DNA of 64,000 nucleotides from positions 2,015 through 66,014 of the forward strand of contig JACOYB010000006.1 of NCBI GenBank assembly GCA_016182085.1. The letters are read 5' to 3'. Shown piece by piece: positions 1 to 64,000 of the stretch. Below the pieces are notes generated by a model. The model worked only from the letters and a program-made list of their open reading frames with translations, was not told where the DNA came from and did no database searches. Made by a program: the position numbers and the translations under genes. Numbering within the stretch: the stretch's first letter is position 1; the number at the start of each line of letters is the position of its first letter. Origin of the DNA: Candidatus Magasanikiibacteriota bacterium. GTDB taxonomy: Bacteria > Patescibacteriota > Patescibacteriia > Magasanikbacterales > GWA2-37-8.

Positions 1-1
1 T

Positions 2-103
2 GGTACGCAAACCATGATCTGGGCGGTGATTGGCGTGGCACTGGTCTTGGGAAGCTATATACTGCTGTCCACCTTCTTAAATTTTTTAACTAGGAATGGC
101 TAA
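2..103 (+). CDS. T4SS-pilin-like protein, C-terminal fragment (5' end lies outside window)
   Basis: Frame 2 reads ...GTQTMIWAVIGVALVLGSYILLSTFLNFLTRNG*, a hydrophobic C-terminal helix like those of the downstream paralogs. Confidence 0.4.
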   Translation, partial: GTQTMIWAVIGVALVLGSYILLSTFLNFLTRNG

Positions 104-177
104 AAAGGTATGGTATACTATTTTTATAAATTGTTACGATATATGACCATTCTTTCTTACGGAAAGGGGGTGAAAAT

Positions 178-561
178 ATGATGAAATTGAAACAAGTGTT
201 TGCCATGTTAGGTGTGTTTGCCATGTTGGCCCCGGCCGTAGTAATGGCTCAGACTCCGGATGTAACCCCAAATGATTTGGGAATTCAATACGGAGAAGCC
301 ACAGGTTTGGGAAGCAAAGATATCCGCGTTACCGTAGCCAGTATTATTCGTACAGCTATGGGACTTCTCGGTATCGTAGCCGTGGTAATCATTCTTATCG
401 GTGGTTTTAAATGGATGACCGCTGGTGGAAATGACGAACAAACAGGTGAAGCCAAGCAATGGATATTTTCCGGTATTATCGGTTTGGCCATTATCTTGTC
501 TGCCTACGCTTTGGCAACGTACGTTGTCAGCAGTTTGGTGGCAGCTACTACAGGACCATAA
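178..561 (+). CDS. TrbC/VirB2-like type IV secretion pilin-family protein (CPR T4SS_pilin-like), paralog 1
   Basis: Strong SD (GGGGGTG) before the ATG. Signal peptide, long hydrophobic segment and KWMTAGGNDEQTGEAK motif shared by all paralogs, then a second TM helix. Confidence 0.7.
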   Translation: MMKLKQVFAMLGVFAMLAPAVVMAQTPDVTPNDLGIQYGEATGLGSKDIRVTVASIIRTAMGLLGIVAVVIILIGGFKWMTAGGNDEQTGEAKQWIFSGIIGLAIILSAYALATYVVSSLVAATTGP

Positions 562-649
562 TTATTATAATTATACAGAGAAAAAACGCGCTTGTTTTGT
601 TAATACTAACCAAGCAAGCGCGATTTCTCTGGGTTAAAGGCCGTTAATT

Positions 650-786
650 GTCATTCTGATCAGAGCGAAGAATCCCTCTTCACTGTCATTCCCGCCCGAG
701 AGCGGGAATCCAGTCGACAATTGTCTGGATTCCCAATCAAGTTGGGAATGACAGACAAAAATCCTTCGTTACACTGAGGATGACAA
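650..786. repeat. Palindromic repeat cluster, GTCATTCCC..GGGAATCCAG family (copy R1, intergenic)
   Basis: Units gtcattcccgcccgagagcgggaatccag and ctggattcccaatcaagttgggaatgacag plus flanking degenerate units. Same family at 30908, 32971, 35011, 50144, 53502. Confidence 0.8.
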
Positions 787-814
787 AATAAATTGTCTTA
801 AAAGCGGTATTGAT

Positions 815-1339
815 ATGTCACTGAAAAAAATATTTTTACTTGTAGCGGTAATCGGAGTAGTGTTGCCGGTTTTTGTGTTTGCCGATGAGTTTGGTTTGCA
901 GGATGCTGCGCCCCCTGGATTAATCGGTAGCGGCTCCAATGTAAATTCCAGTCAAGCGCTCCCTGAGCTTATTGGTACGATTGTTGGCACAGTGCTTTCA
1001 TTTGTTGGGGCCATATTTTTCCTCCTTATTTTATATGCCGGTCTTTTATGGATGATCGCTTTTGGCAACAGTGAACGAGTAGATAGAGCTAAAAGCATTG
1101 TGGAACATGCGGCCATAGGTCTTATTATTGTGCTTGCGGCTTACGCAATATCCAGGTTTGTCTTTGGTGCCTTAACAAGTACCGACAATAATGCCCCGGC
1201 ACCGACGGCGGCTACAGTAAATTGTCCGTTTATTACGGAGGCAGTTGAATGTAATAATCAATACGATAATGAAACCAGCGTTCCTTTATGTAGATGGGTA
1301 GGGACAGTACAAAATGGTAATTGTGAAAGGAATATTTAA
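815..1339 (+). CDS. T4SS pilin-like protein, paralog 2 (Cys-containing C-terminal tail)
   Basis: Signal peptide, LWMIAFGNSERVDRAKS motif, second TM helix, C-terminal tail with 4 Cys. Confidence 0.7.
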   Translation: MSLKKIFLLVAVIGVVLPVFVFADEFGLQDAAPPGLIGSGSNVNSSQALPELIGTIVGTVLSFVGAIFFLLILYAGLLWMIAFGNSERVDRAKSIVEHAAIGLIIVLAAYAISRFVFGALTSTDNNAPAPTAATVNCPFITEAVECNNQYDNETSVPLCRWVGTVQNGNCERNI

Positions 1340-1353
1340 ATTTAAAATAGCGT

Positions 1354-1884
1354 ATGAAAAAATTTATTTTAACAGCTGCTATAGCCTTAACCATGATGCT
1401 ACCCGTATTTGTCTCGGCCCAGGGGTTACAAGACGCCGGTAAAATTTTAGGCAATATCGGCGGTGAAAGCGGTGAACGACTTGGCGTTTCCGGAGATTTG
1501 GCCACCAGTATAGCCACCGTAATTAAAGCTGTGTTAGCGCTTGTAGGTACTATATTTCTGGTCCTGACCATTTACGCGGGTATAATGTGGATGACCGCTC
1601 AAGGGAACGAAGAAACGGTGACAAAAGCCATGGGAGTTTTAAAAGCTGCGGTAATAGGTTTGGTAATTGTGATGTCCGCATATGCTGTTACTGCTTTTGT
1701 TACCAGCAGGTTGGGAAACCTTTCCGGAAACAACTCCTCTTCATCTCAAACACAAATAACCTGCTCAAGTTTTACAGACCAATCCGGATGTTTGGCGCCG
1801 CGAGATGCCAGCGGCAATTTTGTATGTGCCTGGTCCGTAAGCGCGCAGACAGGACAGACAAGCTGTGAGACAAACACTCAATAA
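1354..1884 (+). CDS. T4SS pilin-like protein, paralog 3 (Cys-containing C-terminal tail)
   Basis: IMWMTAQGNEETVTKA motif. Tail ITCSSF..GCLAP..VCAW..SCETNTQ. Confidence 0.7.
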   Translation: MKKFILTAAIALTMMLPVFVSAQGLQDAGKILGNIGGESGERLGVSGDLATSIATVIKAVLALVGTIFLVLTIYAGIMWMTAQGNEETVTKAMGVLKAAVIGLVIVMSAYAVTAFVTSRLGNLSGNNSSSSQTQITCSSFTDQSGCLAPRDASGNFVCAWSVSAQTGQTSCETNTQ

Positions 1885-1885
1885 T

Positions 1886-2254
1886 ATGAAAAAATATTTA
1901 CTAGTTTCATTATTGGCCTTAAGCTTTCTTTTTGTACCGGCTACCTCTATTTTGGCTCAAACTGATCTTTCTCAAGATATCGCAAACAAAAGCGGTTATG
2001 GACAAGCGGGAGCCTCAACTCTTTCAGAAACTGCGGGTAAAATTATTAAAGCTGTGTTAGGAGTTTTAGGCGTACTATTTCTTGCCCTTACCGTGTACGC
2101 CGGATTTTTATGGATGACCGCGGCCGGCAATGATGAACAGATAACAAAAGCCATGGGGATTTTAAAAACTGCAATTATAGGTTTGGTTATTATTTTAGTT
2201 TCCTATAGTCTTACGTATTTTATTTTAGGCGAAGTATTTAAAGCTACGATGTAA
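1886..2254 (+). CDS. T4SS pilin-like protein, paralog 4
   Basis: Internal start MKKYLLVSLLALSF (signal peptide). The ORF-track start at 1865 overlaps the previous gene. FLWMTAAGNDEQITKA motif. Confidence 0.7.
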   Translation: MKKYLLVSLLALSFLFVPATSILAQTDLSQDIANKSGYGQAGASTLSETAGKIIKAVLGVLGVLFLALTVYAGFLWMTAAGNDEQITKAMGILKTAIIGLVIILVSYSLTYFILGEVFKATM

Positions 2255-2265
2255 ATAATCATAAT

Positions 2266-2748
2266 ATGAAAAAAATATTTACGCTGGCATTTTTTCTTAC
2301 CTCTATATTCTGTGTTCTATATTCTACACCGGTAGGCGCCCAATCTTCAGGCTCAAATCCTCGCCAAGATGCCTTTGATCAATTACGCGCTGCCGGCGGT
2401 TCAAGCGGGGCAGATTTTAATAATCCTAACAATCCTACCGATCCGCGTACACTGGCAGCTAGAATTATTAGTATAGTACTTGGAATAATTGGCACGATAT
2501 TTCTCGCGCTCATTGTCTATGCCGGATTTTTATGGATGACCGCGGCCGGCAATGATGAACAGATAAGCAAGGCCAAGGGTTTATTATATAATGGTGCGAT
2601 CGGCCTGGCAGTAATTTTAGCAGCCTATTCTATTACTTATTTTGTTACGGAAGCCCTTGTAACAGGTACAACCGGAGGAAATTATCAGGGCCAAAATTTT
2701 AATGATTATTGTGTGCAAAATCCATTAGACCCAAATTGCGCGCAATAG
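2266..2748 (+). CDS. T4SS pilin-like protein, paralog 5
   Basis: FLWMTAAGNDEQISKA motif. C-terminal DYCVQNPLDPNCAQ. Confidence 0.7.
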   Translation: MKKIFTLAFFLTSIFCVLYSTPVGAQSSGSNPRQDAFDQLRAAGGSSGADFNNPNNPTDPRTLAARIISIVLGIIGTIFLALIVYAGFLWMTAAGNDEQISKAKGLLYNGAIGLAVILAAYSITYFVTEALVTGTTGGNYQGQNFNDYCVQNPLDPNCAQ

Positions 2749-2757
2749 AAGTGCTGA

Positions 2758-3846
2758 TCAATTTTTAAAAACATGTTCCAAAATAATCTTACTCGGATCA
2801 GGGTAAGATTTTTTGTGTATCATATCGGGTTTAGAAAGTACGAGTTCTATCTTACTCGCCAAATCATCGCTTGAGTGTGCCTGCATGCCATACTGGTTTT
2901 TTTCCAAATATGCCGTATTATAATCTTCTTGTCCGGGAATCGGATTGATAATAATAATTGGCTTTTGCAAAAATAACGCTTCAGAAATGGTGAGTCCGCC
3001 GGCCTTGCTTATAATCACATCGGCAATTCTCATAAGTTCATCTATATTTTCAACATTTTTGAGTAGGATAAAGTTATGCCGCCCACTCGGCCTTAACTCG
3101 CTTAATTTATTAAATGTTTTTTCATTATTTTTTCCGGAAATCGCGATAATATTGAGAGGCCGGTTAAAATTATGGCTAAAAATATGTCGTACCGCCTGCT
3201 CCGGCTTTATATTTCCGCCAGAAACCGGCATTAGTAATATAATAGGCCAATTATTATGAATATTAAATTTGGTTCTTAACTCTTGAGTATTTTTTTCTTC
3301 AAAGAAGCTGGGGTGAATGGGAATGCCGCTAGCCACAGAGTTGATACCGATTTTTGCTAAATCATTTTTTACTTCTTCCGTGGGTACGAATAAGTTTTTA
3401 TTTTTTGGGGAGAGCCAAATTTTATGAGCATAGTAATCGGTTACTACCGCAGCAATAGGAGTGGTATTTTTTTTAGGCAAAATAAATTGAGGTAAGTAGT
3501 GAGTGGAAATTATAAGGTCTGCCTGGTAATCATGTATCTGTTTTATAAATTTTCTGCTTCCTATAGCTATAATTGGGGCCAGGATTTTGAATAGTTTTTG
3601 CACAAACCAATGATCCGTTACATGATAGACAATTTTATAAGATAAGGGGATCAATTTAGAAAAAAAACTATAAAAAGACACTACATATATGTAGGCGATG
3701 CTGTCCAAATGGTTGGCCATATCAAGATGGACTATTTGGGTATCCGGGTAAAGTTTTTCGCAGGTAAGCCGAAGCGCTTCAGCGGCCCGAAAATGCCCGG
3801 ATCCGGTGGAGCACGATACAATAAGTATCTTTTTACCTTCTGGCAT
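2758..3846 (-). CDS. GT28-family glycosyltransferase (MGDG synthase / UgtP-like diacylglycerol glycosyltransferase)
   Basis: N-terminal ILIVSCSTGSGHFRAAEAL and C-terminal GT28 Rossmann half (ISKAGGLTISEAL). Confidence 0.65.
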   Translation of the reverse strand: MPEGKKILIVSCSTGSGHFRAAEALRLTCEKLYPDTQIVHLDMANHLDSIAYIYVVSFYSFFSKLIPLSYKIVYHVTDHWFVQKLFKILAPIIAIGSRKFIKQIHDYQADLIISTHYLPQFILPKKNTTPIAAVVTDYYAHKIWLSPKNKNLFVPTEEVKNDLAKIGINSVASGIPIHPSFFEEKNTQELRTKFNIHNNWPIILLMPVSGGNIKPEQAVRHIFSHNFNRPLNIIAISGKNNEKTFNKLSELRPSGRHNFILLKNVENIDELMRIADVIISKAGGLTISEALFLQKPIIIINPIPGQEDYNTAYLEKNQYGMQAHSSDDLASKIELVLSKPDMIHKKSYPDPSKIILEHVFKN

Positions 3847-3862
3847 ACCTTAACTTTTAATT

Positions 3863-3938
3863 TGGGGTGGCCTACGGGAGTTGAACCCGTGTTGCGAGAT
3901 CCACAATCTCACGTAATAACCGTTATACCAAGGCCACC
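3863..3938 (-). tRNA. tRNA-His(GTG), CCA encoded, with G-1
   Basis: Manual cloverleaf: 8-bp acceptor G-1:C73, anticodon loop TTGTGGA, T-arm ACGGG/TTCAACT/CCCGT. Confidence 0.85.
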
Positions 3939-3953
3939 ATCTATTTCCCTTGT

Positions 3954-3989
3954 GTTCCCAGTAGGAATCGAACCTACACATCCAGCTTA
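3954..3989 (-). pseudogene. Displaced 3' half of a tRNA-Arg(TCT)-like gene (anticodon-stem 3' strand through acceptor, acceptor TGGGAAC)
   Basis: Identical to the intact tRNA-Arg 3' half from GCTGG onward except the acceptor. Pairs with the 5' fragment at 4103-4140 (GTTCCCA). Confidence 0.6.
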
Positions 3990-4102
3990 CCCGCCCGCCT
4001 GACTCGTCTAGTGACCCCAGTAGGAATCGAACCTACACATCCAGCTTAGAAGGCTAGTGTCCTATCCATTAAACGATGGAGTCAACAGGCGAGTCGGGCG
4101 GG
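3990..4102 (-). other. Inverted-repeat-bounded cassette carrying the intact tRNA-Arg(TCT), inserted in the anticodon loop of an older tRNA-Arg copy
   Basis: Minus-strand read: CCCGCCCGACTCGCCT ... tRNA ... AGACGAGTCAGGCGGGCGGG, imperfect 13-17 bp IRs. Confidence 0.55.
4012..4083 (-). tRNA. tRNA-Arg(TCT)
   Basis: Manual fold: acceptor GACTCCA/TGGGGTC, anticodon stem CTAGC/GCTGG, loop CTTCTAA, T-arm GTAGG/TTCGATT/CCTAC. No CCA encoded. Confidence 0.8.
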
Positions 4103-4140
4103 GAAGGCCCCTATTATATATTAGATTAAACGATGGGAAC
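4103..4140 (-). pseudogene. 5' fragment of interrupted tRNA-Arg(TCT)-like gene (copy B, degenerate D-arm)
   Basis: GTTCCCATCGTTTAAT...GGGGCCTTC ends at anticodon-loop position 35 where the cassette begins. Confidence 0.55.
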
Positions 4141-4204
4141 AGTTTAAATAGTATTAATTTATGTGCAGAGCTTATGCGCTCCAGACGCACCCGCCTTGGG
4201 CGGG

Positions 4205-4239
4205 GAAGGCTGGTGTTTTATCCACTGAACTATGAGGAC
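4205..4239 (-). pseudogene. 5' half of a third tRNA-Arg(TCT)-like gene (copy A), ending in the anticodon loop
   Basis: GTCCTCATAGTTCAGTGGATAAAACACCAGCCTTC then CCCGCCCAAGGCGGG hairpin. No matching 3' half nearby. Confidence 0.5.
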
Positions 4240-4311
4240 GAAAAAAGCAAAACTATTCTACCTTATTTTTACAGATAAATCAAGGTATGGTACAATTATC
4301 ACTATAATACA

Positions 4312-4671
4312 GTGATTATAGTTATGGTTAGAAAATTTTTTTTGGTTTTTATATTTTTCTTCGCGCTTTTTAGCATGGCAGCTCCGGTTGCGGCTCAATT
4401 TGGATTGCAAGCAACGGCGAACAAGGCCCAATACGGAGAAACTAATATTTATTCTGTAATCAGCACGGTAATTAGCATGGTACTCTCATTTACCGGTATA
4501 GTTTTTTTGGCCGTTATGTTTTATGCCGGACTCCGCTGGATGACTGCTCGTGGGAATGAAGAATTCGCTACTAAAGCCAAAGATGCCATGTTTGCCGCGG
4601 TTATCGGTTTTATCCTGGTAGTAGCTGCCTATGGAATTTCTACCTTTGTCTTTAACAATCTTCTAAAATAG
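4312..4671 (+). CDS. T4SS pilin-like protein, paralog 6
   Basis: LRWMTARGNEEFATKA motif, two hydrophobic segments. Start may be M5 at 4324. Confidence 0.7.
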   Translation: MIIVMVRKFFLVFIFFFALFSMAAPVAAQFGLQATANKAQYGETNIYSVISTVISMVLSFTGIVFLAVMFYAGLRWMTARGNEEFATKAKDAMFAAVIGFILVVAAYGISTFVFNNLLK

Positions 4672-4866
4672 ACGCTGTATAGCTTGGCTTCTGCGGGGTT
4701 GACCCCATTAAATGTCGCTCTGCGACACCGCCTTGGGCGGATTTAACAAGGGTTGACTTTTTTTGAGTTTTGGGATAAGCTTACAGGCGTATTTAATAAA
4801 CTCCATTTTTGGGGGCGGACTGCCAAGAAACATACTCCTGGCTAGCTCGTTAAGCAACATTTTTGT

Positions 4867-5229
4867 ATGCTAGATAAAAAGAAAAAACAACAGATAATCA
4901 AGAAGTTCCAGTTACACGAGGGTGACACCGGTTCCAACGAAGTTCAGATTGCCATTTTAGCAGCTGAAATTGAGGAACTTGCGGGTCATTTGAAAACCCA
5001 CGCCAAAGACCATTCTTCTCGCCGAGGTTTGCTTCGCAAGGTAAGCAGCCGCCGCAACTTGATGCGTTATTTGAAAAAAGAAAACCCAAAGAGTTACGAA
5101 GAATTGGTGAAAAAACTTAAAATCAAGCCGGCCAAAGTAATCTCCAAACCGGATGGTTCTACCGTGGAAGTTGAAGATGATTTGAGCGACGAAGATTTAA
5201 TGAAGCAAAACCATGAGTCAGGTAATTAA
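4867..5229 (+). CDS. rpsO: 30S ribosomal protein S15 (with C-terminal acidic extension)
   Basis: [53 protein letters not shown] is the S15 core. Precedes pnp. Confidence 0.9.
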
Positions 5230-5788
5230 TAAAAAAAGAAACACGCTTAAACACCCCGACCAGAGAGTAGGGGTGTTTATTGATGTGCAGAATATGTATT
5301 ACAGCGCCAAAAATTTATTTGGCGCCAAAGTTAATTTTGGCAATATCGTAAAAGAAGCCACCGCCGGCCGAAAACTTATCCGCGCGATTGCCTATGTGGT
5401 CAGCACCGAAAGCAAGGAAGAGCAGCCGTTTTTTGATGCCTTGTACAATTTAGGCATAGAAACCAAAGACAAACCACTGCAAATTTTCTTAGGCGGCGAA
5501 AAAAAAGCCGACTGGGATGTGGGGCTAGCTGTAGATGCCATTAGATTTTCTTCCAACTTAGACGCTATAGTTTTAGTAAGCGGTGATGGCGACTATGTGC
5601 CGCTCGTAGATTATTTAAGAGGCCAAGGCAAACAAGTGGAAGTAATGTCATTTGGCGGCACAGCTTCGGGAAAGCTTATAGAAGAAGCCGATGATTTTAT
5701 AGACTTGAGTCAGGACAAAGCAAAGTTTCTAATTGCGGACAAAAGATACGCCGCAAAGAAACCGATATATCCGCCTAAAAAAATTTAA
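5213..5788 (+). CDS. NYN-domain (LabA/DUF88-like) putative ribonuclease
   Basis: [12 protein letters not shown] ... [14 protein letters not shown] motifs of NYN/LabA domain. Confidence 0.7.
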
Positions 5789-5923
5789 TAATTTAATGAA
5801 GTTGGTTTGAGGACACATAGACCATATTTGGTCTGTAGCTCTCAAATCATCTTCCGCCCGCCTTTGCTTAAGCTTCGGCGCGGCAAGAAAGTCCCGGAGG
5901 TAAACCCTTTGGGGAAATATAAT

Positions 5924-8140
5924 ATGTCAGTAAAAAATTGGTCCATGGAATGGGGGGGAAGAACTCTCTCTGTGGAAACAGGTAAGTTGGCTTTACAGGC
6001 CAATGCTTCTTGTATGGTAAGTTATGGCGACACAGTCTTTTTGGCTACTGCCACCATGAGCAAAAACACTCGCGACGGTATAGATTTTCTTCCACTCATG
6101 GTGAACTTTGAAGAAAAGTTATATGCCGCCGGTAAAATCAAAGGCAGCCGCTTTATCAAGCGCGAAGGCCGACCAAGCGACGATGCTATTTTATCCGGCC
6201 GGCTAGTAGACAGAGCTATTCGTCCTCTTTTCAATGATAGTTTACGCAACGATATACAGGTAATTCTAACTGCTCTATCTTTTGACGGAGAAGTTGACTC
6301 GCAAATTCCGGCAATGGTAGCTGCGTCAATCGCGCTATCTATTTCTTCTATTCCTTGGAAAGGTCCTATCGGCGGCGTGCGCGTAGGATCTGTAGACGGA
6401 AAGTGGAAAATAAACCCAACCATTACCGAAAGACAAACTAGCAATGTAGATATTGTGGTAGCCGGCACTCCGGAAAAAGTAATTATGGTAGAAGCGGCTT
6501 GTAAAGAAACTCCGGAAAACGATGTAATAGAAGCGATGCAGTTTGGCGCCAAAGAGATGGCCCCGCTTTTGGATTTTATAAACAAAATTCAAGCCGAAGC
6601 AGGCCAGCCAAAAATGGCGGCTGCCGAAACCGAAAGCGAAGCAGAAATCGCTTTGCAAAAAGCGGAAAAAGAAGCCGACGAGTTGGTGGCTAGCCATGTG
6701 CAAGATTGGATTTTTGATTCAGCTAAGGTAGACAGAAAAGAACGAGTAGCGCTGATCAATAAATTTAGCGATGCCATAAAACAAATGCTGGTAGAAAAAG
6801 AAACCGACGAAACCGTCATGAAAATTGTTTTGGGCCGCGTAAAAATTTATGTAGAAAAATATATTACCGAACAAATCCTGAAAAATAACCAGCGTTTGGA
6901 TGGCCGCAGTATTACCGATGTGCGCGCGCTTAGCGCCGAAGTTGGGTTGCTTCCCCGCACTCACGGTACAGGTATGTTTATGCGCGGCGACACCCAAGTA
7001 TTATCTGTAGTTACTCTTGGCGCTCCCGGCGATGTACAAACTGTAGATACTATGGAAGAAGACGGCACCAAACGCTATATGCATCACTATAGCGACACCC
7101 CAGCCACCTATGGCGAAACCGGCCCACTTCGCGGACCAGGCAACCGAGCTATTGGTCATGGAGCGCTAGCCGAAAGAGCTTTGGAATCTATGCTTCCTGC
7201 CGAAACTGATTTCCCTTACGCAATGAGAGTAGTATCCGAAGTTCTTGGTTCAAACGGCTCTAGTTCCATGGCTTCTGTTTGCGGTTCTACCTTGGCTCTT
7301 ATGGATGCCGGCGTACCGATCAAGAAACCGGTAGCCGGTATTGCGATGGGTCTGGCTAGTGACAAAAGTGGTAACTGGAAAGTTATTACCGACCTACAAG
7401 ATGTAGAAGACGGTCCGGGCGGCATGGATTTCAAGATCGCCGGCACCGCCGATGGAGTAACTGCAATCCAGATGGATACCAAAACCGAAGGTTTAAATTG
7501 GGAAATTGTAAAACAAACATTCTCTCAATCCAAAGAAGCCAGGGTTAAAATTTTGGGCTTCATGAGCAATATTATTTCCGCGCCTCGCGCAGACTTATCC
7601 AAATACGCGCCTCGCATTGTAACAATAAATATCAATCCGGATAAAATCCGTGATGTGATCGGCCCGGGCGGTAAGATGATCAACAAAATCATCGCCGAAA
7701 CCGGCGTATCTATTGATATAGAAGATGACGGACGTGTGTTTGTTACTTCTTCCGATGCAGTTGGCATGGAAAAAGCCGTGCAATGGGTCAAAGAATTAAC
7801 CCATGAAGTAACTGCCGGAGAAATTTATGAAGGCACAGTCGTGCGCATAGAAGATTTTGGCGCGTTTGTACAGGTGCTCCCGGGTCAAGATGGACTCGTA
7901 CATGTTAGTGAAATAGCATGGACACGCACCAATAGTCCCGGAGATGTGTTGAATCTGGGTGATAAGGTAAAAGTGGTTGTAAAGGAAATAGACAGCATGG
8001 GCCGCATTAATTTAAGCATGAAGCAATTATCGCCAAAACCGGAAGGCTATGTAGATCAGCCAAGATTTGAAAGACCGCCGCGCAGTGGAGGTGGACATGG
8101 TGGAAGCAGAGGCGGACATGGCGGCGGCAGAGGAAGATAA
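5924..8140 (+). CDS. pnp: Polyribonucleotide nucleotidyltransferase (PNPase) with Gly/Arg-rich C-terminal tail
   Basis: Two RNase PH domains, KH and S1 domains by motif. Start set at MSVKNW (the ORF-track start at 5807 is an upstream extension). Confidence 0.9.
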   Translation: MSVKNWSMEWGGRTLSVETGKLALQANASCMVSYGDTVFLATATMSKNTRDGIDFLPLMVNFEEKLYAAGKIKGSRFIKREGRPSDDAILSGRLVDRAIRPLFNDSLRNDIQVILTALSFDGEVDSQIPAMVAASIALSISSIPWKGPIGGVRVGSVDGKWKINPTITERQTSNVDIVVAGTPEKVIMVEAACKETPENDVIEAMQFGAKEMAPLLDFINKIQAEAGQPKMAAAETESEAEIALQKAEKEADELVASHVQDWIFDSAKVDRKERVALINKFSDAIKQMLVEKETDETVMKIVLGRVKIYVEKYITEQILKNNQRLDGRSITDVRALSAEVGLLPRTHGTGMFMRGDTQVLSVVTLGAPGDVQTVDTMEEDGTKRYMHHYSDTPATYGETGPLRGPGNRAIGHGALAERALESMLPAETDFPYAMRVVSEVLGSNGSSSMASVCGSTLALMDAGVPIKKPVAGIAMGLASDKSGNWKVITDLQDVEDGPGGMDFKIAGTADGVTAIQMDTKTEGLNWEIVKQTFSQSKEARVKILGFMSNIISAPRADLSKYAPRIVTININPDKIRDVIGPGGKMINKIIAETGVSIDIEDDGRVFVTSSDAVGMEKAVQWVKELTHEVTAGEIYEGTVVRIEDFGAFVQVLPGQDGLVHVSEIAWTRTNSPGDVLNLGDKVKVVVKEIDSMGRINLSMKQLSPKPEGYVDQPRFERPPRSGGGHGGSRGGHGGGRGR

Positions 8141-8154
8141 GCTAATAAATAAAA

Positions 8155-8192
8155 AAACAATCCCGACTTCGCGGGGTTGTTTTTTTTTATTT
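8155..8192 (+). terminator. Rho-independent terminator after pnp
   Basis: caatcccgacttcgcggggttg hairpin followed by T9. Confidence 0.7.
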
Positions 8193-8246
8193 TCTATGGT
8201 ATCAATAATACTCGTCCAGCTTCGCTTTGGCGGGGGTGGAAACTGT

Positions 8247-8330
8247 AGCCGCGGTGGTGAAATTGGTAGACACGCCAGCCTTAGGAGCTGGTTCTCGCAA
8301 GGGAATGAGAGTTCGAGTCTCTCCCGCGGC
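8247..8330 (+). tRNA. tRNA-Leu(TAG), type II
   Basis: Acceptor GCCGCGG/CCGCGGC, anticodon stem CCAGC/GCTGG, loop CTTAGGA, long variable arm, T-arm GAGAG/TTCGAGT/CTCTC. Confidence 0.85.
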
Positions 8331-20677: not shown

Positions 20678-21013
20678 ATGCAAGTGCAAAAAGAAACAAA
20701 AAAAGATTGTTATGGTTTAAGGATTGCCGCCACCGAGGAAGGCCGCGAGATTGGGCGGATTTGGTTGTACATTATATATAATGATCTTCATAAAGAACCG
20801 TATGGACTCTTGGAAGATATTTTTGTAAGTGAAAGTCAGCGGGGCAAGGGCATTGGTACAACCCTGGTCAAAGAGGCTATCGCCGAAGCAAACCGTATCG
20901 GTTGTTATAAACTGGTAGCCACCACCCGAAGCAGCCGCGGCGTAGTCTGCAGCTGGTATGAAAGTTTGGGCTTTAAAAATTACGGCGCGGAATTTAGGAT
21001 GGATTTAATTTAA
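20678..21013 (+). CDS. GNAT-family N-acetyltransferase
   Basis: QRGKGIGTTLV acetyl-CoA binding motif A. Confidence 0.65.
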   Translation: MQVQKETKKDCYGLRIAATEEGREIGRIWLYIIYNDLHKEPYGLLEDIFVSESQRGKGIGTTLVKEAIAEANRIGCYKLVATTRSSRGVVCSWYESLGFKNYGAEFRMDLI

Positions 21014-21021
21014 ATACCAAT

Positions 21022-21909
21022 ATGTCAGTATATAACATTTTAACTACTCCGGCTGGAAAAGATTATGAACTCCTCGACAGTGGCGAAGGAGAAAAATTGG
21101 AACGTTACGGAGATGTGGTGATAGCCCGGCCGGATCCACAGGCTTTGTGGAATAAAAATTTATCCGAATCAGAATGGCAAAAAGGGGATGCCTACTTTAA
21201 ACGCGCCAGCTTTGACGCTAATTGGAGTGTGCGCAATGATTTACCGGAACGTTGGCCCGTAGAACTGGGAGGTCTTAAATTTTGGATTAAACTGTCGGCC
21301 TTTAAACATACCGGCGTATTTCCAGAGCAAGTTGGTAATTGGGATTGGATTAGAGAAAAAATTACTAAAGCTAAGCGAGCGGAGCCTGTTAAAATGTTAA
21401 ACTTGTTTGGCTATACCGGTGGTGCCACGCTGGCAGCGGCTCAAGCCGGGGCCGAGGTAGTGCATGTAGATGGTTCCAAAGTAGCGATTGGTTGGGCTAG
21501 AGATAATGCGGAGTTATCGGGCCTTGCCGAAAAGCCAGTGCGATGGATACTAGATGATGCCCAAAAATTTGTAACCAGAGAGATTAAACGCGGCAAGAAA
21601 TATGATGGTATTATTATGGATCCGCCGGCCTTTGGTCATGGTGCCGAAGGTGAAGTCTGGAAAATCGAACTAGATTTATTGCCACTACTAGAATCTTGCA
21701 AGCAAATACTTACCGATAAGCCTTTGTTTTTTATTATTAATGGCTATGCCTCTGGTTATTCGGCTGTAGCTTATCAAAATAGCCTTGGAGATTTAATGAA
21801 ACAATTTGGTGGCCAGATAGAAATCGGGGAATTAACTATAGCTGAATCAAAAAGCCAAAGACTCTTGCCGGCCGGTATTTTTGCCCGCTGGTCAGCAAAT
21901 CCCCTCTAA
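21022..21909 (+). CDS. Class I SAM-dependent methyltransferase (RlmI/YccW-like)
   Basis: LNLFGYTGGATLAAA and IIMDPPAFG motifs. Confidence 0.7.
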   Translation: MSVYNILTTPAGKDYELLDSGEGEKLERYGDVVIARPDPQALWNKNLSESEWQKGDAYFKRASFDANWSVRNDLPERWPVELGGLKFWIKLSAFKHTGVFPEQVGNWDWIREKITKAKRAEPVKMLNLFGYTGGATLAAAQAGAEVVHVDGSKVAIGWARDNAELSGLAEKPVRWILDDAQKFVTREIKRGKKYDGIIMDPPAFGHGAEGEVWKIELDLLPLLESCKQILTDKPLFFIINGYASGYSAVAYQNSLGDLMKQFGGQIEIGELTIAESKSQRLLPAGIFARWSANPL

Positions 21910-21941
21910 AAAGAGGGGAATACAAACGCTATAATGAAGTT

Positions 21942-22607
21942 ATGATAAAAATTTTATACGAAGACAATCACCTGATAGCTGTATACAAACCGGCCGGAGT
22001 TTTGGTGCAAGGCGACAAGAGTGGTGATAAGTGTTTGATGGACGAAGTCAAAGAATATTTAAAAGATAAATATAATAAACCAGGAAATGTTTTTCTCGGT
22101 TTAGTTCACCGGTTGGATAGAAATGTGCAAGGAATAGTTCTGTTTGCTAAAACTAGCAAAGGCGCCAGCCGTTTGTCGGAACAGTGGCGAGAACATACTG
22201 TAGAAAAAATTTACCATGCAGTAGTGGTCGGCGTTCCACCGATGGAAAAAGATAGATTAGTTCATTGGCTCATAAAAGATGAAAATAAGAACAAGACTAC
22301 TGTTTATGATCACCAGATTACGGGCAGCCAGCCGGCAGAATTATTTTATGAAGTTATCAAGTCAAATAAAAAATATTCTTTGTTAAAAATTAAGCTTGGT
22401 ACGGGTCGGTCACATCAGATTAGATCTCAGCTGGCCTTTATTGGCAGCCCTATTATGGGGGATGTTAAGTATGGCAACGCGGAAGTTTTGCCAGGCCAGG
22501 CTATTGCGCTAGCTGCGACTTCTCTTGGTTTTAATTTGGCTACTGGCGCAGAGAGAAAAATTATAGAAGTTTCTACGCCAAAAGAATGGGCAAAATATTA
22601 TGTCTGA
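21942..22607 (+). CDS. RluA-family pseudouridine synthase
   Basis: HRLDRNVQG catalytic Asp motif. HQIRSQLAFIGSPIMGD. Confidence 0.85.
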   Translation: MIKILYEDNHLIAVYKPAGVLVQGDKSGDKCLMDEVKEYLKDKYNKPGNVFLGLVHRLDRNVQGIVLFAKTSKGASRLSEQWREHTVEKIYHAVVVGVPPMEKDRLVHWLIKDENKNKTTVYDHQITGSQPAELFYEVIKSNKKYSLLKIKLGTGRSHQIRSQLAFIGSPIMGDVKYGNAEVLPGQAIALAATSLGFNLATGAERKIIEVSTPKEWAKYYV

Positions 22608-23862
22608 AAAAATTCTTGATTTGCATATCCACTCTCGCTATTCGCGCGCTTGTTCACGTGATTTAGAATTGCCAAAAATTGCTCTGGCTTGCGAGCGGAA
22701 GGGTATAGATATTGTAGTTACCGGCGACTTTACTCATCCGGCTTGGGTGCAACATATTAAAGAAAATTTGGCAGAAGAAAGACAAGGGGTATACAAATTA
22801 AAAGATAATAGTAGTGTTACCCGGTTTATTCTAGGCACGGAGATTTCTTGTATTTACAAGCACAAAGATGCCACCCGCCGCGTGCACTTGTTGATTTTGG
22901 CGCCGTCTATAGAATCCGTAGAAAAATTTAACGCTGTTTTGGAAGAAAAAGGGGTAAATATCCGTTCGGACGGACGGCCAATTATGGGTCTTTCAGCCAA
23001 GGATGTGCTGCGGATAATGTTGGATATCGACCCCCGTTTTATGATGATTCCGGCCCATGCCTGGACACCCTGGTTTGCCATATTTGGCTCCAAATCCGGG
23101 TATGACCTAATAGAGGATTGTTTTGAAGAGTTAACACCGCATATTACCGCCATAGAGACCGGCCTTTCCAGCGATCCGGTTATGAACCATCGCTTGTCGG
23201 CGCTAGACAAAATTACGCTTGTTTCCAATTCAGACGCGCATAGTTTGAATAATTTGGGCCGTGAAGCCAATGTATTTAATCTTGGCAATGATTTTACTTA
23301 TGATGAAATTATAAAAGTAATAAAAACCGGCGATAGGAAAAAATTTTTGTATACAGTTGAATTTTATCCCGAAGAAGGCAAATATCATCATGATGGCCAT
23401 GCGTCTTGCGGTGTGTGTCTTACGCCCCAAGAAACTAAGGCAAAAAAATTTTTATGTCCAAAATGTAAAAAACAAGTAACGGTCGGTGTTTTGCACCGTG
23501 TGGAAGATTTGGCCGACAGATCCGAAGACCAAATCATCAAAGAAAATTTTATTCCGCACAGATATATCGTGCCGCTTAAAGAAATTATTGCAAAGGTACT
23601 GGCTGTAGGCGTATCTAGCAAGAAAGTGATCGCAGAATACGAAATGATGATTAAAAAATTAGGCAGTGAATTTAGAATTTTACTTTACTGCGGCATAGAA
23701 GAAATTGAAAAACAAGTTTCTCATAAAGATATCGCTTTGGCTATAGCCAACATGCGCGCCGGCAAGGTAAAAGTAAGGCCCGGGTATGACGGTATTTTTG
23801 GCTCAGTAGAGGTAATTCCGCCCAAAACAAAGCCAGGCGACAAACAAAGTAGATTATTGTAA
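22600..23862 (+). CDS. PHP-domain metal-dependent phosphoesterase with C-terminal zinc ribbon
   Basis: LDLHIHSRYSRACS PHP motif I. CGVC...CPKCKK zinc ribbon. Confidence 0.6.
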   Translation: MSEKILDLHIHSRYSRACSRDLELPKIALACERKGIDIVVTGDFTHPAWVQHIKENLAEERQGVYKLKDNSSVTRFILGTEISCIYKHKDATRRVHLLILAPSIESVEKFNAVLEEKGVNIRSDGRPIMGLSAKDVLRIMLDIDPRFMMIPAHAWTPWFAIFGSKSGYDLIEDCFEELTPHITAIETGLSSDPVMNHRLSALDKITLVSNSDAHSLNNLGREANVFNLGNDFTYDEIIKVIKTGDRKKFLYTVEFYPEEGKYHHDGHASCGVCLTPQETKAKKFLCPKCKKQVTVGVLHRVEDLADRSEDQIIKENFIPHRYIVPLKEIIAKVLAVGVSSKKVIAEYEMMIKKLGSEFRILLYCGIEEIEKQVSHKDIALAIANMRAGKVKVRPGYDGIFGSVEVIPPKTKPGDKQSRLL

Positions 23863-23957
23863 GAAAAAAATATTAAGCGCTGGGCTTCAGCGGACGTTGC
23901 CCGGCATGGTTCCGTTGAATTAAAAATCTCTCCTTGCGGAGAGATTTTTATGAAGAT

Positions 23958-24020
23958 TTATCTAGCTTTCTTCTTAGCGGTTTTCTTTTTAGCTTTCTTA
24001 GCTTTCTTTTTTGCTGCCAT
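23958..24020 (-). CDS. Mini-ORF encoding a 20-aa Lys/Ala-rich basic peptide MAAKKKAKKAKKKTAKKKAR
   Basis: Near-ideal SD GGAGGTG 7 nt before ATG. Followed on its strand by a shared hairpin terminator (23925-23950). Confidence 0.4.
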   Translation of the reverse strand: MAAKKKAKKAKKKTAKKKAR

Positions 24021-24857
24021 ATGTGGGCACCTCCTCTCTTATTTCCGATAATTCATGCCGCAAACGCAGCTGTATCATCGGAATTAAATTTTTATTTAAG
24101 TTTTTTCTACTCGCGAGGAAAGAAAAAACTTAATGAAGAAACTTTTACAAGACAAGCATTGCTGTAAAAATTTTTCTCGACATATTTATTATAAAGTGTT
24201 TTTTTTAAATTGTGAATAGTAAAAGCAAAAGTTATGCACAGGGCAGTCAATATTAAATTTTAATTTAAAAATTAATTTCAACACACTAACCGCGAAAATT
24301 TTAGGAAAGATTAGTTAGAAGAAAAAATAATTAAACATAATTTTTTATAAACCAAAAACTCCAAATATTTATAATCAAAAATTTTGTGAGGGTGCTTAGT
24401 TTAAATGAAAATATTTATAAAACAAAAATATCCCGATTTGCTCCGGATATCTTTGTTGACAAGGCTCGGTGTGAGTGGCCATTCAACAAGTCGAGCCTTA
24501 GCCCTGTTGAATGGTTGTCCGGAATTGGACGCGATCAAGAAGAGGTTTTAACCAAGTGCCAGATCCGTCTGGTGACGGGTAAGGCAATAGCCCCGGTTAC
24601 AAGACCGAATCCCTGATCGCAACGGCCGCCTTCCAAACGGCCATAGTGATGGCTGCCGCCATCAGCAAGAGCAACTTCCCCCGTAGCTTGCTTCTTGACA
24701 TGAAATAGTCCCCCCATGGACTAATTAAAATAGTATGCCTGTTTTAAGTAGTCGTCAACTTTATTTTTATAAGCAAAAGTGGATAAATTCTAGATAAAGT
24801 AGATTCTTCCAGCAACCAAATTTAAAAAGACTCACACTCGTGAGTCTTTTTAAATTG

Positions 24858-24929
24858 TGCCCCCAGAGAGAATCGAACTCCCATCTTCAGGTTCGAAGCC
24901 TGACATTCTATCCATTAAACTATAGGGGC
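24858..24929 (-). tRNA. tRNA-Arg(TCG)
   Basis: Acceptor GCCCCTA/TGGGGGC, anticodon stem TCAGG/CCTGA, loop CTTCGAA, T-arm GGGAG/TTCGATT/CTCTC. Confidence 0.8.
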
Positions 24930-24930
24930 A

Positions 24931-24957
24931 AAAAACCAGCCGTTACGGCTGGTTTTT
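24931..24957. terminator. Hairpin between the two tRNAs
   Basis: aaaaaccagccgttacggctggttttt perfect palindrome with A/T runs. Confidence 0.6.
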
Positions 24958-24958
24958 G

Positions 24959-25031
24959 TGGGTCGCGTGGGGATCGAACCCACGACCTTATCCTTAAGAG
25001 GGATCTGCTCTACCAGCTGAGCTAGCGACCC
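24959..25031 (-). tRNA. tRNA-Lys(CTT)
   Basis: Acceptor GGGTCGC/GCGACCC, D-arm GCTC/AGCTGGTA/GAGC, loop CTCTTAA, T-arm GTGGG/TTCGATC/CCCAC. Confidence 0.8.
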
Positions 25032-25051
25032 GTTGAGTTAAAATTTTGATT

Positions 25052-25813
25052 TTACGGGCTTAACTTTATTATATTTATCTTTGGTCCTTTCCAGCCCTTT
25101 ATCTTTAAAGCCGCTTCGGCTGCTTCAGTTTGGCCTTCTTGCTTACTTGTGCCTTCGCCCGTGGCTATCAAATCTTTGCCCAAGTATACACCGATCTTAA
25201 ATGATTTGATATGATCCGGACCTTCTTCATGCAATACTTTGTAGGTTGGGGTAGCGCCTTCAATTTCTTGGGCCGATTCCTGAAAGCGGCTTTTGGCATC
25301 CAAGTATAATCCATTTTCCAAAATATACGGCAATTTTGGCAAGATCCAGCGGGCAATAAATTGTTGAGCTATTTCGTAACCGCTATCCAGATATATGGAA
25401 CCGATTAATGCCTCTATGGCATTGGCCATAATATAATCCCGGGCTTTGGTGCCCGCGTCTTTGGCTTCGCCGTGGCTTAGGAATAAGTATTCTTCCATGC
25501 CAATTTCATAGGCAATACTCGCTAAGATTTTGGCATTTACAAGCGCGGCGCGCCAATTGGTAAGTTCTCCTTCAGGGTTGCCATATTCTTTATATAAAAA
25601 TTCCGTAACAATTAATTCCAACACCGCGTCTCCCAAAAATTCCAATCGTTCATTATGTCCCAGTACAAAATCATGATGTTCATTTAAATATGATCTATGC
25701 ACAAAAGCCTGCACCAGATAGTCAGGGTTATTAAAGATTATACCTAATTTTTTTTGTAAACCCGGGAAGTCCTTTTCTTTAATTTCTGCCAGGTTAAAAA
25801 TATTTGTTGACAT
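25052..25813 (-). CDS. rnc: Ribonuclease III
   Basis: HRSY...ERLEFLGDAVLEL RNase III signature and C-terminal dsRBD. Start at MSTNIF (the ORF-track start at 25888 would overlap nusB). Confidence 0.88.
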   Translation of the reverse strand: MSTNIFNLAEIKEKDFPGLQKKLGIIFNNPDYLVQAFVHRSYLNEHHDFVLGHNERLEFLGDAVLELIVTEFLYKEYGNPEGELTNWRAALVNAKILASIAYEIGMEEYLFLSHGEAKDAGTKARDYIMANAIEALIGSIYLDSGYEIAQQFIARWILPKLPYILENGLYLDAKSRFQESAQEIEGATPTYKVLHEEGPDHIKSFKIGVYLGKDLIATGEGTSKQEGQTEAAEAALKIKGWKGPKINIIKLSP

Positions 25814-25820
25814 ATTCTTT

Positions 25821-26273
25821 TTAGGAGGCCTTGGCTTCGTTTGTTGATTTGGTCTCCAAATCTTTGTATATGGCGCCAAGCACGCCATTTACAAATCTGC
25901 CCGAAGAAGGGCCGCCAAAGTTTTTAGCAAGTTCAATGGCTTCGTTTATGGCGACTTTTGGAGGCACTTCGTTATTAAGTTTAAGCTCGTAAATGCCAAT
26001 GCGAAGTACATTACGATCGATAATCGTTATTTGGTCTATGGGCCACTGCGGCGCGTATTTTTCAATAATCGCGTCTATTTCTTCCAGGTTTTTTTTCACT
26101 TCCTCAATGATTTTTTTGGCAAATTCAGTTTCCGCGAGTCCTGGGCCGAATTCTTTCAGGTCGCGTTCCATGATATCTGGCAACGCATTATGCTCTGGTT
26201 TTCCCCTAAAATCCCACTCAAATAGAGCTTGCATGGCGATGCTTCTGGCTAAGTGGCGATTAGACATAACCAA
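25821..26273 (-). CDS. nusB: Transcription antitermination factor NusB
   Basis: [12 protein letters not shown] ... [12 protein letters not shown] ... FVNGVLG motifs. Confidence 0.85.
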
Positions 26274-26368
26274 ATGTTTTAATGATAAAATGTTACAGGT
26301 GAATAAGCCCAGTAGCTTAAAGTGAAGCGGTTTATCAATTTTATCAAGCGTAACGATTTATCAGACGA

Positions 26369-26584
26369 TTATTTAGCCTTGGTCTTTCTGCCGGAGCGAT
26401 TAGTTCTCTTGTCAACGTTAACTACGGATCTGCCTTTGTAATAACCGCAAAAAGCGCAAGCGCGGTGCGGGCGAAGTGGTTTTTTGCATTTAGGACAAGC
26501 GTTAAAAGCAGTTTCGGCGAGCGCAAAGTGCGCGGCGCGGCGGCGTTTGTGAGAAGACGTTCGTCTATGACCGGGTAAACCCAT
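26369..26584 (-). CDS. rpmF: 50S ribosomal protein L32
   Basis: HKRRRAAHFAL ... CPKC...HRACAFCGYYKGR zinc-ribbon bL32 pattern. Confidence 0.8.
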   Translation of the reverse strand: MGLPGHRRTSSHKRRRAAHFALAETAFNACPKCKKPLRPHRACAFCGYYKGRSVVNVDKRTNRSGRKTKAK

Positions 26585-26771
26585 ATTTTCTAAGATTGAG
26601 CCAAATGAAAAAAAATGTTGTTTTTTTCATTTGCGAAGCCTAGCGGAAATTCAAGCCTCTTTGCTTCTGCGGTTGTGTAGTTATGTAAGTAATGAATACT
26701 CCATACAATACACTAAAATCATAATTTTGGCAAGGGATAGGCTAACATAGGGCAAAAAATGGCATTTTGCT

Positions 26772-26800
26772 TTGACAAAATGGCTAAAAAATGGTATACT
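26772..26800 (+). promoter_or_regulatory. Consensus sigma70 promoter for ORF 26835
   Basis: TTGACA-17-TATACT with TG extended -10. Confidence 0.6.
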
Positions 26801-26834
26801 ATACAAGTAAAATCTAATTTTTTAAGATAACCCT

Positions 26835-27830
26835 ATGATCGAGGGAGGATTTAACCCTGAGGCAGAGCGTTCAAGTAAAAAACCTCGGAAAAAAACCGAA
26901 GCCCCCGGCTCTACTCCTTTAGTTGACCTGACCAAACCGGATGCTTTGGACGATCTCACTGTAAGAAGAAAACGAACTCCAGAAGAACAGCAAAAGCTAA
27001 CAGAACAGATGGTGGTAGAGGATTTGCGTTTTCAAAAAAAACATCCGGAGGTTTTTGCTAAAGGGACTGAAGATTCCACCAGACCAACGCGTGTTGCCAA
27101 GGGTACAGGGAATACGAACATTAATGAGGCAAACTTAAGGGGGAATGACTATAATGAAGAAGATGAATCCTGGGACGATATAACGCAGGTAGATATTAAG
27201 CCGCTCGGACTTTCTACCAATGATGTGTTTGACAAAGAGCAGGATGTAATCCATCTGGCGGATGAAGATTTAGAAGAAATTTCCACCAGAGAAGATTTGG
27301 TAAATTTACCTCAAAAAGAATATAAAAAACTTTCCGCCCAAGAACTCAAGAAAATTCGTGAAAATAAAACCGTAGAGCTTAATGATTCTGATATAGAAGA
27401 AATTAGCGCGGATGATGTCGCGCAGCTAAATGAACATAATTTAAATAAACTTTCTAAAAAAGAAGTTCAGGCTATTGCGGCTAAAGACCTGCAAAATATT
27501 CGTGCAAAAATTTCAAAAAGTCCTGAAAAAGCGCCGGCGCCGACCTTTGAAGCTTCAACAAATCAGCGAGAAGATGCTTTAGAACTCGCGCAGTTACAAT
27601 ATGTCCAGGCATATAGAAAATATAATCCTAAACTTAAATCAAAAGAAGATGGAGAAATTTTGGAAATGAAGCCGCCAACATTAGCTTTTACAATTTTTAA
27701 CCGTGACAAAGTAAGAAAATTAGAGCGTTTATATCTAAATGTAAAGCAGGCCGAAAACAATATGGTTCAAGAGGAAAAAGCTGCGGCGGGGGTGGAAAGT
27801 TTTAGAAGGAGCGCTCGCCTTAAAAAATAA
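26835..27830 (+). CDS. Hypothetical highly charged (Glu/Lys/Asp-rich) low-complexity protein
   Basis: 331 aa with no hydrophobic core. First of three tandem genes of this kind. Confidence 0.5.
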   Translation: MIEGGFNPEAERSSKKPRKKTEAPGSTPLVDLTKPDALDDLTVRRKRTPEEQQKLTEQMVVEDLRFQKKHPEVFAKGTEDSTRPTRVAKGTGNTNINEANLRGNDYNEEDESWDDITQVDIKPLGLSTNDVFDKEQDVIHLADEDLEEISTREDLVNLPQKEYKKLSAQELKKIRENKTVELNDSDIEEISADDVAQLNEHNLNKLSKKEVQAIAAKDLQNIRAKISKSPEKAPAPTFEASTNQREDALELAQLQYVQAYRKYNPKLKSKEDGEILEMKPPTLAFTIFNRDKVRKLERLYLNVKQAENNMVQEEKAAAGVESFRRSARLKK

Positions 27831-27860
27831 TATTTATTTAAAGTTTTTTAATCAAAATAT

Positions 27861-28436
27861 ATGCGCGGCGAAACATTTAGACCTCCAGAGCTAAGTGAAA
27901 AAGAAAAATTAAAAAAAGTACAGGATGAGTTAAACAGAGGAGAGAGCGTGGCTTTTAGAGAAAAAAAGGAAGAAGATTTTGATTTTGCTAACGGCACAGA
28001 CCCGGGTTTGTCAGAAGAAAAAACAGGTGTTTTTACAAAACCTGCTCTTAAGGCTGATCAGCCGGATATTTCCGGTATTTTGGAAGGTTTGGATAAAGCC
28101 GCGGAAATGAGCGTGGCAGAAAAAGCCGAAGAAAAGGAATGGAATCAGGCAATCAAAGCCGCAAAAGATAAAATAGCCGCGGAAGAAACAGGTTTGAGAG
28201 GAAAAATTAAAAATACCTTAAAAGCAGATGAAGAAGCAAGAAAAGCGGCCGAAGAGCAAAGATGGTTGGATAAAGAAGAAGCCGCAAAGAGAAAATTATC
28301 AATGGAAGCCCACAGCCAAGCGCAATCAGAAGAAGCGGAGTGGAATGCCGCGATTGCCAAAGCAAAAAAGAGGGATGAAAATCAATCAGCTATCGGGCGT
28401 TTAATGAAACGTTTAGGTTTTGGTAAAAATAAATAA
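27861..28436 (+). CDS. Hypothetical Glu/Lys/Ala-rich coiled-coil protein
   Basis: AEEQRWLDKEEAAKRK-type heptad-like charged repeats. Confidence 0.5.
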   Translation: MRGETFRPPELSEKEKLKKVQDELNRGESVAFREKKEEDFDFANGTDPGLSEEKTGVFTKPALKADQPDISGILEGLDKAAEMSVAEKAEEKEWNQAIKAAKDKIAAEETGLRGKIKNTLKADEEARKAAEEQRWLDKEEAAKRKLSMEAHSQAQSEEAEWNAAIAKAKKRDENQSAIGRLMKRLGFGKNK

Positions 28437-30009
28437 AAAACGCAATATGATAGAAGGATCCTCTTTAAGGTCAGAAGGGAAAAAATTCTCGTCTTCACCA
28501 GAATTTACGAGTGCTTTTGATTCTCTCGTAAAAGCCAAGCAGGAACAAACAAAAAAAGCCCAAATAGAAAAAAGCAAGTCGCCCGAAGTTGTCGCAAAAA
28601 GAAAATCTGTTTTACAAAGAGTTGACGAGCGTACTGAAAAAATTTTAGAAAAAAGAAAAAAGGTGGCCGAAGCCAGGGCTGCGATTTTAAACGCCGGTCC
28701 TTTAAAATATAAAACCGGAGAAGATATTGCCAAAGGTTTGGCAGAAGCAGGCGCAACCATAGAAAAACAGAAATCAGATCGCGGACGGGCCGAAGCTTCT
28801 CGGAAAAGAATGATAGAAAGATTTGAAAAAAGAACGGATAAATTATCCGAAGTACGCGCTTCGGGGGAAATTGAAGATACCCCGGATATTCATCGGCCAA
28901 TTCCCGAACTAAGCGCGGACTCATTAGCGGAGTTAGATGTTATACGCAATATGGGCAAGCCGGGAGAGCAGTTAACAGAAAAACAGCAGCAGGCCGGTTC
29001 CAGAGTGCCTGAAAATTACATCCCGCAGATTAGTGATAAAAAAGTAAAAAACTTCACGCAATATTTAGATATTAAGGAGCAGGAAGAAAAAATGCAATCA
29101 CGCCATGTAGGCGGCTCCAAACAAACCGCCGGTATTTCTTCGGTTGTGGAAATTGATCCTGCATATCAAAAAGAAATTGAGATGACAGAAGAGCCGGAGA
29201 TTACCATTTCTTATGAAGATACGGAGGATTTGCTGGCAGAACGGAGACATACGGTAAATGAGCAGATGGCAGAAGAGGCTCAAAAAGCTTATGTTGAGGC
29301 GTATAGAAAATATGATCAAGGTTTTACAAAAGGTAAACCGGACGATTTGGTTGCGCTTACCAAACCGTCGATATTTGCTTTTGGCGCGCAAGGAAAAAAT
29401 TTGAAGAAATTATATAAAGAAATGGAAAAATTAAGAACAATTGCCGCTCGCACGTCCGAAGATAATAAAATTGCTGGCAATTTAATTTCCAGTGAAGTTA
29501 AAAATACATTTAAAGGCCAAGTTAGCCCCGAGCTTTCCGCGGCATCCAAAGCTTCAAGCCAAGATGCCGAAGAAAAAGAGTGGTTTCTTGATCCTAAACA
29601 GGTCAAAGCTAATGCCGAAATTGATAGTTTTACAGAAGAACGTAAATTTATTCTTCCTTCATTACAAGAAATAAAGAAGGCTGCTGCAACAGTAAAGCCA
29701 GGATTTAAATCTCCTTTAGTAGAAAAATTTAAAGTTGCGGGAACTGCCCAAGAAGGCATTGATACGGTAATGAAAGAAAAAGCTTTGCAAATCGAACGGA
29801 GGTTAAGAGAGATTGAAAAGTATTTTATAGATAAAAAAATGGCAGAAAGGGAGGATGTCCGGGAATTTTTATTAGGCTCCGAAATAACAGGCTGGTTTAA
29901 GGGAAAAGAGAAACAGATGCAAAAGGATTATAGAACTCTCTATTACGACCCCGCTTTAACTGCTAAAGAGACTAATCGGTATCAAAATTCTAAATTAAAA
30001 AGGCCTTAA
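28420..30009 (+). CDS. Hypothetical Lys/Glu-rich coiled-coil protein
   Basis: 529 aa, charged low complexity. Hairpin terminator 30001-30030. Confidence 0.5.
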   Translation: MVKINKKRNMIEGSSLRSEGKKFSSSPEFTSAFDSLVKAKQEQTKKAQIEKSKSPEVVAKRKSVLQRVDERTEKILEKRKKVAEARAAILNAGPLKYKTGEDIAKGLAEAGATIEKQKSDRGRAEASRKRMIERFEKRTDKLSEVRASGEIEDTPDIHRPIPELSADSLAELDVIRNMGKPGEQLTEKQQQAGSRVPENYIPQISDKKVKNFTQYLDIKEQEEKMQSRHVGGSKQTAGISSVVEIDPAYQKEIEMTEEPEITISYEDTEDLLAERRHTVNEQMAEEAQKAYVEAYRKYDQGFTKGKPDDLVALTKPSIFAFGAQGKNLKKLYKEMEKLRTIAARTSEDNKIAGNLISSEVKNTFKGQVSPELSAASKASSQDAEEKEWFLDPKQVKANAEIDSFTEERKFILPSLQEIKKAAATVKPGFKSPLVEKFKVAGTAQEGIDTVMKEKALQIERRLREIEKYFIDKKMAEREDVREFLLGSEITGWFKGKEKQMQKDYRTLYYDPALTAKETNRYQNSKLKRP

Positions 30010-30061
30010 AAATAGGGCCTTTTTGTTTGATTTTTCCATTTAGATTGGATAAGATAGGGCA

Positions 30062-31141
30062 ATGCAAATTACAGTTATAAAAAATCAAAACGAATGGAAT
30101 AGTTGGTTTTTACAAAAACCAGAGCCTCATAGCTTTGCCCAATCCTGGGCTTGGGGCGATATTTTAATTTCCGAAGGAAAAAAAGTGGAACGATTAGCGG
30201 TCATAGAAAATGAATTAGTTATAGCGCAAGCGCAGGTGGTGTATAGCCCTATTTTTTTCGGCTGGCAGTATGCCTTTTGTCCCAAAGGGCCGGTGGTTGA
30301 TTCACTCAGAAGTGAAGATGGTAAAATACAAATATATAAAATAATCAAAGAATACTTAAAAAATAAAAATTGTATATTTTTTAGAATTGAACCGGGAGTA
30401 TTGCCGGTTATGCCGCGTTCATTTTTTTTCAAAAAAACAATTGATATCAACCCATCAACCACGCTGCTGCTTAATTTAAACCAAACTGCCGCTCAGTTGC
30501 GCGGCAATATGCATCCTAAAACCAGGTATAATATTGCCCTAGCAGAAAAGAAAAATGTAAAGATTATCCAGGAAAAAAATTTGGAAGTATTTTGGATGCT
30601 GATGAATAAAACCGGAAACCGAGATAAATTCAGTTTGCATCATAAAAAACATTATGAAAAAATATTGGCAGCAGAAAGCGTTTTTCAGCTTACAGCGTAC
30701 TATAACTCGGTGCCGGTCGCGTGCGCCGTATTTATTGGTTTTGGAAATACCTTTACTTATCTATACGGCGCGTCAGATTATGAATATAGAAATTTGATGG
30801 CGCCGTATTTGCTCCAATGGGAAGGTATGGAACTGGGTAATGATTTTGGCAGTAAATGGTATGATTTTTTTGGAGTCGCGCCACGTTTACAGTCGGAGTC
30901 GTCAGCTGTCATTCCCGCCGCTAGCGGGAATCCAGACAATTTAGGTCAACACGGGATTCCCAATCAAGTTGGAAATGACAGCTATAACTATAGCTTCAAA
31001 CACCAGTATGCCGGCGTAACCCGCTTTAAATTGGGTTTTGGTGGCGTTCCCTATGAAGCCCCGGGCACGTTTGATCTGGTGGTTGATAAGAAAAAATATA
31101 AAATATATACTTTGCTTCGGTGGTTGCGGCGGTTATTTTAG
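30062..31141 (+). CDS. FemAB-family peptidoglycan interpeptide-bridge aminoacyltransferase-like protein (palindromic repeat inserted in-frame)
   Basis: SWAWGDIL and FemAB-like pattern. Residues SAVIPAASGNPDNLGQHGIPNQVGND are encoded by the repeat. Confidence 0.65.
   Translation: MQITVIKNQNEWNSWFLQKPEPHSFAQSWAWGDILISEGKKVERLAVIENELVIAQAQVVYSPIFFGWQYAFCPKGPVVDSLRSEDGKIQIYKIIKEYLKNKNCIFFRIEPGVLPVMPRSFFFKKTIDINPSTTLLLNLNQTAAQLRGNMHPKTRYNIALAEKKNVKIIQEKNLEVFWMLMNKTGNRDKFSLHHKKHYEKILAAESVFQLTAYYNSVPVACAVFIGFGNTFTYLYGASDYEYRNLMAPYLLQWEGMELGNDFGSKWYDFFGVAPRLQSESSAVIPAASGNPDNLGQHGIPNQVGNDSYNYSFKHQYAGVTRFKLGFGGVPYEAPGTFDLVVDKKKYKIYTLLRWLRRLF
30908..30981. repeat. Palindromic repeat R2 (GTCATTCCC family) inside the FemAB-like CDS, reading frame preserved
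   Basis: gtcattcccgccgctagcgggaatccag ... gggattcccaatcaagttggaaatgacag. Confidence 0.8.
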
Positions 31142-31152
31142 TTTATGAGTAA

Positions 31153-31224
31153 GTCCTCGTAGTCCAATGGATAGGATACCAGCTTCCGAAGCTGATGGTG
31201 CAGGTTCAATTCCTGCCGGGGGCA
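31153..31224 (+). tRNA. tRNA-Arg(CCG)
   Basis: Acceptor GTCCTCG/CGGGGGC (two G-U), anticodon loop TTCCGAA, T-arm GCAGG/TTCAATT/CCTGC. Confidence 0.7.
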
Positions 31225-31230
31225 CTAACC

Positions 31231-31270
31231 AAAAATCCCTCCGATGTTACATCGGAGGGATTTTTGGTTT
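31231..31270 (+). terminator. Rho-independent terminator
   Basis: aaaaatccctccgatgttacatcggagggatttttgg. Confidence 0.75.
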
Positions 31271-31317
31271 AACGAAACCATGTCGCGTAACGTCCTTTGA
31301 GGCGCGGCGCTTAATCT

Positions 31318-33669
31318 TTATTCTTCAGCTGGGTTTGCTTTAGTTGAAGCAGTCTCTTCATTTGTTTTTTTATAATCACATTCTTTACTGCTGCATTTGA
31401 TAACTCCTTTGGCGGCAAAAACCAGTGGCTGTTTGCAGGTCGGGCAGAATTCGCCAGTTGGTTTTTCCCACAACGCATATTCACAATCCGGATAGCGGTT
31501 GCAGCTATAGAATGGCTTGCCGCGCTTGCTGCGGCGCTGCACGATATCGCCCTCGCCACACTTAGGGCACTTCATGTTCATTTTAATTTCAATATTTTTA
31601 ATATTCTTGCATTTAGGATAGCCGGAACATCCTAAAAACGGCCCGAATCGTCCGCGGCGCAGGATCATTGGTTCGCCGCACTTTTCGCATTTTTCGTTTG
31701 CTTCCTCCACCGCTTCTTGCTGTTTGGCTTCCTCGGCGTTTAAAGATTTGGTTGTTTTACACTCCGGATATTTGGTGCAAGCCAAATATTTGCCAAATCG
31801 TCCGGTTTTAATAATCATATCCGAGCCGCACTTTTTACATTTTTCATCGGATTTTTCTTCGGTCAAAACTTTTTTATCTATTTCTTGTTCTTTTTTATCC
31901 AAGTTTTCTTTAAACGGTTTCCAAAAATCACCAATCACCGGCCGCCACTGCTTTTTACCGCGGGCGATTTCATCAAGATTATTTTCCATTTCCGCCGTAA
32001 ATTCATAATCTACGACATGGTGGAAATGTTCTACTAGTAAATCGTTAACAATATAGGCGATGTCTTTGGGGGCAAACCTTTTTTGTTCGTTGCGCTCAAT
32101 ATAGCCCCGATCCTCAATCGTAGAAATTGTGGGAGCATAGGTAGAAGGCCGGCCAATGCCATAATTTTCCATAGCTTTTACGAGTGTTGCGTCCGAGTAT
32201 CTGGCCGGAGGTTCGGTAAAATGCTGTTCCGGTTTAAGTTCGTTACAGGTAAGCGGTTCGTTATTCTTAAGCTGCGGCAAGAGATTTTCTTTGGCTCTAT
32301 CCGGGAACAGCTTTAAGAAACCATCAAAGACAATAGTTTGGCCATTGGCTCGGAATTTATAATCATTTTGGCTAGATATATCTATCGTAGTGGCATTTAG
32401 CTCGGCTGGGGCCATCTGGGTGGCAACAGCGCGTCTCCAGATAAGGTCATAAAGCCTGAATTGTTGTCTGTCTAGGTATTGTTCTATAGACTCGGGTGTG
32501 CGCATAGCTTCGGTAGGTCGTACGGCTTCGTGGGCTTCTTGAGCGTTTTTACTTTTATTATTATAAATTCTAGGAGAATCCAGCTGATATTTTTTGCCAA
32601 AATTATTACCGATAGTATCTTTGGCATCAGCCAAAAATTTTTCCGAAAGATTAACCGCGTCCGTACGCATGTAGGTAATCAGACCTACGGATCCTTCAGT
32701 TCCAAGTTCTATGCCCTCGTATAATTGCTGCGCCAAACGCATAGTCTGTTTGGCCGAAAAACCAAGATGACTGTTGGCTTCTTGTTGGAGGGTAGAAGTG
32801 GTAAATGGGGGAGAAGGCAAGCGTTTGGTTTTTTTCTCTTCCACGTTTTCTACTATATAAGTAGTTTTTTCTAAATCAGCCAAAATTTTGTCTATCTCCG
32901 CTTTAGTTTTTATATCTAGCTTATCTATTTTTTTGTCTTTGATCGCAATGAGCTTTGCGGTCAAGCAATTGTCATTCCCAACGAATTGGGAATCCAGTGT
33001 CCGGTTGTCTGGATTCCCGCTGGAGTTTATCCCGTGCTCCGACACGGGAGCGGGAATGACAAGCGACGAGTCGGAATGACAGAACAGCCCCTCGATACTC
33101 CAGTACTCTTCCGGGTTAAAAGCTTTTATTTCTCTTTCTCGTTCTACAATCAGGCGCACAGCCACCGATTGCACGCGTCCGGCCGACAAACCCTTGGCTA
33201 CTTTGCGCCACAAAAATGGAGATAGTTCATAACCCACTAATCTGTCCAAGATTCGGCGAGCTTGTTGCGCGTCTACCATTTTTAAATCTAGCGGGCGTGG
33301 ATTTTCTAGAGCATGCATTATGGCGGTTTTGGTAATTTCATGGAATACAATGCGTTTGGCGTCTTTTGGTTCAATTCCCAAAATATTGGCCAAGTGCCAA
33401 GAGATAGCTTCTCCTTCTCGGTCCTCATCGGTAGCAAATAGGATACCATCGCATTTTTTGGCCGCTTCTTTTAGTTCTTTGGCTACTTTGGTTTTGTCGC
33501 GGCTTACAATATAATGAGGTTCAAAATTATGTTCTACATCCACCCCCAGTTTGCTTTTTGGCAAATCACGGACATGGCCAAAAGAAGACTTCACAACAAA
33601 GTTTCTGCCCAAAAATTTGGAAATAGTTTTGGCTTTAGTAGGGGATTCTACGATGACTAAATTTTTCAT
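31318..33669 (-). CDS. topA: DNA topoisomerase I with C-terminal zinc ribbons (palindromic repeat inserted in-frame)
   Basis: Toprim VIVESPTKAKTI, active-site region, four C4 zinc ribbons. Repeat encodes SLVIPAPVSEHGINSSGNPDNRTLDSQFVGND. Confidence 0.9.
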   Translation of the reverse strand: MKNLVIVESPTKAKTISKFLGRNFVVKSSFGHVRDLPKSKLGVDVEHNFEPHYIVSRDKTKVAKELKEAAKKCDGILFATDEDREGEAISWHLANILGIEPKDAKRIVFHEITKTAIMHALENPRPLDLKMVDAQQARRILDRLVGYELSPFLWRKVAKGLSAGRVQSVAVRLIVEREREIKAFNPEEYWSIEGLFCHSDSSLVIPAPVSEHGINSSGNPDNRTLDSQFVGNDNCLTAKLIAIKDKKIDKLDIKTKAEIDKILADLEKTTYIVENVEEKKTKRLPSPPFTTSTLQQEANSHLGFSAKQTMRLAQQLYEGIELGTEGSVGLITYMRTDAVNLSEKFLADAKDTIGNNFGKKYQLDSPRIYNNKSKNAQEAHEAVRPTEAMRTPESIEQYLDRQQFRLYDLIWRRAVATQMAPAELNATTIDISSQNDYKFRANGQTIVFDGFLKLFPDRAKENLLPQLKNNEPLTCNELKPEQHFTEPPARYSDATLVKAMENYGIGRPSTYAPTISTIEDRGYIERNEQKRFAPKDIAYIVNDLLVEHFHHVVDYEFTAEMENNLDEIARGKKQWRPVIGDFWKPFKENLDKKEQEIDKKVLTEEKSDEKCKKCGSDMIIKTGRFGKYLACTKYPECKTTKSLNAEEAKQQEAVEEANEKCEKCGEPMILRRGRFGPFLGCSGYPKCKNIKNIEIKMNMKCPKCGEGDIVQRRSKRGKPFYSCNRYPDCEYALWEKPTGEFCPTCKQPLVFAAKGVIKCSSKECDYKKTNEETASTKANPAEE
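32971..33082. repeat. Palindromic repeat R3 inside topA, frame preserved
   Basis: gtcattcccaacgaattgggaatccag ... ctggattcccgctgg...gggagcgggaatgacaag ... tcggaatgacag. Confidence 0.8.
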
Positions 33670-33725
33670 AATCGAAATGAGTGAGTAAATATATAAGCTT
33701 GCTTATTTATTTACGAGCGAATGAG
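33670..33725 (-). promoter_or_regulatory. Bipartite conserved upstream motif (box A and box B) abutting the topA start
   Basis: Minus-strand read ...CTCATTCGCTCGTAAAT...TTACTCACTCATTTCGATT-ATG. Extra degenerate boxes further upstream. Confidence 0.6.
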
Positions 33726-33889
33726 TTTATTTACAAGCGAAGTGAGTGAAAAGGACATTTATGTGCTTTTCCGAACAAGCGCAGTAAATATGGAAACCTA
33801 TATATGAGCTTTGCCCTATTTTATTGAAAAATAGAAGTTACAAGAATTAAAGATAATATAAATTATACCATTTGTCAACCGGGGCCATA

Positions 33890-34969
33890 TTATCTCACAA
33901 TATAATTCATCCCGCCCAAGTTGCGAACTCGCCCTTTCATCTCCATTAAAACCAGGGCGCTATTTACCGTCGGGCTCTCTAAACCGGTGGTTTTTATAAT
34001 CAAATCTATATGCACCGGTTCTTTGGAAAGACACTCCAATATCCTGGCTTCGGTGGCGTTGGTCGGTACAGTTTTTTTATCGTTTACTATTTCTTTCAGT
34101 TCTTGGATGTTTAAAGCCTCTAAAACATCTTTGGCTTCAGCAACCAATTTTGCTCCCATTTTTATTAAATTATTTGGGCCAATGCCGGTGGGAGAGTTAA
34201 TAGGGTGGGGAACAGCAAAAACTTCGCGGTTATAATCAAGAGCGCAACGGGTAGTAATAAGAGCACCAGAAATTTCGGCTGCTTCTATAATTAGTGTGCC
34301 TAAACTGAGGCCGGCAATAATACGATTGCGAGCCGGAAAAGAATAAGCGGTTGGCGCAAACCCTGGTGGGTATTCGGAAATTACCGCTCCGCCGGAGGCG
34401 ATAATCTGTTCGGCCAGCAAATTATGAGTGGTAGGAGCCACAGTTTTTTTATCTATGCCGCCGCCCAAAACCGCAACCGTGATCCCGCCATTATCAAGTG
34501 TGGTCTGGTGCGCGATACCGTCTATGCCAAGAGCTAGACCGCTTACAATTACCACGCCTTGTTTGGCTAAAGGGCCCACGATTTCTTCACAAGCAAGCTT
34601 GCCATACGCGGTATATTTTCTGGTGCCAACTACGCCTATAGCCGGCGATTCGTCCGGTGGCAGTATGCCGCGAACAAACAATGTGTGCGGCGGATCGTTT
34701 ATTTCTTTTAAGAGTTTAGGAAATCCCGGTTCGGTTATAGATACCGTTTGTATTTGTTCTTTTTCCAGTCGTTCCATGATCTTGTCTATGGGGTTGTCTT
34801 CGCGCCAGGATAAAAATTCATGAGCAATATTCTCTTCCAGTCCGGCCGGCACCAGGTCGCTTATTTCCGCCTCCCAAAGATTTTTGAAATTAGAAAAATA
34901 AGCCGCCAATTTTTGGTAGCGGTTGTAGGTGATTTTGGGGAAGTGAGCCAGGGCGGCGTGGTATTTCAT
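33890..34969 (-). CDS. dprA: DNA processing protein DprA (Smf)
   Basis: GLALGIDGIAHQ, AVLGGGID, ISEYPPG motifs of the DprA Rossmann domain. Confidence 0.85.
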   Translation of the reverse strand: MKYHAALAHFPKITYNRYQKLAAYFSNFKNLWEAEISDLVPAGLEENIAHEFLSWREDNPIDKIMERLEKEQIQTVSITEPGFPKLLKEINDPPHTLFVRGILPPDESPAIGVVGTRKYTAYGKLACEEIVGPLAKQGVVIVSGLALGIDGIAHQTTLDNGGITVAVLGGGIDKKTVAPTTHNLLAEQIIASGGAVISEYPPGFAPTAYSFPARNRIIAGLSLGTLIIEAAEISGALITTRCALDYNREVFAVPHPINSPTGIGPNNLIKMGAKLVAEAKDVLEALNIQELKEIVNDKKTVPTNATEARILECLSKEPVHIDLIIKTTGLESPTVNSALVLMEMKGRVRNLGGMNYIVR

Positions 34970-35010
34970 GGTGAGGAGTAGAGAGTAAGTGGTAAGGAGT
35001 AGTGTTTGTT

Positions 35011-35217
35011 TGTCATCCCGCCTGCCCGCCCTGTCGTTGGCGGGAGTGAGGCCTTAGCCGACGAGGGATCTAGGGTTGTCATTCCCGCCACAGCGGGAAT
35101 CCAGTATCCAATCAAATCGACTGGATCCCCGCTGTGGCGAGGATGACAACTGTGCAGACAGAGATTCCCTACCTACCGCAGGTAGGCTCACCCCTGCGAA
35201 GGGATTCGGAATGACAG
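35011..35217. repeat. Composite four-module palindromic repeat R4 (intergenic dprA-pth)
   Basis: Four modules: gtcatcccgc..gagggatctag, gtcattcccgccacagcgggaatccag, ctggatccccgctgtggcgaggatgacaa, cagacagagattccc..gggattcggaatgacag. Same architecture as R6. Confidence 0.8.
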
Positions 35218-35218
35218 C

Positions 35219-35752
35219 TTAAATCAGTGTCTCAATTTCTTTAATAATATTTTTCGCTACTGTATCTAAAATCTTTTTTTCGGCAGCTGTGAATTTTCCC
35301 AACACAAAGCCAGCGGTGTCTTTTATCTTTTCTTGTTCTTTTGGCGCCACGCCCACGCGAATGCGAGTAAAGTTTTGCGTGCCTAGATGTTCTATAATTG
35401 ATTTGATGCCATTATGTCCCGCTGGCCCGCGATTGGTCTGTATGCGCGTTTCTCCCAAAGGAATATCTTTATCATCATGAATAACAATTAAATTTTCCGG
35501 TTTTAGTTTATAAAAATTAAGTAAGGCCTGAACCGCTACGCCAGAGTTATTCATATAGGTTTGAGGCATGGCCAGGGCAGTGCGCTTTTTATTTATTTTA
35601 CCTTTGCTGATTAAAGCATTTGATTTTTTATCAAAATTCCAATCTGCAAATTCAAATGTGGCGAGCAGTTTTTCTAATATTAAAAAACCGGCATTATGAC
35701 GAGTGTCGGTATATTCTTTTTCCGGATTGCCCAAGCCGATTATAAGTTTCAT
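35219..35752 (-). CDS. pth: Peptidyl-tRNA hydrolase
   Basis: MKLIIGLGNPEKEYTDTRHNAGF and HNG motifs. Confidence 0.9.
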   Translation of the reverse strand: MKLIIGLGNPEKEYTDTRHNAGFLILEKLLATFEFADWNFDKKSNALISKGKINKKRTALAMPQTYMNNSGVAVQALLNFYKLKPENLIVIHDDKDIPLGETRIQTNRGPAGHNGIKSIIEHLGTQNFTRIRVGVAPKEQEKIKDTAGFVLGKFTAAEKKILDTVAKNIIKEIETLI

Positions 35753-36033
35753 ATTGTTTTTAACTTTGCCAGGGCGCTCTCAATATCTCCGTTTAATTCT
35801 TTCAGTTTGCGTATTCTTTCTTGACCCGACAGATTTTCTACTGTTTCATACTCAGTTCCTATTCTTTGAATCTCGCTAATCAATAGTGCCGTGGTACGAT
35901 TAGGGCCTTCTGTCAGCCTTTCTTTATTTTGCGCGAGTCTCTTTAATTCTGTCCCAGTATTTGACAGCAGGTCAATAAGTTTTTTATTTAAAGTATCCTC
36001 CATGTCTGTTATGGGAGATTCTTTTTCGCTCAT
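35749..36033 (-). CDS. Hypothetical small coiled-coil protein
   Basis: 94 aa, in apparent operon with der and pth. Confidence 0.4.
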   Translation of the reverse strand: MSEKESPITDMEDTLNKKLIDLLSNTGTELKRLAQNKERLTEGPNRTTALLISEIQRIGTEYETVENLSGQERIRKLKELNGDIESALAKLKTI

Positions 36034-37409
36034 ATATTCGTAATATTTCTCCTAAGCTTTGTTAGTTTTATCACAATCGGCGTGGCAAAAAATCCAAACC
36101 GCTGGCGTAAACGATTTTCTATATAGCGCACATAAGAAAAATGCACGGAGGTTTTGAATTTTATCATCATTTCAAATAGAGGCGGATTGTTGTGCAACTG
36201 ATGAAATGCCATGATTTGCGGATGGCGGGTACCCTTGCCGCGGGATGGCCGATGTTCTTTGGTGACAGTTTTAATAAATTCCTGCAATTCTTCGTCAGGG
36301 ATAATAACATGACGCTCTTCCCAAGCGCGGAAAATCAACGGAAATATTTGGTGTACTTTATATTTTGTTTTGGCGCTGGTAATAACAATCGGCGCGAAAG
36401 TTAAATGAGGGAAGTCGGCGTAAATTCTTTCTTTAACTTCGTTTCTAAATTCTTCGCTATGGTCTTCCACTAAATCCCATTTGTTTATAAGAATAATCGT
36501 GCTGCGCGTATTTTCTCGCAATAATCCGGCGAGCTGCTGATCTTGGGTGGTGATTGGTTCGCTGGCATCAAGCACCAAAAGTACAATATCAGCTTTTTTT
36601 ATCATATTAAGGCTTTTGCCAATGCCGGCTCTTTCTAGTTCTCCGGAAACTTTTGCTTTTCTTCTGATACCGGCAGTATCTACAAACAGAATCGGTTTAC
36701 CATCAACTTCTACCAGTGTATCATGCGGTTCACGGGTCGTGTGGGGGAGCGAACTGACAATAACCTGTTCTTTGCCGATTAGGTCGTTAAAGAGTGAAGA
36801 CTTGCCCACGTTGGGTTTGCCAATAAGCGCAACCTTAATTGGGCTCATCTCTTTTGTCTTTTTTGGTTTTTTGGCGGTTTTGCCCAAGCGTTTAAATATT
36901 TCATCAAGCAAGTTGCCAACATTAGAGCCATTGGCCGCCGAAACAGGGAACGGTTCGCCAAGTCCCAATCTGCGCCACTCGCCACTATGAATATCCACGC
37001 GAAGTCGTTCGTTGTCCGCTTTATTGGCAACAAAGAGTATTCTATTTTTTTCTTTAATAAAACGTTTGGCCAGTTCGCGTTCCTGTGGCAATAGTCCGGC
37101 CTGGACATCCACTACAAACAAAATCAAATCTGCTTCGCGCAGGGCAAGTTCGGTTTGTTTGACTATCTCTTCTTCCAATTCTACGTCTTCGGAAAAAGTA
37201 ATGCCGCCCGTATCTACCAGGGTAAAATTTTTACCTCGCCAGTGCACGGCCCCGATATTTCTGGTTCGGGTAGTGCCGGCTATATCTGAAACAATCGCTT
37301 TATTTTCCTCCAGCATTTTGTTAAACAGGCTGGATTTGCCAACATTAACTCGGCCAACGAGAGCAACCGTAGGTAAATTGGTATCAATGATTTTTGCGGG
37401 CGTAGCCAT
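36030..37409 (-). CDS. der: GTPase Der (EngA), tandem GTP-binding domains
   Basis: Two G domains (GRVNVGKSSLFN / DTGG and GKPNVGKSSLFN / DTAG) plus C-terminal KH-like domain. Confidence 0.9.
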   Translation of the reverse strand: MATPAKIIDTNLPTVALVGRVNVGKSSLFNKMLEENKAIVSDIAGTTRTRNIGAVHWRGKNFTLVDTGGITFSEDVELEEEIVKQTELALREADLILFVVDVQAGLLPQERELAKRFIKEKNRILFVANKADNERLRVDIHSGEWRRLGLGEPFPVSAANGSNVGNLLDEIFKRLGKTAKKPKKTKEMSPIKVALIGKPNVGKSSLFNDLIGKEQVIVSSLPHTTREPHDTLVEVDGKPILFVDTAGIRRKAKVSGELERAGIGKSLNMIKKADIVLLVLDASEPITTQDQQLAGLLRENTRSTIILINKWDLVEDHSEEFRNEVKERIYADFPHLTFAPIVITSAKTKYKVHQIFPLIFRAWEERHVIIPDEELQEFIKTVTKEHRPSRGKGTRHPQIMAFHQLHNNPPLFEMMIKFKTSVHFSYVRYIENRLRQRFGFFATPIVIKLTKLRRNITNI

Positions 37410-37470
37410 ATGCGAAATAAGTATGTGTGGGTTTTAGCCCCTATATATAAAAAATTCCAAATTCTATATT

Positions 37471-38955
37471 CTAAATCGCATCTTCTCCCAGAATCACTAT
37501 AATATCTGGTTTTGATCTAGAAGTGGTTGTAGCCTCATTATATGTTAGCGCAAGCCATTCTGGCAAATCGGTACTGGAAGAAGCGTTTAGTTCTTTGGAA
37601 AGCGTACCCACCGTGGTATTTGGGACATTACTGTTTACTATATATATAGTAGTGATAGAAATTGGTCGTTTGGCGCTATTGCCAACGCTTGAAATAAAGA
37701 GGCCCTTTGTTTCCAGTTGTTGCTTTTTTAAAGCTGCCAGCCCGGCTTGCCAAGTGCCGTTTTGGATTTCAATACTGGCGTTAGGAATGGCCATGGAAGC
37801 AGGCGTTTGTTTTGGCTGGATTTGTCCGGTGGCAAGAGCAGACGCGGAAGCGGTTGTCGGGGTACTCGTTGCTTCAAAAATATTATTTATAGCATCCTTG
37901 ATTTCGGAAAAATTTCCGGTTTTAGGTATAAGCAGATACGCGCCGCCTTCGCCAGTTATGGGTTTTAAAAATCCCGTAGGCGCGTCGTTTAAAACCAATG
38001 TTTTTATTTCATCATTTTGTATTTCTTTTCCTAGACTGGCTAAAAACATTATCTGTCCGAAATCAATATTGGTTTCAACGTGTTTGGATAGGGAAGAGAT
38101 AACTCGTTGTAACGTCATGGGGTTTAAGAATGTTTCACTGGTAAGCAGTTTTTTCTTAAAGGCAGTAAGCATAAGTTGTTGGCGTTTGGCTCGGGCAAAA
38201 TCCGAACCCTCGCCGTTTGAACCATGGCGGGAGCGGGTAAAAATGAGCGCTTGTTCGCCGCTCATCTGCTGCAGTCCGGCTTGAAAAGATACGGTTCGGT
38301 ATGAATCATTTGGGCCAGGATAAGCAGTATCGGTAAATGATCGTTGTACATCTACTTCAATGCCGCCAATCGCATCTATGATTTCTTGGAAGGCGGCAAA
38401 GTCCACGCGCGCGTAATAGGGGATGCTGATGCTAAATGTTTCTTCAAAAATTTTACGTGCGTATTCTCCGCCACCGCCCGCAGCCTCGGCTTCACCAAAA
38501 GCATTAGCATTATTTATTTTTCTCACTCCGTGTCCGGGAATTTTTACGGCCAAGTCGCGGGGCACTGATACCATGGAAACTTCCTTAGTGCTTGGTTTGA
38601 TGCTTAAAATAATATTGGTGTCGCTTAAAAATGGGCCATCGTGTCCAAGGCCGCCAATACCAAGCAGTAGAATATTTATCCGATCCTCACTTTGGCCAAT
38701 CATTACGTTGTCGGATTTGAAAATAAAGTTTCTAACGGTTTGCAGGAAGCCAATTTTTTTCGGTTTAAGCGTAACCGGATCATAATCAGACGGGCTGCTT
38801 GGCCATGTGTTCATCATGTTGTAATTTCGCAGCAGTAGTAAACCCATAATAACCGCGCCCAAAATTAAAAACACCGCCCATTTTGCCTTGGTTTTTTGGG
38901 GAGGAGTGAGGGGGTAGCGTTGAGGTTGGAGTAAATTTATTTTCTGATCATCCAT
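37471..38955 (-). CDS. LytR-CpsA-Psr (LCP) family cell-envelope polymer transferase
   Basis: N-terminal TM helix. RINILLLGIGG...SDTNIILSI...MVSVPRDL LCP motifs. Confidence 0.8.
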   Translation of the reverse strand: MDDQKINLLQPQRYPLTPPQKTKAKWAVFLILGAVIMGLLLLRNYNMMNTWPSSPSDYDPVTLKPKKIGFLQTVRNFIFKSDNVMIGQSEDRINILLLGIGGLGHDGPFLSDTNIILSIKPSTKEVSMVSVPRDLAVKIPGHGVRKINNANAFGEAEAAGGGGEYARKIFEETFSISIPYYARVDFAAFQEIIDAIGGIEVDVQRSFTDTAYPGPNDSYRTVSFQAGLQQMSGEQALIFTRSRHGSNGEGSDFARAKRQQLMLTAFKKKLLTSETFLNPMTLQRVISSLSKHVETNIDFGQIMFLASLGKEIQNDEIKTLVLNDAPTGFLKPITGEGGAYLLIPKTGNFSEIKDAINNIFEATSTPTTASASALATGQIQPKQTPASMAIPNASIEIQNGTWQAGLAALKKQQLETKGLFISSVGNSAKRPISITTIYIVNSNVPNTTVGTLSKELNASSSTDLPEWLALTYNEATTTSRSKPDIIVILGEDAI

Positions 38956-39087
38956 GGTGTTTGGGCTTAAAAACTAAAACCGGTTCAGTGAAATTTAATT
39001 TTAACATATTAAAAACATAAAGGCAATTTATCCTTTACCGACAGATATTAATTGTGTTATACTTTAGAAAAAGGAGGTCGCGCTTGC

Positions 39088-39164
39088 GGCCACTTGGCTC
39101 AGTTGGTTAGAGCGTTGCATTCACATTGCAAAGGTCACTGGTTCAAATCCAGTAGTGGCTACCA
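39088..39164 (+). tRNA. tRNA-Val(CAC), CCA encoded
   Basis: D-arm GCTC/GAGC, anticodon stem TTGCA/TGCAA, loop TTCACAT, T-arm ACTGG/TTCAAAT/CCAGT. Confidence 0.75.
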
Positions 39165-39179
39165 AAAAAATTAACATAT

Positions 39180-39686
39180 ATGCCAATCAATTTAAATAAA
39201 CAAGAAGCAAACACCGGTGATCTGGTTTTTTCCTGGACCGTAAAAGAATATGAAGAACACGACCGAAGCCCTCGTTGGTATTTGGTAATGGGCTTAATTG
39301 GAGCTGCCCTCTTGCTTTTTTCTGTTATTTCTGGTAATTATCTATTTGCGCTTATAGTCGTACTATTTGGCATTATCCTGTTTTTGCAGGATACCCAGCG
39401 GCCGATGGAAGTTTTCTTCGGTGTTACCGAAGCAGGCTTAATTGTAGGTGATAAGTATTATCCGTTTAAGGAGCTATCCAAGTATTGGATAGTCTATAAT
39501 CCGCCGGAAGTAAAAAATATCTATTTTGTAACCACGAGCATTTTAAAACATCGTTTACAGGTTCCGCTGCTTGATAATGATCCGCGCCCGGTTAGGGATT
39601 TTCTCAATCAATTTATTGTGGAAGACGTGGATCAGGAGGAGGAGCCCTTAAGCGACCGGTTGGGCAGGGTTTTCAAAATACATTAA
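39180..39686 (+). CDS. Hypothetical membrane protein
   Basis: Two adjacent TM helices after N-terminal region. Confidence 0.45.
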   Translation: MPINLNKQEANTGDLVFSWTVKEYEEHDRSPRWYLVMGLIGAALLLFSVISGNYLFALIVVLFGIILFLQDTQRPMEVFFGVTEAGLIVGDKYYPFKELSKYWIVYNPPEVKNIYFVTTSILKHRLQVPLLDNDPRPVRDFLNQFIVEDVDQEEEPLSDRLGRVFKIH

Positions 39687-39725
39687 AATTACAATCCCGA
39701 CGCCAGTCGGGGTTGCTGTATACAT

Positions 39726-39797
39726 GCACTCGTCGTTCAATGGATAGGACGCCAGCTTGCGGAGCTGGCGATCTAGGTTCGATTCCTAGCGAGTGCA
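39726..39797 (+). tRNA. tRNA-Arg(GCG)
   Basis: Acceptor GCACTCG/CGAGTGC, anticodon stem CCAGC/GCTGG, loop TTGCGGA, T-arm CTAGG/TTCGATT/CCTAG. Confidence 0.75.
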
Positions 39798-39802
39798 CAA
39801 TG

Positions 39803-39830
39803 GAAACAACTACGAATCCGTAGTTGTTTT
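39803..39830 (+). terminator. Rho-independent terminator
   Basis: aaacaactacgaatccgtagttgtttt. Confidence 0.7.
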
Positions 39831-39882
39831 GTTTTAAATACAAAGAGCAGGAACTTGCCTGCTCTTAACTCCTTACTTTGCC

Positions 39883-40290
39883 TCAAATCGGTAGGCATGC
39901 CTTGATCTTCGCGGCGATAGCCTGTCCATTCTGCAGCTTGGTGCGGGCTGACAGAAAATGTCCGAACCCCGCCGCATCGCCCTTGTAGCGAGGCACGAGA
40001 TGGAAGTGAACGTGGCGAACTTGTTCGCCAATTGACGCTATGTAGATGAACTCGGCGCCAAGGGCTGCTTTCAGTGCGCCGCCGATCCGTGCGACCGACC
40101 GCCCCATTTCCGCTGCGTCCGTCGGCGATACCGTAGTCAGATCGGGGTGATGGCTTTTCAGAATGACAAGCGTGTGGCCTTCTGCCAGGGGGTTGTCATC
40201 CAGGATTGCGAGGACGCAATCATCCTCATACACCATCTGGCTGTGACGTCGTCGTGTGGCAACGAAGTCGCAAAATACGCAATCGGCCAT
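39883..40290 (-). CDS. HIT-family (histidine triad) nucleotide hydrolase
   Basis: HVHFHLVPR triad. Start MADCVF. GC-rich islet. Confidence 0.8.
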   Translation of the reverse strand: MADCVFCDFVATRRRHSQMVYEDDCVLAILDDNPLAEGHTLVILKSHHPDLTTVSPTDAAEMGRSVARIGGALKAALGAEFIYIASIGEQVRHVHFHLVPRYKGDAAGFGHFLSARTKLQNGQAIAAKIKACLPI

Positions 40291-40390
40291 GTTTGTTTTC
40301 CTCCTGCCCAGATTATAGTGTGTGTATGCTTGAAAAGTCAAGATTTTTTTATAAAAAAACACTAAACCTCGCGCGGTGACACGAGGCAGT

Positions 40391-41095
40391 TTACGGCTTG
40401 AGGAAGAATTCCTTCAGTTTTGCCAGGCATGACGGGCAAAACGGCCACCCTCTAATTTTTTTGAGCATCTCTTCGTTGAAGGTCCAATACATCACGCATT
40501 CATTCTGGCAATGCGCTTGTTTCAGATCCTCGTCGCTCGCATTAGCGGGGCCACTATAAGGGAACAGACCGAAGATGTGTCCAAGCTCGTGCATCGTCAG
40601 CATCAGAAGGTAAAGAGAAGAGATCGAGTCTTCGTTTTCTTCGGCAGTTCTGTTGTCTTCTCCGTTCACCGGCCGGAGAAGCTGTTTTACTTCGCTATAG
40701 GTAACAACGGCGCCATAGTTCTCAAGTCCGACTCCCCCGACGCTTCGGGATGAATCGTTATGCCAGTGCAATGGTTCCGTTACCAGTGTCACATCATACC
40801 GTTCTTCTTTGCTGCGACTCGCATCATCTTTTATAGAGTATAGCAAGCTTGAAGCATTGAGGTGCCCCGCAACGATGCTTTCTCGGCGCGCCTTGGAAAT
40901 ATGCGGTCTGGGGTTGAAATTAGTTTTTTGGAAAACGTAATTTCCCACCGTGCTATTAAACAAGCGGTCGTATTCCTCCAAGATACCGGCAGCGTAAAGA
41001 ACAGTTATGATAGCGCGGTCAACAACAGATTGAGCTAATTGGCCCGTGCCCTTTTGAGACAGAACCGTAATCGGCTTGATCTTGTAAAACGCCAT
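40391..41095 (-). CDS. Archaemetzincin-like (peptidase M54-type) zinc metallopeptidase
   Basis: HELGHIFGL ... CQNECVMY ... CPSC arrangement (HExxHxxG + Cys4). GC-rich. Confidence 0.6.
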   Translation of the reverse strand: MAFYKIKPITVLSQKGTGQLAQSVVDRAIITVLYAAGILEEYDRLFNSTVGNYVFQKTNFNPRPHISKARRESIVAGHLNASSLLYSIKDDASRSKEERYDVTLVTEPLHWHNDSSRSVGGVGLENYGAVVTYSEVKQLLRPVNGEDNRTAEENEDSISSLYLLMLTMHELGHIFGLFPYSGPANASDEDLKQAHCQNECVMYWTFNEEMLKKIRGWPFCPSCLAKLKEFFLKP

Positions 41096-41244
41096 GATCT
41101 TACCCCTCCTACTGCTTGAAGCAGATCATATAGGTAGTATATGCTAGCTAAATTTTTTTGCAAACTTATGCACAGCCGCCTTAGACGGAATTTTGTGGTA
41201 TAATGTATCCATACATTTCTAATGGATACCAAATTTATCTGCGT

Positions 41245-42390
41245 ATGATTACTCACAGAGTTGCCACCAAGTTGGCGCCAGAACCACCGGTACGCTTTTA
41301 TCGCACGATTGCCGTTACCTTTTTAATTGTTACTTTAGTTTTACTGGGTGTTATCATATTTTTTACTTCCAAAAAAGCTACAATTGTTATTGTTGCTAAG
41401 ACAGATAATAAAAATGTAAATTTGGATATAAATGTTGCCTCGCAAAAAAGCAGCGACCTTGCGATTGTTGGGCTTGTTACCACTACTAAATTTAGTTCAT
41501 CACAAAAATATTTTCCTACGGGCAACAAAACCACCGATGGTTTAGCTGTAGGAGAAGTTACGCTATTTAACGAAACCGGCGCCGTGCAAGCTCTGGTAAA
41601 AACTACCAGACTGCTTACTCCATCTGGCGTTCTATTCCGTCTTTCAAATAATGTAACGGTGCCAGCCAGAGGCCAGGTACAGGCAGCCGTATATGCCGAT
41701 CAGTTGGGAGCCGGAGGAAATATTGGCCCAAGCAGTTTTACAATTCCTGGACTCAATGAAGAAAAGCAAAAAGTTATTTACGCGAGCAGCAGCAAAGATA
41801 TGGTAGGAGGAGTCAGAACCGTTGGGGTATTAAATGCTGAAGATGTAAAATCCGCAAAATCTGATTTTGCCGGTAAAATAAAAAAGACCGTAGAAGATTC
41901 TTTGGAGCAGAATACTAATTTTTCACAAAAATTAATTTTTGTTCCGGATAATAACGTAATGGTTGATAGGCAAATTGGCGAAGAAGTAACGGAGTTTAAT
42001 TTATCCGGCACAAGCACGGTTGTGATTGTCTACTATAATAGCCAAGATTTAAAATCTATTTTAGCCAGAGAAGTTGAGAGTCGCATAGATATAAGCACTG
42101 AAAAAGTATTATCGGTTACCAAGGATCCGCAAGTAACGCTGGGTAGTTATGACCTAGAAAAACAGAAAGCAGTATTATCGGTATATCAAGATGTTTTGGT
42201 AACGCTCGATGTAAATGGTGAAAAATTAGCGGTAAATAATTTTTTTGGAAAGAAGAAAGATGAAATTGAGCGATATATATTTGGTTTAGGCCATGTGGTG
42301 GGTGTAGATGTGAAATTTTCACCTGGTTGGATGAGAACCGCTCCAGGCGTGGCCGACAAAGTGCAGGTGGTAGTAAAAAATGTAGAGTAG
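41245..42390 (+). CDS. Hypothetical N-terminally anchored exported protein
   Basis: Start at MITHRV, single TM helix then soluble domain. Confidence 0.45.
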   Translation: MITHRVATKLAPEPPVRFYRTIAVTFLIVTLVLLGVIIFFTSKKATIVIVAKTDNKNVNLDINVASQKSSDLAIVGLVTTTKFSSSQKYFPTGNKTTDGLAVGEVTLFNETGAVQALVKTTRLLTPSGVLFRLSNNVTVPARGQVQAAVYADQLGAGGNIGPSSFTIPGLNEEKQKVIYASSSKDMVGGVRTVGVLNAEDVKSAKSDFAGKIKKTVEDSLEQNTNFSQKLIFVPDNNVMVDRQIGEEVTEFNLSGTSTVVIVYYNSQDLKSILAREVESRIDISTEKVLSVTKDPQVTLGSYDLEKQKAVLSVYQDVLVTLDVNGEKLAVNNFFGKKKDEIERYIFGLGHVVGVDVKFSPGWMRTAPGVADKVQVVVKNVE

Positions 42391-42398
42391 TTCTTTGT

Positions 42399-42427
42399 TT
42401 GACAAAGAAAAGCGGTTGTTTTAAAAT
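42399..42427 (+). promoter_or_regulatory. Sigma70-type promoter of thrS
   Basis: TTGACA-17-TAAAAT. Confidence 0.6.
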
Positions 42428-42439
42428 GCTTCTAAGGCT

Positions 42440-42640
42440 CGTTATTACGAGAACCCGCCCAGTTTACCCCGACCTGTTTTCGGAATGCGTCGGGGTTGAT
42501 ATGGTACCACTCTTGGAGAGCCGCGTAAAAAAAGTTAAATATTCGGGTGGAACCGTCCTTGGCAGTAGTGCTAGAGACCCCGATGCGTATTATTATAATA
42601 GTGCGTAGCGGGGTCTTTTTATTTAAATTTATTAAATCAT
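42440..42640 (+). promoter_or_regulatory. Putative T-box riboswitch leader of thrS (T-box-like GGGTGGAACCG plus intrinsic terminator)
   Basis: attcGGGTGGAACCGtc resembles T-box AGGGTGGTACCGCG. Terminator gaccccg..cggggtcTTTTTATTT at 42577-42625. Confidence 0.45.
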
Positions 42641-42653
42641 TTTATACTTTCCT

Positions 42654-44402
42654 ATGGATCAAGAACGACTAGAACACATCCGTCATTCTGCCGCCCACAT
42701 GTTGGCCGCGGCCGTATTAGAACTTTACCCAAGAACCAAATTGGGTATTGGCCCAACCGTAGAAAACGGGTTTTATTATGATTTTTTATTTCCCCAAGGC
42801 ACAACGGTTTCCGAAGAGGATTTGGCGAGTATTGAGACTGTAATGAAAAAAATTATCAGCGGCCACCATGATTTTGTGGGTCGCAGCGTTACCGCTGTTG
42901 AGGCAGAAAGCGAAGAAGCGGACCAGCCATTTAAATTGGAGCTCATAAAAGAATTTGCCGGAGAAGGCAAGAACTTAACCATTTATGAATCCGGCCCATT
43001 TAAAGATTTGTGCCGAGGCGGACATGTAGACAACACCTCAGAAATTCCGGCTGACGGATTAAAATTGCATAGAGTGGCCGGCGCCTATTGGCGCGGCAGT
43101 GAAAAAAACCCGATGCTTACCCGTATTTACGGACTACTATTTGCTACTAAAGAAGAGCTCGATAGTTATTTAGAAAAATTAGAAGAAGCGAAAAAACGAG
43201 ATCATAGAAAGTTGGGAGCGGAGTTGGATCTGTTTACTTTTTCCGATTTGGTGGGAGCTGGCCTGGCTTTATGGACCCCAAAAGGCACCTTGCTGCGCAA
43301 TACCTTGGATGATTTTGTTTGGCAGCTTCGTAAAGAGCGCGGATATGAAAAAGTTACGATTCCACACATTACCAAGAAAGATTTATATGAAACAAGCGGT
43401 CACTGGGATAAATTTAAAGATGATTTGTTTAAGATTACCACCCGTGAAGGCCACGAATTTGCCATGAAGCCGATGAACTGCCCGCATCATACCCAGATAT
43501 TTAATCATGTTTCCCGCAGCTACCGTGATTTGCCGCAACGCTACGCTGAAACCACAATGTGTTATCGTGATGAGCAAACGGGAGAGTTGCACGGCCTGTC
43601 GCGCGTGCGCGGATTTACGCAAGATGATGCCCATGTGTTTTGTCGGGAAAGCCAAGTAAAGGAAGAGATGTTTAAAATTTGGGATATTATTGAAGCTTTT
43701 TATAAAGCGGTTGGATTTAATGATTTACGCGTGCGATTATCATTGCACGATCCGGCTCAGTTTGAAAAATATTTAGGCACAAAAGAAGTCTGGGAAAATA
43801 CAGAAAAACAATTGCGTGAAATGGTGGCAGAACGAGGCGTAGAAGCTTTTGAAGCGCTTGGTGAAGCGGCCATGTACGGACCGAAAATAGATTTTATGGC
43901 CAAAGATTCCATTGGCCGTGAGTGGCAGGTGGCAACCATTCAAATTGATCGCAATCAGCCTGAACGGTTTGATCTGGTATGCGTAAATGAACAGGGAGAA
44001 AAAGAAAGAGTGGTGATGGTGCATGCGGCAATTATGGGATCTATTGAACGATTCCTTTCAATTCTTATTGAACATCATGCCGGCGCGTTTCCGGTCTGGG
44101 TATCTCCGGTACAGGTGCTGCTTGCGCCGGTTTCGTCCAAGCATGTAGGTGGCGCTAGAGCCTTATTAAACGAATTGACCGAGGCCGGTATTAGGACAGG
44201 AATAGACGAAGCCGATGAAACTATTGGCAATAAAGTACGCAAGGCCGCCGGACAGAAAATTCCATATATTGTGGTGGTGGGAGACAAAGAGTTAGGTGGG
44301 GAACCGTGGATGATACGCGTGCGAGGGCAAAAAGATCAGGTTAAAATGACCAAGGAAGAGTTTATAGAGAAGGTAAGAAATGAGATAGCCGGTAAAATAT
44401 AA
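42654..44402 (+). CDS. thrS: Threonine--tRNA ligase (lacks N-terminal TGS domain)
   Basis: Second additional domain (SAD) histidines, class II motifs (HRDLPQRYAE..., GFTQDDAHVFC), anticodon-binding domain. Confidence 0.92.
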   Translation: MDQERLEHIRHSAAHMLAAAVLELYPRTKLGIGPTVENGFYYDFLFPQGTTVSEEDLASIETVMKKIISGHHDFVGRSVTAVEAESEEADQPFKLELIKEFAGEGKNLTIYESGPFKDLCRGGHVDNTSEIPADGLKLHRVAGAYWRGSEKNPMLTRIYGLLFATKEELDSYLEKLEEAKKRDHRKLGAELDLFTFSDLVGAGLALWTPKGTLLRNTLDDFVWQLRKERGYEKVTIPHITKKDLYETSGHWDKFKDDLFKITTREGHEFAMKPMNCPHHTQIFNHVSRSYRDLPQRYAETTMCYRDEQTGELHGLSRVRGFTQDDAHVFCRESQVKEEMFKIWDIIEAFYKAVGFNDLRVRLSLHDPAQFEKYLGTKEVWENTEKQLREMVAERGVEAFEALGEAAMYGPKIDFMAKDSIGREWQVATIQIDRNQPERFDLVCVNEQGEKERVVMVHAAIMGSIERFLSILIEHHAGAFPVWVSPVQVLLAPVSSKHVGGARALLNELTEAGIRTGIDEADETIGNKVRKAAGQKIPYIVVVGDKELGGEPWMIRVRGQKDQVKMTKEEFIEKVRNEIAGKI

Positions 44403-44407
44403 GGAAA

Positions 44408-44440
44408 AAATCCGCTCAAATTCTTGAGCGGATTTTTTAT
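44408..44440 (+). terminator. Rho-independent terminator after thrS
   Basis: aaaaaatccgctcaaattcttgagcggatttttt. Confidence 0.8.
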
Positions 44441-44490
44441 TGACTTTTATAAAATATATTGATTGAATATGTCTAAGAGGAGGATGGTTT

Positions 44491-44733
44491 ATGGCAGAAA
44501 CTAACGTTTACAAGTGTGTTTGTGGCCAGATGGGTCAGAGTTGTGGTTCGGTCCAGGGCTATCCTGGATTGCAATGCAGTTCATGCAAGATCAGGTGGTG
44601 GCACACCAGTTGCTGGAAGTGCCGCCAACCTATTGATGGGCGGCACGCGCAACAGTGTCCGCGCTGTAAGTATTGGCACTGTCCTGAACCTAATTGTGGC
44701 GTGTGCAGCCGCGGATGTGCAGGTCGTGTATAA
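44491..44733 (+). CDS. Hypothetical Cys-rich small protein (80 aa, 17 Cys, several CxxC pairs)
   Basis: AGGAGG SD 7 nt before ATG. Sits in a GC-rich patch. Confidence 0.55.
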   Translation: MAETNVYKCVCGQMGQSCGSVQGYPGLQCSSCKIRWWHTSCWKCRQPIDGRHAQQCPRCKYWHCPEPNCGVCSRGCAGRV

Positions 44734-44820
44734 GGAGATTAAGGGGTTGCCCGGGTATAAGGAGGTACCCGGGCATGATAGAAAATTAGCTAAAGTTAGC
44801 CAAAAAATGGCAAAAATCTA

Positions 44821-44849
44821 TTGACAAAATGCTCAAAAAGTGTTATAAT
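44821..44849 (+). promoter_or_regulatory. Perfect consensus sigma70 promoter of an orphan transcription unit
   Basis: TTGACA-17-TATAAT exact. Confidence 0.7.
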
Positions 44850-45124
44850 TCCTTTTGTGTTTAACTTTTAAATAAAAGTTATGCGAGAAGGAAATAGACA
44901 TCAGCAAATCAAAGCCGGCCTGGAAAAAGCTGTGGATATTAAAAAACAGCGAGAAAGCATGTCTTTATCCCATTCTTGAAAAGAATGCTGTGTCCAAAAA
45001 GAAGAAACCAATTGATGTGGTTCATGTTATATCTCCAGAGGATGCCCGTGAAGCTTTAGAGGCAGCCAAGGGTGGGTATGATGAGTATGAGGAGAAAGAA
45101 GAAGAAATAAATTAAAATTAAAAA

Positions 45125-45156
45125 TCAAAAAACATCCGTGAGATAAGGATGTTTTT
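45125..45156 (+). terminator. Rho-independent terminator closing the orphan unit
   Basis: aaaaaacatccgtgagataaggatgttttttg. Confidence 0.75.
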
Positions 45157-45170
45157 TGTTCCTAGCTTAG

Positions 45171-46097
45171 ATGAATAAAAAATTGCCAAAAATTATTGTT
45201 ATTGTTGGCCCAACCGCTTCTGGTAAAACAGACCTGGGTTTATTATTGGCAAAAAAATTTAACGGCGAGATTATTTCCGCCGACTCTCGGCAGGTATATA
45301 AAAAAATGGATATCGGCACGGCCAAACCAAAGGGTGAATGGATAAGTGGAAGTTATGTGGTGGATGGCGTACCGCACTATATGATGGATATTGTAGAGCC
45401 GGACAAAGACTTTAGCCTGGCAGATTTTAAAGCTCGGGCGATAAAACATATACAGGATATCTTACAAAGAAATAAATTACCGATCATTGTCGGTGGTACA
45501 GGATTGTATGTATGGACAATTATTGATAACTTGGATATTCCCAAAATCAAACCCGATTTGCAGTTGCGAAAAAATTTAGAAGAAAAAACCCTCGCAGAAT
45601 TAGCAGCCATGCTTCAAGAAATAGATCCAGAAAGTGCCAAAAAAATAGATCTAAAAAATCCTCGCCGCGTCCTTCGGGCGCTGGAGGTAGCCATAACCAG
45701 CGGAGAGTCTTTTTTTGCGCAGCGTACAAAATCAAATCCATTGTTTGAGGCTTTGCAGGTCGGCATTGAAGTATCTAAGGAAGAACTAAACGATCGTATT
45801 GATGCTAGAGTTGATAAACAGATTACAGAAGGACTCGTAGAAGAAACAAAACAGTTGGCGCAGATCGGGTATGGTTGGAATTTGCCAAGCATGAGTGGTA
45901 TTGGCTATCGCCAGATGGGGTATTATATAAAAGGGGAGATGACTCTGGAAGAAGCGATAGCCACGTTAAAAAAAGATACCAAACGATACGCCAAAAGACA
46001 GATGACTTGGTTTAAACGAGACAAAAGGATTGAGTGGATAAAAAATACCGATCCGGACACGGCCGGCAGTCTTGTAAAATATTTTTTACAGAAGTAA
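45171..46097 (+). CDS. miaA: tRNA dimethylallyltransferase
   Basis: VIVGPTASGKTDL P-loop, SADSRQVYKKMDIGTAKP. Confidence 0.9.
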   Translation: MNKKLPKIIVIVGPTASGKTDLGLLLAKKFNGEIISADSRQVYKKMDIGTAKPKGEWISGSYVVDGVPHYMMDIVEPDKDFSLADFKARAIKHIQDILQRNKLPIIVGGTGLYVWTIIDNLDIPKIKPDLQLRKNLEEKTLAELAAMLQEIDPESAKKIDLKNPRRVLRALEVAITSGESFFAQRTKSNPLFEALQVGIEVSKEELNDRIDARVDKQITEGLVEETKQLAQIGYGWNLPSMSGIGYRQMGYYIKGEMTLEEAIATLKKDTKRYAKRQMTWFKRDKRIEWIKNTDPDTAGSLVKYFLQK

Positions 46098-46098
46098 G

Positions 46099-48024
46099 TT
46101 ATCTTTCAAGCTTAATTTCTTCTCCCATAAAGTCCAATGTTGCGCCGGTAACCGTATCTTCAGCTTGAACATGGACTTTGGAAACAAGCAGGTCTTGCGT
46201 AGGGTTGATTTTGTTTAAGGTAATGGTAAAAGGCAGAGCCAGAACGTCTATGCTTTCCGGCATTTCGGCAATTGTCCAAGTTATTTTTTTGCTTTGGGCG
46301 CTCCAGGTAGCTTGTCCGGCTGGGGCAGAACTTGGCAAGTCTACAGTTACATCACCATAGACATCGGCAGATAGGGTAATATTTTTTAGGGCGTGAAAAT
46401 TATTGGTAAGTACCCAGCTGAGCTGGTGTTTTTCACCGCTACCCACTGGCGATACATTGTCGCGCGCTTCAAACACCAGGTCGGAATTAACGGTAATTAC
46501 AATTTGGTTACTGGATAAATTTTGAGCAGCATTTTTTTGGTCCTTGAAACTTATTTCAGCCAGGGCTGTAATTTGAGAAGAAGATGCCAGGTCGGATAGG
46601 GCGAAGGAAGAAGCGTCTTTTATCGGTAATTTAATGTCTAGAGTAACTTCTTTGCCCTTGGCAATGTTTGCGAGTGCCGGGAATTTACTTTTGTCCCAGG
46701 TAATTTCCCCGCGTCTTAAGTTGTCGTTAATTTGCGTGCCGCGAATATCGCCGTCATACTTGTCTTCAATCTTTGACCAGTCAACGAGCGTAAGTTTTTT
46801 AACTGCCGGCGTGTTTATGCCCAGTTTTAGAATCGCATTCTTTATATCTTCATCACCTTGATTTTTTAAGGTAATTGTCATATTTAAATCATCACCCGGT
46901 TTGACGTTAAAGTTTGATAATGAGCCGTTTATAGCCAGATTGAAATCCAGGTCATTTTCCGCCAGTTGGGGAGTAAGTTTGGAATCAGACAAGTTGAATG
47001 TTTTGTTGTTGGCAGTAACAAGCAAGGCCCCGGAAATATCAGCGGAACTACTTTCGCCGTCACTGGTACTAGAAGAAAAACGGCCGGTGATTTTAAATGT
47101 CCAGCTGTCTGGAGGCGTGGAAGTAGGAGTTATTTTTTTATTTGTTTCAATAATCCACCTGAAATCTTTGCTCATTGCCGGAGAAGAAGAAGTGATAAAG
47201 AAATTTTTAGGCCAAGATGGTTTTAATTCCAATTTGCCGATTGTTGACGGAGCTTCTCTTTTTATGACAAAGGCATATTCGGCAACATTGCCCACGAGTG
47301 TTTTGCTGGAGCCGTTAATGGAGAGAGAAAAGGGTGATTTATCAACCACAACATCCAAAATGGAAGCTTTTTGCAGCTCGGAACCAAAATTTTCAGGCTG
47401 GTATGTGAGGAGTACTCTCCAGGACTGTTTTTGATTTAATGATCCGTATGTAAGGCCGGTAATAGAAATTTCTTTCTTTTTTCCGATGCCAATTTCTCCG
47501 AGATCAAATTCGGTATGGCTGGCGTTTTTTGCTTCTATATCGCTTGAGGAAAACACAAAGCCGTCCGGATATTGAATATTTAAGGTGGCCTTTTTTAGAG
47601 CCAGGCCTTGGTTGTTGTTATAAAATATTTTATAAGTGGTCGTTGTGCCGGCAGTAACACTTGTCGGTCCGCTCACGCGCAGTTCAACCTTATCTTCAGC
47701 GAATTTTTTATTGCTTGGCATGAAGAAAAATCCAGCCCAAGCCGCAGCCGCAAGCAGTCCGCCCAGGAACATAACTATCAAAAATGTTTTAAAGCCAGAG
47801 CGGCTTTTTTTAATTTTAATTTTTTTCATATCCGGTAAATGGCCTCGTTCATCTTGATAAATTTTGGTAAGCTGCTGCGATATCTTTGTTTGTTTGGCGT
47901 TTGCGCTGGGTGGCGGGGCCGCCGGTTTGGCGCGTTTTTTTCGGACAACTTTTTTTGGTTTTATATTAGTTTCAACATCATCAGAGATAGAAGTAGAGGA
48001 AAAAGATGGTTCTTCGGCGGGCAT
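46099..48024 (-). CDS. Hypothetical large exported protein with N-terminal TM anchor
   Basis: 641 aa, Ser/Thr-rich beta-rich repeats. Confidence 0.5.
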   Translation of the reverse strand: MPAEEPSFSSTSISDDVETNIKPKKVVRKKRAKPAAPPPSANAKQTKISQQLTKIYQDERGHLPDMKKIKIKKSRSGFKTFLIVMFLGGLLAAAAWAGFFFMPSNKKFAEDKVELRVSGPTSVTAGTTTTYKIFYNNNQGLALKKATLNIQYPDGFVFSSSDIEAKNASHTEFDLGEIGIGKKKEISITGLTYGSLNQKQSWRVLLTYQPENFGSELQKASILDVVVDKSPFSLSINGSSKTLVGNVAEYAFVIKREAPSTIGKLELKPSWPKNFFITSSSPAMSKDFRWIIETNKKITPTSTPPDSWTFKITGRFSSSTSDGESSSADISGALLVTANNKTFNLSDSKLTPQLAENDLDFNLAINGSLSNFNVKPGDDLNMTITLKNQGDEDIKNAILKLGINTPAVKKLTLVDWSKIEDKYDGDIRGTQINDNLRRGEITWDKSKFPALANIAKGKEVTLDIKLPIKDASSFALSDLASSSQITALAEISFKDQKNAAQNLSSNQIVITVNSDLVFEARDNVSPVGSGEKHQLSWVLTNNFHALKNITLSADVYGDVTVDLPSSAPAGQATWSAQSKKITWTIAEMPESIDVLALPFTITLNKINPTQDLLVSKVHVQAEDTVTGATLDFMGEEIKLER

Positions 48025-48054
48025 AAGAAATGAGTTAAAGTAAATTAGGTTATT

Positions 48055-50619
48055 TTAGTTGTCGTTTTTTTTCATGACCAAACTCCAGATTTTGTCGGAA
48101 CCAAGCTCTGTTAGTTTTATTGACATGCCATTAGCTGCAGCCGAAAGTCCGAGGCCGTCGTGCCAAATTGGCAGCCAGCCATCCGGGAAAATTACCTGGC
48201 TTTCAAAGTTGCTGTTAATGCCGGATTGTTTTTGCGCCACAAGTTGATAATTGGAAATTGGTTCCTGAGATTGAAAAATTTTTGCCCAATTATTTAAGTT
48301 TGAATCACCTTGTTTTTCCCAGGCTTTAAATGGTAATTTGTAGATAAATTGAACTTCTGTCGTTTGGCCTGGTTCGGTAATGATCCAGTTGCCAAAAGCT
48401 GTTTTGCCAAATTCTTTGGTAATGCGGGTACCTGATAAACTATCGGTTGATTCTTCTTTTTCCAGGGCAGCTAAGGTTTGGTCTTTTTCATACCAGCTTT
48501 CCGGAGCTCTAAATATTCTTTCTTCTGGCCAGGTAAAGCCGCTGGCGCGCACGAGCTCACTGCCTTCGGGTACATAGATTCGCAGGTAATCAATATTGGT
48601 TTGTCCATATAATTTTTCTTGACTGTTTCCGGTATGCTCTCGGGTTATAACGACGCTGTTTACAATCGTGCCGTCTGGCTGGATAACCGCCTGGTGGCTG
48701 ATGTTTTGTTTTATTTTTGCGTCACTTTTCTGTCCTTGAATATTGGTATTTACTACAAGCAGGTAATCTTGATTTGGATTTGTTTGTATGATTTCGCCGC
48801 TCCAGCCAAATTCGCGAATCGTTTTTTGAGTATTTTCATCGGTAAAGTATGTTTGAATTTCTTTTTGCTGCAAGCCTTCTTCCAAGTTGGTAAGCATTGG
48901 CAAAACTGCTTTTGGTGTTATGTTTTTGAAATTTTCAATAAAAACCGGCGCCAAATCCGATAGAATTTGTTTAGGTTTATTATCCTTTTTTTCTGGGCCA
49001 TACTCTACGATATCTTGAATGGTGGCGAGTGCATTTGTTTTGTCTAAAACCAGTCCGCGATTCTCGTCGGCTACCGGACCCATTATGGAAAGTAGGCGAT
49101 TCAAAACACTGGCATTTATAGCGATTACCCCGTCAGCCGTAACTCCGCGGCTATGGCGGTAGAACCAAAGTGCTTTTTCGGCACTGGCCGGAAAGTCAGG
49201 GAACCAGTTGGCATCCTGGAACTCCCAGCGTTTATTGGATAATAGTAGCGGCGTAGGCGGGACAATATACTCGGTAAGCTGTCCTTGCAGGTCATAGGAT
49301 CCGCCGGCGGGAATGTCTATATGTATTATTTCACCATCCTTAATGTCTAACATGGCAAAACTGCCCATAAAACCGCCGGTAGGACGGAGCTCAGCCGGAT
49401 TTTGGAAAATAAGCAAGTATCTTCGCAGACCCTTGCCGCCAAAAATTTCCTGTACGGCGTTATTTAACTGAGCGATGGTTTCCAGATCTTTGACGTAGAC
49501 ATTAAATAAAACACGGAATTCTTTAAATGTGTCTTGGTATTCAAACGGCAACACATCTGAATCAACGTTATTTAATTCACGCACGGCTGTTTGATAATGG
49601 GGCAGGGAAAATTTTAGATGATCTCCCACAAGCGCCAGATTTTTGGTGATGGTGGAGTTGGATTGTTGAATTTCAGACAAACCTTTGAGCAAGTAGGTGT
49701 TGCCTAAGGAAATTTCTTGTCCGGCGACGATAAGCCGCTGGCGGCTTTGGACCTCGTTGTTCACGATAGGTACGGCTGAAATGATTTTTTGTAAAAAGCT
49801 ATATTTACTGTCCAAGATATTTACAGCCTGTTCAAAATTTTGCAGCGCGTCAGTGAGTGATAGCTGGGCATCGGTTAGGTTGCCGCTCATAAGCGCGGAA
49901 GTAGAATCGTGCAGCGCGGTAAAACCGGCGGTGCTGCTATCCGCGATTTTGTTGGTTGTGGATTTGAGGTCAAAGTAATAGGTGCGCGCGCCAGACGGTA
50001 CGAATATTAAAAAGAGTATGGCGAGTGTCGCGCCTACAAAATGCTTGGGAGCGGCTGTAGCGCGAATTTTATGTATGGCAGATTTAGCTTTTTGCGCGTG
50101 TGAAAATTTTAGATCAGAAAGTTTTTGGGATAATTTTTTAATTGTCATCCCGAACTTGTTTCGGGATCTAGATGCTGAAACAAGTTCAGCATGACGCTGT
50201 GTATTTTTTTGTTGAGTTGGTTCTTTTTGGGCTTCCATTATTTTTGGCAAGAAAGACGGCGCTGCCACCGGCTTAGCAGCCGATTGCGCAGCGGTATGCC
50301 GCTCATGAAAAAAATAAAAATCATTATTTTCTTCCGGAGCCACGGCTTGGATATGTTCCAGTAATTTATTCTTTTCTTTTTTAAGATTTACCAGGTGCGG
50401 GGATTCATGATTTTGATATTGAACATGGTGTACAAAAAATTTGAGCGGCGCGCGTTCCGTTTGACCAGTGTTTGTTTGCGATACCATGTTTGGGCTCACT
50501 TGTTTGTCCAGGTTGAAACTTAAAGCATCTGGGCAAGTGGATTTGTTGTGCCCTACTTTTTGGCAGAAACCGCAATGTCGGAGCTGGAGTTTTTTAGCCG
50601 GTTTTAGTTTTTTGGCCAT
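48055..50619 (-). CDS. Hypothetical large membrane-anchored protein with N-terminal zinc-knuckle (palindromic repeat inserted in-frame)
   Basis: CGFCQKVGHNKSTC, one TM helix, ~650-aa extracytoplasmic domain. Repeat R5 encodes HAELVSASRSRNKFGMT. Confidence 0.5.
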   Translation of the reverse strand: MAKKLKPAKKLQLRHCGFCQKVGHNKSTCPDALSFNLDKQVSPNMVSQTNTGQTERAPLKFFVHHVQYQNHESPHLVNLKKEKNKLLEHIQAVAPEENNDFYFFHERHTAAQSAAKPVAAPSFLPKIMEAQKEPTQQKNTQRHAELVSASRSRNKFGMTIKKLSQKLSDLKFSHAQKAKSAIHKIRATAAPKHFVGATLAILFLIFVPSGARTYYFDLKSTTNKIADSSTAGFTALHDSTSALMSGNLTDAQLSLTDALQNFEQAVNILDSKYSFLQKIISAVPIVNNEVQSRQRLIVAGQEISLGNTYLLKGLSEIQQSNSTITKNLALVGDHLKFSLPHYQTAVRELNNVDSDVLPFEYQDTFKEFRVLFNVYVKDLETIAQLNNAVQEIFGGKGLRRYLLIFQNPAELRPTGGFMGSFAMLDIKDGEIIHIDIPAGGSYDLQGQLTEYIVPPTPLLLSNKRWEFQDANWFPDFPASAEKALWFYRHSRGVTADGVIAINASVLNRLLSIMGPVADENRGLVLDKTNALATIQDIVEYGPEKKDNKPKQILSDLAPVFIENFKNITPKAVLPMLTNLEEGLQQKEIQTYFTDENTQKTIREFGWSGEIIQTNPNQDYLLVVNTNIQGQKSDAKIKQNISHQAVIQPDGTIVNSVVITREHTGNSQEKLYGQTNIDYLRIYVPEGSELVRASGFTWPEERIFRAPESWYEKDQTLAALEKEESTDSLSGTRITKEFGKTAFGNWIITEPGQTTEVQFIYKLPFKAWEKQGDSNLNNWAKIFQSQEPISNYQLVAQKQSGINSNFESQVIFPDGWLPIWHDGLGLSAAANGMSIKLTELGSDKIWSLVMKKNDN
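50144..50197. repeat. Palindromic repeat R5 (two hairpin units, 54 nt = 18 codons) inside CDS 48055..50619
   Basis: gtcatcccgaacttgtttcgggatctag + atgctgaaacaagttcagcatgac. Confidence 0.7.
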
Positions 50620-50781
50620 TACAAAAAAATATGTGGAATTACTTCCATATTATACACTATTTTTGAGGTTTTGAGGACTGTGAATAAAGGTGTTTGATTT
50701 TGACAAAATGGAAGCTGTAAAGGTAGTATACTTTTAGTTGTTTGGCGTGCTCTTTGAACAAGAATCAACAGGGGGGAACCT

Positions 50782-51177
50782 ATGCTGTACGTCCTTTTGA
50801 CACTGGCAAGCGTCGGATACCTGAACGTTGGCCTTCACTTGACTAGCAAGAAAAAGGCCGCAGAGGCCTTGGCTTCTAAGGATAGAAATAAAAAAGAGTG
50901 GCATAAGTTCAATCGAGATTGGCTATTCTCTATGCTATGGCTGCCGCCTTGGCGTTTGGTTCAAGAGGTGGTTAAGGCTGGGATTTTCCCGGCGCTTCTT
51001 AGCCATAGGAAGCGTGTTAGGGAATTGGCGGCCAAATTCGCAAACGAGCCTGATGATCCGAAGCTTCTGGCCGAGGCCGAACGGGAAGCGGATCGGGCCG
51101 CGCGGGGGGTTGCTGAACCCGAACCAGACAATGCCTTGAATCAGGTGTTGAACCCACAAGACCTGCCAGACGAATGA
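50782..51177 (+). CDS. Hypothetical protein (GC-rich patch)
   Basis: 131 aa with N-terminal hydrophobic segment. Confidence 0.4.
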   Translation: MLYVLLTLASVGYLNVGLHLTSKKKAAEALASKDRNKKEWHKFNRDWLFSMLWLPPWRLVQEVVKAGIFPALLSHRKRVRELAAKFANEPDDPKLLAEAEREADRAARGVAEPEPDNALNQVLNPQDLPDE

Positions 51178-51208
51178 GGGTCTTTAGTTTGAAGGCACGG
51201 CCGTTTAA

Positions 51209-52303
51209 TCAAGGCAGATTAGCGGCTTTTTTCATTTCTGCTATAAAAGTTTTTTCAGTAAATTTTTGAGCAGTTTTTTGGCAAAATTCTTCCATTTGCA
51301 CGGCTTTTTCCAAAGTCATATTTTTTACGGCTTCGCGCAAATTATTTGTGTTAAAATTAGGCGGCAGTAAAATGCCATTTTTTCCGTCTTCAATTATTTC
51401 TAAGAGTCCTCCCTCGGCCACGCCGATGACCGGTTTGCCGGCTTGCATGGATTCTACGGCGCTCATGCCAAAATCTTCACGGATGGGTATGTATATGGTG
51501 GCTAAACATTTTCCCAAATATTCCAAAAGCTGCTCATCGCTCACCCAGCCGAGAATAGTGATATTATTATGGCCCTTGGCCAGATTTTTAATTTTTTCCA
51601 GTTCGGGCCCGCCCGAAGCCACCACTAATTTTTTATCCGGCATGCCCACGAAAGCTTCTACGATTTTGTCTACTCGTTTTACATCATAAAGACGAGCCCA
51701 AGAGAAAAAGTACTCACCGTAGCCCAGATTTTTAAATGGTAGGGTATCGCAAGGGGGGTAGACCACGACAGACTCCAGTCCTAAATATTTTTTAATTCGC
51801 TCTTGAGTATTTTTGGAGTTGGTAATAATCAGGTCCAAACGTCGGGAGAGAGTTTCAAATCGCCAGCGATTAAGCCGGACAAAAGGAATGAAGATGATTT
51901 TTTTCCAAAGCGGGTATTGTGTTAAACGATTTTGGTAAGTGTCGTATAGATGTCTGGGAGGAGTGTGCATGTAGGCAATGTTTCGTTTGCTGCGTAGCCG
52001 CGTAAGCGCGATAAGACAATCACCGCTGTAGATTATAATGTCGTATTTTTTGGCAAAACCAGTTTTGAACAAAAAGGAAAATTGTACTTGCAGATAACGA
52101 AATCCCGGCAGGTTTGACCAAGCTTTTTCTTTATATAATTCTATAGTATGTATGCCTTCCGCACGCGGATCAAAAGCATCTTTGCCAATAAAAGCTGTGG
52201 CTATATCGGCATGCAGGTTTTTGGCCAGGCTGATGACAAGTCGTTCGCCGCCGCCTTTGTACAAAAAGTAATCGTGCAGGATAAGAATTTTAGGATTGGC
52301 CAT
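51209..52303 (-). CDS. GT4-family glycosyltransferase
   Basis: N-terminal GGGERLV and C-terminal EDFGMSAVESMQAGKPVIG (E-X7-E). Confidence 0.8.
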   Translation of the reverse strand: MANPKILILHDYFLYKGGGERLVISLAKNLHADIATAFIGKDAFDPRAEGIHTIELYKEKAWSNLPGFRYLQVQFSFLFKTGFAKKYDIIIYSGDCLIALTRLRSKRNIAYMHTPPRHLYDTYQNRLTQYPLWKKIIFIPFVRLNRWRFETLSRRLDLIITNSKNTQERIKKYLGLESVVVYPPCDTLPFKNLGYGEYFFSWARLYDVKRVDKIVEAFVGMPDKKLVVASGGPELEKIKNLAKGHNNITILGWVSDEQLLEYLGKCLATIYIPIREDFGMSAVESMQAGKPVIGVAEGGLLEIIEDGKNGILLPPNFNTNNLREAVKNMTLEKAVQMEEFCQKTAQKFTEKTFIAEMKKAANLP

Positions 52304-52455
52304 AAATGAATAGGGTGCGACTTCAGCCTGTATATTGGCATTGGCTAAAGATCGGGAATATGTTATGATTTCCCCAAGGAGAATAATAGGCTAATTGTAG
52401 CATATTATTTAATATTTACCAGGTATTTTTCTATAGGGGCTAAAGCCCATATATG

Positions 52456-52545
52456 CTCATTCGCTCGGAAATATCCAGTATAAATATTTTAGCTCGCAAG
52501 CGATCAAAAATATTTTCCTGTCTATTTCACTCACTCATTTCGTAT
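52456..52545 (+). promoter_or_regulatory. Bipartite conserved upstream motif (box A, box B) abutting the start of ORF 52546
   Basis: tatatgCTCATTCGCTCGGAAAT ... CACTCACTCATTTCGTAT-ATG. Confidence 0.6.
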
Positions 52546-52956
52546 ATGAAAGAATCATTTTTCAAACATATTCCAAAACCGGAATCAGGCGCTGAAGAAC
52601 CGCACAAACAACCCAAAGTTGTAGACATTCCAGCCGGCGGCAAAGAGAAAAAAATAGATGCAGACCCGATTGCCCGATACACTAAAACTTACCACAAAAT
52701 CATGCTTGATTTCGGTCATCAAATTATAAACTCAAAAGAGAAAAGCCTGGCTATACCAAATAGTTTAGAACTCATGATAAAAAATTGCGACACCGATCAG
52801 CTGGTTGGTGAGATTGAGAATACAAAAAAGGAAGACTGGAAACGCAGGGAAGTGTTGTTTAAAGCAATTACCGATGAAATTTATCTGCGGTTATGGGAAG
52901 CAAGGAAAGGTTCAAAAAGAAAAACTAAATCCGCCGATATTATAAAAGTTCAATAA
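52546..52956 (+). CDS. Hypothetical protein
   Basis: Start set at MKESFF, where the conserved box B ends. The ORF-track start at 52453 would put the motif inside coding sequence. Confidence 0.45.
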   Translation: MKESFFKHIPKPESGAEEPHKQPKVVDIPAGGKEKKIDADPIARYTKTYHKIMLDFGHQIINSKEKSLAIPNSLELMIKNCDTDQLVGEIENTKKEDWKRREVLFKAITDEIYLRLWEARKGSKRKTKSADIIKVQ

Positions 52957-54235
52957 ACTCTTTGGCAGATTCTGTCCAGCTAAATTTTTTAGCTTGCTCT
53001 GGGCCTAATTTTTTAAAATCTTCTCTCAAGGATTCATTTTTTAGTATATCCGCCATTGCTTTTGCTAGTTCTGAAGGGCGGTTGGGGTTTACCAAATAGG
53101 CGGCATTTTCGGTGATTTCCGGCAAGGATGAGCGGTGGGAGGTAATAACCGGTACGCCACAGGCCATCGCTTCGGCTACAGGAAAACCAAAACCTTCATA
53201 AAAACTTGGGTAGACAAATAAGTCCGCTAATGAATACAAAATGTGTTTATCTATTTCTGCTACCGAACCGATAAATATTATTTTATCTCTGGCTGGTGAT
53301 TTTTGCGCGGCGCTAAAAATGGCTTCGTCATTCCAGCCTTTATGGCCGGCAATTATTAGGGAGTAGGTGGTAGGCAGTAGGGAGTAGCATTGTTCAAAAG
53401 CACTTATTAGGCCAATAATATTTTTGCGCGGTTCTATAGTGCCTAGGAAAAGAATAAACTTACCTGGAAGGTTGTATTTTTTTTGTACCATTTCTTTGTT
53501 TGTCATCTCGAGCGATCCCGACTGCTCGGGAGACGAGGGATCTTTATCCGTTGTCATTCCCGCCGCAAGCGGGAATCCAGTATCCGATTGTCTGGATTCC
53601 CGCTGTGGCGGGAATGACAAGTGACCGGACAGAGATTCCTCGCCGATGCGAACCGGGTTCGGAATGACAGTTGATTGATTGTTTGAGCAGGTAACCCCAG
53701 GATAAATCACTTTAATTTTTTCCGATGGAATTTTGTACAAGTCAATGATATCTCGTTTGGTATTTTCCGACGGCGTAATGATAATCTCAGCCTGCTGGCA
53801 TTGTTTTTTTGGGTTAACCGCCCAGTGCCATAAGCGTTGTTTGGGAGAAAAAAATTGCGGAAAAAATTCAAAAGACAGATCGTGGACAGTAAGTATCTGT
53901 TTTGGTTTTTTGGTTAGGGCGGTAAAGCCAAAATTTGGTGAAAAGAAATAGTCCAGTTTAATTTTTTTGTCTATTTTTGGCGCGTTTAGAAGTTTTGTAG
54001 ATGCGTTAAATAATTTGTTGGGCCAGCGCGTGGCAACATAGCCTATATTAGGCTGTTTCCACTCAGGAATATTTTTGGAAATATCCGTATATGAATTATA
54101 AAAAAGAAAATATTGATTTTGTTTATCAATTTCAAAAATAGCATTCAGAAGTTCGTGTGTATATTCGCCTATGCCAGCCCGAACGGGAGACATGAGAGAG
54201 CGGATATCTATGCCAATTTGCAACATACTACCCAA
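52940..54235 (-). CDS. GT4-family glycosyltransferase (composite palindromic repeat inserted in-frame)
   Basis: C-terminal EGFGFPVAEAMACGVPVI. Residues LSGHLSFPPQRESRQSDTGFPLAAGMTTDKDPSSPEQSGSLEMTNKE come from repeat R6. Confidence 0.75.
   Translation of the reverse strand: MGSMLQIGIDIRSLMSPVRAGIGEYTHELLNAIFEIDKQNQYFLFYNSYTDISKNIPEWKQPNIGYVATRWPNKLFNASTKLLNAPKIDKKIKLDYFFSPNFGFTALTKKPKQILTVHDLSFEFFPQFFSPKQRLWHWAVNPKKQCQQAEIIITPSENTKRDIIDLYKIPSEKIKVIYPGVTCSNNQSTVIPNPVRIGEESLSGHLSFPPQRESRQSDTGFPLAAGMTTDKDPSSPEQSGSLEMTNKEMVQKKYNLPGKFILFLGTIEPRKNIIGLISAFEQCYSLLPTTYSLIIAGHKGWNDEAIFSAAQKSPARDKIIFIGSVAEIDKHILYSLADLFVYPSFYEGFGFPVAEAMACGVPVITSHRSSLPEITENAAYLVNPNRPSELAKAMADILKNESLREDFKKLGPEQAKKFSWTESAKEFIELL
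53502..53670. repeat. Composite four-module palindromic repeat R6 inside GT4 CDS, frame preserved
   Basis: Modules parallel R4: gtcatctcgagcgatcccgactgctcgggagacgagggatct, gtcattcccgccgcaagcgggaatccag, ctggattcccgctgtggcgggaatgacaag, cagagattcc..ggaatgacag. Confidence 0.8.
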
Positions 54236-55346
54236 TCAAAGCCTGCTGATTAAAGCCGTTTTTAAAATCTTCGTATCTGTCTGTAACGTATTTTTTAATG
54301 TTATTTTTAAAGTTTATCGCATCAAATTTAGCAGCTTGTTCGCGGATTTTGCCGCTGTCCCAATTTTCATAATTAAAATGTAATAGTTTGTCTAAGAGCG
54401 ACTCCCATGTTTGAGCGTGAAAAAATACGCCGGTTTCATTAGAGATGACAGTTTCGGTGGCGCCGCCTTGGGAAAAGGCAATAACTGGCCGTCCGCAGGC
54501 CATAGCTTCTACGGCCGTAATGCCAAAGTCCTCTAGTTGCGGATGAATAAATGCGCGCGCGCCAGAGAGGATTTTGCCTTTTTCCTCGTCCGTAATCTGC
54601 CCTAAAAATTCTATATTATTTTTGGCTATTTTTCGCAGGCTATTTAATTCCGGCCCGTCGCCAAAAATTTTTAGTGGCCATTGTAAGCGGTTAAATGCCT
54701 TCACGATCAAGTCGAATCGTTTGTAGCCAACCAACCTTCCGCCAGCCGCGTAATAAGTGCTGGTTTTTTGCAGAGAACAAGACGAAAGCTCTACGGGCGG
54801 GTAAATAACCTCGCTTTCGCGGCGATAGTATTTATTAATCCTTTGTTGGACGGTGCGTGAGTTAGCGATAAAATTATCAACTCTATCTACGCTCATTTTA
54901 TCCCAAATGCGCAGACGATGAATAAAGTGAGGAAGTAGAAATTTTATAAAACGATTTTGTTTTAAATCCGAAATATAATTATAATTATCCGCCCACAAAA
55001 ATCGCGGCGGGGTGTGGCAATAGGAGATGTGTAGGGTGTTGGGGCTGGTGATCACGCCTTTGGCAAACATGCTGGAAGTGGAAATAACTACATCAAAACC
55101 TTTTAAATTATGCTGTTCGGTAGCCAGCGGCATCCAAGGCAGATACCATTGATACGATGAATTACGAAACGGCATTTTGGCCAGAAAAGACTCGCGAATA
55201 TTTTTGTTATTAAAGAATCTTATTTTTTCCTTGTCATGAAATAAAACAAATATCGGCGCGTCCGGCCAAATTTCGTGCAGAGATTTTAAGACCCGCTCCG
55301 CCCCTCCATCCTGAGCGAGATAATCGTGTACAAGGGCGATTTGCAT
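54228..55346 (-). CDS. GT4-family glycosyltransferase
   Basis: GGAERVL and EDFGITAVEAMACGRPVIA motifs. Confidence 0.8.
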   Translation of the reverse strand: MQIALVHDYLAQDGGAERVLKSLHEIWPDAPIFVLFHDKEKIRFFNNKNIRESFLAKMPFRNSSYQWYLPWMPLATEQHNLKGFDVVISTSSMFAKGVITSPNTLHISYCHTPPRFLWADNYNYISDLKQNRFIKFLLPHFIHRLRIWDKMSVDRVDNFIANSRTVQQRINKYYRRESEVIYPPVELSSCSLQKTSTYYAAGGRLVGYKRFDLIVKAFNRLQWPLKIFGDGPELNSLRKIAKNNIEFLGQITDEEKGKILSGARAFIHPQLEDFGITAVEAMACGRPVIAFSQGGATETVISNETGVFFHAQTWESLLDKLLHFNYENWDSGKIREQAAKFDAINFKNNIKKYVTDRYEDFKNGFNQQALIG

Positions 55347-55367
55347 ATACCAAGAGATTTTGGCGAT

Positions 55368-56789
55368 TTATACGACTGATCCGTTTCTGCCCAGTACTAC
55401 AAACGGGGTTTTGATAATAATAATTAAGTCCATATACAAGCTCCAGTTCTCAATATAAAAGGTATCTAAGTTTATTTCTTCTTCATAACTTAAACTGCTG
55501 CGTCCGGAAATTTGAGATAAGCCGGTAAGACCCGGCTTGATAGCCAAGACAATTTTATGCTGGCGTTTATACCCTTGCACCTCGCGCGGCTGGTGCGGAC
55601 GCGGACCAACCAAACTCATTTCTCCTTTTAACACATTAAAGAATTGCGGTAATTCATCTAAACTATAGCGACGCAGGAGCCTGCCAATCGGCGTAATACG
55701 AGGATCGTCTTTAATTTTATAAATCGGACCGGGTTTTATACTTTGTTTGGCGATTAATTCTTTTTCCGTCTTGAGCGCAACTACACCTTGTTTGCCAAAT
55801 TGTGGGCCGGTAGAGAATTTTTGATACATCGTACGGAATTTTAAGGCAAAGAATTTGTTATCTTCTTGGCCCACGCGTTCGTTTTTATAAATCACCGGAA
55901 AACCGCTTTCTATAGCGATAATTATATAAATTAAAATAAATAATGGTGAAAATAATAGGATAAAAAATATACTCCCCATTACATCAACCAGTCTTTTAAT
56001 AATTCGGTTCCAGCCGGTAAGACGAGTGAGCCGCAGTTCAATAATTGGAATACCGCCGATTGTGCTTACAGCCATATTGGTGGAAATAGTAGAAAATAAA
56101 TCCGCGCTGTATTTAAAAGCAATATGGTGTTCGTTGGCAAAATCGATCGCTTCTAAGGCTTCGTCGCCATGAGCCTTTGGATCGGTGAAAATTATTTCAT
56201 CCGGACGATTTTTTAATAAATATTCTCTGGTTTCCAGATTAAAATGTGAAAATACCTTCATTAGTTTGTATCCAAGAGCCGGGCGCGATTCTAGTACATC
56301 TTTAATTTGGCTGGCTATAATTTCTTTTCCAATAATTGCAGTTTTGCGCAAGCCAAAACCAGCGCGGTACATTAATTTTTTTAGTCCACTCATAGCGATT
56401 CGGCCGACACAGACATAGATCATAGCCAGAATCCAACCGACCAGGACCAAAAAGCGAGAATCAAATTTTTGCAAGGCAAAGAACACGTAAATCGCAATAG
56501 CCGCAAAGCCGGTGGAACAGGCAAAAATTACGCGAGTTAAATCGGCTGCCAATTTACGGTTGGGGGAAGTGCTGTATAAACCGGAGAAAGCAAAAATAAT
56601 TATCCAAACCAGGGCGGTGATAAGCAGCAAGGGCCAATATTTTTCCCAAGCTAAATTGAATAAAACCGGACGGATATTTTTGGTAAAAGTTGTAAAACGC
56701 AAGCCGTACGCGGTCATGCCCGCCAGCACCAGAAGGGTATAATCTACGGGAAGCTGGGCAAAAGCAAAGGTTAGTTCCAATTTTTTCAT
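55368..56789 (-). CDS. Polyprenyl-phosphate sugar-1-phosphate transferase (WbaP/CpsE-like bacterial sugar transferase)
   Basis: Five N-terminal TM helices. C-terminal DELPQ...GEMSLVGPRP ... PGLTGLSQ motifs. Confidence 0.85.
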   Translation of the reverse strand: MKKLELTFAFAQLPVDYTLLVLAGMTAYGLRFTTFTKNIRPVLFNLAWEKYWPLLLITALVWIIIFAFSGLYSTSPNRKLAADLTRVIFACSTGFAAIAIYVFFALQKFDSRFLVLVGWILAMIYVCVGRIAMSGLKKLMYRAGFGLRKTAIIGKEIIASQIKDVLESRPALGYKLMKVFSHFNLETREYLLKNRPDEIIFTDPKAHGDEALEAIDFANEHHIAFKYSADLFSTISTNMAVSTIGGIPIIELRLTRLTGWNRIIKRLVDVMGSIFFILLFSPLFILIYIIIAIESGFPVIYKNERVGQEDNKFFALKFRTMYQKFSTGPQFGKQGVVALKTEKELIAKQSIKPGPIYKIKDDPRITPIGRLLRRYSLDELPQFFNVLKGEMSLVGPRPHQPREVQGYKRQHKIVLAIKPGLTGLSQISGRSSLSYEEEINLDTFYIENWSLYMDLIIIIKTPFVVLGRNGSVV

Positions 56790-56959
56790 AGGGTATTTTA
56801 AGGTCTATTTTACCCCATTATTTTTCTTTGAGCAAGCGAGTTTTAGCGCTGTGTTATTAATATTTTTTTCACCTTTTATAACCCCGTCCGCTTTGGACGG
56901 GGTTATAAAAGGTGAAATTAAGACGTTGACAAAACGCCTAGTTTATGCTAATATATCGT

Positions 56960-57353
56960 TCGCATAGTGATGATCGTCCCGACTCAGTCGGGAAGGAAAG
57001 TCCGAACATTCCCTCTGTATAGTCACGCCAGAGGAAAAAGGTAGTGGGTAATTCCCATCGGCCGCAAGGCCTGAGGTGCGAGCAGAGACGTTTCTTTTTG
57101 AAAGAAAAGAAAGAGCAAACCTTAAATTTTTGTTCAATCAAAAATATTGCTCAGTTCTTAGCGGAGGTAGTAAGCTAAGAGGTGAAACGGCTAAATCCTT
57201 ACTTGAATGCAAGAACAGCCCTAAACCAAATTTGGTTTTTGGAAAAGTTCGTTCGCTTGAGGTTTCGAGTAATCGAGATCCTAGATAAATGATCGTCGAC
57301 CATTTAGCGCGCAAGCGTTAATACGGATACAAAATTCGGCTTATACTATGCAA
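56960..57353 (+). ncRNA. rnpB: RNase P RNA
   Basis: P1 gcatagt/actatgc. P4 strands ggaaggaaagtccgaac and aaaattcggcttatac. Followed by hairpin terminator 57357-57385. Confidence 0.75.
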
Positions 57354-57356
57354 AAC

Positions 57357-57385
57357 AAAAACTTCCCCGATCGGGGAAGTTTTTG
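57357..57385. terminator. Bidirectional hairpin terminator
   Basis: aaaacttccccgatcggggaagttttt. Confidence 0.75.
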
Positions 57386-57396
57386 TTTTGGTTGAT

Positions 57397-58998
57397 TTAT
57401 AATGGAAGTTGGCTTGAACCTTCCGTAGGTTGTTCGGTCGGGGCCGGTTGTTTTGGCTGAATAAATTTATCAAATCCTTGCGGCAATTCCACTCGTCTGA
57501 ATTGTTGTGGGCCTTGTTCCCAAGGCAGCTCGTCTTCTTTCCCGGTTAGATCCTCAATTTTGCTTTCAAACTCTTGTTTTATATTTTCTAAGTCATCCAA
57601 AGCATCGCTAACCATGTCGGTGTCTACGGGCTTGGTTTTTAAGAGGTTGAGAACTTCTACGCCCTTTTCGTTCGCTTGGGCAAGAATAGATTCTAGTTCG
57701 CTAGTATCTACTTTTTTTCTCTTTAAGTTTTTAATAGTGAGATTGGCTTGAGCCATGCCTCGCTTGAATTCGGAATTAAAGCGGCCTAAATTGCTCATTG
57801 TCATTATGACTCTTTGATATTGCCAAACATCATCCATTTGGCCAAAGAAATCATCTTCCAAAGCAGAAAATGCTTCTTCCGAGTTGCCAGCCTTCATTTT
57901 AGCTACAGCATCATCACGAACACTTTTTAGTTTGTTTACAGCTTCTTCAAAAGCTGTGTATTCGCTCTGAACATCTATGCCTTTTTTAGCCAGAGTGGCT
58001 ACAGTTAATTTTGCTCGTTTTAAAGCGGCGGATAGTTGAGCTAATTGACGATCAATTTGTTTTAAGGTTTGTGGCCAGCGAGCCAAAACCTCCAATTGTT
58101 GGCGGTCTTCGTCAAATGTCTCCATCATATCTCGCATTGATTCCATTTCTTCCTGCACATCTTCAAAAGATGTTGCGTTTTTGACCTTATCAACCACAGA
58201 ACGAAGTTTGGCTACATGTTCGGTAATATCAGTAGGCACGGTTATGCCTTTTTTAGACAGAACGGCTAGCTGTCTCTCAAACATTTTGAGCCCTGTTTCC
58301 ATGCCTTTCATGCCGCGTTTCATGCCTTCTATTTGTTGCGCCTTTTCAAAAATTTCTCTTCTGGCATCTTCTAGATAGCGCATTAAAACTTGCACCTCGC
58401 TTATATCAACGTCTTCCAAGCCTTCAGCGCTCGTGGCATTTTGGATTTTATCAAGCAGAGTCTTTAGGTCGCTTAATTTTTGTTTTACTTCTTCAGGAAC
58501 AGCCGTGCCTTTTTTTTCGGCGCTGGCGATCATTAGTTCAAATTGCTTGACTTGGCGGGCCATTTGTTTCATCCCTCTTTTTATTTGCTCCAATTGTCTG
58601 CCATCATTTTGTCCGCCCATCATGCCTTGATTCTGGCTAGGGTCATAATTTGGCGGCATTTGGCCTGGGTACTGTTTATATTGATCGCCAGATGGGGGCA
58701 TCATGCCTTGAGGCGGCATTGGGTATTGCCCTTGGTTTGGATCTTGGGGGTACATTGTTCCCTGGGGAGGCATTGGATATGTCTGATCGGAGCCGCTTGG
58801 TGGAGGGGGCGGCATAGGAGAGGTAGGAGCCGGGGCAATGGTTGTATTGTCTTCGGCGTATACTTGGGTTGATCGTACGGCCTTAAACAGTACCTTAAGG
58901 CTTTGTGGTAATTCTAAATAAAAAGCGTGTGCTGGTTTTGCCATTAATGTGAACGCAAAAATAGCAAAAATTGATATTATTTTTGCAAAATGTTTCAT
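57397..58998 (-). CDS. Hypothetical secreted Pro/Gln-rich coiled-coil protein
   Basis: Signal peptide MKHFAKIISIFAIFAFTLMAKPAHA, PPxG low complexity, then long heptad region. Confidence 0.5.
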   Translation of the reverse strand: MKHFAKIISIFAIFAFTLMAKPAHAFYLELPQSLKVLFKAVRSTQVYAEDNTTIAPAPTSPMPPPPPSGSDQTYPMPPQGTMYPQDPNQGQYPMPPQGMMPPSGDQYKQYPGQMPPNYDPSQNQGMMGGQNDGRQLEQIKRGMKQMARQVKQFELMIASAEKKGTAVPEEVKQKLSDLKTLLDKIQNATSAEGLEDVDISEVQVLMRYLEDARREIFEKAQQIEGMKRGMKGMETGLKMFERQLAVLSKKGITVPTDITEHVAKLRSVVDKVKNATSFEDVQEEMESMRDMMETFDEDRQQLEVLARWPQTLKQIDRQLAQLSAALKRAKLTVATLAKKGIDVQSEYTAFEEAVNKLKSVRDDAVAKMKAGNSEEAFSALEDDFFGQMDDVWQYQRVIMTMSNLGRFNSEFKRGMAQANLTIKNLKRKKVDTSELESILAQANEKGVEVLNLLKTKPVDTDMVSDALDDLENIKQEFESKIEDLTGKEDELPWEQGPQQFRRVELPQGFDKFIQPKQPAPTEQPTEGSSQLPL

Positions 58999-59091
58999 AT
59001 ACGAAATGAGTGAGAGAGCTAAATTAAATGTGCTTAATTTAGTTCCGAACGAATGAGTATATACCTTAGTATATTCGAAATGAGTGAGAGA
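58999..59091 (-). promoter_or_regulatory. Conserved upstream motif cluster (box B, box A, box B) abutting the start of ORF 57397..58998
   Basis: Minus-strand read CTCTCACTCATTTCGAATATAC...TATATACTCATTCGTTCGGAA...CTCTCACTCATTTCGTAT-ATG. Confidence 0.6.
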
Positions 59092-59279
59092 AAGAATTAA
59101 ATGTTTTAATTCTTTCCCAGTGTTTGAGCATATACCTGAAGTATATGCGTTTTAAAAAAGAAGCTGATTAGATATATAGCCGCAGAAGCGGCAACGACCT
59201 TTTAGGAGATTTATTTTACGATAAAAGTATTATACCATAAATTTTGAAAAAAATCAAGGTCTATTCTAGCTAAAGTTTG

Positions 59280-59696
59280 TTATTTTGTGTCTATGCTGTT
59301 ATAAATCTGGTGCAATTCCGATTTTGCTTGCGCATCATTGTCTGGGTAAAACAGCCAAACATTGTAAGTTTCATTTTTTGATTTAATAGTAAATTGTTCT
59401 TTGGTCGTATTACCTTCATCTCTGGCGCCGAAATCAGCCGAACGAAAAATTTCTATACGGCGCTCGCTATCTTTGCTTACAGTTAAGACCTTAAAATATT
59501 TGGAGTAGTCTTGCACGGAGTAATATGTTGGATAGTTAAAGCTAAGACCTGGAAAATAGTCAGAAGAAAAATTGTTTAGTTGATTTTTGGGAACGGGGTT
59601 GGAAACCGGAATTTTTCCGTAAAAAAAACTAAAATAAACACCGCCAATTATCAGTATGGCCAAAATTACGGGAAGTAGTATTTTTTTTGAAGGCAT
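59280..59696 (-). CDS. Hypothetical membrane-anchored protein
   Basis: N-terminal TM helix ILLPVILAILIIGGVYFSFF. Confidence 0.45.
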   Translation of the reverse strand: MPSKKILLPVILAILIIGGVYFSFFYGKIPVSNPVPKNQLNNFSSDYFPGLSFNYPTYYSVQDYSKYFKVLTVSKDSERRIEIFRSADFGARDEGNTTKEQFTIKSKNETYNVWLFYPDNDAQAKSELHQIYNSIDTK

Positions 59697-59849
59697 ATTT
59701 TTTAAATTTATTTATTGTTTATATTGTAGATCATTGTGTATTTTTAGGCAAACACCTTTTCTCCCCATTTCTTTAGTAAAAACATTTTTTCACCTTTCAT
59801 AATTAAAAATCATTTTTCTACCTTTTGTACAAACAAAAGGTAGAGCCCA

Positions 59850-60360
59850 AAATTGCCGAGCGGATACTCACCTGACGGTACTTCCATCGGTTCAATGTCG
59901 TTTTGGCGGTCAATCGGCATAGTCGCATGACCGCCAATCCCCCACCACTTTCATTTGAAAGTGGTGGGGGATCCCTCCATTTCACCGTGGCAAGTACGCG
60001 CAGGTTTGTATATGCTCGGATATCGAACCGTTGTCCCAACGGTGTCCGGTCGATACCCGAGCCTATGGACTTTGGCCGAACTGGCCACAGTGATGGCAAA
60101 CGGTTCCTCCAGCTTGACGGGAGGAATTTGTCCTGCTGTTTGAGAACACCTGTTATAGACAGGTGTTTGAGTTCAGGACAAAAGCGAGACAGAGCTGATG
60201 GCAGTTCGAGACAACAGTACATCCGCGAGGCAGTTTTGGGGTATCACCCCGTTTTGCTGACAAAATGGGGTGATAAATCGTTGATAGAGATGTTTTTACT
60301 AAAGAAAGCGGCAAGGAGGGAGATCTTGGTGGTTAAAGAAGATGGGAAAAAGATAAAATA
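59850..60360. ncRNA. Candidate large structured non-coding RNA / highly structured non-coding island (identity unknown)
   Basis: At least 8 perfect 7-12 bp hairpins and long-range pairings; GC above flanks. No plausible ORF: both long ORFs here read as R/S/G-rich low-complexity. Confidence 0.45.
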
Positions 60361-60400
60361 AAAAACCTCCTGTTGAGCAGGAAGTTTTTATTTAAGTAGT

Positions 60401-62242
60401 TTATACTTCTATAACTACGGGTAATATCATCGGTCTCTTTTCAGTTTTACTGAACAAGAATTGTCCCACGTAATCGCGCAATTTATTTTTTATACCATTG
60501 GTATCTGCCCAGGAAAGCGGATCGGAATCGGTTACCATCTTTTTTACGCGATGGCGTAAATCTTCTATTAGTTCCTTGTGTTCTTTGAGGAATACAAAGC
60601 CGCGGGAGATAATATCCGGGTTTTGGATCAGTTTGCCGGTTTTGCTGTCTACGGTGGCAATGATTACCACCATCCCGTCTTCAGCGAGTACTTGTCTATC
60701 GCGCAAGACGATATTGGTTTCATCGCTGACACCAAGACCATCCACAAATACATGATCCGAAGGCAGTTTTTCTTTGGTTAAGACGCCCATGCCGTTTTTA
60801 AATTCCATGACTTGTCCGTTGTCAGCAATAAAGATATTTTCTTTTGGTATGCCCATGGAAGCCGCTACTTTACCGTTTAAGCGCAACATGAAATGATTGC
60901 CGTGCTGTGGAATAAAGTATTTTGGTTTAAGCAGCGTGAGCATTAGTTTTACTTCATCAGCTTTGGCATGTCCGCCGGCGTGCACGTCCATCATTTCGTG
61001 ATGAATAACTTCCGCGCCTTTTCTAAATAAGGTGTCCTTCAAGCGCTGCACCGTGCGTTCGTTGCCCGGGACAACTGAAGAGGAAAATACGACCGTATCG
61101 CCCGGAACTAATTTGATGTCCCTATGTTCACCGGTAGCGATACGCATAAGAGTCGCGTTTTTTTCTCCTTGGGCGCCGGTACAAATAATCACCACTTTAT
61201 TTGGCGGGTATTTGTCCACCTGTTGCATATCAATCAGAATTTTGGGGTTAAATTTCATGTAGCCAAGTTCTTTGGCAATTTCTACATTGCTTTTCATGCT
61301 AAAACCGCCAAGCGCCACAACTTTGCCGTGTTTTTCGGACATTTCAATAAGCATTTTGATACGAGAAAGCAAAGAAGAAAAGGCGCCGATAATGATGCGG
61401 CCCGGCGCTTTTTGGATAAGATTTTCCAAATTAACACCAATTTCTGTTTCCGAAGTTTGGTGTCCAGGCATCATGGCATTGGTAGAATCGCTCATAAGCG
61501 CGAGCACGCCCTGGTCGCCAATTTTGGCGATGCGCTGTAAATCAGCCGGAGGTTCGCCAACCGGCTGGTAATCAAATTTCCAATCGCCGGTATGGATAAC
61601 CGTGCCTTCAGGAGTGCGAATCACTATTCCCATTGAATCAGGGATGTTGTGATTTACATGGAAAAATTCCACTTCAAATGAGCCAAGCTGCAGTTTGTCC
61701 GTAAGTTTTACGTTGTTGATGGAAAATTGACCGACATCTCTAAAGTCTTCTTGGCGTTTTTTGATAATACTGTTGGTCATCGGTAGGGCGTAAATAGGCG
61801 GATAGCCAATCTTTGGAATAAGGTGGGGAATGCCGCCGATATGGTCGTAATGACCATGAGTGATGATAACGCCGCGGATATGTTTTTCTTTACCTTTGAG
61901 GTAACCCATGTTGGGAATAATATAATCAATGCCGGGCATATCTTCTTCCGGAAATTGCAGACCCATATCCACAAGGATTATGTCCTCGCCATATTCAAAC
62001 ATGGTACAGTTGCGGCCAACTTCTTCCAGACCTCCGATTACCGCCACACGCAATTTTGTGTCTTGGGTTCTAAATCTGGCAAAAGACGGGGCTTCGGCCG
62101 GTTTTTTTATTATAGGTGTCCGGCCCGTTTGAAACGACCGTTTTTGTCTATTTTGCCCAGCCGCATGCGTGCCACCGAGACGGTTTACGCCAGCGTGCTG
62201 AGGCCGCATCTGATTTTGCGGACTTGATGAATATCTCATCAT
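60401..62242 (-). CDS. rnj: Ribonuclease J (metallo-beta-lactamase / beta-CASP RNase)
   Basis: VIITHGHYDHIGG MBL motif. beta-CASP and C-terminal domain pattern. N-terminal ~60-aa basic extension. Confidence 0.88.
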   Translation of the reverse strand: MMRYSSSPQNQMRPQHAGVNRLGGTHAAGQNRQKRSFQTGRTPIIKKPAEAPSFARFRTQDTKLRVAVIGGLEEVGRNCTMFEYGEDIILVDMGLQFPEEDMPGIDYIIPNMGYLKGKEKHIRGVIITHGHYDHIGGIPHLIPKIGYPPIYALPMTNSIIKKRQEDFRDVGQFSINNVKLTDKLQLGSFEVEFFHVNHNIPDSMGIVIRTPEGTVIHTGDWKFDYQPVGEPPADLQRIAKIGDQGVLALMSDSTNAMMPGHQTSETEIGVNLENLIQKAPGRIIIGAFSSLLSRIKMLIEMSEKHGKVVALGGFSMKSNVEIAKELGYMKFNPKILIDMQQVDKYPPNKVVIICTGAQGEKNATLMRIATGEHRDIKLVPGDTVVFSSSVVPGNERTVQRLKDTLFRKGAEVIHHEMMDVHAGGHAKADEVKLMLTLLKPKYFIPQHGNHFMLRLNGKVAASMGIPKENIFIADNGQVMEFKNGMGVLTKEKLPSDHVFVDGLGVSDETNIVLRDRQVLAEDGMVVIIATVDSKTGKLIQNPDIISRGFVFLKEHKELIEDLRHRVKKMVTDSDPLSWADTNGIKNKLRDYVGQFLFSKTEKRPMILPVVIEV

Positions 62243-62314
62243 AACTTAATTATTTAATAATATCCTCGATTTAACCAAGGTTGAAATCGGGGGAGTTAAA
62301 ATTTTTATTTAATG

Positions 62315-62494
62315 TGGACGAGGAGGGGCTTGGCTTCGACTAAAATTTTCTTCCGAAAATTTTGTCTAGCCACCCGTCCGAACGGATTCATCCGGGCGGG
62401 CCGCCTCACGGCCGCGCTCGCCCGCCTGCGTCGCGCGACATCGTTCCGGCGTTCTCGTCCCTCGCCGCAACACAAACTATTGTGTTGCTCTTAG
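62315..62494 (-). other. Conserved GC-rich tRNA-Leu-associated element (copy 2) ending in a direct repeat of the tRNA-Leu(CAG) 3' end
   Basis: Reverse complement ~85% identical to 8331-8514. Terminal cccctcctcgtcca repeats the tRNA 3' end. Confidence 0.75.
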
Positions 62495-62576
62495 TGGACG
62501 AGGAGGGACTTGAACCCTCAAGGATTGCTCCATACGCTTCTGAGACGTACGCGTATACCAGTTCCGCCACTCGTCC
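62495..62576 (-). tRNA. tRNA-Leu(CAG), type II
   Basis: Acceptor GGACGAG/CTCGTCC, anticodon stem TACGT/GCGTA, loop CTCAGAA, long variable arm, T-arm GAGGG/TTCAAGT/CCCTC. Confidence 0.8.
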
Positions 62577-62608
62577 TTTGGGGAACGCAAGCGCGTTCCG
62601 CCGCTGAT

Positions 62609-64000
62609 TTAAAAGCCATTCCACTGGCGTTTGGTTTTTATGTACCAACTACCCAGATCATTGAATCTGTCCGACGGTGAAAATATTTGTTTAAATGTAA
62701 TGCCTTTTATTTTTTTATCCGCGACAAAGTTATACGTGGGGGTATACAGAAATATTGCCGGTATTTCTTTAATTAAAATTTCTTGGAATTTTTCATACAA
62801 CTGCGCGCGCACGGCTGGGGTGGTGGTAGCTCGAGCATCTTCCAGCAATTTATCAACTGTACGATTTACATATAGTGATAGGTTGAGCCCCGGGTATGCA
62901 ATTTGTGAAGAATGCCAGAATGGGTACGGATCAGGGTCGGCGCCGACAATTTCTCCGTAAAGCAACACTTCGTAATTTCTATCACGCAAGATGTCTTGAA
63001 CGATCTGGTAGCCGTTAATCGTCAGAATTGTTGTCTTAACTCCAACTGTTCGCCACATTTTAGCGATAGCTTCGGCAGCTAATTGGTATTCAGGACTATC
63101 TACGGTAGTAATGGCAACGGATAAAATTTCGTTACTTTTATTTTTTCTATAAAAGCTTTGGTCCGGGCTCATATCCTGGCGGATGGATTCGCTGATCTCC
63201 TCTTCTATTTTTTTAATTGCCGCTTCTATTTCTTCCGGAGGCGTGCTGGTATTTTCTTTAATTGCATCTATTTCATTTTGTTTGGCTTTAAGGCTGCTTT
63301 CGTATTGAGTTTTGAAAAAATCTTCAGGTTGAATTTTTGTCCAACTCTTATTTAACAACTGATTGGCTTTTTCAAGATCAAAGGCGGGAGTATTTGTAAC
63401 CGTGCCATAACTGGGCGCTCCTTTGAGGATAGGAGAATTGATAATTTCGCCTTTGCCGGCCAAGGCATCATCTACAATTTTATTTTTGTCCAAGGCAGTT
63501 TGTAAAGCCAAACGAAAATCATTATCCTTTAAGACTGGCGCGGTGTCAGGATTAAAGAATAGGGCGGTATATTGAGGCAGTTCAAATTGGTATGAGTCAA
63601 AATTTTTACCGACAATTTTTTCAGTTAAATCATTGGGAAGAAAACTGACAGCCATCACATTTTGGTTTTTAAGAAAACTGGCGGTATCGGTAAAGTCAAT
63701 ATAAAATTTAAAAACAAGCGTTTGTAAATAGGGCAATTTGTTGTAATATAATTCGTTCCGCTGCAAGGTGTAGCTTTGAATGTTGCCGGCCGAATTTGTG
63801 AGTTTGCTAAATTTCCAAGGGCCGGTGCCGATTGGCTGTAAATTGCTTTTTGATACCCGAATAGCCGAAGGAGGTAAATTACCCCACGTATGCTGTGGTA
63901 AAATTCCCAGTGTTAAGCTGTTTAAAAAGGGGGCAAATGGTTCTTTTAACGTGAAACGAACGGAATGGTCGCTGGTTTGTTCTATCTCAATACCTTGAAA
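62609..64000 (-). CDS. ABC-transporter substrate-binding protein, family 5 (peptide/nickel-type), 5' end outside window
   Basis: In-frame continuation upstream of the TTG at 63766 reads ..GTGPWKFSKLTNSAGNIQSYTLQRNELYYNKLPYLQ (SBP_bac_5 GTGPYK motif), no stop before the window edge. Confidence 0.7.
   Translation of the reverse strand, partial: FQGIEIEQTSDHSVRFTLKEPFAPFLNSLTLGILPQHTWGNLPPSAIRVSKSNLQPIGTGPWKFSKLTNSAGNIQSYTLQRNELYYNKLPYLQTLVFKFYIDFTDTASFLKNQNVMAVSFLPNDLTEKIVGKNFDSYQFELPQYTALFFNPDTAPVLKDNDFRLALQTALDKNKIVDDALAGKGEIINSPILKGAPSYGTVTNTPAFDLEKANQLLNKSWTKIQPEDFFKTQYESSLKAKQNEIDAIKENTSTPPEEIEAAIKKIEEEISESIRQDMSPDQSFYRKNKSNEILSVAITTVDSPEYQLAAEAIAKMWRTVGVKTTILTINGYQIVQDILRDRNYEVLLYGEIVGADPDPYPFWHSSQIAYPGLNLSLYVNRTVDKLLEDARATTTPAVRAQLYEKFQEILIKEIPAIFLYTPTYNFVADKKIKGITFKQIFSPSDRFNDLGSWYIKTKRQWNGF

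Follow-up and report, generated by a model that had tools for sequence, protein, structure and literature searches.

Positions 59807-60277 of the window, the 64,000-nt stretch of a Candidatus Magasanikiibacteriota genome that was analysed, hold an element that the evidence below supports as non-coding, densely structured, conserved with compensatory changes and outside Rfam. The element is not a single RNA of ~500 nt. It consists of two inverted units of ~150-200 bp around a central hairpin. The units belong to a repeat family that is uncatalogued, being absent from Rfam 15 and from the phage, plasmid and literature collections searched. Members of this family share a covarying fold, are built into mosaics, are dispersed at unrelated intergenic sites in genomes of uncultured, probably CPR, bacteria and in a phage, and in one case form an insertion polymorphism between relatives. 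We favour, giving it about an even chance, the reading that the family is a non-autonomous, horizontally dispersed intergenic element that is active as a folded single strand, probably of DNA, and that behaves like a MITE or a REP/BIME sequence.

The limits of the element were set by homology with an unlinked copy at locus L231, and reach slightly further left and less far right than the 59850-60360 of the preliminary description. All the stems listed in that description were recovered in place by an inverted-repeat search, and the GC enrichment it noted was found as well, at 0.47-0.55 in the hairpin-rich gap versus ~0.30-0.40 in the flanks. Its statement that no believable ORF is present agrees with a Pfam search with both ORFs of more than 100 aa in the region (152 aa and 134 aa), which gave no match, and with the indels between homologous copies, which are not multiples of three (for example a Px hairpin of 19 nt versus 23 nt). 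That one of these ORFs is coding, or that the region is a decayed protein-coding gene, is practically negligible in our estimate. The two ORFs do span the region, but the frame-breaking indels of the homologues are confined to hairpin loops and stems, and the stem substitutions are compensatory, with no codon pattern. The absence of a recognisable RNA was also borne out. Rfam 15 (4227 families, including GOLLD, ROOL, HEARO, OLE, 6S, tmRNA, SRP and the known ribozymes) was searched with the entire window at the gathering thresholds and, at permissive E-values, with the region and 23 homologous loci; it gave no match at 59807-60277 on either strand at E<=10, and none to units from 23 other loci at E<=1. 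ARAGORN found no tmRNA or tRNA in the gap. RNase P, which had been placed at 56960, was located at 56959-57358 with 93.9 bits, slightly below the gathering score of 100.

For a 571-nt stretch the predicted folding energy of the + strand is -247 kcal/mol, where shuffles reach -167 +/- 7 (z -11.2), and that of the - strand is -227 kcal/mol (z -12.0). In the + strand MFE structure a long-range stem encloses the entire region. These very high z-scores on either strand, the enclosing stem and a terminator-like hairpin following on the + strand (60368-60382) would suit a long leader with extensive structure, or one ornate large RNA like GOLLD, ROOL or HEARO, that fills 59850-60360, as the preliminary description had proposed. 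We regard this as very improbable. The two halves are independent modules on opposite strands that are exchanged or inverted between genomes, lone units occur elsewhere (L039, L130, L201 and others), most relatives do not have the region at their rnj locus, and Rfam holds no match. In addition, the flanking genes lie on the strand opposite to +, and rnj terminates ahead of the element. The hairpin at the end of the region is present and is a bidirectional terminator, but belongs to rnj and not to the element. The option of a long 5' leader fails because unit orientation is independent of the flanking genes, and cis-regulatory leaders were rejected for the family on the same observation. What stands of the large structured RNA is thus a non-coding, structured sequence with compensatory changes, and the suggestion of a degraded foreign element applies in part, and to the left unit alone. 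The features are collected in Table 1.

Table 1. Features of the element and the terminator next to it (positions are those of the window).
Feature	Positions	Strand	Remarks
Whole mosaic element	59807..60277		84% identical to L231 8234-8690; no other L231 match to the window
Left terminal palindromic hairpin, TCTACCTTTTG-TACAAA-CAAAAGGTAGA	59817..59844		perfect 12-bp arms
Left unit, degenerate, core-less variant	59864..60004	-	family model 14.8 bits, E 0.056 (weak); stems 59903-59912/59928-59937 and 59937-59953/59956-59972 (17 bp, perfect)
Central hairpin, GCUCGG..(ACCGTTG/CAACGGT)..CCGAGC	60014..60062		inverted repeats between both units; stem 60027-60033/60037-60043 nested in 60010-60026/60050-60066
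Right unit, intact family member	60071..60222	+	model R1, 78.1 bits, E 1e-19
Px hairpin, TTCCTCC-agcttgacg-GGAGGAA	60104..60126	+	5' of P1; stem 60104-60110/60120-60126
P1 5' strand, TTTGTCCTG	60127..60135	+	pairs with 60174-60182
Core 5' strand, CTGTTTGAG	60136..60144	+	invariant in 45/45 aligned units, but fixed by the fetch pattern
P2 apical hairpin, AACACCTGT-tatag-ACAGGTGTT	60145..60167	+	stem 60145-60153/60159-60167
Core 3' strand, (T)GAGTT	60168..60173	+	invariant in the alignment, but GAGTT fixed by the fetch pattern
P1 3' strand, CAGGACAAA	60174..60182	+	covarying partner of the P1 5' strand
Junction AGCGAGA (family consensus AGYGA)	60183..60189	+	AGYGA specified in the fetch pattern, not independent conservation
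Right terminal palindromic hairpin, TATCACCCCGTTTTG-ctga-CAAAATGGGGTGATA	60242..60275		3' of the right unit; 15-nt arms, 93% complementary; stem 60242-60256/60261-60275
Bidirectional intrinsic rnj terminator	60361..60389		outside the element, beyond the block shared with L231; from a terminator scan of both strands

The halves of the element are independently folding units on opposite strands, accompanied by three accessory hairpins. The right unit is the sole strong match to model R1 in the 64 kb and runs through an outer stem, a junction, the Px hairpin, P1-core-P2 and the AGCGAGA junction. Px is hypervariable, differing in length and sequence among otherwise near-identical units with its pairing retained. 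The YGAG of the core 3' strand faces the UGAG of the 5' strand, with which it can form U.G, G.A, A.G and G-C or G.U pairs, and the AGCGAGA junction faces a GGAGCGG-type 5' junction sequence with which tandem G.A pairs can form. In the left unit, the outer stem GUACUUgCCAcGG/CCgAUGGAAGUAC is homologous to that of core-bearing units, based on comparison with L016 and L246, and the apex carries two plain hairpins (59903-59937 and 59937-59972) instead of the core. This unit is 75% identical to the left half of L231. The central hairpin recurs in position, together with its GCTCGG/CCGAGC arms and GGACA-type repeats, in L016, L017, L240, L242 and L246. The left terminal hairpin lies 3' of the left unit as read on the - strand; its type is present once in the window, with 0.01 expected in shuffles, and occurs elsewhere almost only 15-40 nt 3' of units, with one additional copy in L066. 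The right terminal hairpin is conserved in L231, L242, L240 and L004, and is duplicated in L004 and L242. It should be mentioned that these CCACCTTTTG..CAAAAGGTGG-type hairpins were considered as terminators and rejected, since the T/A tracts lie within the stem and no U-run follows it. The genuine terminators of the window's genome have the opposite layout.

The core of the family is, in order, a 9-bp stem P1, CUGUUUGAG, the variable hairpin P2, GAGUU, the returning strand P1' and AGYGA. It was found in 46 metagenome contigs, four related Magasanikbacteria MAGs and one tailed-phage contig, from which more than 60 units were gathered in all; the hosts of core-bearing units range from 30 to 71% GC. 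Nearly all of the 46 metagenome loci, which came from a pattern scan, have a 9-bp complementary P1, in many different sequences. The test by P1 is discriminating, since in a relaxed viral pattern scan only 1 of the more than 120 matches listed had a P1; nearly all of the matches listed there were chance or coding. The 134-nt family alignment of 45 units was seeded by a pattern that fixes the core, which accounts in part for the core's invariance. P1 is 9 bp long in nearly all of the aligned units, and 97.5% of its cells are paired. Covariation in relatives, which the preliminary description had proposed as a check, is pronounced in this stem: 168 changes are double and 2 are single, all four Watson-Crick types occur at 7 positions, and the covariation score is 0.88 versus 0.17 in shuffles, with slid controls paired in <=45%. 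The P1 sequence is free except for UG/CA at the top. P2 varies from 10 to 28 nt across the family and its stems covary as well. The base ahead of GAGTT is C in 31 units and U in 14, and two variants of the core, CUGAUUGAG in L010 and UGUUUGAG in the left unit of L242, were found via the model or by eye. Three-way-junction and multi-stem subtypes have long conserved single-stranded purine tracts and a closing stem GCCGGAAGAAC..GUUCCGGC (~215 nt), and the copies at L238 and L239 have near-perfect palindromic arms of 60-100 bp. No DNA similar to the family was found in the cultured-phage and plasmid collections, and no description of it in the literature, searched by sequence and by topic.

The family is dispersed at unrelated intergenic sites. 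The 471-bp copy at L231, 84% identical, lies in a related genome, at an unrelated locus; the rnj locus of that genome has a copy as well. The possibility named in the preliminary description as speaking against a new RNA, that the hairpins are mobile palindromes found elsewhere in the genome, is essentially what was observed here, with the copy in a related genome. A single 389-kb contig bears two of the loci, L231 and L242, whose right units share 98% identity. The right unit of the window is 91-97% identical to those of L231, L242 and L004, and the adjacent rnj gene is 75-78% identical; conservation of the unit above that of an adjacent essential gene fits a recent lateral spread. Among the 80 related rnj loci, the element was detected in 4 by blastn/nhmmer and the family model (L004, L016, L017 and, at a different site, L039). 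Such a distribution led us to reject vertical conservation with rnj, the remaining 76 having no element at the rnj locus; in L021 a tRNA stands there in its place. At L039 a ~190-bp insertion lies exactly at the infB stop codon, and the same site is empty in L038, where the flanking proteins are 92-94% identical, and in L054. This is the only filled/empty comparison found. Neither a clear target-site duplication nor a clear target motif is present at the L039 junctions, and no target-site duplication was seen at seven type-G copies. With one such pair and no clear target duplication or motif, precise deletion may account for the L039 difference in place of insertion. Copy number is low: the 64 kb of the window contain one element, and 1.35 Mb of related DNA contain 5-6 units.

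The two halves recombine freely between genomes. In all adjacent unit pairs (11/11) the - unit is on the left and the + unit on the right, with a spacer of 40-90 nt where measured and one exception of 234 nt at L215. The left half of the window's element is swapped for a different unit in L242, L240 and L017, and right halves stay 87-97% identical while left halves differ between genomes. The window-like unit in L017 is inverted relative to rnj, L240 has three units, and single units occur alone at the loci named above.

Units are always intergenic, and the housekeeping genes near them include rnj, infB and hemN. Their orientation relative to co-directional neighbours is unbiased (AA 15, SS 9). 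An all-against-all comparison of 592 neighbouring ORFs gave no recurring neighbour protein family other than housekeeping clusters and a TrmB-like HTH in 3 loci. No transposase, recombinase or Rep gene was found beside any copy within 4 kb of 50 loci, and no transposase family recurs; a mobilising enzyme is hypothetical for this reason. No conservation was found outside the closing stems, so the family has no promoter or terminator of its own, and no + strand promoter was found upstream in the window. The tailed-phage contig L130 has three units, located among the head genes. All three lie on the same DNA strand even though, relative to the local operon, one of them is antisense.

The pairing within units has DNA-like as well as RNA-like signs. 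G.U accounts for 2 of the 315 variable cells of P1, and P2 stems are essentially free of it. None of the 41 P2 variants has a GNRA or UNCG loop; several P2 loops are C-GAA-G or C-GCA-G triloops, including GCGAAGC. GNA triloops are common in the units, and tandem G.A pairs are abundant. Interior G.U makes up 4.4% of the predicted helices, compared with 11.6% in known RNAs of the window's genome, and is less frequent on the antisense strand (1.7%). Under DNA parameters the unit fold is significant on both strands, the sense strand being the better one (z -8.1, antisense -6.4). At specific positions beside G.A pairs, C-G and U.G alternate freely (31 versus 14 units), which is RNA-like behaviour.

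In the explanation that we prefer, the basic unit is ~120-200 nt long, and its single strand folds into a rod or a three-way junction. Its helices are Watson-Crick stems broken by predicted tandem sheared G.A pairs (YGAG opposite YGAG). They are capped by a P1 of exactly 9 bp, on which sit an asymmetric internal loop that is conserved (CUGUUUGAG/GAGUU) and a P2 that varies freely. Some units stand alone and others form inverted, head-to-head doublets on opposite strands; in Magasanikbacteria-type copies a CCACCTTTTG..CAAAAGGTGG-type palindrome comes after each unit, and the window has a doublet of an intact + strand unit and a decayed - strand unit. The element would spread by inserting between genes and would leave the target unduplicated. 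The conserved apical loop on P1 may be the recognition site, and possibly the cleavage site, of a factor encoded elsewhere that reads the folded strand. We infer both the existence and the type of this trans-acting enzyme, and likewise that ssDNA is the active form; ssDNA is favoured over RNA, as in the substrates of HUH/Y1 transposases, integron integrases or ssDNA priming enzymes. Against this explanation, the low copy number is unlike typical REP or MITE bursts, and MITEs less typically than functional RNAs or ribozymes have a core that is invariant across hosts of such different GC content, or sense-specific purine-rich loops. The C-G/U.G alternation, the higher G.U content of the sense strand, the lack of a mobilising gene beside copies and the single filled/empty pair count against it as well.

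It is possible, if on balance doubtful, that the units form a new structured RNA class instead, either a small self-sufficient ribozyme or a protein-binding sRNA or decoy. The P1 internal loop and the G.A-rich junction would then be the active or binding site, and a doublet would be two divergent RNAs. The invariant, strand-specific core with freely covarying stems in very different hosts and a phage argues for such a class, as do the subtypes with purine tracts and a defined closing stem. Tandem G.A pairs of the CGAG/CGAG type count among the classic RNA motifs. The C-G/U.G alternation, the higher G.U content of the sense strand, the conservation of the right unit far above the neighbouring gene and the two phage copies that directly follow the major capsid and cement genes in sense orientation point the same way. 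However, unit ends have no conserved promoter or terminator, random orientation would leave about half of the single copies transcribed only as antisense, and the GC-rich central hairpin of doublets, in 40-90 nt, is too short for two divergent promoters. The near absence of G.U from P1 and P2, the lack of GNRA or UNCG loops and the lack of an Rfam match, with all known ribozyme classes included, also weigh against RNA, and the long palindromic arms of L238 and L239 would as RNA be RNase III substrates. We consider it quite improbable that the units serve as ssi/sso-type signals or origins for strand-specific initiation on single strands, in which SSB-resistant ssDNA folds recruit primase or RNA polymerase and opposite-strand doublets prime both directions, as ssiA/ssiB do in RSF1010 oriV. 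This would be consistent with the ssDNA-like pairing and its GNA triloops, with the strictly head-to-head doublets on opposite strands, and with the three phage copies sharing one DNA strand whatever the transcription. CTG, the DnaG initiation trinucleotide in E. coli, is invariant in the core, and AGYGA is similar to the ssoA CS-6 motif TAGCGT. The resemblance to CS-6 extends over only 4-5 nt, however, and the units lack the ssoA RSB consensus. The elements occupy intergenic sites in chromosomes, outside plasmid or phage replication modules, the phage copies lie among head genes, and the orientation counts have no excess of the kind expected for exposure of the lagging-strand template. Priming would also leave the insertion polymorphism unexplained.

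Genomes of CPR bacteria (Patescibacteria) are tiny and have very little non-coding DNA, and to our knowledge their non-coding elements, whether mobile or regulatory, are almost undescribed. The architecture of the family is unusual in its G.A-zipper helices, invariant apical loop and opposite-strand doublets, and is common to a tailed phage. If the active form is ssDNA, the family would indicate that uncultured bacteria have a system for mobilisation, recombination or priming that is yet to be described; if it is RNA, the family would be a new dispersed RNA class, possibly a ribozyme. It is unlikely, but conceivable, that a new widespread catalytic or recombinogenic folded nucleic acid is present in CPR bacteria and phages, either a self-cleaving or self-mobilising ribozyme or an attC-like ssDNA recombination site for a new enzyme family. 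In either version the CUGUUUGAG/GAGUU loop on its 9-bp stem would be the active site, with the tandem-G.A helices as scaffold. The 134-position model R1 and the search pattern (TGCTGTTTGAG N10-30 GAGTTCA) provide a handle for finding a partner enzyme by co-occurrence, and the family may serve as a marker tying phage contigs to CPR hosts.

We have compared the family with known dispersed and single-stranded systems. Like the dispersed ribozymes (hammerhead, twister, twister-sister, pistol and hatchet), it consists of small units in bacterial and phage intergenic DNA without a fixed neighbour, with conserved nucleotides only in junctions and internal loops and with stems that covary and vary in length. 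It differs from them in having no Rfam ribozyme match, almost no G.U and no GNRA loops, in its long palindromic outer arms and opposite-strand doublets, and in that cleavage is only putative. Hammerhead and K-turn readings of the core were tried, and it does not appear to fit either consensus. The ssoA of pMV158-type plasmids, ssiA/ssiB of RSF1010 and the G4 oric are likewise strand-specific ssDNA folds of 100-200 nt with few conserved loop nucleotides; the RSF1010 signals are paired on opposite strands like the doublets, and AGYGA resembles CS-6. These signals lie in plasmid or phage replication regions with defined RSB and CS-6 or primase sites, whereas the family is chromosomal, dispersed and polymorphic. 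An ssoA-type origin was rejected, as the RSB (about TTATGCCGAGAAAATTT) is absent, the similarity to CS-6 covers too few nucleotides and the sites are chromosomal. The hairpin ends and the lack of target-site duplication would be compatible with an IS200/IS605-derived PATE; no conserved tetranucleotide is present at the junctions and no TnpA near copies. Integron attC sites share with the family ssDNA-type hairpins in which structure is conserved and sequence variable, few wobble pairs, a conserved stem beside an unpaired central region, a variable terminal structure that differs widely in length, mini-hairpins of the GCGAAGC type and strand-specific function. Only attC sites have R''/R' boxes (RYYYAAC/GTTRRRY), extrahelical bases and co-oriented arrays flanking cassettes beside intI. 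The units were not accepted as attC sites, since the core CTGTTTGAG/GAGTT does not fit GTTRRRY and the P1 sequence is free, nor as attC arrays, since they are single or opposite-strand doublets among housekeeping genes.

The bacterial MITEs, such as Correia, ERIC and RUP (reviewed in PMC3184786), are also short, non-autonomous, dispersed and intergenic, with long hairpins, insertion polymorphism and either orientation. The family agrees with them in being non-coding, in its dispersal at unrelated loci and in presence/absence at L039 versus L038/L054. In MITEs the terminal inverted repeats, on which a dsDNA transposase acts, are conserved in sequence, and the target site is duplicated. In the family, by contrast, stem sequences vary with the pairing kept, conservation is in the asymmetric loops, the palindromic ends covary instead of conserving their sequence, no target-site duplication was seen and no parent IS is known. 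The REP/BIME/REPIN sequences of Proteobacteria are mobilised by RAYT Y1 transposases. According to PMC3733652, REPs are simple hairpins of 20-40 bp that bear a GTAG or CGTC tag and number tens to hundreds per genome. The units described here are longer (120-200 nt) and include a three-way junction, helices rich in G.A pairs and an apical internal loop that is invariant; they have a low copy number and a core common to very different hosts. No GTAG/CGTC tag was found on the terminal hairpins, and no RAYT was seen near copies. REP/BIME sequences and the family are both intergenic, non-coding and palindromic, often between convergent genes, and both form alternating-orientation mosaics with accessory motifs and inverted doublets that are present or absent between relatives. 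The mosaic build of BIMEs is matched by the 11 head-to-head doublets, by units exchanged between loci and by central and terminal hairpins as accessory motifs, and both kinds of element are thought to act as folded single strands.

The gap between the small ORF and rnj, the RNase J gene, matches the preliminary description. It is GC-enriched, as claimed there (0.47-0.55 against 0.28-0.40 in the surroundings), and every stem listed was found. For a 571-nt stretch of the gap, the folding energy is -247 kcal/mol (z -11.2) on the + strand; on the - strand it is -227 kcal/mol (z -12.0). None of 100 shuffles reaches these values. The gap was said to hold no believable ORF, and a Pfam search with both of its long ORFs indeed gave no match; the proposed Rfam scan returned no family, either at the gathering score or at E<=10. 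The hairpin described as terminator-like is a bidirectional terminator at the end of rnj. The finding is real, but it needs re-describing: the element belongs to a new family of non-autonomous elements that are dispersed and conserved in structure, of which it is one partly decayed copy. A single large ornate RNA, as suggested previously, is very unlikely, since the element is a doublet of units from this dispersed family.

The source organism is a relative of Candidatus Magasanikbacteria (CPR/Patescibacteria). Among 80 genome loci fetched via rnj, similar DNA downstream of the gene is present only in L016, L017 and L004, the last truncated where its contig stops. The match is patchy and partly on the opposite strand: L017 has a 192-nt block, 87% identical to window positions 60047-60237, that is inverted relative to rnj, and L016 has its outer arms swapped. 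The neighbourhood of rnj and the 138-aa ORF is kept in L021, with a tRNA-like gene, recognised by eye, occupying the gap instead of the element. The element region and rnj are thus not conserved together by vertical descent. Several relatives carry, downstream of rnj, homologues of a 533-aa protein encoded in the window. The N-terminus of this protein is signal-peptide-like; further features are a low-complexity tract rich in Pro, Gln and Met and a long repeat region of coiled-coil-like character, and no Pfam family matches significantly.

The limits of the element, 59807-60277, are set by its match (84% identity) to an unlinked copy at L231 8234-8690. L231, an unrelated locus, and L242, an rnj locus, belong to one 389-kb contig; their right units are 98% identical and their left units unrelated. 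Between the window and L231, L242 and L004 the right units share 91-97% identity, as compared with only 75-78% for the adjacent rnj. Three units are present in L240. A small unit in L039 lies between the infB stop codon and trx, genes that are ~30 nt apart and without a unit in L038 (flanking proteins 92-94% identical) and L054; these empty sites indicate that ~190 bp were inserted precisely at the stop codon, and no target duplication is clearly visible. Copies are few: related genomes have 5-6 units in 1.35 Mb. Nothing similar to the element was found in cultured-phage and plasmid collections, and literature searches found no description of the unit family. ORFs of ~245 aa with a TrmB-like winged-helix domain adjoin units in two loci and lie within 3 kb in a third; every other neighbour encountered repeatedly is a housekeeping gene.

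A covariance model, R1, gives one strong and one weak match in the window. The weak left unit keeps a homologous outer stem, its apex being replaced by two plain hairpins. In all 11 adjacent pairs (11 loci), the left unit is on the - strand and the right unit on the + strand; a GCUCGG..CCGAGC hairpin lies between them, and the spacing is 40-90 nt where measured, apart from 234 nt in L215. The R1 matches and this shared arrangement establish the window element as a doublet.

Features of the element, the window and related loci
Feature	Locus	Coordinates	Strand	Remarks
Small ORF	window	59280-59696	-	one border of gap
Terminal hairpin	window	59817-59844		left end of doublet
Decayed left unit	window	59864-60004	-	R1, 14.8 bits
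Central hairpin	window	60014-60062
Intact right unit	window	60071-60222	+	R1, 78 bits
Px	window	60104-60126		small hairpin 5' of P1
Core module	window	60127-60189
P2	window	60145-60167		apical hairpin
Terminal hairpin	window	60242-60275		right end of doublet
Bidirectional terminator of rnj	window	60361-60389
rnj	window	60401-62242	-	other border of gap
tRNA-like gene	L021	11945-12130		gap between rnj and 138-aa-ORF homologue
533-aa protein	window	57397-58998	-
Perfect hairpin	window	56867-56917		23-bp arms
Promoter-like pair of RNase P RNA	window	~56927-56955		TTGACA/TAATAT
RNase P RNA, bacterial class A	window	56959-57358	+	93.9 bits; Rfam gathering score 100
Perfect terminator	window	57351-57390
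23S rRNA gene	window	9485-12690
Group I intron	window	12119-12317		69.9 bits
Units in phage contig	L130	1104-1217, 7042-7163, 7872-7993	+
Second palindromic repeat family	window	35075-35150, 53551-53620, 50144-50195
Second palindromic repeat family	L130	8087-8103
Second palindromic repeat family	L020	4263-4279
TrmB-like ORFs	L239	5501-6238, 7338-8078
TrmB-like ORF	L244	1690-2241
TrmB-like ORF	L201	2336-3073

Common to the units are a 5' junction (GAGRYGA..GGAGCGGU), the small hypervariable hairpin Px and a 3' junction (AGYGAC..CGAGYC). By inspection, the junction strands may form a helix in which Watson-Crick pairs alternate with tandem G.A pairs, YGAG opposite YGAG, and a U.G/G.A/A.G/G-C block appears to recur in the core and outer stem; the G.A geometry is presumed from known CGAG/CGAG motifs. 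The subtypes, none of which matches Rfam, are small units of ~175 bp with long palindromic arms and sharply bounded conservation (L039, L201, L205, L207, L220), multi-stem type-G units of ~215 nt closed by GCCGGAAGAAC..GUUCCGGC (L204, L222, L225, L227, L234-L236), and the window type, which has a palindromic hairpin, NCCACCTTTTG-loop-CAAAAGGTGGN, 15-40 nt downstream of each unit. This hairpin is nearly confined to such positions: the window holds one perfect copy against 0.01 expected, the copies in other loci adjoin units, and L066 has one more. Another perfect hairpin, just upstream of the RNase P promoter, has outer arms (CACCTTTTAT..ATAAAAGGTG) resembling the terminal hairpins of the element and a GC-rich inner stem.

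Comparison of the copies yielded a shared module, P1 (9 bp) - CUGUUUGAG - hairpin P2 - GAGUU - P1' - AGYGA. The sequence of P1 differs among copies with complementarity kept, being UUUGUCCUG/CAGGACAAA in the window, GCUCUCGUG/CACGAGAGC in L017 and CUGGCCCUG/CAGGGCCAG in L039. A relaxed pattern gave chance matches in viral contigs and, among the matches listed, a paired P1 only in L130, so the P1 test is discriminating. A stricter pattern matched 46 metagenome contigs, nearly all with a 9-bp P1, in many different sequences, and with a P2 of 10-28 nt. Across an alignment of 45 distinct units, each of the seven variable pairs of P1 takes all four Watson-Crick types, pairing holds in 97.5% of P1 cells (<=45% in slid controls), and the covariation score is 0.88, compared with 0.17 ± 0.02 in shuffles. 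The core strands are invariant in these units, but the search pattern had fixed them beforehand; two core variants came to light later with the model, CUGAUUGAG in L010 and, in L242, UGUUUGAG in the left unit. Right units of the window, L231, L240 and L017 that are otherwise 87-98% identical have entirely different Px and P2 hairpins, whose stems evolve much more quickly than the remainder of the unit; in P2, for example, the window has AACACCTGT.. where L240 has ATTGGCCGT.., and all changes are compensated.

L130 is a tailed-phage contig encoding terminase, portal, protease, major head and cement proteins. Two of its units directly follow the major head and cement genes, and the third is located within the packaging operon, which is transcribed in the opposite direction. 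A second palindromic repeat family, unrelated to the units (GTCATTCCCGC..GCGGGAATGAC and GTCATCCCGAACTTGTTTCGGGAT), was also observed. The 17-mer CCCGAACTTGNTTCGGG, common to the window, L130 and a Patescibacteria MAG, hints that this phage may infect a CPR host.

The RNase P RNA placed at 56960 by eye is indeed there. It has insertions and a reduced P12-P15 region, which bring its score below the Rfam gathering threshold, and default Rfam annotation would therefore miss it. The group I intron interrupts the 23S rRNA gene. The 64-kb window has 23S and 5S genes and no 16S gene, hence the rRNA genes are unlinked.

We see an even chance that the family is a mobile element acting as a folded single strand, ssDNA being favoured, with its partner encoded elsewhere. 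The pairing statistics lean toward DNA. Of 315 variable cells in P1, 2 are G.U, the stems of P2 have practically no G.U, and no GNRA or UNCG loop occurs among 41 P2 variants; triloops of the C-GAA-G or C-GCA-G kind cap several P2 hairpins, among them GCGAAGC, an exceptionally stable DNA mini-hairpin. Interior G.U pairs make up 4.4% in predicted helices of the units, compared with 11.6% for the RNase P, rRNA and tRNAs of the same genome, although their excess on the sense strand over the antisense strand (1.7%) speaks for RNA. With DNA folding parameters the right unit is still significant (sense z -8.1, antisense z -6.4).

That the units form a new class of dispersed RNAs or ribozymes is possible, though less likely. 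The units are always intergenic, no protein family recurs near them, and between co-directional genes they are antisense in 15 cases and sense in 9, all of which argues against a dedicated RNA gene or a leader; on the other side stand invariant, sense-specific purine loops common to hosts of 30-71% GC, and C-G alternating with U.G beside G.A pairs (31 vs 14 units). Conservation ends at the closing stems, so that there is no family promoter or terminator. No + strand promoter lies upstream of the element in the window, and the short GC-rich centre of the doublet is too small for two divergent promoters. The complex, multi-stemmed type-G subtype and the low copy number would suit an RNA, but the three L130 copies share one DNA strand though one is antisense to its operon. 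The family is like REP/BIME and MITE elements in genomic behaviour and like attC sites and small ribozymes in its conservation pattern, yet it fails defining tests of the first three and matches no Rfam ribozyme model.
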